From: a virus
Lineage: Duplodnaviria > Heunggongvirae > Uroviricota > Caudoviricetes > Straboviridae
Reading direction: 5' to 3' (one strand)
Virus record (IMG/VR): IMGVR_UViG_638275429_000001
Span: 1 to 23,739 of that record
Length of the DNA stretch: 23,739 bases
Made by a program: the position numbers and the translations under genes. The notes under the pieces are model-generated. The model saw only the letters and a program-made list of their open reading frames with translations. It ran no database searches and had not been told where the DNA came from. Positions 1 to 23,739 of this stretch are shown one piece after another (positions within the stretch are counted from its first letter, which is position 1; every line of letters begins with the position of its first letter).

Positions 1-2118
1 TTAACGAGCCCGGATAAATTCAATATCTTGCATGATTTCAGGAGTTAATTCTATATCGCTCATCGCAACAGCGTACAAAAGAGGATATTTTGATTGAATC
101 TTGTTGATAGCATCGGTAAAGCGTTCAAAATATTCAACGTTGATATCATGAATCTTCGCTTTCATATCGTGGTATGCCTGGAATGCAGGGTTATTACCTT
201 CGATCCAATCAACGATTTCAGCCAGATGATCGTCATTCTGCTTATCAAAAACTCTGGTAATTTCAACGTCGAAAAGATTGAACTTTTTCAGACGCAAGGC
301 TGTTCCGAGGTCTTCGTCGTTTACATATGGGCATTCGCCATCCAAAACATCAAATTGCTCGACATTTTCCATCAGCTTTTCATACATCCACATGAAACCA
401 CATTGCAGATTTGATTTCATAGCAGCAGAACGTTTTCCGTTCTCAATGATGTATACTTCTTCAACACCCTGGGCAAAAAGAGAATCAATAGCATGTCGAT
501 TCATATTACCCGACGGTTTAAGAGAAATCCTGTCGTAGGTGTCACCGTATGAAATAATGCCAACACCTTCAAGTTCGCGAATTTCATTCGTGCTCAAACA
601 AAGCAGCTCGACTTGGCGCAGATCGCATTCATCAATATAGACACGACGAACATTCGGCTTTACCGGTTTCGGACCAGCGTCTTTGCGCTTTTTGATCGTG
701 TAAGCCTTGCGAATATCGACCATTTCGCTGAACTTCAATATGTGCCGTTCATGTGGTTCGAACTTCTCGCATATTGCTGAAATCTTTTTGCCGAAAGCTG
801 CATATTCAGATTTTTTCAGTTTATGCGTTTTGTCGAGAACAACGACCGGAATCGAGTTATTGATATGGTTGTGGTATGCTTTAACCATATTCGGAACACC
901 TTCACCAGTATCATTTATCAGCACATGTACTTTGCGACGTTCAAGGCCAAAGACGCTTTGGCTGTCGATCATGGAAGTTCTCCATGAATAGCCAGATCGA
1001 GTAAATTGCCTTTTGAGCGAACCGTTGCGATAGCTATAAACCGGGATTTCAGAAAGCTTCGACATATCAGTGTAACGCTTGACAATGCTTCCGATAAGCT
1101 CGCCACCAATTTCGAGGTCCGCAATAGCGTTAACGACGTATGAGTTGTATTTCTTCGTCTTTATCGCCGCATCGCGTTTATCGGTAATACCTTCAAATTC
1201 TTTCTTGACTGTATTGGCAAACGATTGTGAAAACTTTTTCATTCGCTCGACCAAATAATCTTCAGTTTGTTTATCGAGCGAGAGTTCTTCACGAGATGGA
1301 GCAATATCGAGTTCGCCGATTGGGAACTTCATATAAGCCGCTCGGCCAGAATACTTGAAAACCATGTCACTGCTGATCAAACGCTCTGGAATTGGGTAAA
1401 CTACGCCGCCAATAATAGCAAATGCTTGGCCAGAACGACCGAAGTCATCATTGAAGAAGAATTCTTCTTCGTCCGGGAATTCCTGGATTGAGATGATATC
1501 GCCGTTGGTGATATTCGGCTTGCAACGGTCGAAAGCCCGATATACTTTAGCTGCGAGAATCTTCCAACGAGCGTGTTCATGAGCTGGAATCGGAACTTGA
1601 ATCTCTAAGCCATCAGCTTCAGTCGTTGCAGTAGTTGACATCGGAGTTGAGAAAGGTTCGCCATCGTCCATATACATATTGTAGACGGTGCAGGTGCCAT
1701 TCTGATAGCTCTTAACGGTGAAACCACCGCCAGTTTCGCTATATGCGAACGGAGATTTACAACCAAGACCAAAGCCTCCAATTGAATCGTTTGACTCATC
1801 TTTCGTTGACGCGAAATAAACGGTGAAAATGTCATCAATTTGCTCAGGACTCAGCCCAGAGCCATAATCGCGGATAACAAACCATGGATAAATTGAGGTT
1901 GGCAGTGTCACGTCAAAAGGAATATGGGCTTTTCCCATCTCGCAATGGATATCTACCGCGTTACACGAAAGCTCTCGCAATACCGCTTCAGCTTTATCCT
2001 TGTACAATTTGTCTGATAAAACCCGAAAAGCTTTTTTACCGGCGGTGATCTTGAAACCAGTTCGCTTTTTCGGCGCATTACCAAACATTGCATCATCTTC
2101 ATTACTAGACATTATCAT
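1..2118 (-). CDS. rIIA: rIIA protein (GHKL/HSP90-like ATPase N-terminus; T4 lysis-inhibition/anti-Rex family)
   Basis: N-terminus matches recalled T4 RIIA motifs (F.ITA..K.F..LSD.LY..K..AV.REL..N; RDYGSG; SIGGFGLG.KSPFAY); GGAG SD upstream; stop at 1-3. Confidence 0.93.
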   Translation of the reverse strand: MIMSSNEDDAMFGNAPKKRTGFKITAGKKAFRVLSDKLYKDKAEAVLRELSCNAVDIHCEMGKAHIPFDVTLPTSIYPWFVIRDYGSGLSPEQIDDIFTVYFASTKDESNDSIGGFGLGCKSPFAYSETGGGFTVKSYQNGTCTVYNMYMDDGEPFSTPMSTTATTEADGLEIQVPIPAHEHARWKILAAKVYRAFDRCKPNITNGDIISIQEFPDEEEFFFNDDFGRSGQAFAIIGGVVYPIPERLISSDMVFKYSGRAAYMKFPIGELDIAPSREELSLDKQTEDYLVERMKKFSQSFANTVKKEFEGITDKRDAAIKTKKYNSYVVNAIADLEIGGELIGSIVKRYTDMSKLSEIPVYSYRNGSLKRQFTRSGYSWRTSMIDSQSVFGLERRKVHVLINDTGEGVPNMVKAYHNHINNSIPVVVLDKTHKLKKSEYAAFGKKISAICEKFEPHERHILKFSEMVDIRKAYTIKKRKDAGPKPVKPNVRRVYIDECDLRQVELLCLSTNEIRELEGVGIISYGDTYDRISLKPSGNMNRHAIDSLFAQGVEEVYIIENGKRSAAMKSNLQCGFMWMYEKLMENVEQFDVLDGECPYVNDEDLGTALRLKKFNLFDVEITRVFDKQNDDHLAEIVDWIEGNNPAFQAYHDMKAKIHDINVEYFERFTDAINKIQSKYPLLYAVAMSDIELTPEIMQDIEFIRAR

Positions 2119-2124
2119 TTAGTG

Positions 2125-2388
2125 TCACTCCACAATTTCAAAATACTGGCGCTCTCCAAACAGAACCCAGGCGGTATCATCGTCGTCTTCGTCATCGGCA
2201 GCATGATATTTCCCAGTCAAAGGAACATCTTCGTCAAGGATGAGTATACTTGCTTCATCGTCATAGACATGAGCATCGTATTCGCATTCCCACCAGTCAG
2301 TTCCCATTTTATCAGCGATCCATTGGTTGCAATCGTGACGTCGGGCAAACATGGCTTTGTGATCTTCAGACTTAAAACGGATTTTCAT
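2125..2388 (-). CDS. Hypothetical 87-aa protein, GoF/ComC-alpha-like small-domain family
   Basis: Starts MKIRFKSEDHKAMF, ends ERQYFEIVE; SD AGGTGA; same pattern as ORFs at 3072, 3340 and 3874. Confidence 0.75.
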   Translation of the reverse strand: MKIRFKSEDHKAMFARRHDCNQWIADKMGTDWWECEYDAHVYDDEASILILDEDVPLTGKYHAADDEDDDDTAWVLFGERQYFEIVE

Positions 2389-2403
2389 AATATATCACCT
2401 TAT

Positions 2404-2670
2404 TCAATATTGAACTTCAGCTTTCATTTTTTCGATCATTTCATCGATAACGTTCGGGATATTTGCACCGAAAAGGTTTGCTTCATGAACGATCCCGCTT
2501 GCGCACAATACGCCCATATCTCTACGGCTTGCTTGACCAATGCGTAAGCGTTCAAGCGGCCCAGATACGTTTTCAGTCAGTTCGTCAGCGTGTTGCTGAT
2601 CACCCATGAAGCGAATGTTGATGCGACAAACGCGTTCGAGTGCATTGTTTAGTTCTTCATACAGGGTCAT
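2404..2670 (-). CDS. Hypothetical 88-aa early protein
   Basis: Strong SD GGAGG 5 nt before ATG, directly behind an early promoter. Confidence 0.75.
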   Translation of the reverse strand: MTLYEELNNALERVCRINIRFMGDQQHADELTENVSGPLERLRIGQASRRDMGVLCASGIVHEANLFGANIPNVIDEMIEKMKAEVQY

Positions 2671-2696
2671 ATGACCTCCACAGTTAGTTCATGCCT

Positions 2697-2726
2697 ATAA
2701 TAACATGAAAGAACATTATAGTAAAC
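2697..2726 (-). promoter_or_regulatory. T4-type early promoter
   Basis: GTTTAC-18-TATTAT with TG extension; -10 flanked by TTCATG/CATGAA inverted repeat. Confidence 0.8.
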
Positions 2727-2747
2727 AGTCATTTTGAATATTTTTGG

Positions 2748-3006
2748 ATTAACCAGATGAATTCTGGTTAATAGGGGACACTCGTTTGAATGTATCATTG
2801 AACAACTATCTGGACTCCCAGGTTTGGCTCTGCCAAACTAGCATTTTATCCTTTAAGGCCTAATAGATTATATAACCTAAGGGATAAATTCGAGCAAAGC
2901 TCGAAGGCGAAGCCAATATGTTGTTATACAAAAATGCCGGACTCGAGGTCCGGCCAATATGCAACTGTTGAACTAGTTAACGAGCGAGCTCGTCGGCCGA
3001 GGGCCG
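2748..3006. other. Non-coding cluster of short inverted repeats (candidate structured RNA or DNA origin)
   Basis: Stems read directly at 2748-2772, 2822-2838, 2845-2888, 2889-2905, 2906-2914, 2936-2954, 2980-2993 and 2994-3006; GCCAATATG direct repeat at 2912 and 2953; no ORF of 60 aa or more. Confidence 0.6.
2930..2954 (-). terminator. Putative intrinsic terminator
   Basis: GCCGGAC-ctcga-GTCCGGC followed by ATTTTTG on the minus strand. Confidence 0.55.
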
Positions 3007-3068
3007 TTCTTTCTTGTTCAAGTTTCTTATTCTCAGTCAACTTGTAAAATCAACGGACCGGGTACCGG

Positions 3069-3076
3069 TATTTATA
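3069..3076 (-). promoter_or_regulatory. T4 late (gp55-type) promoter consensus
   Basis: Exact TATAAATA on the minus strand, overlapping the stop codon of ORF 3072-3338 and pointing into the hairpin cluster. Confidence 0.5.
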
Positions 3077-3338
3077 CTCCCGGTCGGTCATCCCGGAAAT
3101 CGAAGAACATGGCTTCAGATGCAGAAATCGAATCGAACAGATCGCCGTTGATATAGATGTCATGCCAACCGCTGAAGATCCCACCCTTAAGTGGCTTAAC
3201 ATCGAACTCGACCATGCCGAATTTCTTGGCAATACGCCAGTTGTTGTTGCTGCCGTCGCTGTTATTGGTAGCCCATTCCTTCTCGCCTTGATCGATGAAC
3301 GCACGCTTTGCTTCTACGGATTTGAATTTTGCTTTCAT
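3072..3338 (-). CDS. Hypothetical 88-aa protein, GoF/ComC-alpha-like family
   Basis: FKSVEAKRAFI...N.RIAKKFGMVEF.V...ISASEAMFFDF resembles recalled T4 GoF (FKNKQAQENFI...NGIYARRLGMEPFKI...LSTNEAGFFDEV); SD AGGAG. Confidence 0.8.
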   Translation of the reverse strand: MKAKFKSVEAKRAFIDQGEKEWATNNSDGSNNNWRIAKKFGMVEFDVKPLKGGIFSGWHDIYINGDLFDSISASEAMFFDFRDDRPGV

Positions 3339-3339
3339 T

Positions 3340-3801
3340 TTATTCTCCTACAACGTTAAACCAGGTTTCAAATTCTTCGCGAGAAATAGTAACACCATAG
3401 CTTTTTCCGCGTTCGAGGTAATAGGTGTCATTCTCGACCTTGACATCGACTTCACAACCATAATAGTTGTCAAGGAAATCTATGTTGCAATGTTGGCCGC
3501 GAATACGATTACAGAAGTGGTAGTAATGGTGACCACTTTTGATTTTGGCTTTCATTTCCATAAGCTCGATGTCGAAGAATTTCTCTTCACTTTCGATAAT
3601 GCACAAGTTATCGTCATCATGATCGGTAAGATTCAGGTGGCTCAAAGCATCGACCAGATAAAAACGACCATCATCCTGGTCTTTGACAAGATAAACGTTG
3701 CGATAGTCGATCAGATACATGATGACAGCATTGATACTGCGGAAACGTTCTACAAAGACTTCTCGCGACACATCAGGCTTAAATTGGACACTGTATTTCA
3801 T
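3340..3801 (-). CDS. Hypothetical 153-aa protein with two tandem GoF-like domains
   Basis: Domain 1 MKYSVQFK...ESEEKFFDIE; domain 2 MKAKIKS...SREEFETWFNVV; SD GGAG. Confidence 0.75.
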   Translation of the reverse strand: MKYSVQFKPDVSREVFVERFRSINAVIMYLIDYRNVYLVKDQDDGRFYLVDALSHLNLTDHDDDNLCIIESEEKFFDIELMEMKAKIKSGHHYYHFCNRIRGQHCNIDFLDNYYGCEVDVKVENDTYYLERGKSYGVTISREEFETWFNVVGE

Positions 3802-3830
3802 AGCAACTCCGTTTTGTTTAACTTGAGGCT

Positions 3831-3859
3831 ATAGTAAACCATAGCCCCAAGAATGTAAA
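3831..3859 (-). promoter_or_regulatory. Early promoter
   Basis: TTTACA-17-TACTAT; -10 inside GGGGCTAT/ATAGCCTC inverted repeat; leader CAAGTTAAAC shared with the denV promoter. Confidence 0.8.
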
Positions 3860-3873
3860 ATGTTTTCTTCGAC

Positions 3874-4125
3874 TTATTTCACTTCATCGAAAAAGTGGAA
3901 CATTTCTTCATCATCGAATGTGATACCGCCGCCACCTTCTTCTTCCGGCAATTCGATCTTTTTACCGTTAGCGTCGACCAGCATGTAACCAACCAACTTG
4001 TTGCTGTCATATTTTGCCCAAAATTCGTCTGGCATGTGCTTCGAGAAACTCTCATTGTACCACTCGCTTTCGGCGAATTTTTTACGATGCTCTTCAGATT
4101 TGAAGCGAATACGTTTGATTGTCAT
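3874..4125 (-). CDS. Hypothetical 83-aa protein, GoF/ComC-alpha-like family
   Basis: RIRFKSEEHRKKF...N...EEMFHFFDEV; SD GAGG; first gene after an early promoter. Confidence 0.8.
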   Translation of the reverse strand: MTIKRIRFKSEEHRKKFAESEWYNESFSKHMPDEFWAKYDSNKLVGYMLVDANGKKIELPEEEGGGGITFDDEEMFHFFDEVK

Positions 4126-4148
4126 GATTAACCCTCTGCTTTAAGTAT

Positions 4149-4188
4149 TTGATGGATTCATTCTATACATTTCGATGGTGGTGTAAAC
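4149..4188 (-). promoter_or_regulatory. Early promoter of terminator-promoter cassette
   Basis: A/T-rich UP tract, GTTTAC-17-TAGAAT, CATCAA 5 nt downstream of the -10. Confidence 0.85.
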
Positions 4189-4225
4189 TGTTTTGTGAAA
4201 AAGATTTCAATAAAAACAACAAAGG
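4182..4225. repeat. Direct repeat copy 1 (terminator tail + UP element + -35)
   Basis: tgtaaactgttttgtgaaaaagatttcaataaaaacaacaaagg, identical to 10006-10048 except for one A. Confidence 0.9.
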
Positions 4226-4242
4226 CCTCCGAAGAGGCCTTT
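4211..4242 (-). terminator. Intrinsic terminator after gene 39+60
   Basis: AAAGGCCTC-TTCG-GAGGCCTTT then GTTGTTTTT; C(UUCG)G tetraloop typical of T4 terminators. Confidence 0.9.
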
Positions 4243-4245
4243 TCG

Positions 4246-6072
4246 TCATTGAGACATCCATTCTTTACGGAGAGCTGCGTCATCACCCAGCAGCATCTCG
4301 AACAACTCTTCCCAATCATCACCAAGGTCGACGATATCATAGTTGGGGTTGTTGACCACATCAGAGTATTCATGCTCTCGAAGTGAACCCAGACCTTTGA
4401 TGTATCGCAAATCCCAACCTTTGTAATCCTTCTTTTCTTTTTCGAATTCAGTTAGTGTGTAGAACCATTTGGTGTTCTTACCTTTGTTGAGGATAACAAC
4501 TGGCGTTTTGACGAATCGAACCGAACCTTCATCAAACAGCTTTGGCCATCGAGCGAAGAAAGCAAGCAAACAGGGGTAAATAGAACCTTGACCATCCGGG
4601 TCAGCATCCGTCATGATTGCAATGTTCTTATACTTGCGCTGGCTGATGTCGTCTGGGTTCGCCAAATCGAGACCTGTGATAGCGCAAATATCCGACAATT
4701 CATTGTTCTTCAGAACATCCGAACCTTTCATACCCCACGTGTTCATGACCTTGCCGCGCAATGCGTAACCACCATGGAGGTTTTCGTCTTTGACCTTCAA
4801 TAGGTAACCAATCGCCGATTCACCTTCAGTCAGGAACAATGTGGTCTCAATATCGTTCCGGCCCCATTCACCAGCTTTAATGTGCTTAGCGCAGTTGGTT
4901 TTTGCTGCTGCTTTCTGGGCTTTTGTCATTGCAGCTTTTTCGGCTGCCAGATGTCGTGCAAGAGCGGCTTCAATGATCGGTTGCAAGATTGCATCAGTGT
5001 TCATTATCTGTTTGGATAATTTCTTAAAGTCAAGGTCAAAGTGCGATTTGACTTCACCTGCCGGATTAGTGAGGCGCTCTTTGGTTTGCGAATCGAATCG
5101 GAGGTTTGACATTCCGCGAACGACTACAACCATTGTTAAGCATTCTTTAACACGAGCTTTGCTGATTTCGATCTTATGCTTTTTCTTGATCGCTGGCATA
5201 AGTTCTTCAGAAATCCCATCAACCAGATAATCGATATGCGAACCACCGTTCTTGATGTTCAGACCGTTAACATAACTAACCTGACGGAATCCTTCAGGAG
5301 AATTACAGATTGCAATACTGAATCTATCACTTTCGACGATGAGCGACTCATCACCAAACATCTTTGCATAATCAGCAAATTTCATCGACGCGATTTGGCC
5401 GTTGATTGTGAATTTGATTTGCGGGAATACGACAGACAATGCGGTAATACGGTCGGAAATGATATCGATTATTTGTTGGTCGATTGTTCGGCCTTCAAAG
5501 TGCTTTTCATCAGGGATGAAATATACCGACGTTCCTTTGATTTTACCTGGCTTTGTTTCCCAATCAATATTACTCGCACCTTCAGAGCAAGTGACGGTGA
5601 GAAAATTCTTGCCATCGCAAGTTTCTCCAATAAATTTCTTCGAGAAGAAGTTGGTGAGAGATGAACCAACACCATTCATACCCATAGACACACGATTGGT
5701 GTCGTCGAAGTTTGAACCAGCCATCGTCTGAGTCCATGCCGCGACAGGTTTTGGCATCTCGCCATCTGGTGTTTCGACCATTGACTGTGGAATGCCGCGA
5801 CCGTTATCTACTACGGTTACAGAACCCTCAAGCAAATCAAAGCGAATATCAATCTTATTTGCAAATTTAAAATCAGTACGAATGCCTTCGTCAACAGAGT
5901 TGTCAATAATTTCATCGATGATTTTTACCAGACCTGGCACATAAGAAACTGATTGGAATTTGCCGAAAAGGAATCGCTCATGCGGTTCGTAAGCAACTGA
6001 ACCAACATACATATTCGGACGGAGGATTACATGCTCTCGTGGTGTTAGTACTTTGAATTCATCAGACATCAT
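4246..6072 (-). CDS. 39: Type II DNA topoisomerase large subunit, fused gp39+gp60 (GHKL ATPase + Toprim)
   Basis: HVILRPNMYVGS, EIIDNSVDE, DNGRGIP, GMNGVGS ATPase motifs; TEGESA, LRGKVMN, MTDADPDG Toprim motifs in one uninterrupted 608-aa ORF. Confidence 0.96.
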   Translation of the reverse strand: MMSDEFKVLTPREHVILRPNMYVGSVAYEPHERFLFGKFQSVSYVPGLVKIIDEIIDNSVDEGIRTDFKFANKIDIRFDLLEGSVTVVDNGRGIPQSMVETPDGEMPKPVAAWTQTMAGSNFDDTNRVSMGMNGVGSSLTNFFSKKFIGETCDGKNFLTVTCSEGASNIDWETKPGKIKGTSVYFIPDEKHFEGRTIDQQIIDIISDRITALSVVFPQIKFTINGQIASMKFADYAKMFGDESLIVESDRFSIAICNSPEGFRQVSYVNGLNIKNGGSHIDYLVDGISEELMPAIKKKHKIEISKARVKECLTMVVVVRGMSNLRFDSQTKERLTNPAGEVKSHFDLDFKKLSKQIMNTDAILQPIIEAALARHLAAEKAAMTKAQKAAAKTNCAKHIKAGEWGRNDIETTLFLTEGESAIGYLLKVKDENLHGGYALRGKVMNTWGMKGSDVLKNNELSDICAITGLDLANPDDISQRKYKNIAIMTDADPDGQGSIYPCLLAFFARWPKLFDEGSVRFVKTPVVILNKGKNTKWFYTLTEFEKEKKDYKGWDLRYIKGLGSLREHEYSDVVNNPNYDIVDLGDDWEELFEMLLGDDAALRKEWMSQ

Positions 6073-6089
6073 ATTTCCTCATAATAATG

Positions 6090-6127
6090 GGTAGTGACAT
6101 TATATCACTACCTGTCATACAGTTAAC
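6090..6127 (-). promoter_or_regulatory. Promoter for gene 39+60 with palindromic -10 region
   Basis: GTTAAC-17-TATAAT; TATAAT sits in the loop of a perfect 8-bp repeat GGTAGTGA/TCACTACC; SD GAGG follows. Confidence 0.7.
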
Positions 6128-6129
6128 AA

Positions 6130-7299
6130 TTACTGCTTTGCGCACTCAAGAATATGCATGATTTTTATCGTGATGTCGTAAAAATCCGATTCAACCCATC
6201 CACGAGTAGTCATTGCCGGAGAACCGATCCGGATGCCTGAAGTTTCAACAGGTGATCGGGTGTCGTTGGGAAGCATATTTTTGTTAACGATTATGCCTTC
6301 TTTTTCCAACAGCTGTTCAGCTTCTCGACCAGTCAAGCCGAAGCTCTCGTAGGTGTTTAACAAGACCTGGTGGTTCTCGGTAAAGCCAACTAGCTTATGA
6401 CCAGCAGCGTCAAAAGTCTCATACATTATGGATGCATTATGGGCCACTTGAATCATGTAATCGACATAGTCTTCGCGGAGAGCTTCACCAAAACAAACTG
6501 CTTTCGCTGCGATAACATGAAGAAGCGGGCCGCCTTGAATACCCGGGAAGATAGCAGAATTTACTTTCTTGGCGATATCAGCATCGTTAGTAAGAATGAG
6601 GCCACCACGAGGGCCGCGCAAAGTTTTATGAGTTGTAGTAGTAACAACGTCGGCACCCCATTTGAGTGGATTAGCGTGAAGACGAGCAGCAACAAAGCCA
6701 GCAAAATGGGCCATATCGACCATCAATTTGGCTCCAATTGAATGAGCTGCATCAGCGATTTTCGCATAGGTGGCTTCATTGATTCGGCCAACATAAGCTG
6801 AATACCCGATTACGACAAGCTTGAGGTCCGGGATGGTTCGAATCTGCTCAACCACTTGGTTAATGTTGATCGTACCATCGCTGAATACTCCATAATGATG
6901 GAAATCGTATATCTTGCCCGAAGCATTCGCTTTGTGCCCGTGAGTGAGATGGCCGCCGCAGTCCAAGGACATAGCGAGAACCGAATCACCCGGCTTCAGG
7001 AGTGCTTGGTAAACTGCCTGGTTTGCTTGTGAACCGGAATGAGGTTGAACGTTTGCGAAATTGCAACTAAACAGTTCTTTAGCACGCTCAATTGCCAGGT
7101 TCTCGATTTCATCGGCTTTTACGCAGCCGCCATAATACCGTTTGCCCGGATATCCCTCAGCATACTTGTTGGTAAAAATAGAACCCTGTGCTTTCATAAC
7201 ATCGTCTGACACATAGTTTTCGGACGCAATCAAGCAAACTTCGCAGTATTGACGCATTGCTTCATCTTCGATAATAGATTGCACAACTTTATCTTGCAT
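6130..7299 (-). CDS. glyA: Serine hydroxymethyltransferase (PLP-dependent)
   Basis: Hallmark motifs intact: LIASEN, NKYAEGYPGKRYYGGC, NVQPHSGSQAN, GGHLTHG, DMAH, TTTTHKTLRGPRGG (PLP lysine), FPGIQGGPL, NKN, SGIRIGSPAMTTRG; SD AAGGA. Confidence 0.97.
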   Translation of the reverse strand: MQDKVVQSIIEDEAMRQYCEVCLIASENYVSDDVMKAQGSIFTNKYAEGYPGKRYYGGCVKADEIENLAIERAKELFSCNFANVQPHSGSQANQAVYQALLKPGDSVLAMSLDCGGHLTHGHKANASGKIYDFHHYGVFSDGTININQVVEQIRTIPDLKLVVIGYSAYVGRINEATYAKIADAAHSIGAKLMVDMAHFAGFVAARLHANPLKWGADVVTTTTHKTLRGPRGGLILTNDADIAKKVNSAIFPGIQGGPLLHVIAAKAVCFGEALREDYVDYMIQVAHNASIMYETFDAAGHKLVGFTENHQVLLNTYESFGLTGREAEQLLEKEGIIVNKNMLPNDTRSPVETSGIRIGSPAMTTRGWVESDFYDITIKIMHILECAKQ

Positions 7300-7300
7300 T

Positions 7301-7717
7301 TTAATATCCTTTCCAGAAATTTACAGGTTGTTTTCGCTCTAATTGGGAATCATGAGCAATGGTTGAAAGCATATCACGGACGCCCACATCGCTTAATCCG
7401 TCATATTGTAACTCGCGTATTCTTCTGAAACGTGCGTAAAGCTCAGCAAATTTAATGCCTTTGCAACGATCAACGTTAATCATCATCAATGCGTCATTCG
7501 GCACCCATTTGCGTCTCAGGACATAGGTTCTCCGATCAGGAGATTCTTGCGAGCTATGCCAATTAATGAAAACATCATGCGATCCGGCCCACTCGCGAAG
7601 ATCGTCGAACTCACGTGCTTTTGATTTCCAATATGAACTTTTCGCTTGCGTTAAAATGGTAAGCAAGATGATAAAAAGAATCACTATTGCGAATATGTTG
7701 ACCGTGATCACGTTCAT
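7301..7717 (-). CDS. Hypothetical membrane-anchored protein (138 aa)
   Basis: N-terminal hydrophobic helix IFAIVILFIILLTIL followed by basic residues; paralog of 7719-8096. Confidence 0.75.
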   Translation of the reverse strand: MNVITVNIFAIVILFIILLTILTQAKSSYWKSKAREFDDLREWAGSHDVFINWHSSQESPDRRTYVLRRKWVPNDALMMINVDRCKGIKFAELYARFRRIRELQYDGLSDVGVRDMLSTIAHDSQLERKQPVNFWKGY

Positions 7718-7718
7718 G

Positions 7719-8096
7719 TCATTTGTCCCAGATAGTTTTTTCTATTTTGGCTTGAGATAGGTAAAGAATTGACATAAGATTGCCGGTTTGGTCGAAATCT
7801 GGATTCGCGATATCATCTTTGCGAATCTGCTCTAACATTTTATAGGCTTTACGAAAATTGATGCCTTTGCATTCGGAAAATATTGCATTGTCTCCACCGG
7901 GCATGAAAAATACAACCTTTTCAAAAGCACCCACTACGCCATTCTTGAAATTCATGGATATACCATATTTCGCAAGCCATGTGTTAATCTTTGCTTGCTC
8001 ATTTCGGGCTTTTTTCCGCCAACGGCTATCCCATGTTGAAAAGCAGCAGGCTATAAGCCCCAGCACTAGCCCAGCGATAAAAATTATTTGGAACAT
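7719..8096 (-). CDS. Hypothetical membrane-anchored protein (about 125 aa)
   Basis: N-terminal helix IIFIAGLVLGLIACCF; start chosen at MFQII; paralog of 7301-7717. Confidence 0.75.
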   Translation of the reverse strand: MFQIIFIAGLVLGLIACCFSTWDSRWRKKARNEQAKINTWLAKYGISMNFKNGVVGAFEKVVFFMPGGDNAIFSECKGINFRKAYKMLEQIRKDDIANPDFDQTGNLMSILYLSQAKIEKTIWDK

Positions 8097-8629
8097 GCTT
8101 TTTCCACCCATTTTTCAGCTTTCATATTCAGTTGAAGATTCAGCTCTTTTACGATGAGGTCAACAATTTGGCTTTTGCCCAACCCGGGGTTATCTTCAGA
8201 GTATTGAAGATAAAGCATGTCCATCACGCAGTTGATGACATCTGCAGCTTCACCGACTGGTCGCTCATCACAACGCTCAGGCTGGTTGATCGATTTAGCG
8301 AATTCGCCAACTTCCTCAACCAACTTGCCCATCACAAAGCCCATATTGCGTGTCGGGACAACAGCGCTGGCTGTAAAGGTGCTCGACAAATCGATCGAAA
8401 CGTTCTTTATAACTTCGTCGAAAAACACGTTGAGGTCTCCTTCGATTTTGAATGACATTGGAGTTACTGCATGGTAGATTCCATCGATTTGGCGATAGCT
8501 CTGATGCTCAATGGTATTGATCGCTTCGATCAATTCCGAACGATTTTGCCGGCGCCCTATCCGGTTTATGGATTTTTTGTTGATGAACGATATCAAACCT
8601 TCGCGGTCATTACACTTCAAACGAATCAT
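8084..8629 (-). CDS. MazG-like NTP pyrophosphohydrolase with N-terminal extra domain
   Basis: C-terminal half has KLVEEVGEFAKSI...GEAADV (EExxE...ExxD of all-alpha NTP-PPases); N-terminal 73 aa end in VFFDEV like the GoF-like family. Confidence 0.75.
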   Translation of the reverse strand: MIRLKCNDREGLISFINKKSINRIGRRQNRSELIEAINTIEHQSYRQIDGIYHAVTPMSFKIEGDLNVFFDEVIKNVSIDLSSTFTASAVVPTRNMGFVMGKLVEEVGEFAKSINQPERCDERPVGEAADVINCVMDMLYLQYSEDNPGLGKSQIVDLIVKELNLQLNMKAEKWVEKACSK

Positions 8630-8865
8630 ACATTTACCTCAAACTGTTCTTCGAAAAATTTCTGTTCGTTGACTGGAATACCGATGGCATAACCCAGGAA
8701 TTCAGCATTAGTTTTCCAGCCGCCGTCTTCCATAACTTCGATTACACGGAGATCTCCTTCTTTGGATTTGCCCTCGAGTATGCTTGCCCACAGGCGTTGA
8801 CCTTGGGTTTTGCAGTATTCTGCGTGGTATTCTGGCAGAACATTGAGTTTCATCTGGATTTTCAT
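8626..8865 (-). CDS. Hypothetical 79-aa protein (ends EQKFFEE; probable GoF-like family)
   Basis: Start moved to the ATGA overlap with 8862-9080, SD GAGG; C-terminus shares 16 identical nt with the neighbour. Confidence 0.7.
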   Translation of the reverse strand: MKIQMKLNVLPEYHAEYCKTQGQRLWASILEGKSKEGDLRVIEVMEDGGWKTNAEFLGYAIGIPVNEQKFFEEQFEVNV

Positions 8866-9080
8866 TGATTGACCTCGAAAAATTTCTGTTGATCGCGACA
8901 AATTTGGGCTTTGCCGAGTGGCCCGTAAACATTAAGAGTCCACATACCGCGATCGCGTTGCACGATTTGCAATTCGCGAGTTTTTGTGAAATCTACGATT
9001 GAGCGCGCCAGCTTATAGTCCACAATGTTTTTGCGGCAGTGGTCGATAAAACCTTTTTCGTCAATGAGTCTGATTTTCAT
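8862..9080 (-). CDS. Hypothetical 72-aa protein (MKIRL...QQKFFEV; probable GoF-like family)
   Basis: ATGA-coupled to both neighbours; SD GGAG. Confidence 0.7.
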   Translation of the reverse strand: MKIRLIDEKGFIDHCRKNIVDYKLARSIVDFTKTRELQIVQRDRGMWTLNVYGPLGKAQICRDQQKFFEVNQ

Positions 9081-9406
9081 TTCAGTTCTCCATAGCTCAG
9101 TTTGATGAGTATGCGTTGGCCACGTTTCATCGACACATCGACTATTCCGCGAAGCCCGATAAGTTCGCTTTGATAGCGCGTCGCGGTCGGAAAGTTCTTT
9201 AAAATGACCTTGCGGATCTTTTCGTTATACTCAGCAATTTCAGTTTGCGCTAGTTTGTAAGCTTTGGTTTTGAAAAGCTTTCCAAAAGTGTCCTGGTTGT
9301 TGGCGCCGACGGCATTCATGCTGGTGTAAAGTTCGTAGAGTTCCTTCTCAACGCCATGACTTTTCTCTTCCGCCAACAAAAGCCTGTAATTAGGCCGGCA
9401 CATCAC
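9077..9406 (-). CDS. Hypothetical 109-aa protein
   Basis: Translationally coupled ORF in the early operon. Confidence 0.65.
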   Translation of the reverse strand: MMCRPNYRLLLAEEKSHGVEKELYELYTSMNAVGANNQDTFGKLFKTKAYKLAQTEIAEYNEKIRKVILKNFPTATRYQSELIGLRGIVDVSMKRGQRILIKLSYGELK

Positions 9407-9624
9407 AGACGACCTTTGAGATTTTCGTAAACACCTTCAACCAACTTGTACTCGCTGCCGTCTTTGGTGATTACCCGCTCCAATACTGCGATGCGAGTGT
9501 TGCCGTCGAAGACATAAAGAACAGTTGTGTAAACGAGGTGCTCTTCGTGGCTTTTCTCCACAATGTTGAACTGGTTGGTGAACATAACATCCAGGAAAAA
9601 ATCTTTAGAGATACGCATTTTCAT
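9403..9624 (-). CDS. Hypothetical 73-aa protein
   Basis: SD GGAG directly after an early promoter. Confidence 0.7.
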   Translation of the reverse strand: MKMRISKDFFLDVMFTNQFNIVEKSHEEHLVYTTVLYVFDGNTRIAVLERVITKDGSEYKLVEGVYENLKGRL

Positions 9625-9642
9625 TACTCCGTGTTTATCGAT

Positions 9643-9683
9643 TTGATGTGATTATCTTAACATGAGTTGAAATCAATGTAAAC
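9643..9683 (-). promoter_or_regulatory. Early promoter
   Basis: GTTTAC-18-TAAGAT with TG extension; CATCAA 5 nt downstream. Confidence 0.85.
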
Positions 9684-9956
9684 TCATTTTTTCAAAACAT
9701 TTTCGTCCAACCATTTTTGAACTTGAGTATTGCAATCTTTGTCATAGCTTATGCAATAGTCGTAACGAGGATTTTTCGATTTTGAGTCATACACTTTATC
9801 AAAGAAGACATAACCGACTTCAGGGATATCGACACTGAAATAAACTGACGTCATTCGGCCATCAGTTTCGACAATCGGACCTTCAGCCAAAGGATGTTGA
9901 GTAATCACTTCGTAAACAACTTCTTTGATAGGCAAAGTCCGCAAATGCTTTTTCAT
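9684..9956 (-). CDS. Hypothetical 90-aa early protein
   Basis: Start reassigned to the ATG after GGAGG (MKKHLRT...). Confidence 0.7.
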   Translation of the reverse strand: MKKHLRTLPIKEVVYEVITQHPLAEGPIVETDGRMTSVYFSVDIPEVGYVFFDKVYDSKSKNPRYDYCISYDKDCNTQVQKWLDENVLKK

Positions 9957-9971
9957 TATGACCTCCATGAT

Positions 9972-10012
9972 TTGATGGGACAATTTTATACCGATAAACG
10001 GACAATGTAAAC
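9972..10012 (-). promoter_or_regulatory. Early promoter of terminator-promoter cassette
   Basis: GTTTAC-18-TAAAAT; CATCAA 5 nt downstream; same UP tract as the 4149-4188 promoter. Confidence 0.85.
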
Positions 10013-10048
10013 TGTTTTGTGAAAAGATTTCAATAAAAACAACAAAGG
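10006..10048. repeat. Direct repeat copy 2 (terminator tail + UP element + -35)
   Basis: Near-identical to 4182-4225. Confidence 0.9.
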
Positions 10049-10061
10049 GCCCGAAGGCCCT
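10035..10061 (-). terminator. Intrinsic terminator
   Basis: AGGGCC-TTCG-GGCCCT then TTGTTGTTTTT. Confidence 0.88.
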
Positions 10062-10067
10062 CAGAGT

Positions 10068-10544
10068 TTACAGGATGAAGTCAGCTTCTTCCAAATATGA
10101 TTCATTGAGACCACCCTCGATGTGCACCAAGTGATGAAGGAGAACTTCGCTGTGATCATACATGCACTTAGCGTCGTCGATAACTACCCAACGGCGAATT
10201 CCATGATCGGCCGCATGCTTTAGTACACCTGTGCCACGACCCTGGCCACCACCTGTGTTATAAGCTTCGGAATGATATGGAAGCTCCAGGAAGTCACATA
10301 TCATTTTGCCTGTGTCATTCAACACGACCCATGAGCTAACGATTACAACTTTTGCATTATTGCGAATAAGCCATTCGCGCAGAATGCTTAGACGGTGGTT
10401 TGAGACGAAATCACCATGGTTGTATGGCGAGGTCCGGAAAAGATGCGATGCCCTGTCAGTTCTCCAAATTTCATGGTCACTAACTGTATTGAGAACACCA
10501 TCAATATCGAGATAAACTACAACTTCGTTTACTTGCTTATCCAT
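10068..10544 (-). CDS. HAD-superfamily phosphatase-like protein (HAD_SAK_2-like)
   Basis: Motif I YLDIDGVLN, motif II IVSSW, motif IV VVIDD; SD GAGG. Confidence 0.8.
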   Translation of the reverse strand: MDKQVNEVVVYLDIDGVLNTVSDHEIWRTDRASHLFRTSPYNHGDFVSNHRLSILREWLIRNNAKVVIVSSWVVLNDTGKMICDFLELPYHSEAYNTGGGQGRGTGVLKHAADHGIRRWVVIDDAKCMYDHSEVLLHHLVHIEGGLNESYLEEADFIL

Positions 10545-10918
10545 TTTGGACCTCGTTTAGTTCGCTGAATCCATCGGAAACCTGATGCCTGTTGCCTCAT
10601 GGCGAGTTGTTCTTGCATTGCCATTGAAATGGTTGCGCTATAAACCTTTTTGGTATCTGCGAAAACGCCGATATGCAAATTCCATCTAACATCAATATAA
10701 GCTCGTATTTTGTGATGATCGTCGATGTACACTTTGCCAGGTTTGGTCTTGCGAACAGCTCTCGCTAGTGCACAAAATACCGGAGTTGATATTTCACGCT
10801 TGCTGCCGAAGAAGCTTCCATACGAAATAAACCCGCGGTGATAAATTCCTTGCTCGACTGGTTGAAGCTTAAACGCCAATGAGCAAAATGCTAAAAACTC
10901 TCTTGCTTCAGGGGTCAT
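10529..10918 (-). CDS. Hypothetical 129-aa protein
   Basis: ATGA-coupled ORF in operon. Confidence 0.65.
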   Translation of the reverse strand: MTPEAREFLAFCSLAFKLQPVEQGIYHRGFISYGSFFGSKREISTPVFCALARAVRKTKPGKVYIDDHHKIRAYIDVRWNLHIGVFADTKKVYSATISMAMQEQLAMRQQASGFRWIQRTKRGPKWISK

Positions 10919-11160
10919 TCTCTTATCTCCACCAGCACACCATCTCGGAACGGATTCGGCTTAGCTACCCACGTCTTTGCGGTTGGGTGCAGTTCGCCTA
11001 TCATGGCACCAACTGATTTAGCGAAAAATTCATACTTTTCCGTTAGCTTTTTGCGTGTCGATGGAAGCATAATGATGTTTGACAATTTGTTGTTGAGCTT
11101 CATCCCATCGATTAATATGCTTCCCCAAAAACTATTTTTGTCAAAATGTTCGTATATCAT
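10915..11160 (-). CDS. Hypothetical 81-aa protein
   Basis: ATGA-coupled ORF, SD GGAG. Confidence 0.65.
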   Translation of the reverse strand: MIYEHFDKNSFWGSILIDGMKLNNKLSNIIMLPSTRKKLTEKYEFFAKSVGAMIGELHPTAKTWVAKPNPFRDGVLVEIRE

Positions 11161-11417
11161 TTTAGCTCCAACTGTTTTTCAGCCCATGAAATGATTTCAT
11201 TATAATCGCCTGCCATTTCATCGGGAACTTCGACTATATGCTCGAAATCCGGCATAGGATGTTCTTTGTCTCCCTCGATGCATAGTATGCCATCAACGCG
11301 CGAGAATTCCCATGAGCCATTTTCAACATAACCATTTTGGATAACTCCTTCAGTCATACTGAAGAAATTAAGCAGCACCGGATTGGTGCCGCCTTTTCTA
11401 AATGCAGCAATTCTCAT
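11157..11417 (-). CDS. Hypothetical 86-aa protein
   Basis: ATGA-coupled to the dexA stop. Confidence 0.65.
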   Translation of the reverse strand: MRIAAFRKGGTNPVLLNFFSMTEGVIQNGYVENGSWEFSRVDGILCIEGDKEHPMPDFEHIVEVPDEMAGDYNEIISWAEKQLELK

Positions 11418-12079
11418 TTGCGAACACTTCGCGGGTCGATGTCGTCACCAGTCGGGACTTCCTCGAGGCCGAGAGCATAACGCTTGGAATAGAGAAGTTC
11501 CAGCGCGGCTTTAGCACAATCGTGGATAGCATCATGCATAACGAATCCATCCAATGCACCTTTTGGCATTGGGCACATGGTCATATCGCGAACCATCAAA
11601 GTCGCTTCAACGGCTGTACGAACATCGCGTTGTTGCCAGAAGAAGCATGGCTCCAGATTGAACGTTTCACGAGTGCCATGAATTTGACGGATAACGTCGA
11701 TCAGAATTGGGAAGTCGAAACTTTGACCGCGGCACCAGCCTTGACCAGTTTTCTTATTGAATCCTTCGGCTTTCAGGAAATTCATGAAGTCATCATAGAA
11801 GCTGAGATAATCAACGTCGATATCTGATGGCTTCAGGTTCAACTTGGCTTCGTCAGACTGCTTCTTCCACCAATCCATAGTGCCTTGGTCGAAGATACGT
11901 TTACCTTTTTGGGACTTCAAATCGAATTTGAATCGGCGACCGCGATGGCAGAGTTCTTCAAAGGTTGGCAGATTGTGTGGGTCATGTTCAAATACCAAAA
12001 CAGCCAGGTCAACAACGGCACCTTCCGGAGCATTACCCATTGTTTCCCAATCCAGCACAAAATCAGTTACATTGCTCAT
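11414..12079 (-). CDS. dexA: DexA exonuclease A (DEDDh 3'-5' exonuclease)
   Basis: DWETMG, FDLKSQKG.R.F, WW..QS.EA, GWCRG.SFDFPIL, HDAIHDC match recalled T4 DexA; start at MSNVTD with GGAG SD. Confidence 0.93.
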   Translation of the reverse strand: MSNVTDFVLDWETMGNAPEGAVVDLAVLVFEHDPHNLPTFEELCHRGRRFKFDLKSQKGKRIFDQGTMDWWKKQSDEAKLNLKPSDIDVDYLSFYDDFMNFLKAEGFNKKTGQGWCRGQSFDFPILIDVIRQIHGTRETFNLEPCFFWQQRDVRTAVEATLMVRDMTMCPMPKGALDGFVMHDAIHDCAKAALELLYSKRYALGLEEVPTGDDIDPRSVRK

Positions 12080-12294
12080 AAAATTCTTCTCTCCACTTGG
12101 TTTGGATTGATTATTACTAGACCTTCGAAATCGCAACATTCGATTCGATAACATCCGAATTTGTATTGTATCACGGTTCCAGAGTAGCGATATCCATTTT
12201 TGATAAAATAGACCGGTTGACCCGGTCTGAAAATATTCTTATCAGGGTACTTATACGAAACCAACGTTTTCGCGAGCTCGGGTATTACCGACAT
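12076..12294 (-). CDS. Hypothetical 72-aa protein
   Basis: AGGAG SD 7 nt before ATG, inside the dda 3' end; stop coupled to the dexA start. Confidence 0.6.
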   Translation of the reverse strand: MSVIPELAKTLVSYKYPDKNIFRPGQPVYFIKNGYRYSGTVIQYKFGCYRIECCDFEGLVIINPNQVERRIL

Positions 12295-13570
12295 AAATTA
12301 GCTCCTGCGCGACATCTGGATCGCGACAATATGAATGCAGACATGGCGTAAACAAATATGCGTTTTTGAATGTTGAACCTTGGCTCTTGTGAAACGTCAT
12401 TGCACCGAGTGGCCGGACTTTGGTGAATGTGTTTTTAATAGCCCAAAAATCTTTCCATGCCGGAAATACAGCGCGGCTTCGATATTTGTCAGCAATGATT
12501 GACAAGAACTCGCTTATCGCCTGCGCCGTGTTATCGTCTGCGATTACGCTAAACCATGCTCGCTTGTAATCGTCTTCATCTTCGTCGTGGGTTTCACATT
12601 CCAACATGATGTATTCGACTTCGATTTCACCGACGTTTTTAGCAACCAATTTCTTCCTTGATGGCTTAACGTTGAGAATTTGAACGTTTTGGCCATTGCT
12701 GAAAATTACTTCCTTCAGCGTTTGACCTCCGACGTCAATCTCAAACATCAACGGTTCTTGCATAACCAGAATTTCACCTGGTAAGAAAGGTGCGACGTCG
12801 CTACCGTAAAGTTTCTTACGGATGACGGCATTCAATTTGTCAACAGAAGCATTCGTGTAAGCCATGATTCGATTTTCAAACAAATCTTCAGGCTTTTTAG
12901 TCCTGTTGAAGTAAACTCCCAGGAAATCTTTAACGGAGTGATACTGCTTCACACCATTACCATGCTCGTCAAGCTTTTCGTATATCCACTTGCCGTTGCG
13001 AATATCGGTTGCAACTTCGATGATCGGACCTTGGTGGCGTTTGACTTCGTCAAGTTCAACTTGACTGAACCGATCATCAGTGAAGAATGGGCTCAACTCG
13101 TGAGTCTCGTTATCCTCCGAAACACCTCGAATTTGCGCCTTGTCGCCAATGCCAATAATGACACAATGCGACGGAACAGTCTTCATCAGGATATTGAACA
13201 GCTTACGAGTGTAAAACGATACTTCGTCGCAGATAAGCACACGAATCTTCGAGAAATCTGGAGTTCCTTTCTGCTCGAAAATCTGGTTCTCTTCCAGCGT
13301 GCTTGGGTTGATTTTGAGAAGCGATTGTATGGTATACGCTTTTCGCAAGGCGTGTTTTGACAATTCCTTTTTAGCCTGGTGGGTAGGAGCCGCCAGTACT
13401 ATTCCTTGTTGACCGGTTTGAAACAACCGGTCTAACAGAAATTTGGTTAAAGTCGTTTTACCGGTACCAGCAGGTCCACGGATAGTAATGTGCCGTTTGG
13501 TCGAAATAGCATCCATCGCTCCATCGATTGCTAATTTCTGTCCATTGGTCAAATCATCATAAGTTAGCAT
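12251..13570 (-). CDS. dda: Dda DNA helicase (SF1B)
   Basis: TYDDLT.GQ, GPAGTGKTT Walker A, ICDEVS, IGD..QI, TFHKSQGST, YVG.TRAR; ATG after GAGG SD. Confidence 0.96.
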   Translation of the reverse strand: MLTYDDLTNGQKLAIDGAMDAISTKRHITIRGPAGTGKTTLTKFLLDRLFQTGQQGIVLAAPTHQAKKELSKHALRKAYTIQSLLKINPSTLEENQIFEQKGTPDFSKIRVLICDEVSFYTRKLFNILMKTVPSHCVIIGIGDKAQIRGVSEDNETHELSPFFTDDRFSQVELDEVKRHQGPIIEVATDIRNGKWIYEKLDEHGNGVKQYHSVKDFLGVYFNRTKKPEDLFENRIMAYTNASVDKLNAVIRKKLYGSDVAPFLPGEILVMQEPLMFEIDVGGQTLKEVIFSNGQNVQILNVKPSRKKLVAKNVGEIEVEYIMLECETHDEDEDDYKRAWFSVIADDNTAQAISEFLSIIADKYRSRAVFPAWKDFWAIKNTFTKVRPLGAMTFHKSQGSTFKNAYLFTPCLHSYCRDPDVAQELIYVGNTRARENVGFV

Positions 13571-13572
13571 TT

Positions 13573-13884
13573 TCACCTCATTTGTTTAGGCATGATGTTT
13601 ATCTCAGCGATGTGCATTGTATCATACATACGCTTATGCATATTAGCCAAATGCCCTGACGGTTTATTCACACTAACGATTGTCGGCGGCCCAAACAGGC
13701 GTTTCTTGATAACCGTTGTGCCCTTTAGATATTCCTCAATAGACTTCTTTGCATTTTTAAGACTAACGTCAGCTTCCTCCCACGAATCATGAAACATGAC
13801 TCCGCCAAAGGCACCATGCAAATTGCCACTGACAAAGTGGCAGAACCCTTCCGGGTCCTTCCACTGCAACGCATATTTTTTCAT
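13573..13884 (-). CDS. Hypothetical 103-aa protein (dda.1 position)
   Basis: SD GAGGTGA; coupled to dda; position and size only. Confidence 0.7.
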   Translation of the reverse strand: MKKYALQWKDPEGFCHFVSGNLHGAFGGVMFHDSWEEADVSLKNAKKSIEEYLKGTTVIKKRLFGPPTIVSVNKPSGHLANMHKRMYDTMHIAEINIMPKQMR

Positions 13885-13900
13885 ATCACCTCAGCTATGT

Positions 13901-14080
13901 TTAGCCGTGCACCAGCTCAAATCCGTTGTAATTGGCGTCCTTGACAACCTTTACACCAGCGATGAACTGGATTTTGAAGTTTGACACATCAAACGTGTGT
14001 GCGATTCGTATGATAACACCGCCAGGGGTGTTCATAGCAGATGTTATGACTTGAGAATCACGGTCGAGTTCTTTCCACAT
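13901..14080 (-). CDS. Hypothetical 59-aa protein not in ORF track (MWKELDRDSQ...FELVHG)
   Basis: Read manually; AGGA SD 7 nt before ATG; fills the gap before the next gene. Confidence 0.6.
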   Translation of the reverse strand: MWKELDRDSQVITSAMNTPGGVIIRIAHTFDVSNFKIQFIAGVKVVKDANYNGFELVHG

Positions 14081-14192
14081 TTCCAGGTCCTGTTATAATC
14101 ATTGGAATGTATGGGCAATAGAATACCGCATGCCCATCAACACAATCAAGCAACCTTTGGCGGTTAATTGCGTTGATTTGTTCAGGAGTCAA
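14058..14192 (-). CDS. Hypothetical ~44-aa protein (TTG start; contains VFYCPYIPM)
   Basis: AAGGA upstream of TTG, just after the stop of 14195-14338; start uncertain (track start 14261). Confidence 0.4.
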   Translation of the reverse strand: MTPEQINAINRQRLLDCVDGHAVFYCPYIPMIITGPGNVERTRP

Positions 14193-14194
14193 CT

Positions 14195-14338
14195 TTACAG
14201 CTTTCCTTGCCAAGGGTGGCATCCTGGCATAACGTCGCTGTTGTAAGGCTTTTTGTACCATGGGGTTTGTTGCTCTTTCTCTTTTACACGCTTCATACGA
14301 AGGGCGAACATCGTGTTATCAGACTGTTTATTTGTCAT
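14195..14338 (-). CDS. Hypothetical 47-aa basic protein not in ORF track (MTNKQSDN...WQGKL)
   Basis: TAATG overlap with the gene 56 stop. Confidence 0.55.
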   Translation of the reverse strand: MTNKQSDNTMFALRMKRVKEKEQQTPWYKKPYNSDVMPGCHPWQGKL

Positions 14339-14856
14339 TAGTAGCCTCGCTCTTGACGGTCAAAGTTTTCTGCATTTTTCAGGTAATACAGTTTGAAGAT
14401 TTCGTTGCCATCCATGCCCATCGCGATAAATTTGTTCAGAACAAAGTGCATTTGGTCGATCAATTCGAATTTTGCTTCAAGCTGATCTTCAGCGGATAAA
14501 TCAGAAAACAGGCGATCACGATATTCGCCATGCTCAGCACGCCACGGTTTCCAAATAGCATTTGGCTTGGGATTGCTCATACCACCAAGCGAAGTATAGT
14601 GCTCGCGGACTTCGTCGGCAATATAGTCGTCTTGCTTTTGGCACCATTCCAGAATTTCGCCGCATGTTTTCAGGGTACGCGGATCTTTGTTGTATTTTGG
14701 ATGACGTTCAGCCAGCTCGATTTGCAATTGGCGCTGCATGTCGATCATTCGATCAAGCGGGTTATGATGAACACTCAAACAGCCTTCGAGAGCATTTTGA
14801 GCTTTATGCAGATTGTCGATAAGTTGTGAGCATTCATTAAATTGAGGTGTAGTCAT
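14338..14856 (-). CDS. 56: dCTPase/dUTPase gp56
   Basis: FNEC..LI, M.DMQR.LQ..LA, I.DE.RE..TSLG.MS, WK.W, EDQLE.KFELID..HF, EIFKLYYLKNAENF.RQ.RGY match recalled T4 gp56; SD AGGAG. Confidence 0.95.
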   Translation of the reverse strand: MTTPQFNECSQLIDNLHKAQNALEGCLSVHHNPLDRMIDMQRQLQIELAERHPKYNKDPRTLKTCGEILEWCQKQDDYIADEVREHYTSLGGMSNPKPNAIWKPWRAEHGEYRDRLFSDLSAEDQLEAKFELIDQMHFVLNKFIAMGMDGNEIFKLYYLKNAENFDRQERGY

Positions 14857-14880
14857 TGTTATTCTCCTTTTGTTTCGTCT

Positions 14881-14889
14881 ATTGTATCA
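14881..14889 (-). promoter_or_regulatory. Possible extended -10 promoter for gene 56
   Basis: TGA-TACAAT upstream of the SD; no clear -35 or MotA box. Confidence 0.4.
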
Positions 14890-14915
14890 CTCTCAGGACA
14901 CACAGCACGATTTTG

Positions 14916-15581
14916 TCACATACCTACGTTGATAATGTCACACATTGTTTTTGATTGATCAGTGTTTTTAAGAAGATTTGCAAGCGTCGCGTTAAACATC
15001 GCAACGTCAAATTTCCAACGGACATCGGCGAATTCGGAAGACAGCTTATTCTTAGATGCTTCAGCAGCCCACTTTGGCAAAACGTCGTTATCGACGATCT
15101 TCGCGGAACAGCCCAACGCCCATGACGGAGCGTCCGAACGACGGTAAGTTGCGTCCAGGTATTGCCCGTTATAAACGGCAGTATTACCATTCTTGAATTG
15201 TGTGATCAATTGGCCAACTGACGAAGAACCAATCGGCTTCGCCGGCTTTACCTGGCGTTCGGAGTATGGTTTCGCTTCGACTCCTTCGAGCTCAGCGATA
15301 ATTTCGAGCTCAATGATACGGTCCCGCATCAAATCTTTCAGGTCACCCAGTGAAGGTGCGCTATTGCGGTCTTTGATGAACGTCTTCTGGTCGGCTTTTA
15401 CTTCCGGAATATGGCGAACAACTTTGTAGGCGTCAGCCAATTGTTGATCCATCATCGAAAGCTCAGGAACTTTACAAATCGCTTTCTCGATGCTATTCAG
15501 CCCGGTAGTGTTACAATCGAAGCTTGCTGCCATCGCGGATGATGATAATAGGCCGAGGGCGATCACTGATAAAAATTTCAT
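14916..15581 (-). CDS. Secreted protein with N-terminal LprI (DUF1311)-like lysozyme-inhibitor domain
   Basis: Sec signal MKFLSVIALGLLSSSAMA then ASFDC...IEKAIC..PELS.MD..LA.AY...Q..F...R, the typical LprI-family start; second Cys pair in the C-terminal domain. Confidence 0.75.
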   Translation of the reverse strand: MKFLSVIALGLLSSSAMAASFDCNTTGLNSIEKAICKVPELSMMDQQLADAYKVVRHIPEVKADQKTFIKDRNSAPSLGDLKDLMRDRIIELEIIAELEGVEAKPYSERQVKPAKPIGSSSVGQLITQFKNGNTAVYNGQYLDATYRRSDAPSWALGCSAKIVDNDVLPKWAAEASKNKLSSEFADVRWKFDVAMFNATLANLLKNTDQSKTMCDIINVGM

Positions 15582-15748
15582 GTTTTGTTCTCCTTTCTTA
15601 AGTCATGCACCGCATCGAGAGCTCCGCGGTCGAAATCGTTGAAATCAAATGAGTTGTCTGCTTTGTCTTCGATGTCTTGCAATGTGTCACCATCTTGGTA
15701 TGCTTTATTTGCCCATTTATAACCGCGTTTGTACAAATCACTTTTCAT
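15578..15748 (-). CDS. Hypothetical 56-aa protein
   Basis: GAGG SD, start MKSDLY overlapping the denV stop. Confidence 0.6.
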   Translation of the reverse strand: MKSDLYKRGYKWANKAYQDGDTLQDIEDKADNSFDFNDFDRGALDAVHDLRKENKT

Positions 15749-16196
15749 TAAAAGCCTCGTATTCAGCAATGGCAGACAATTTTTCAAGTTGTTCGTTGGT
15801 CAATTTATGCTTTTCGGGAATCATCTCAGCAATACGAGTACGGCTGAGAGAAATGTCGGCTTCGGTTGGAGTCCATTCGCCAAACAAATGCGTGTATTCT
15901 GGAAAGAAAATTTCGACTTTCCAGTTGTCAGTTGGAGAGTATCCGCGCTTCGTCATTTCATCCATCAACATAAGATAGCGATCGCGAAGCCACGCCAATT
16001 TATTGTAGAAGAATGTCACATGACCACGGCCACCGTCGGGGTTTTTGTTCGTACGAACAGTGAATCGTTTCGGGATTTTACCAGTGCGACCATTTTTCTT
16101 GATAAGAATGCTGGCAACACGAGGATTTTCGTACCATTCGCCTACGAGATGCGCATTGCAAAGTAGCGAAGGATGCTCGAGATTGATGCGGGTCAT
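15738..16196 (-). CDS. denV: Pyrimidine-dimer DNA glycosylase/AP lyase (endonuclease V)
   Basis: MTRINL start (Thr2, Arg3), Glu23, PRV (Arg26) and GHVTFFY.KL..LR.R all in register with recalled T4 DenV. Confidence 0.92.
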   Translation of the reverse strand: MTRINLEHPSLLCNAHLVGEWYENPRVASILIKKNGRTGKIPKRFTVRTNKNPDGGRGHVTFFYNKLAWLRDRYLMLMDEMTKRGYSPTDNWKVEIFFPEYTHLFGEWTPTEADISLSRTRIAEMIPEKHKLTNEQLEKLSAIAEYEAFNEK

Positions 16197-16230
16197 AACT
16201 TACTCCGTTGTTGTCGTTTAACTTGTGGCT

Positions 16231-16260
16231 ATCTTAACACGATATCTTTTGATTGTAAAC
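16231..16260 (-). promoter_or_regulatory. Early promoter for denV operon
   Basis: GTTTAC-18-TAAGAT with TG extension, leader CAAGTTAAAC. Confidence 0.85.
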
Positions 16261-16270
16261 AGCTTTTCAA

Positions 16271-16296
16271 ACAAAAAGACCCTCCGAAGAGGGTCT
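16271..16296 (-). terminator. Intrinsic terminator after primase
   Basis: AGACCCTC-TTCG-GAGGGTCT then TTTTG. Confidence 0.9.
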
Positions 16297-17299
16297 ATGC
16301 GCGTTTCCATTTGCCAAAGCGCAGTTTGGCTTGTAATCCTGAAACGGTGTTATCCTTGAAGTACTTTTCAATCTCTTCAGGAGTTGCCCCGTCTTTGATA
16401 ATCATGTCATTTATATCTTTTGATGGCCATGGGCACTTGTCCCACATCACGACCCGCTCGCCTGAATCTATAAGACGCGATAGACGTTTACACGTATCTG
16501 GATGAAATGGCTCGTTATCAAGCACCCACACACGGGTGCTTTTCCACGGCACTTCATTTAAAGCAAGACTACCGCCAGTGATAGCTCCAGCATTCTGAAT
16601 GAAAAGGGAGTCGAGTGGTCCTTCCATAAGCCAAACCATTCGGTTGCCATCAATTGTATCCATTCCGTAAATTTTTGATGCATCTTCGTGTGCCTTAATG
16701 GTGATGTACTTGTTCGGGCTCACGCATAGAGCTCGACCCTGGAATGACTGGATGTCTCCATTTTCATCGAAAATGGGTATAACTAACCGACACTCAGAAC
16801 GTTCACGGGTATACGTTTCTGGTGATATGGAGTTAACCAGCTTTTGCCACTCCTTTGTGAACCACAAACGTGAATACGCGGATTTTGGTATTTTTCGATT
16901 TGCGACGTATTTTACAATTGGGTGATTTTCAGGCAAAGTGTCAAGCTTTGTGCAATAATTTAGCTTTTCGATAACCGGCATCTTTTTAGTGAATGTTTCA
17001 GCTATCGTTTTAACTTGTGGTTTGAAGACATTATTTTCTTTACGCCGCTCAAGCAACCATTCGCGATACAGCTCTTCTTCACGATCTTTAAGATATCCGC
17101 CTAGATTGCTATGATAACCACAGTTGAAGCAATGTACTTGCCAATCGCCTTTTTTCTCATACATCCAAAATCGAGCTTTGTTCATATCCGTTTGTGAGTC
17201 ACCACATATAGGACATCTCGAATTAAACTTACCCTTCTTTCGTTTGAACTTTGGCAAGTGCATCATCGCGCGTTCAGCGAATAAAAAATCTGCAAACAT
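16295..17299 (-). CDS. 61: DNA primase gp61
   Basis: Zn finger RCPICGDS...HCFNC; Toprim EGPLDSLF, DNE, KDIND; start reassigned to MFADF (GGAG SD), in line with the T4 gp61 N-terminus. Confidence 0.95.
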   Translation of the reverse strand: MFADFLFAERAMMHLPKFKRKKGKFNSRCPICGDSQTDMNKARFWMYEKKGDWQVHCFNCGYHSNLGGYLKDREEELYREWLLERRKENNVFKPQVKTIAETFTKKMPVIEKLNYCTKLDTLPENHPIVKYVANRKIPKSAYSRLWFTKEWQKLVNSISPETYTRERSECRLVIPIFDENGDIQSFQGRALCVSPNKYITIKAHEDASKIYGMDTIDGNRMVWLMEGPLDSLFIQNAGAITGGSLALNEVPWKSTRVWVLDNEPFHPDTCKRLSRLIDSGERVVMWDKCPWPSKDINDMIIKDGATPEEIEKYFKDNTVSGLQAKLRFGKWKRA

Positions 17300-17316
17300 A
17301 AAATCACTCCAATTGT

Positions 17317-17334
17317 TGGGGTCTATCGACCCCA
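17317..17334 (-). other. 7-bp hairpin upstream of primase RBS
   Basis: TGGGGTC-GATA-GACCCCA; no U-tract. Confidence 0.5.
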
Positions 17335-17339
17335 TATTA

Positions 17340-17534
17340 TCACACTTTCGGTTTCGCGTTCTTTTTCTTACCGAGCGTCTCAGGCCCAGGAGAAGTAATC
17401 GCGCCGGATGTTTTTCCAGCAGCAATGTCGGTAGGATTACCTCCTGAATCGCCAGCGACCATGTCTTCATCAACCTGTGTGTCTTTATTGCCTTTGCTCA
17501 CTAATTTACCTGAGCATTCCAGAAACGATTTCAT
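17340..17534 (-). CDS. 61.1: gp61.1-like small protein
   Basis: GDSGGNP.DIA.G.TSGA....GPE.L.KKK resembles recalled T4 gp61.1; syntenic. Confidence 0.75.
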   Translation of the reverse strand: MKSFLECSGKLVSKGNKDTQVDEDMVAGDSGGNPTDIAAGKTSGAITSPGPETLGKKKNAKPKV

Positions 17535-17551
17535 ACAATATTCCTTAAGGT

Positions 17552-17569
17552 AGAGCCCTTTCGGGCTCT
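17552..17569 (-). other. GNRA-tetraloop hairpin after gene 41
   Basis: AGAGCCC-GAAA-GGGCTCT; no U-tract, so more likely an mRNA stabiliser or processing element than a terminator. Confidence 0.55.
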
Positions 17570-17572
17570 TGA

Positions 17573-18982
17573 TTAAAAGTTCATGATACCCGCAAGCTCA
17601 TCAAGCTTTTCACGATTGTTTGAACCTTTTGTGTGATCGGCTTGTCTGGCTGGTGCGGCGCCTGGTTTAGGTGCTGATTGACCTTCTTCTTCAAGGTCAT
17701 ACCATCGCTGATTTCCCTTACGAACACCCATTCTGAACTTGTTGATATAGTTTTTGTCGCCGTATCGAGACTTTATCTGTTTAAACAGTTGGACACCAAG
17801 TTGTGCTAATTCCTCAGTTTCCATTACCGCCAACATAAAGTCTGCAGTTGCCGGTAGACCAGCCGATTCAGCGACATCAGACATATCTATATCGGTAGAA
17901 TCCCAAGCTCCTCGGTTTGTCTGAGCACCAGTCCACAAAACAACTTGATGCTGAACTGCCAAACCGCGCAATTCTTCTGCAATGGCCTTAACGAACGAGT
18001 ATGAGTTTTCGGTGCCTCCACCCAGACGAGTAGATGCGCAAATACCCAGATAGTCGACGATAACAATATCGGCTTTGAAGTTCTTTTTCAACTTCAACTC
18101 ATTCAAAAACGCATTGAAATGGTTAGCATTTGCACCAGATGTTGGATATTGTTTGATGATCAAACGACCCATGTTTCTGGATTTAAGCTTTTCCATTCGC
18201 GCTTTATACTCGGCGAATGACAACTGGCCGTCATCAATTTCGTCAAGCGTTACATCAAGAAGGTTGGCGTCAATACGTTTAGCAACAACGTGTTCCGCCA
18301 TTTCCATGGAGAAATATACAACGTTCTTACCGGTTTGCAAATAGTCTGCGGCAAGAGAGCACAAACCCAGTGATTTACCGACGTTAACACCAGCCATTAT
18401 AACGTTGAGGGTACCGACTTCGGCTCCGCCTTTCGTGATTTTATTCAGGATATGCGAAACGAATGGGATTTTGTTTGCCTTAGACATGTAAAGCATGTAT
18501 CGGCGTTCATAATCCTCAAACCAATCATGACCAACTGAGCCATCGAATGAAATTGCCAAAGCGTTTTTCATCAAATCTTCGATAGCACCTACGTCAGGCA
18601 GCTTTTTATTACGTTCTTCGAATGGTTTTGCTGCGTTTTCCTGAATCTCGATTGCTTTTGACAAAGCATTGTACATTGCTTGGTCTTTGCAGTACGACTC
18701 AGTTTCTTTGATCAACCATGAATGGTCTTCGGGTTTTGACGCCAAACGACCGAGAACTTCTTTTATCCCATCGTGCGTTAGTTGATCGACAGATTTCTTT
18801 TCTAGTGCGATAACCAATGCCGTTTTAGTTGGAATTGTATTGTATTCATTAACGTGCTTTTGGATTAGTTTGAACAATTCCCGATATGGGCCTCGATCAA
18901 AGTATTCATCCTTTAAGTACGGGTACGCCGAAATAAAGTACGTATTGTTGAATAGCAGATTTTCAAGAATTGTTTCGACCAC
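17573..18982 (-). CDS. 41: Replicative DNA helicase gp41 (DnaB-like)
   Basis: GTG start VE.IL..L.F; MAGVNVGKSLGLC, SMEM, IVDYLGIC, AESAGLPATADF, QIKSRYGDK. Confidence 0.97.
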   Translation of the reverse strand: MVETILENLLFNNTYFISAYPYLKDEYFDRGPYRELFKLIQKHVNEYNTIPTKTALVIALEKKSVDQLTHDGIKEVLGRLASKPEDHSWLIKETESYCKDQAMYNALSKAIEIQENAAKPFEERNKKLPDVGAIEDLMKNALAISFDGSVGHDWFEDYERRYMLYMSKANKIPFVSHILNKITKGGAEVGTLNVIMAGVNVGKSLGLCSLAADYLQTGKNVVYFSMEMAEHVVAKRIDANLLDVTLDEIDDGQLSFAEYKARMEKLKSRNMGRLIIKQYPTSGANANHFNAFLNELKLKKNFKADIVIVDYLGICASTRLGGGTENSYSFVKAIAEELRGLAVQHQVVLWTGAQTNRGAWDSTDIDMSDVAESAGLPATADFMLAVMETEELAQLGVQLFKQIKSRYGDKNYINKFRMGVRKGNQRWYDLEEEGQSAPKPGAAPARQADHTKGSNNREKLDELAGIMNF

Positions 18983-19254
18983 TTTTGATCCTCTTTATCT
19001 TTCATAATTTGTTTGATCTGAATTTGCAAAGCTTCATGAACCAAAGCATGCAATTCTTCACTATCACTCACGGTTTTATATTCGACATGTAATTTGCCGT
19101 CATTATAATGAGCATCAAAAACATAGACAAGATGGGATTTACCTTTCTTGTCGATAATAAGCAATTCCTGCTTAACATCAGCCATCGACTGTTTGATAAG
19201 ACTGTGCGCGTCTTCAAGTGATTGAGGGGCCGTAGCCCCTTTGTTATCTGACAT
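18913..19254 (-). CDS. 40: gp40 head vertex assembly chaperone
   Basis: SLIKQSM.DV.QE..I....G.SHLVYV resembles recalled T4 gp40; syntenic upstream of 41; overlaps 41 by 70 nt. Confidence 0.85.
   Translation of the reverse strand: MSDNKGATAPQSLEDAHSLIKQSMADVKQELLIIDKKGKSHLVYVFDAHYNDGKLHVEYKTVSDSEELHALVHEALQIQIKQIMKDKEDQKWSKQFLKICYSTIRTLFRRTRT
19225..19240 (-). other. C(UACG)G hairpin inside first codons of gene 40
   Basis: AGGGGC-TACG-GCCCCT, a UNCG extra-stable loop. Confidence 0.6.
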
Positions 19255-19265
19255 GTTTATCTCCG

Positions 19266-19285
19266 TTGATGAGAGAATTATATCA
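19266..19285 (-). promoter_or_regulatory. Extended -10 promoter for 40-41
   Basis: TGA-TATAAT, CATCAA exactly 5 nt downstream, then GGAG SD; no GTTTAC -35. Confidence 0.65.
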
Positions 19286-19290
19286 CAAGT

Positions 19291-19986
19291 TTACTCAATG
19301 GAACCAGTTGCGATATATTTTTCGATCATTGGGAAATGGCGTTCATACACGTGGATCGAATCAACACACCAATAAATGTCACCTTTCTCAACCATAACTT
19401 CGCGAGATTGCAATTTATCAACCAAACGCTTGAGCACATAGTCTTGCCATGCCCAGTCATTACGATAACCGAAAATCGCGTCGTTTGACCTCATATGGAC
19501 AACAGCGTTCAGTTTGCCATCGCGAATTTGGTATTGGACGTTGTTGGTGCACATAAAATCAGACATGCCGTTTGCTTTATAATCCTCATGCATAGTTGGA
19601 CGAGTGTAAATCATATTCGCCCGCCGGGTATTCGGATCACTGGCCAGGTGCATGAGAACGTTGGCAAACTGTGAACCATTCTCATCACTAAGAATCGCCC
19701 ATCCATAATTTGAGTTAATACGCCCTTCAGAATCCGATACGGCTTCCCAAATGACTGGAGTTTTACCAGGAATATCGTGAACATATCGGGATTGGCTCAG
19801 GTACCATGCGAGCTCTCGTTCAATATAATCATTGTTGAGCTTGCCGAAGATCAGAGGTTCATCGGCTTTGAACATGACCGGCGCAATTTCGATGGTTTTA
19901 ACGCCCGTTTTGTCGGTTACAAATTCGCCTGCGGCGAAGCGTTGAGCTAGAATGTCACGGATATTTTGGGTGTTCATATACAGCAT
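19291..19986 (-). CDS. 42: dCMP hydroxymethyltransferase gp42
   Basis: DKTGVKTIEI, FG.LN.DYI.REL.WY, INSNYGWAI, IYTRP, DFMCTN (catalytic Cys), HMRSND..FG.RND.AWQ (cytosine-specifying Asp) match recalled T4 gp42. Confidence 0.95.
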   Translation of the reverse strand: MLYMNTQNIRDILAQRFAAGEFVTDKTGVKTIEIAPVMFKADEPLIFGKLNNDYIERELAWYLSQSRYVHDIPGKTPVIWEAVSDSEGRINSNYGWAILSDENGSQFANVLMHLASDPNTRRANMIYTRPTMHEDYKANGMSDFMCTNNVQYQIRDGKLNAVVHMRSNDAIFGYRNDWAWQDYVLKRLVDKLQSREVMVEKGDIYWCVDSIHVYERHFPMIEKYIATGSIE

Positions 19987-19995
19987 AGAATGTCC

Positions 19996-21171
19996 TTAGA
20001 TGTCAAACATGTCAAAAAGATTATTGCGGAATTCGTAATCGGTTTTTGTGGCTTCACATATTGAAGAAAGCGGTTTGACGAAGGTCTTGTCAAACAGTTT
20101 ATTGATGTCAAGATATTTTAAAACGTCGGCTTCAACAGCTGGTGGAATGGGTGTTCCTGACGGCCAAGCAAAACATGCTTCATTAAATGGATTCCGATCA
20201 CGTAGCGGTAAAACCATTACCTTTTCGCCTTCGGATATCATCGGGATAGCAGTATCAGTTTTCGCGATACGGTTGTAAGCCAAAACACCTTTAACGTGAT
20301 ATGGAGTACCTTTGATCGGGAAACCAAGTGCATCACCGTTTTTACCGATATTGTTCGCAGACGATACAGCAGCAACATCCTGATATGGGATATTTTTGAA
20401 CTCATCTTTGAACTCTTTGAAGTAATCTTGCAAAGATGATTCACCTTCTTGCAAAAGACGACGGATAGATTCCTTCAAAGACTTTTGGCATGCGAGAGGT
20501 GTAGATGACCGTTGGGTTTCAAGACCCATGATTTTAAGGTGAGGTTCGGCATAACGCGTACCTTCCATGTCGTAAACGTTAAGAGCATAACGTTTTTTAC
20601 CTGTCCAGAACCCGCCGATACCATCAGAACCAAGAGGTGCACCAAAAATAGCTTCACGGTCCATAAGCAATAGGTGATGATCATGGTTCATGTACTCTTC
20701 GAGTTCTTTGTATGAATCGTCAATGAACGGTTCAAGCTTTTTGCTACCGAGATTATCGAGGAAATCGATCAAATGGTTTGTATCGCGGAACTTGTCGATA
20801 CCAACACGATTAACTACAGCTTCCATATTCAGATAAACGGAATCTGTGTCGATATAGCAAACATAGTCAACACCAGTGGTTTTAACCAGCTCGTTGATAT
20901 ATTCGTTCAGTTTGCGTTCAATCCAGCGAATCGCCAATTGCCCGTAGGTTGTGATAGCTTCGGCATTTCGAAGGTCAAAATAACGGAACCAGTTATTACC
21001 GAGAGCTCCATAAAGAGAGTTGATCAAAATCTTTCGGTTTAATTGGTTTGTATTTCGTTTCTGTTCTTCTTTTTCGCAACGTGCGATCATCTGTTGCAAT
21101 TCATCAGTTGACAAAGTGTTCAGATATGTGAGTTCTTCTTCGTTAAAATCACGAAATAATTCGAGTTCCAT
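19996..21171 (-). CDS. 43B: DNA polymerase gp43B (C-terminal part: fingers, palm, thumb, clamp-binding tail)
   Basis: RKILINSLYG (motif B), YIDTDS (motif C), KKRYAL, C-terminal LFDMF; ATG with AGAGGA SD. Confidence 0.93.
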   Translation of the reverse strand: MELELFRDFNEEELTYLNTLSTDELQQMIARCEKEEQKRNTNQLNRKILINSLYGALGNNWFRYFDLRNAEAITTYGQLAIRWIERKLNEYINELVKTTGVDYVCYIDTDSVYLNMEAVVNRVGIDKFRDTNHLIDFLDNLGSKKLEPFIDDSYKELEEYMNHDHHLLLMDREAIFGAPLGSDGIGGFWTGKKRYALNVYDMEGTRYAEPHLKIMGLETQRSSTPLACQKSLKESIRRLLQEGESSLQDYFKEFKDEFKNIPYQDVAAVSSANNIGKNGDALGFPIKGTPYHVKGVLAYNRIAKTDTAIPMISEGEKVMVLPLRDRNPFNEACFAWPSGTPIPPAVEADVLKYLDINKLFDKTFVKPLSSICEATKTDYEFRNNLFDMFDI

Positions 21172-21184
21172 ATTATTTCCTCTT

Positions 21185-21224
21185 TTGATGGGGCTATTAT
21201 AACATAGCCCCGGAGTTGCATCAA
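21185..21224 (-). promoter_or_regulatory. Promoter for 43B in the 49-bp 43A-43B gap
   Basis: TTGATG-17-TATAAT with TG extension, CATCAA 5 nt downstream; -10 inside GGGGCTAT/ATAGCCCC. Confidence 0.7.
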
Positions 21225-22717
21225 TGATCGAGCTTAACGCCGCGGGATGCCAGTATTTTCTTGATGGCTTCCTGATTTCGGATGGCTGCAAGCATCATTT
21301 TCTTCTCAGACTTACGCTGGAGGAATACTTTCTCAGTTTCATTTGGAAGAACGCCAACTACACCTTTCTTGTACATCATGCCGTTTGGAGCACAGCTGAA
21401 TTGATCGGATGGTCGTGGAGCAACCTTATTGATATAGTCTTCAAGGCGTGCAGGAGAAAACATGCCAGCAATCATCTCGGGACTGATATTCAACAGACGG
21501 AGAATAGATGGATACAGTGATGTCAAGTCGAAGCTCAAACCATAACGGTAGCCACCGGGTACAGGTTCTTTAACATATGCGCCTGGGAAACTCTGCTTCG
21601 GGCTTGCCTTCATCGCTGGAATAACAACATTGCTTTCAACAAGAGAGTTGAAGATGATTGAATCCCATACTTTGATCGTGCCAAGAACATCATCGAAACG
21701 AATTTTTGCATAATAGGACAAAGACAGAATCAGGTCAATGAAGCAACGACGACCATCAATAAGCAGGATAATATCAGTATCTCGAACGCAGTAGTCCACA
21801 TAGCGTTGATGATCTGCTTTTCTGAATTTGTTGATCGGCCCTTCATAATCCAGTTTATCCGCCTTAACTTCACGGTAACCCACGTTTCCAAGCTTGTAGT
21901 CAGGCATCGGGGTGAAACTGAACTTCTTGAACACATCCATGTAATCCATGAGCGCAATGCCGTGAATTTTGTAGATGATTTTTTCACCATACAAGTTGGT
22001 GATGGTTTTTGAGGTAATTTTGCCATATGGACTCAACTGATTCGCAGCTTTTTCACCAAGGATGTTGGTTATCCGCGTTATGATGTATGGAATATCGAAG
22101 CCTTCCGAGTTCCAGCCGAAAACCAGGTCAGGGGTGTTTGCTTTCCACAGTTGAATGTAGTTCAAAAGGAGATCGACTTCGTCTTCGAATGGCATATAAA
22201 CGACGTTGTCAAGAATATACTTTTCGAGAACTGACTTTTTCGGGTCCCAATGGCCAACATCTTTGACTAAATCGAAGATGTAATAGGTCTTTTTGCCATT
22301 ATGCAAACGAACATGAGATATCATGTCGATTTCATATTTGGCATACTTTGGTTCTGGGAATTCGGGAGCAGTGACTTCGATATCCACAACGTCAATAACG
22401 ACATCGTCTCGGTCAAAATCAATTACACCTCGGTAGGTGTCAGAGATATAAGATATGCCATAGTCATCCATACCCATGGCGTCCATACCAACTTCTTCCA
22501 TCCGTTTAATCCACTGCTTGGCTTCCCAGATGTTTTCATGTTTTTTCGGCACACAGAATCTGCCGTAGATATCTTTATGCTTGGTTTGAACGCCTGGCGC
22601 AGCGTGTTGGAAGAGTGTTGGCTGGTATGCGACTTTTCGCGTTTGACGTTTGCCGTTATCGACAAAACGTTCCATAATATTGTTGCCAATGATTTCGATA
22701 TTGGTGTAATGACGCAT
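21221..22717 (-). CDS. 43A: DNA polymerase gp43A (N-terminal, 3'-5' exonuclease, palm motif A, first fingers helix)
   Basis: Exo I DIEVT, Exo II GWNSEGFDIPY, Exo III YCVRD, motif A SFDLTSLYPS; SD AAGGA. Confidence 0.95.
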   Translation of the reverse strand: MRHYTNIEIIGNNIMERFVDNGKRQTRKVAYQPTLFQHAAPGVQTKHKDIYGRFCVPKKHENIWEAKQWIKRMEEVGMDAMGMDDYGISYISDTYRGVIDFDRDDVVIDVVDIEVTAPEFPEPKYAKYEIDMISHVRLHNGKKTYYIFDLVKDVGHWDPKKSVLEKYILDNVVYMPFEDEVDLLLNYIQLWKANTPDLVFGWNSEGFDIPYIITRITNILGEKAANQLSPYGKITSKTITNLYGEKIIYKIHGIALMDYMDVFKKFSFTPMPDYKLGNVGYREVKADKLDYEGPINKFRKADHQRYVDYCVRDTDIILLIDGRRCFIDLILSLSYYAKIRFDDVLGTIKVWDSIIFNSLVESNVVIPAMKASPKQSFPGAYVKEPVPGGYRYGLSFDLTSLYPSILRLLNISPEMIAGMFSPARLEDYINKVAPRPSDQFSCAPNGMMYKKGVVGVLPNETEKVFLQRKSEKKMMLAAIRNQEAIKKILASRGVKLDH

Positions 22718-22730
22718 TGTATATCCTTTT

Positions 22731-22752
22731 GAAAAATGGCCCGAAGGCCATT
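22731..22752 (-). terminator. Terminator-like hairpin between regA and 43A
   Basis: AATGGCC-TTCG-GGCCATT-TTTC, a few nt before the 43A SD. Confidence 0.75.
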
Positions 22753-22760
22753 GTTAACTT

Positions 22761-23117
22761 TTAGCCAAATTTGTATTTTGCTATCAAAGTCCAATCAGCT
22801 TTCTGTTTGTGACTAATAACTCTGAAGTTGTTATGGCTTGATACATCGATCGGTTCAAGTATTGTACACAATTTCCAACTGTTAAGCAACATTGCAATGT
22901 TATTTCTTCGGCCGATATCCTCGTCGCTGATATCAACTTTCAAACCGTCAAGTTGCAACATTTCTTTAAAGTGCACGATAAAATACTTACCTTGCTTCTG
23001 TAGAATATGGCAACTTTGATAGAGTTTCTTCTCTTTGTTGGAGGCAATCCCGATGCGGGTCAGAGTCTCTGCGATTTTCAGAAAATCATCAGGATGTGCG
23101 ATGTCAATAGGTATCAT
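22761..23117 (-). CDS. regA: RegA translational repressor
   Basis: DFLKI.ETLTR.GIA.NK.K.LYQSCHILQK.G.Y.IVHFKEML.LDG matches recalled T4 RegA. Confidence 0.96.
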   Translation of the reverse strand: MIPIDIAHPDDFLKIAETLTRIGIASNKEKKLYQSCHILQKQGKYFIVHFKEMLQLDGLKVDISDEDIGRRNNIAMLLNSWKLCTILEPIDVSSHNNFRVISHKQKADWTLIAKYKFG

Positions 23118-23126
23118 TGTTAGTCC

Positions 23127-23705
23127 TTAGAATTTCTTGGCCAACTTCAGGAGTTGGTTCTGTTCTTTTGCGGTTTTTGTAACCTTCTTAACGAAGGCTG
23201 GCGTAACTAGGAATTTATAGCTTGAGAGAAAACTTTCCATTGTTCCACGTTTGGTCATGATTTTAATATACATGCATGCGGTCGTTTCGTCCACGTTGTT
23301 TGCGGTTTTTACCATCGCAACATACAAATTTTCTTCTGCTGACGATTCAAGCTTTGGCCATTTACCGTAAACTTTGCCCTTGCGAATAGAGGCTTTAAGG
23401 TAGTTGTATTGGGCTTGACCATCTAAGCCTGAAAGCAGATTCATGACATACGCTGGATACAAAGTCTCGGCGTGCATAGAAAGAGCGTTATTGATGAACC
23501 AGGCCGGATATTCGGTATTCGCTACGTTTCGCTCGGGTTTGTTGTAGGTGATGTCGTCCATAAAAGCGAACGCGGTATTCTCCGCGTTCTCTTTAAACTG
23601 ATCAGCCAATTTAGCAACAGCATCCCAATCCTTAGACATCCATGCTATTTCATGCTCATTTAGTTGTTCTTCATCATCACCTAGCAGGAAGTTTAAGTTG
23701 TTCAT
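23127..23705 (-). CDS. 62: Clamp loader small subunit gp62
   Basis: QLNEH.IAW.SKDW.AV..LAD.FKE.AEN matches recalled T4 gp62; syntenic. Confidence 0.92.
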   Translation of the reverse strand: MNNLNFLLGDDEEQLNEHEIAWMSKDWDAVAKLADQFKENAENTAFAFMDDITYNKPERNVANTEYPAWFINNALSMHAETLYPAYVMNLLSGLDGQAQYNYLKASIRKGKVYGKWPKLESSAEENLYVAMVKTANNVDETTACMYIKIMTKRGTMESFLSSYKFLVTPAFVKKVTKTAKEQNQLLKLAKKF

Positions 23706-23739
23706 GCAAATACCATCTCCACAGAGAGCTGGACGAACA
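23702..23739 (-). CDS. 44: 3' end of clamp loader large subunit gp44 (partial)
   Basis: Reads FVQLSVEMVFA-stop (T4 gp44 ends FIQLACEMQWK); ATGA overlap with gene 62. Confidence 0.7.
   Translation of the reverse strand, partial: FVQLSVEMVFA

Follow-up and report, generated by a model that had tools for sequence, protein, structure and literature searches.

A proposed composite control region in Aeromonas phage 44RR2.8t, with a copy of a dispersed repeat and a putative late non-coding RNA gene

Four parts make up the structured island around positions 2748-3085 of the T4-like Aeromonas phage 44RR2.8t: an early promoter, copy 1 of the repeat known as repeatA, a terminator and a late module. We propose that the island acts as a minus-strand control region which includes a small putative late gene for a non-coding RNA of about 134 nt, a proposal that we judge evenly balanced on the comparisons described below. 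The window that was analysed (23,739 nucleotides) corresponds to bases 1-23739 of the 173,591-base genome, and its coordinates coincide with the published ones. An earlier sequence-only reading had described the island as one entity, either a structured late small RNA or a transcription-primed replication origin. That it is non-coding, structured and under selection is supported by the present analysis, but its unity, its GAA mini-hairpin and its T-rich tail are not. The island is not a single entity: an annotated six-copy repeat makes up its centre, an already known early promoter its left end, and two of its stems correspond to published terminator predictions.

Part of this was already on record. 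The early promoter Pe:2740 and the terminators at 2891-2903(-) and 2936-2954(-) were published as predictions in Nolan 2006, and repeatA is annotated in GenBank. The new elements are the late module at 2955-3076, its twin at repeat copy 6, a terminator with an embedded promoter, and the conservation of the island relative to its flanking genes.

The island occupies a gap without genes (2671-3071, 401 nt) between two minus-strand ORFs of 88 codons each, at 3072-3338 and 2404-2670. The former, ORF004c, encodes a goF-like protein (phrog_2980) and the latter is ORF003c. On the gene map the gap has the topoisomerase gene 60plus39 on one side and rIIA on the other, and the 1.2 kb around the island is 97% identical to Aeromonas phage 31. 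The features of the locus are as follows.

2690-2740, minus strand: early sigma-70-type promoter, serving ORF003c-ORF002c-rIIA
2748-2772: stem hp0, 10 bp, immediately upstream of the early promoter
2787-2801: block TGAATGTATCATTGA, near-invariant across both genera, with one C/T difference in Tulanevirus
2810-2915, plus strand: repeatA copy 1, one of six dispersed copies (the GenBank annotation is on the opposite strand)
2822-2838: stem hp1, 7 bp, GTTTGGC-TCT-GCCAAAC
2845-2888: AT-rich palindromic core of repeatA, with TTATCCTTT arms in inverted orientation on either side of the centre TAATAGATTATATAAC; 13 pairs, interrupted by one bulge and including one G-T
2889-2905: stem hp3, 7 bp, TTCGAGC-AAA-GCTCGAA
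2906-2914: stem hp4, GGC-GAA-GCC
2926-2954, minus strand: intrinsic terminator hp5, a 7-bp stem at 2936-2954 (GCCGGAC-CTCGA-GTCCGGC) followed by AUUUUUGUAU
2929-3063, minus strand: putative non-coding RNA transcribed late, about 134 nt long, placed from the promoter and terminator positions, with the start set by the T4 spacing rule
2955-3076, minus strand: late module, comprising in order TATAAATA (3076-3069), hp8 (3069-3057), a polypurine stretch (3045-3007) and two GC mini-hairpins (3006-2980)
2980-2993: stem hp6, 5-6 bp, ACGAGC..GCTCGT
2994-3006: stem hp7, 5 bp, CGGCC-GAG-GGCCG
3007-3045, minus strand: polypurine leader, 74% purine on the RNA-like strand
3057-3069, minus strand: hairpin hp8, ACCGG-TAC-CCGGT, spanning -6 to +7 of the late promoter, with a U-rich tract after it
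3069-3076, minus strand: gp55-type late promoter motif, exact TATAAATA, overlapping the TAA stop of ORF004c

All of the stems and motifs listed in the sequence-only reading are present where it placed them. The eight stems have 10, 7, 13 and 7 pairs, then the three-nucleotide arms of GGC-GAA-GCC, then 7, 5-6 and 5 pairs. The motif matches are exact, with GCCAATATG at 2912 and 2953, AACTAGTT at 2971-2978 and TATAAATA on the minus strand at 3069-3076. Three features had been missed. A further stem, the ninth, is at 3057-3069, an early promoter is at 2690-2740, and 2810-2915 is a dispersed repeat.

The minus strand of 2748-3085 folds as RNA at -108 kcal/mol, compared with -80 kcal/mol for dinucleotide shuffles (z = -4.8). 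For the plus strand, folded as DNA, z is -7.7, and in both cases none of 100 shuffles was as good. The syntenic gap was aligned for 11 phages, five belonging to Biquartavirus and six to Tulanevirus. In this alignment pairing is kept in 93% of the pair cells of the nine stems, and sliding the partners lowers this to 26-48%. Both sides have changed in seven pairs, and each compensatory change represents a single event because the copy 1 module is known from only two diverged lineages. Covariation in related phages had been suggested as a check on the stems, and most are indeed kept by compensatory changes. Stem hp0 is retained in Biquartavirus with one double change and loses its Watson-Crick pairing in Tulanevirus. 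Among copy 1 orthologues hp1 shows two compensatory double changes, and the other copies of the repeat hold more variants of this stem.

Some of the details singled out earlier do not survive this comparison. The first GCCAATATG, the AACTAGTT palindrome and the GAA loops are not conserved in relatives. A GAA or GCGAAGC mini-hairpin is not a conserved feature, as the loops read AAA, GAA, TTT, TTC, AA, AGG, CT, CAT and others, and flip between strands. The heptamer d(GCGAAGC) is present at 2907-2913 within hp4, but it was rejected as a functional unit; hp4 is GAGGC-AAA-GCCTC in the orthologues and has many other sequences in the other copies, some of them strand-flipped, and it forms a hairpin every time. 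What was noted as a T-rich tail after 2994-3006 is just the polypurine leader seen on the opposite strand.

The proteins encoded on either side share 44% and 58% identity between 44RR and AS4, and at third codon positions the identity of their genes is 35% and 41%. Nucleotide identity across most segments of the island is 62-85%, with 85% for the promoter and its hairpin, 77% for repeatA, 74% for the polypurine leader and 51% for the indel-rich hp6-hp7 segment. On these figures the non-coding DNA is the best-conserved part of the locus. The description of the island as non-coding holds, since the indels that separate the two lineages disrupt every reading frame. Two short frames were considered and rejected, one of 38 codons starting with TTG (3040-2924, minus strand) and one of 37 codons starting with ATG (2934-3047, plus strand); both are broken in AS4 and B614 by indels of 1 nt and 9-10 nt. 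A search of Rfam gave no hits at the gathering threshold, the best sub-threshold match being SorX with 22.4 bits where 46.6 are required. No tRNA or tmRNA genes were found.

The early promoter was located by a consensus scan as TTTACT-17-TATTAT at 2725-2697 with an AT-rich upstream element. It is the same promoter as Pe:2740 in the supplement of Nolan 2006, where it scores 25.7 bits.

The late promoter was assessed by the rule known from T4, in which TATAAATA lies at -13 to -6. The 44RR form is [T/A]ATAAATA, the consensus of 17 published sites. There are eight exact copies of TATAAATA in 173.6 kb, which is near the base-composition expectation, and six of the other seven are published late-promoter predictions (five in the head-gene block and one before copy 6). 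The motif is retained in AS4 and B614, module-carrying relatives that are about 75% identical. The stop codon of ORF004c lies about 15 nt further upstream in these two phages, hence the motif is there outside coding sequence. With few exact copies, most of them published, and retention outside coding sequence, the late promoter claimed at this site is probably real. The late sigma factor gp55 is encoded, as gene 55 is annotated in phage 31 and adjoins repeat copy 2. Counting against the promoter, the site at 3069 is absent from the 17 late promoters of the 2006 HMM search; the authors of that study (Nolan 2006) reported late promoters solely in front of late-gene orthologues.

Hairpin hp8 has undergone a compensatory change to ACCAG/CTGGT in AS4 and B614. 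Its 5' arm precedes the predicted start, so it could form only in RNA reading through from ORF004c, and it would therefore be a terminator with the late promoter built in. Downstream of it the leader of copy 1 ranks in the top 0.2-0.9% of genome windows for purine content, and the leaders of copies 1 and 6 together in the top 0.03-0.9%. The leaders of 44RR and AS4 differ by 13 substitutions, which preserve or increase the purine content (0.74 to 0.79). The hp7 stem is CGGGC/GCCCG in AS4 and B614. Apart from a small difference in the loop, hp6 has the stem of the hp3 variant found in Tulanevirus copy 6.

The minus-strand terminator suggested earlier at 2936-2954 is conserved with covariation, as three variants of the hp5 stem are connected by double changes. 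Six of its seven pairs are GC and a U-tract follows directly; its published TransTerm confidence is 96 (Nolan 2006). In Tulanevirus hp5 starts 8-9 nt past the stop codon of the goF-like gene, from which it follows that hp5 is the terminator of this gene. The conserved promoter and terminator together predict an RNA of about 134 nt, which agrees with the previous estimate of about 130 nt and is a fair prediction. It counts against this prediction that the RNA folded alone gives z = -1.9, not significantly beyond shuffles.

A second module of this type occurs at repeat copy 6. This copy lies at the gene 25 junction, where oriF is annotated in T4, and is preceded by the same order of parts, immediately after the gene 25 terminator. 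It has an equivalent promoter-hairpin arrangement with its own covariation, and the module is conserved in both genera, the Tulanevirus form of the motif being CATAAATA. Local alignment of the copy 1 and copy 6 modules gives a score of 29, compared with 14.4 +/- 2.2 for shuffles, none of 2000 of which scored as high; four of 3000 random genome windows equalled it. By this alignment the two late modules are evidently paralogues. Counting against this, the similarity is in part that of an extended promoter consensus, and TATAAATACC is also found at 99572. A covariance model was built from nine modules, including both modules of this genome and their orthologues. The model recovers copies 1 and 6 at 94.7 and 82.2 bits, by construction, the next hit has E = 0.7, and no third late module was found in the genome. 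The search shows the lack of a third copy and is not independent support for paralogy. The copy 6 leader was also considered as a homologue of the start of T4 uvsY (ATGAGATTAAAAGA against ATGAGATTAGAAGA); we regard this as weak, since the ATG is missing in the AS4 and phage 25 orthologues.

The late module at the copy 1 locus is found in Biquartavirus only. Phages of Tulanevirus have no module there, and therefore it is not required by repeatA.

RepeatA is a unit of about 110 nt that is present six times in the 44RR2.8t genome. The other five copies are at 30046, 76094 (inverted), 93216, 115779 and 150156, and the annotation of phage 31 marks all six as repeat_region "31repeatA, similar to 44RRrepeatA". 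The junctions occupied are ORF004c/ORF003c, ORF048c/55, 2/3, wac/13, 25/ORF177c and 35/36. Every copy is intergenic and lies immediately 3' of a gene-end terminator. The identical six junctions carry repeatA in AS4/B614 and in phages 25, 60AhydR15PP, Aes012 and IME13. The gap between ORF003c and ORF004c carries it in 31, avDM1, AS4, B614, 25, phiAS4, 60AhydR15PP, Aes012 and AhMtk13a, and in IME13 it is found in the equivalent region beside rIIA, where the small flanking ORFs are unannotated. The core pattern in IMG/VR is limited to phage 25, 60AhydR15PP and four short fragments. Our literature search found no discussion of repeatA or its function.

The anatomy of the repeat was established by comparing 23 copies from four phages. 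The core has the pattern TTATCCTTTA.GGC.TAATAGAT....TAAC..AAAGGATAA, which is matched at 2846-2887. It shows no variation within a genus, and the five or six differences between genera are common to all six copies of each genome, which indicates concerted evolution. In AT content the six cores rank within the top 0.1-2% of windows, in a genome with 44% GC. The core is flanked by one GC hairpin on the left (hp1) and two on the right (hp3 and hp4), all of which covary among copies. Their sequences vary freely, always with perfect Watson-Crick compensation, and their loops are unconstrained. The inverted TTATCCTTT arms of the core show no covariation, and they look like a case of sequence recognition rather than a selected stem.

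The copies are split three to three in orientation relative to the flanking genes. This split, together with the strand-flipping loops, favours a role for repeatA at the level of DNA. Either side of the core shows a hairpin with a T-rich arm after it, and we read these as two inward-facing putative terminators. On the minus strand a U-rich tract follows the hp3 stem, and this is the TransTerm terminator at 2891-2903(-) in the supplement of Nolan 2006. We therefore favour the view of the core as a putative DNA-level site that is shielded from transcription. Copy 1 may be dispensable, given that avDM1 has lost the left arm of its core.

Known sites were sought within the core. A DnaA box or an IHF site in TTATCCTTT was rejected, the matches by eye being partial (TTATCC fits six of nine DnaA-box positions). 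A sigma-70 or MotA promoter was likewise rejected, as the loop TATAAT has no usable -35 element and the spacing differs in copy 1. A promoter scan of 2810-2915 found none, and none of the 36 published early promoters falls within any repeat copy.

The following events would account for the arrangement of the parts. Transcripts of ORF004c, the goF-like gene, would end in the small terminator hairpin at 3057-3069, which has the late promoter inside it. Late in infection RNA polymerase with gp55 would start at about 3063 and produce the non-coding RNA, about 134 nt long, whose 5' part is polypurine and which contains two GC hairpins; this RNA would end at the conserved terminator at 2936-2954. 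Next would come repeatA copy 1, with its invariant AT-rich core shielded on both sides by hairpins and T-tracts; the core most likely serves as a protein-binding site at the DNA level. Transcription of ORF003c-ORF002c-rIIA would then be restarted from the early promoter (2690-2740). Copy 6 would give rise to a twin RNA, about 105 nt long.

In T4-type phages it is common for early genes to have a late promoter as well. It is possible, and we think unlikely, that TATAAATA is only such a promoter, from which read-through would let ORF003c, ORF002c and rIIA be expressed late too, with the hairpins attenuating or stabilising the mRNA and no discrete RNA being made. The motif is on the same strand as these three genes and upstream of them, and the paralogous promoter at copy 6 is published as a late promoter before uvsY-region genes. 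However, two high-confidence TransTerm terminators lie between the promoter and ORF003c, and the early promoter already serves ORF003c-ORF002c-rIIA. The leader is also conserved far better than the genes to be served and its purine bias is maintained, neither of which would be needed in a mere spacer. That the island is functionless debris, a recombination scar or a decaying mobile element of MITE-like or PeSL-like type in a non-essential region, seems to us very improbable. The late module does look as if part of the copy 6 flank had been duplicated and had landed between a stop codon and the terminator belonging to it, and the loop flips and indels are signs of hairpin-mediated rearrangement, to which the avDM1 deletion can be added. 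PeSL cassettes in RB49 and phi1 are known to promote shuffling (PMC2839356). Debris would, however, not be expected to be conserved so much better than the neutral sites of the flanking genes, to keep its stems through compensatory changes, or to occupy identical junctions in two genera; no recent mobility is seen, and the core is confined to these phages and a few IMG/VR fragments.

The promoter could instead belong to a replication origin, its purine-rich RNA remaining hybridised and priming DNA synthesis at or near the AT-rich core, and the six copies of repeatA would then all be origins. Purine-rich RNA forms stable hybrids. We hold this improbable, although several observations fit it: the cores are extremely AT-rich and bracketed by GC hairpins, and at copies 1 and 6 a promoter and polypurine leader are aimed at the core. 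Copy 6 is at the gene 25 junction, the annotated place of T4 oriF; the six dispersed copies compare with at least five origins in T4, and a review of T4 hints at a possible need for a late promoter at oriC (PMC3016281). Set against these, the core is about 175 nt downstream of the late promoter with two predicted terminators in between, and overall two or three terminators separate promoter and core (hp5 and hp3 at copy 1, hp3 at copy 6). No promoter reads into four of the six copies, none of the nine published 44RR middle promoters is near any copy, and no Mot box was seen by eye in the island. Late transcription normally comes after replication, not before it, and avDM1 lacks one core arm at copy 1. 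Moreover, T4 origins have no common sequence motif, and copy 1, in the gene 39/rIIA region, is not at T4 oriA, which is near soc (PMC3016281). Only oriF corresponds, via copy 6. A narrower form of the idea strikes us as more doubtful still: the polypurine RNAs that end at the edge of the core in copies 1 and 6 would be RNase-H-resistant primers or R-loop formers, and repeatA copies would be replication or clamp-loading sites, some of them activated late.

The origins of T4 and T7 are the closest systems for comparison. In T4, oriF (uvsY) and oriG (34) have MotA-dependent middle promoters (PMC3016281). As at the 44RR sites, an AT-rich stretch that melts easily lies downstream of the promoter, and copy 6 is at the oriF junction. 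Unlike these origins, 44RR has a late-type promoter with terminators intervening, whereas the middle promoters of oriF and oriG have no terminator in between; T4 origins also share no common repeat, and four of the six 44RR repeat copies have no promoter. The primary origin of T7 consists of phage promoters followed by an AT-rich region, into which the transcript runs. It resembles the 44RR arrangement in having a phage-specific promoter about 100 nt upstream of an AT-rich segment, but the 44RR transcript is predicted to stop before the AT-rich region. We know of no T4-type phage with a shared origin motif or with an origin that depends on a late promoter.

Other repeats resemble repeatA in part. 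The GenBank annotations 44RRrepeatA and 31repeatA_1..6 describe the same element, as 2810-2915 is copy 1 with the same core, flanking hairpins and locus; the annotated unit is only 60-70 nt with no function given, and neither the late module nor its copy 6 twin is annotated. Bacterial REP/BIME elements of the IHF-binding type are host elements present in hundreds of copies. They too are intergenic, follow gene ends in either orientation and have GC hairpins around an AT-rich centre (protein-binding in REP/BIME), but repeatA is not a host element in hundreds of copies and its core has no IHF or DnaA consensus by eye. The promoter-early plus stem-loop (PeSL) sequences number about 50 per RB49 or phi1 genome, contain a sigma-70 promoter and are clustered in plastic regions; PeSL-like sequences in 44RR2.8t are mentioned by the same authors (PMC2839356). 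PeSL are likewise short intergenic repeats with stem-loop terminators and promoters, and the stem at 2748-2772 with Pe:2740 has the PeSL layout. RepeatA differs in having six fixed copies, half of them among conserved late genes, and a core without a sigma-70 promoter.

The island is conserved better than its adjacent genes and belongs to a six-site family that is fixed in two phage genera. At two of the six sites it is accompanied by a dedicated late promoter, a polypurine leader and a terminator. T4 serves as the model both for phage replication from several origins and for the coupling of late transcription to replication, and to our knowledge the small RNAs of T4-type phages have barely been explored. 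The island raises two testable questions, whether late RNAs with a regulatory or priming role are made by T4-type phages, and whether these phages have sequence-defined, origin-like sites. If the answer to both were no, it would still be a clear example of stacked terminators shielding a DNA site.

The six copies of repeatA, a repeat dispersed through the phage genome, are found in two orientations with respect to the genes that they precede. The side of the AT-rich core which carries hp3 and hp4 is directed towards the gene in the copies preceding late genes 36, 13 and 3, and the hp1 side is directed towards the gene in those preceding the early or middle genes ORF003c, 55 and ORF177c. Orientation and gene class thus form a perfect 3/3 split, for which the chance probability with six copies from this one genome is about 0.1.

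In phage avDM1 (record L037) copy 1 of repeatA lacks the left core arm CATTTTATCCTTTAAG (columns 121-137 of alignment A1, which covers the syntenic gap in the relatives), and its hp3 loop is flipped, reading TTT vs AAA. The difference reflects a natural deletion or else a mistake in the assembly.

Late-promoter modules with polypurine leaders precede copies 1 and 6. Besides the copy near repeatA copy 1, the genome contains one other exact late-promoter motif TATAAATA outside the published predictions, at 70735(-). The leader of copy 6 includes ATGAGATTAAAAGA, which resembles the T4 uvsY start ATGAGATTAGAAGA; the ATG is missing from its orthologues in AS4 and phage 25. A search of the whole genome with Pfam UvsY, at E-values up to 10, gave no match, and the uvsY position is occupied by a YqeY-like gene. 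The gene and the leader fall within the stretches 115212-115724 and 115860-115935 of the phage's own genome (L007).

Close to copy 1 lies a short conserved block:

2787-2801, TGAATGTATCATTGA, 15 nt, containing an AATG-TAT-CATT palindrome

This block is near-identical in Biquartavirus and Tulanevirus, with a single C/T difference in the latter, and the neighbouring sequence is variable. No promoter consensus fits it; the early promoter lies about 50 nt downstream.

Three small genes in this region match the goF-like family phrog_2980:

2125-2388, ORF002c
3072-3338, ORF004c
3340-3801, ORF005c

These shared matches make the three a family of small early paralogues arranged in tandem. An additional 462-nt copy of ORF005c is present in phages L9-6, avDM5 and avDM2. 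The ORF004c homologue is 249 nt in phiAS4 and others and is annotated in phage 25 as a 96-nt fragment (L039, 1296-1391), which is probably a frameshifted gene.

Repeat families D2, D14 and D16, together with published early promoter (Pe) and terminator coordinates, define repeated cassettes in which the early promoter comes immediately after the hairpin:

4153-4239, terminator hairpin then early promoter
9976-10060, terminator hairpin then early promoter
16224-16295, terminator hairpin then early promoter

These are units like the PeSL (promoter-early, stem-loop) cassettes of RB49 and phi1, and are separate from repeatA.

Follow-up and report, generated by a model that had tools for sequence, protein, structure and literature searches.

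A serine hydroxymethyltransferase gene in a 44RR2.8t-type Aeromonas phage as a candidate recharging step for two folate-dependent pyrimidine enzymes

The folate loop shared by serine hydroxymethyltransferase (SHMT) and dCMP hydroxymethylase is textbook chemistry, and SHMT is also the main provider, in cells, of glycine and of the one-carbon units that go into purines. Two enzymes encoded by T4-type phages consume 5,10-methylene-THF, namely thymidylate synthase (td) and dCMP hydroxymethylase (gp42), and the SHMT loop is established for both (PMC6400193; PMC6294363). For the T4 enzyme, it was stated in 2019 that dCMP hydroxymethylase releases THF and that SHMT reloads it (PMC6400193), which is the chemistry that the original prediction for this locus had assumed. 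Its further premise that T4 has no SHMT of its own is also borne out, as none is found in any T4-type coliphage among the phage records. The SHMT gene itself is no new discovery: it has been on record since 2006 as 44RRORF008c, with a Pfam SHMT match (E 9.8e-180; Table 3 of Nolan et al., 2006, Virol J 3:30; PMC1524935). Its orthologs in phages 31, L9-6, Riv-10 and AS4 are annotated either as “serine hydroxymethyltransferase” or as “methyltransferase”. No functional discussion of 44RRORF008c and no experimental work on any phage SHMT were found in the literature searched, and the words “serine” and “folate” do not occur in the 2010 review of T4-related genomes. The gene is therefore already known and has a textbook rationale, while the mosaicism of the 44RR allele and the distribution of the gene were worked out in the present analysis.

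The window (the whole stretch of DNA analysed, 23,739 nt) is the left end of a T4-like genome of 173,591 bp, and its DNA is 95–96% identical to that of Aeromonas phages 31 and L9-6 of the genus Biquartavirus. It is Aeromonas phage 44RR2.8t or a near copy of it, as indicated by the arrangement of its genes and by the NP_932xxx cross-references that the phage 31 record carries. The order of genes on the minus strand is rIIA, gene 39, SHMT, small ORFs, cef, dexA, dda, gene 56, denV, 61, 41, 40, 42, split 43B/43A, regA and 62. The split DNA polymerase (window 19996–22717; 43A, 498 aa; 43B, 431 aa) is a known feature of this Aeromonas phage group. The features on which the following account depends are listed here in window coordinates.

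6000–7200: mosaic patch, in which the SHMT DNA is 66–86% identical to phage 31 and the flanks are 96–99% identical
6099–6126, minus strand: sigma-70-like promoter for gene 39, immediately beyond the SHMT stop codon (TTAACT-16-TATAAT with TG)
6130–7299, minus strand: SHMT gene (44RRORF008c), 389 aa, ATG start; Pfam, NCBIfam and structure matches
7301–7717, minus strand: ORF009c, a 138-aa ORF that terminates 1 nt short of the SHMT ATG
7307–7314, minus strand: Shine-Dalgarno-like GGAAAGGA, with an AAGGA core that ends 7 nt before the SHMT ATG
8084–8629: MazG-like pyrophosphatase, 181 aa (PHROG 1247), two genes upstream of SHMT
9654–10033, minus strand: sigma-70-like promoter cluster from a consensus scan, with matches at 10033–10004, 10011–9983, 9983–9955 and 9682–9654
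14338–14856, minus strand: gene 56, dCTPase/dUTPase ortholog, 172 aa (PHROG 173, E 1.2e-35; 58% identical to T2 gp56)
19291–19986, minus strand: gene 42, dCMP hydroxymethylase ortholog, 231 aa (E 5.7e-80 to T4 1B5D)

The ORF at 6130–7299 matches the Pfam family PF00464 with an E value of 4.8e-129 and 430.9 bits (cut-off 27), covering positions 4–396 of the 399 in the profile, and the NCBIfam model NF000586 (GlyA) with 513.3 bits (cut-off 335). It shares 52–55% identity with solved bacterial SHMTs (E 6e-125 to 7V3D and 5e-117 to E. coli 1DFO). Its AlphaFold model (pLDDT 87.5, pTM 0.88) has the predicted fold of a fold-type I PLP enzyme and superimposes on both 7V3D and 1DFO with a TM score of 0.85; the only low-confidence loops, residues 47–53 and 253–256, both complete the active site of the partner subunit. 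Across an alignment of 30 sequences, the PLP lysine K225 (T-T-H-K), H224 and T222/T223 are invariant and kept in the phage protein, as are the PLP ring and phosphate ligands D195, H198, S167, H117 and G89, and also R231, while the flanking serines of the phosphate loop, S88 and S90, are at least 90% conserved and likewise kept. The folate and substrate residues E48, Y46, Y55/Y56, N341 and R357 are also invariant. The reference residues are those of E. coli SHMT, where we take D200, H203, S175, H126 and S97-G98-S99 to be the ligands of the PLP ring and phosphate, and E57, Y55, Y64/Y65, N347 and R363 to be the folate and substrate residues. The C-terminus of the phage protein is 22–27 residues shorter than that of bacterial GlyA, as in six of the six phage clusters of its clade, and the stretch that it lacks holds no catalytic residue. 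The gene had been described as a full-length glyA with all PLP and folate motifs intact; every motif residue is indeed in place, but the C-terminal 22–27 residues are absent. The ORF thus appears to encode a functional phage SHMT, whose catalytic activity is predicted from its sequence.

The same residues bear on the proposal that the enzyme is non-canonical, acting either as a THF-independent aldolase or transaldolase or in a further, amino-acid-derived modification of hydroxymethylcytosine (hmC). The phage has no recognisable glucosyltransferase genes, its SHMT clade is distinct and C-terminally shortened with best cellular homologs only 58–60% identical, and SHMT-family transaldolases that act on nucleosides occur in antibiotic pathways, all of which would suit such an activity. 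It is nevertheless highly improbable, given that the folate and serine-carboxylate residues (E48, Y55/56, N341, R357) are invariant, that the fluorothreonine transaldolase model reaches only 84 of the 650 bits it requires whereas the SHMT model is far above its cut-off, and that the gene is kept in Aeromonas phage Asfd_1, which has no gene 42.

The Shine-Dalgarno-like sequence ahead of the ATG agrees with the earlier statement that the gene has its own ribosome-binding site. As the stop codon of ORF009c lies 1 nt before the SHMT ATG, SHMT sits within a co-directional block that seems to run from the sigma-70-like promoters at about 9.65–10.03 kb, and this cluster, assigned from its consensus matches, likely provides the early starts of the block down to SHMT. 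The promoter-like site at 6126–6099 lies beyond the SHMT stop codon and serves gene 39 rather than SHMT. No MotA-box (middle) or late promoters were detected by motif scan in 6000–10200, and SHMT would accordingly be placed among the early genes by its context. ORF009c is co-transcribed with SHMT, yet it is no obligate partner, since it is missing from a variant found in the Logan metagenomes (L177; contig ERR13716015_600, 860–2604). In that variant, SHMT directly follows the 181-aa MazG-like gene, and the two small ORFs of window 7301–8111 are absent.

Several genes were considered as partners of SHMT and set aside. The 138-aa and 130-aa ORFs upstream of SHMT have no significant family match, and the small neighbouring ORFs were rejected as folate or nucleotide partners on that ground and because the 138-aa ORF is dispensable in the variant phage. 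The 181-aa MazG-like gene was rejected as a nucleotide partner, as it is not a gp56 paralog and has no meaningful solved relative. Beyond the window, a 507-aa sodium:solute symporter is encoded on the minus strand (G000:C1:162882–164402); it is YidK-like (NF007790, 266 bits, below the equivalog cut-off), and no link to SHMT as a serine importer was found.

Genes 56 and 42 lie in the window where they had been reported, and gp42 retains the catalytic Cys and the Asp described for it. In the T4 enzyme, Cys148 is catalytic, Asp179 specifies cytosine (the position is Asn in thymidylate synthases) and Glu60 completes the triad (PMC6400193). The corresponding C146, D177 and E58 of the window's gp42 are all kept and invariant, so that the Glu can be added to the two residues named before. 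The genome carries the full hmC gene set, comprising gp42, gp56, gp1 (dNMP kinase), alc and denA; gene 56 orthologs as such are widespread (1404 phage records). A Pfam search of the genome for T4 alpha- and beta-glucosyltransferases gave no match, but its controls matched nowhere either, and the absence of glucosyltransferase genes from 44RR is taken here from the review of T4-related genomes by Petrov et al. (2010; PMC2993671). The presence of hmC in 44RR DNA is itself inferred from genes only (PMC2771037, PMC2993671).

Elsewhere in the genome, td (138194–139030; 328.7 bits) and frd (139030–139581; 63.7 bits) lie side by side as open frames without stops. The genes cd, tk, nrdA and nrdD are also present, while thyX is absent from this phage genome. 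The phage thus encodes all three enzymes of the thymidylate cycle (td, frd and SHMT), and with td and frd in the same genome SHMT would close the classical thymidylate cycle as well as the gp42 loop. With two methylene-THF consumers in one genome, it would belong to two cycles at once, one with td and frd and the other with gp42.

Our preferred reading, with a probability of about 0.65, is that the phage SHMT recharges 5,10-methylene-THF in general, for td as well as for gp42. Expressed early, the enzyme would convert THF and serine into 5,10-methylene-THF and glycine in the infected cell and so raise the one-carbon recharging capacity available to the whole pyrimidine programme. Of the two consumers, the thymidylate synthase td would release DHF, which frd would then reduce, and gp42 would release THF directly. 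Supposing that hmC replaces all C and that T is made entirely de novo, one methylene unit would be spent on each pyrimidine of the 173.6-kb genome. A genome copy would then need 97,418 units for its T and 76,173 for its C, and T would represent 56% of the phage's one-carbon demand. Which of these consumers is the main beneficiary is something that we infer rather than observe. The position of the gene gives no direct link to either of them in this genome, since SHMT lies about 132 kb from td/frd and 12 kb from gene 42, adjacent to neither; gene 56 is 7 kb away. Many genes and promoter-like sites separate SHMT from genes 56 and 42, with which it shares no operon or neighbourhood.

The original prediction had gone further, joining glyA, gene 42 and gene 56 into a module for hmC synthesis. 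As a rival to a general recharger, this makes SHMT the dedicated partner of gp42, in a two-enzyme cycle selected mainly for hmC DNA that counters restriction and CRISPR. The chemistry speaks for it, in that the THF released by gp42 can be reloaded by SHMT without DHFR, and so do the complete hmC toolkit and the lack of a glucosyltransferase. The distribution of the gene is less favourable. In 50,697 phage records, gp42 orthologs (threshold E ≤1e-30) were found in 767 and a credible SHMT in 16, with both in merely 14; another 29 SHMT records were short or doubtful, about 50% identical, and were left out of the 16. All 16 credible records are Biquartavirus Aeromonas phages. Their sisters, the Tulanevirus Aeromonas phages (25, Aes508, phiAS4, AS-gz and others), have a gp42 that is 80% identical but no SHMT, and the interval from gene 39 to MazG in Aes508 holds neither SHMT nor the 138-aa ORF. 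The same pattern appears in metagenomic genomes, where only one of the 27 gp42-bearing IMG/VR contigs of at least 25 kb has SHMT, as does none of the five that are complete.

Aeromonas phage Asfd_1 (MK577502.1; L005, L007) provides the converse case. This Biquartavirus keeps SHMT, gp56 and td, but gene 42 is missing; only 53 bp (L007:7063–7115) separate its genes 40 and 43B, in place of a 769-bp stretch with gene 42 in its relative UP87. Its SHMT is under selection despite the loss of gene 42. In addition, its alc has diverged strongly (39% identity), a gene for a T4 Dam-like methylase is present, and Asfd_1 may have abandoned hmC.

Environmental viruses extend this comparison. SHMT occurs in 93 viral stretches in IMG/VR, at 48–58% identity, many of them within T4-like replication modules (gp41, gp43, regA, gp44, gp45, gp46). 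Among the 37 SHMT-bearing contigs of at least 15 kb, which are mostly fragments, a true ThyA is found in seven, ThyX in 11, and a divergent thymidylate synthase homolog with Asp at the cytosine-specifying position in three. Across 80 viral SHMT loci, ThyX lies 170–840 bp from SHMT in seven and ThyA 39 bp away in one, while none has a gp42-like gene within 10 kb. Four SHMT-bearing IMG/VR genomes are complete. The T4-like G013 (165 kb) has SHMT and ThyX only, with no gp42-like gene, and in G033 (177 kb) SHMT is accompanied by neither ThyA nor ThyX. The other two, G009 (L019, L089) and G022 (L055, L090), are of about 120–130 kb with terminal repeats, and their SHMT lies 170–190 bp from ThyX. Both also carry an Asp-type thymidylate synthase homolog, which in G022 is located within a 617-aa frame with a long N-terminal extension. 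The single gp42-bearing contig with SHMT is the T4-like G048, whose gp42 is 55% identical to that of the window and whose SHMT, of another lineage (49% identity), is beside nrdA/nrdB.

SHMT and an Asp-type (dCMP-type) homolog therefore meet in three to four independent lineages (Biquartavirus, G009/G022, G014 and G048), including two of the four complete SHMT-bearing IMG/VR genomes, and this co-occurrence can be counted in favour of a dedicated hmC role. It is also expected of a general recharger, because phages in which every pyrimidine carries a one-carbon demand stand to gain most from recharging. The hmC module as originally drawn accordingly retains its chemistry, its full toolkit and these co-occurrences, but not its dedication. 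A check of glyA against gene 42 had been proposed for it, and the two are distributed independently, shared in so few gene-42 records and with Asfd_1 and G013 having SHMT without gene 42. As SHMT is rare among gene-42 phages, persists without gene 42, mostly neighbours thymidylate synthase elsewhere and is accompanied here by td and frd, it does not appear to be dedicated to hmC, and we consider that reading improbable.

A role outside pyrimidine synthesis, with SHMT as an auxiliary metabolic gene for amino-acid or purine supply (glycine, formyl-THF precursors or a serine drain), is about equally improbable. In cells, glycine and the one-carbon units used in purine synthesis come mainly from SHMT, G033 has SHMT without ThyA or ThyX, and in G048 the gene adjoins nrdA/nrdB, which are general dNTP-supply genes. 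Yet the recurring neighbour of viral SHMT is thymidylate synthase, and the published Pfam survey of the phage's novel ORFs lists no purine-synthesis enzyme or other folate-interconversion enzyme (PMC1524935 Table 3). For the general recharger, the size of the benefit is a separate matter: a GlyA is already supplied by the host, and since T4 and about 750 further gene-42 phages do without a phage-encoded one, the gain may be slight or confined to certain conditions.

The history of the gene is that of a phage gene rather than a recent acquisition. The 44RR and phage 31 alleles differ at about 20% of residues with a dN/dS of 0.16, and SHMT is under purifying selection. The sharp boundaries of the divergent patch relative to phage 31 point to allelic replacement by recombination. 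A second, short divergent patch relative to phage 31 is found at 3901–4200 (68.5% identity). The nearest allele is that of L177, an unrelated Logan metagenome contig, with 92% protein identity and the same place beside gene 39. In a FastTree phylogeny, the Aeromonas-phage alleles form one well-supported monophyletic clade, across the whole of which the gene is kept. Recent capture from an Aeromonas host was rejected, as the best cellular homologs are 51–60% identical and scattered over many phyla. A single origin for all viral SHMTs is likewise not supported: a FastTree phylogeny, with narrow bacterial sampling and weak deep branches, separates the Aeromonas-phage clade from a group of 79 IMG/VR sequences. 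Purifying selection, mosaicism, a single clade and distant cellular homologs together indicate an old, selected and recombining phage gene.

A bolder version of the recharging role would make SHMT a physical member of the T4-type dNTP-synthesis complex, handing methylene-THF directly to gp42 and td, so that the phage would no longer depend on host folates for its pyrimidines. We regard this as speculative and rather unlikely, though with slightly better prospects than a dedicated hmC cycle. If true, it would account for the repeated presence of SHMT in phages in which all cytosines are modified, and replication might be shielded when host one-carbon metabolism is shut down or antifolates are present.

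If the SHMT is active, the phage encodes every folate-dependent step at pyrimidine C5 (SHMT, thymidylate synthase, DHFR and dCMP hydroxymethylase) and offers a compact natural system for asking how far one-carbon supply limits phage DNA synthesis and base modification. Natural controls are available in the many environmental T4-like phages with SHMT beside ThyX or ThyA, in Asfd_1, which has SHMT but no gene 42, and in the sister phages, which have gene 42 but no SHMT.

Compared with bacterial GlyA (E. coli 1DFO, E. faecium 7V3D and G. stearothermophilus 1KKJ), the phage SHMT is alike in fold and in its catalytic, PLP and folate residues, and the bacterial enzymes are 22–27 residues longer at the C-terminus. 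All three enzymes of the classical ThyA-DHFR-SHMT cycle are phage-encoded here, but they are dispersed, and gp42 is an extra consumer. The two-enzyme ThyX-SHMT cycle of ThyX organisms has its counterpart in environmental T4-like phages, where SHMT adjoins ThyX or ThyA. The hmC pathway of T4 is represented in this phage by orthologs of gp56, gp42, gp1, alc and denA, with the same loop chemistry. In T4, host GlyA reloads THF and hmC is glucosylated, whereas 44RR has its own SHMT and no recognisable glucosyltransferase, and its hmC is predicted from its genes. The T4 scheme is unchanged in kind, with the phage SHMT as an added copy of a step that the host provides.
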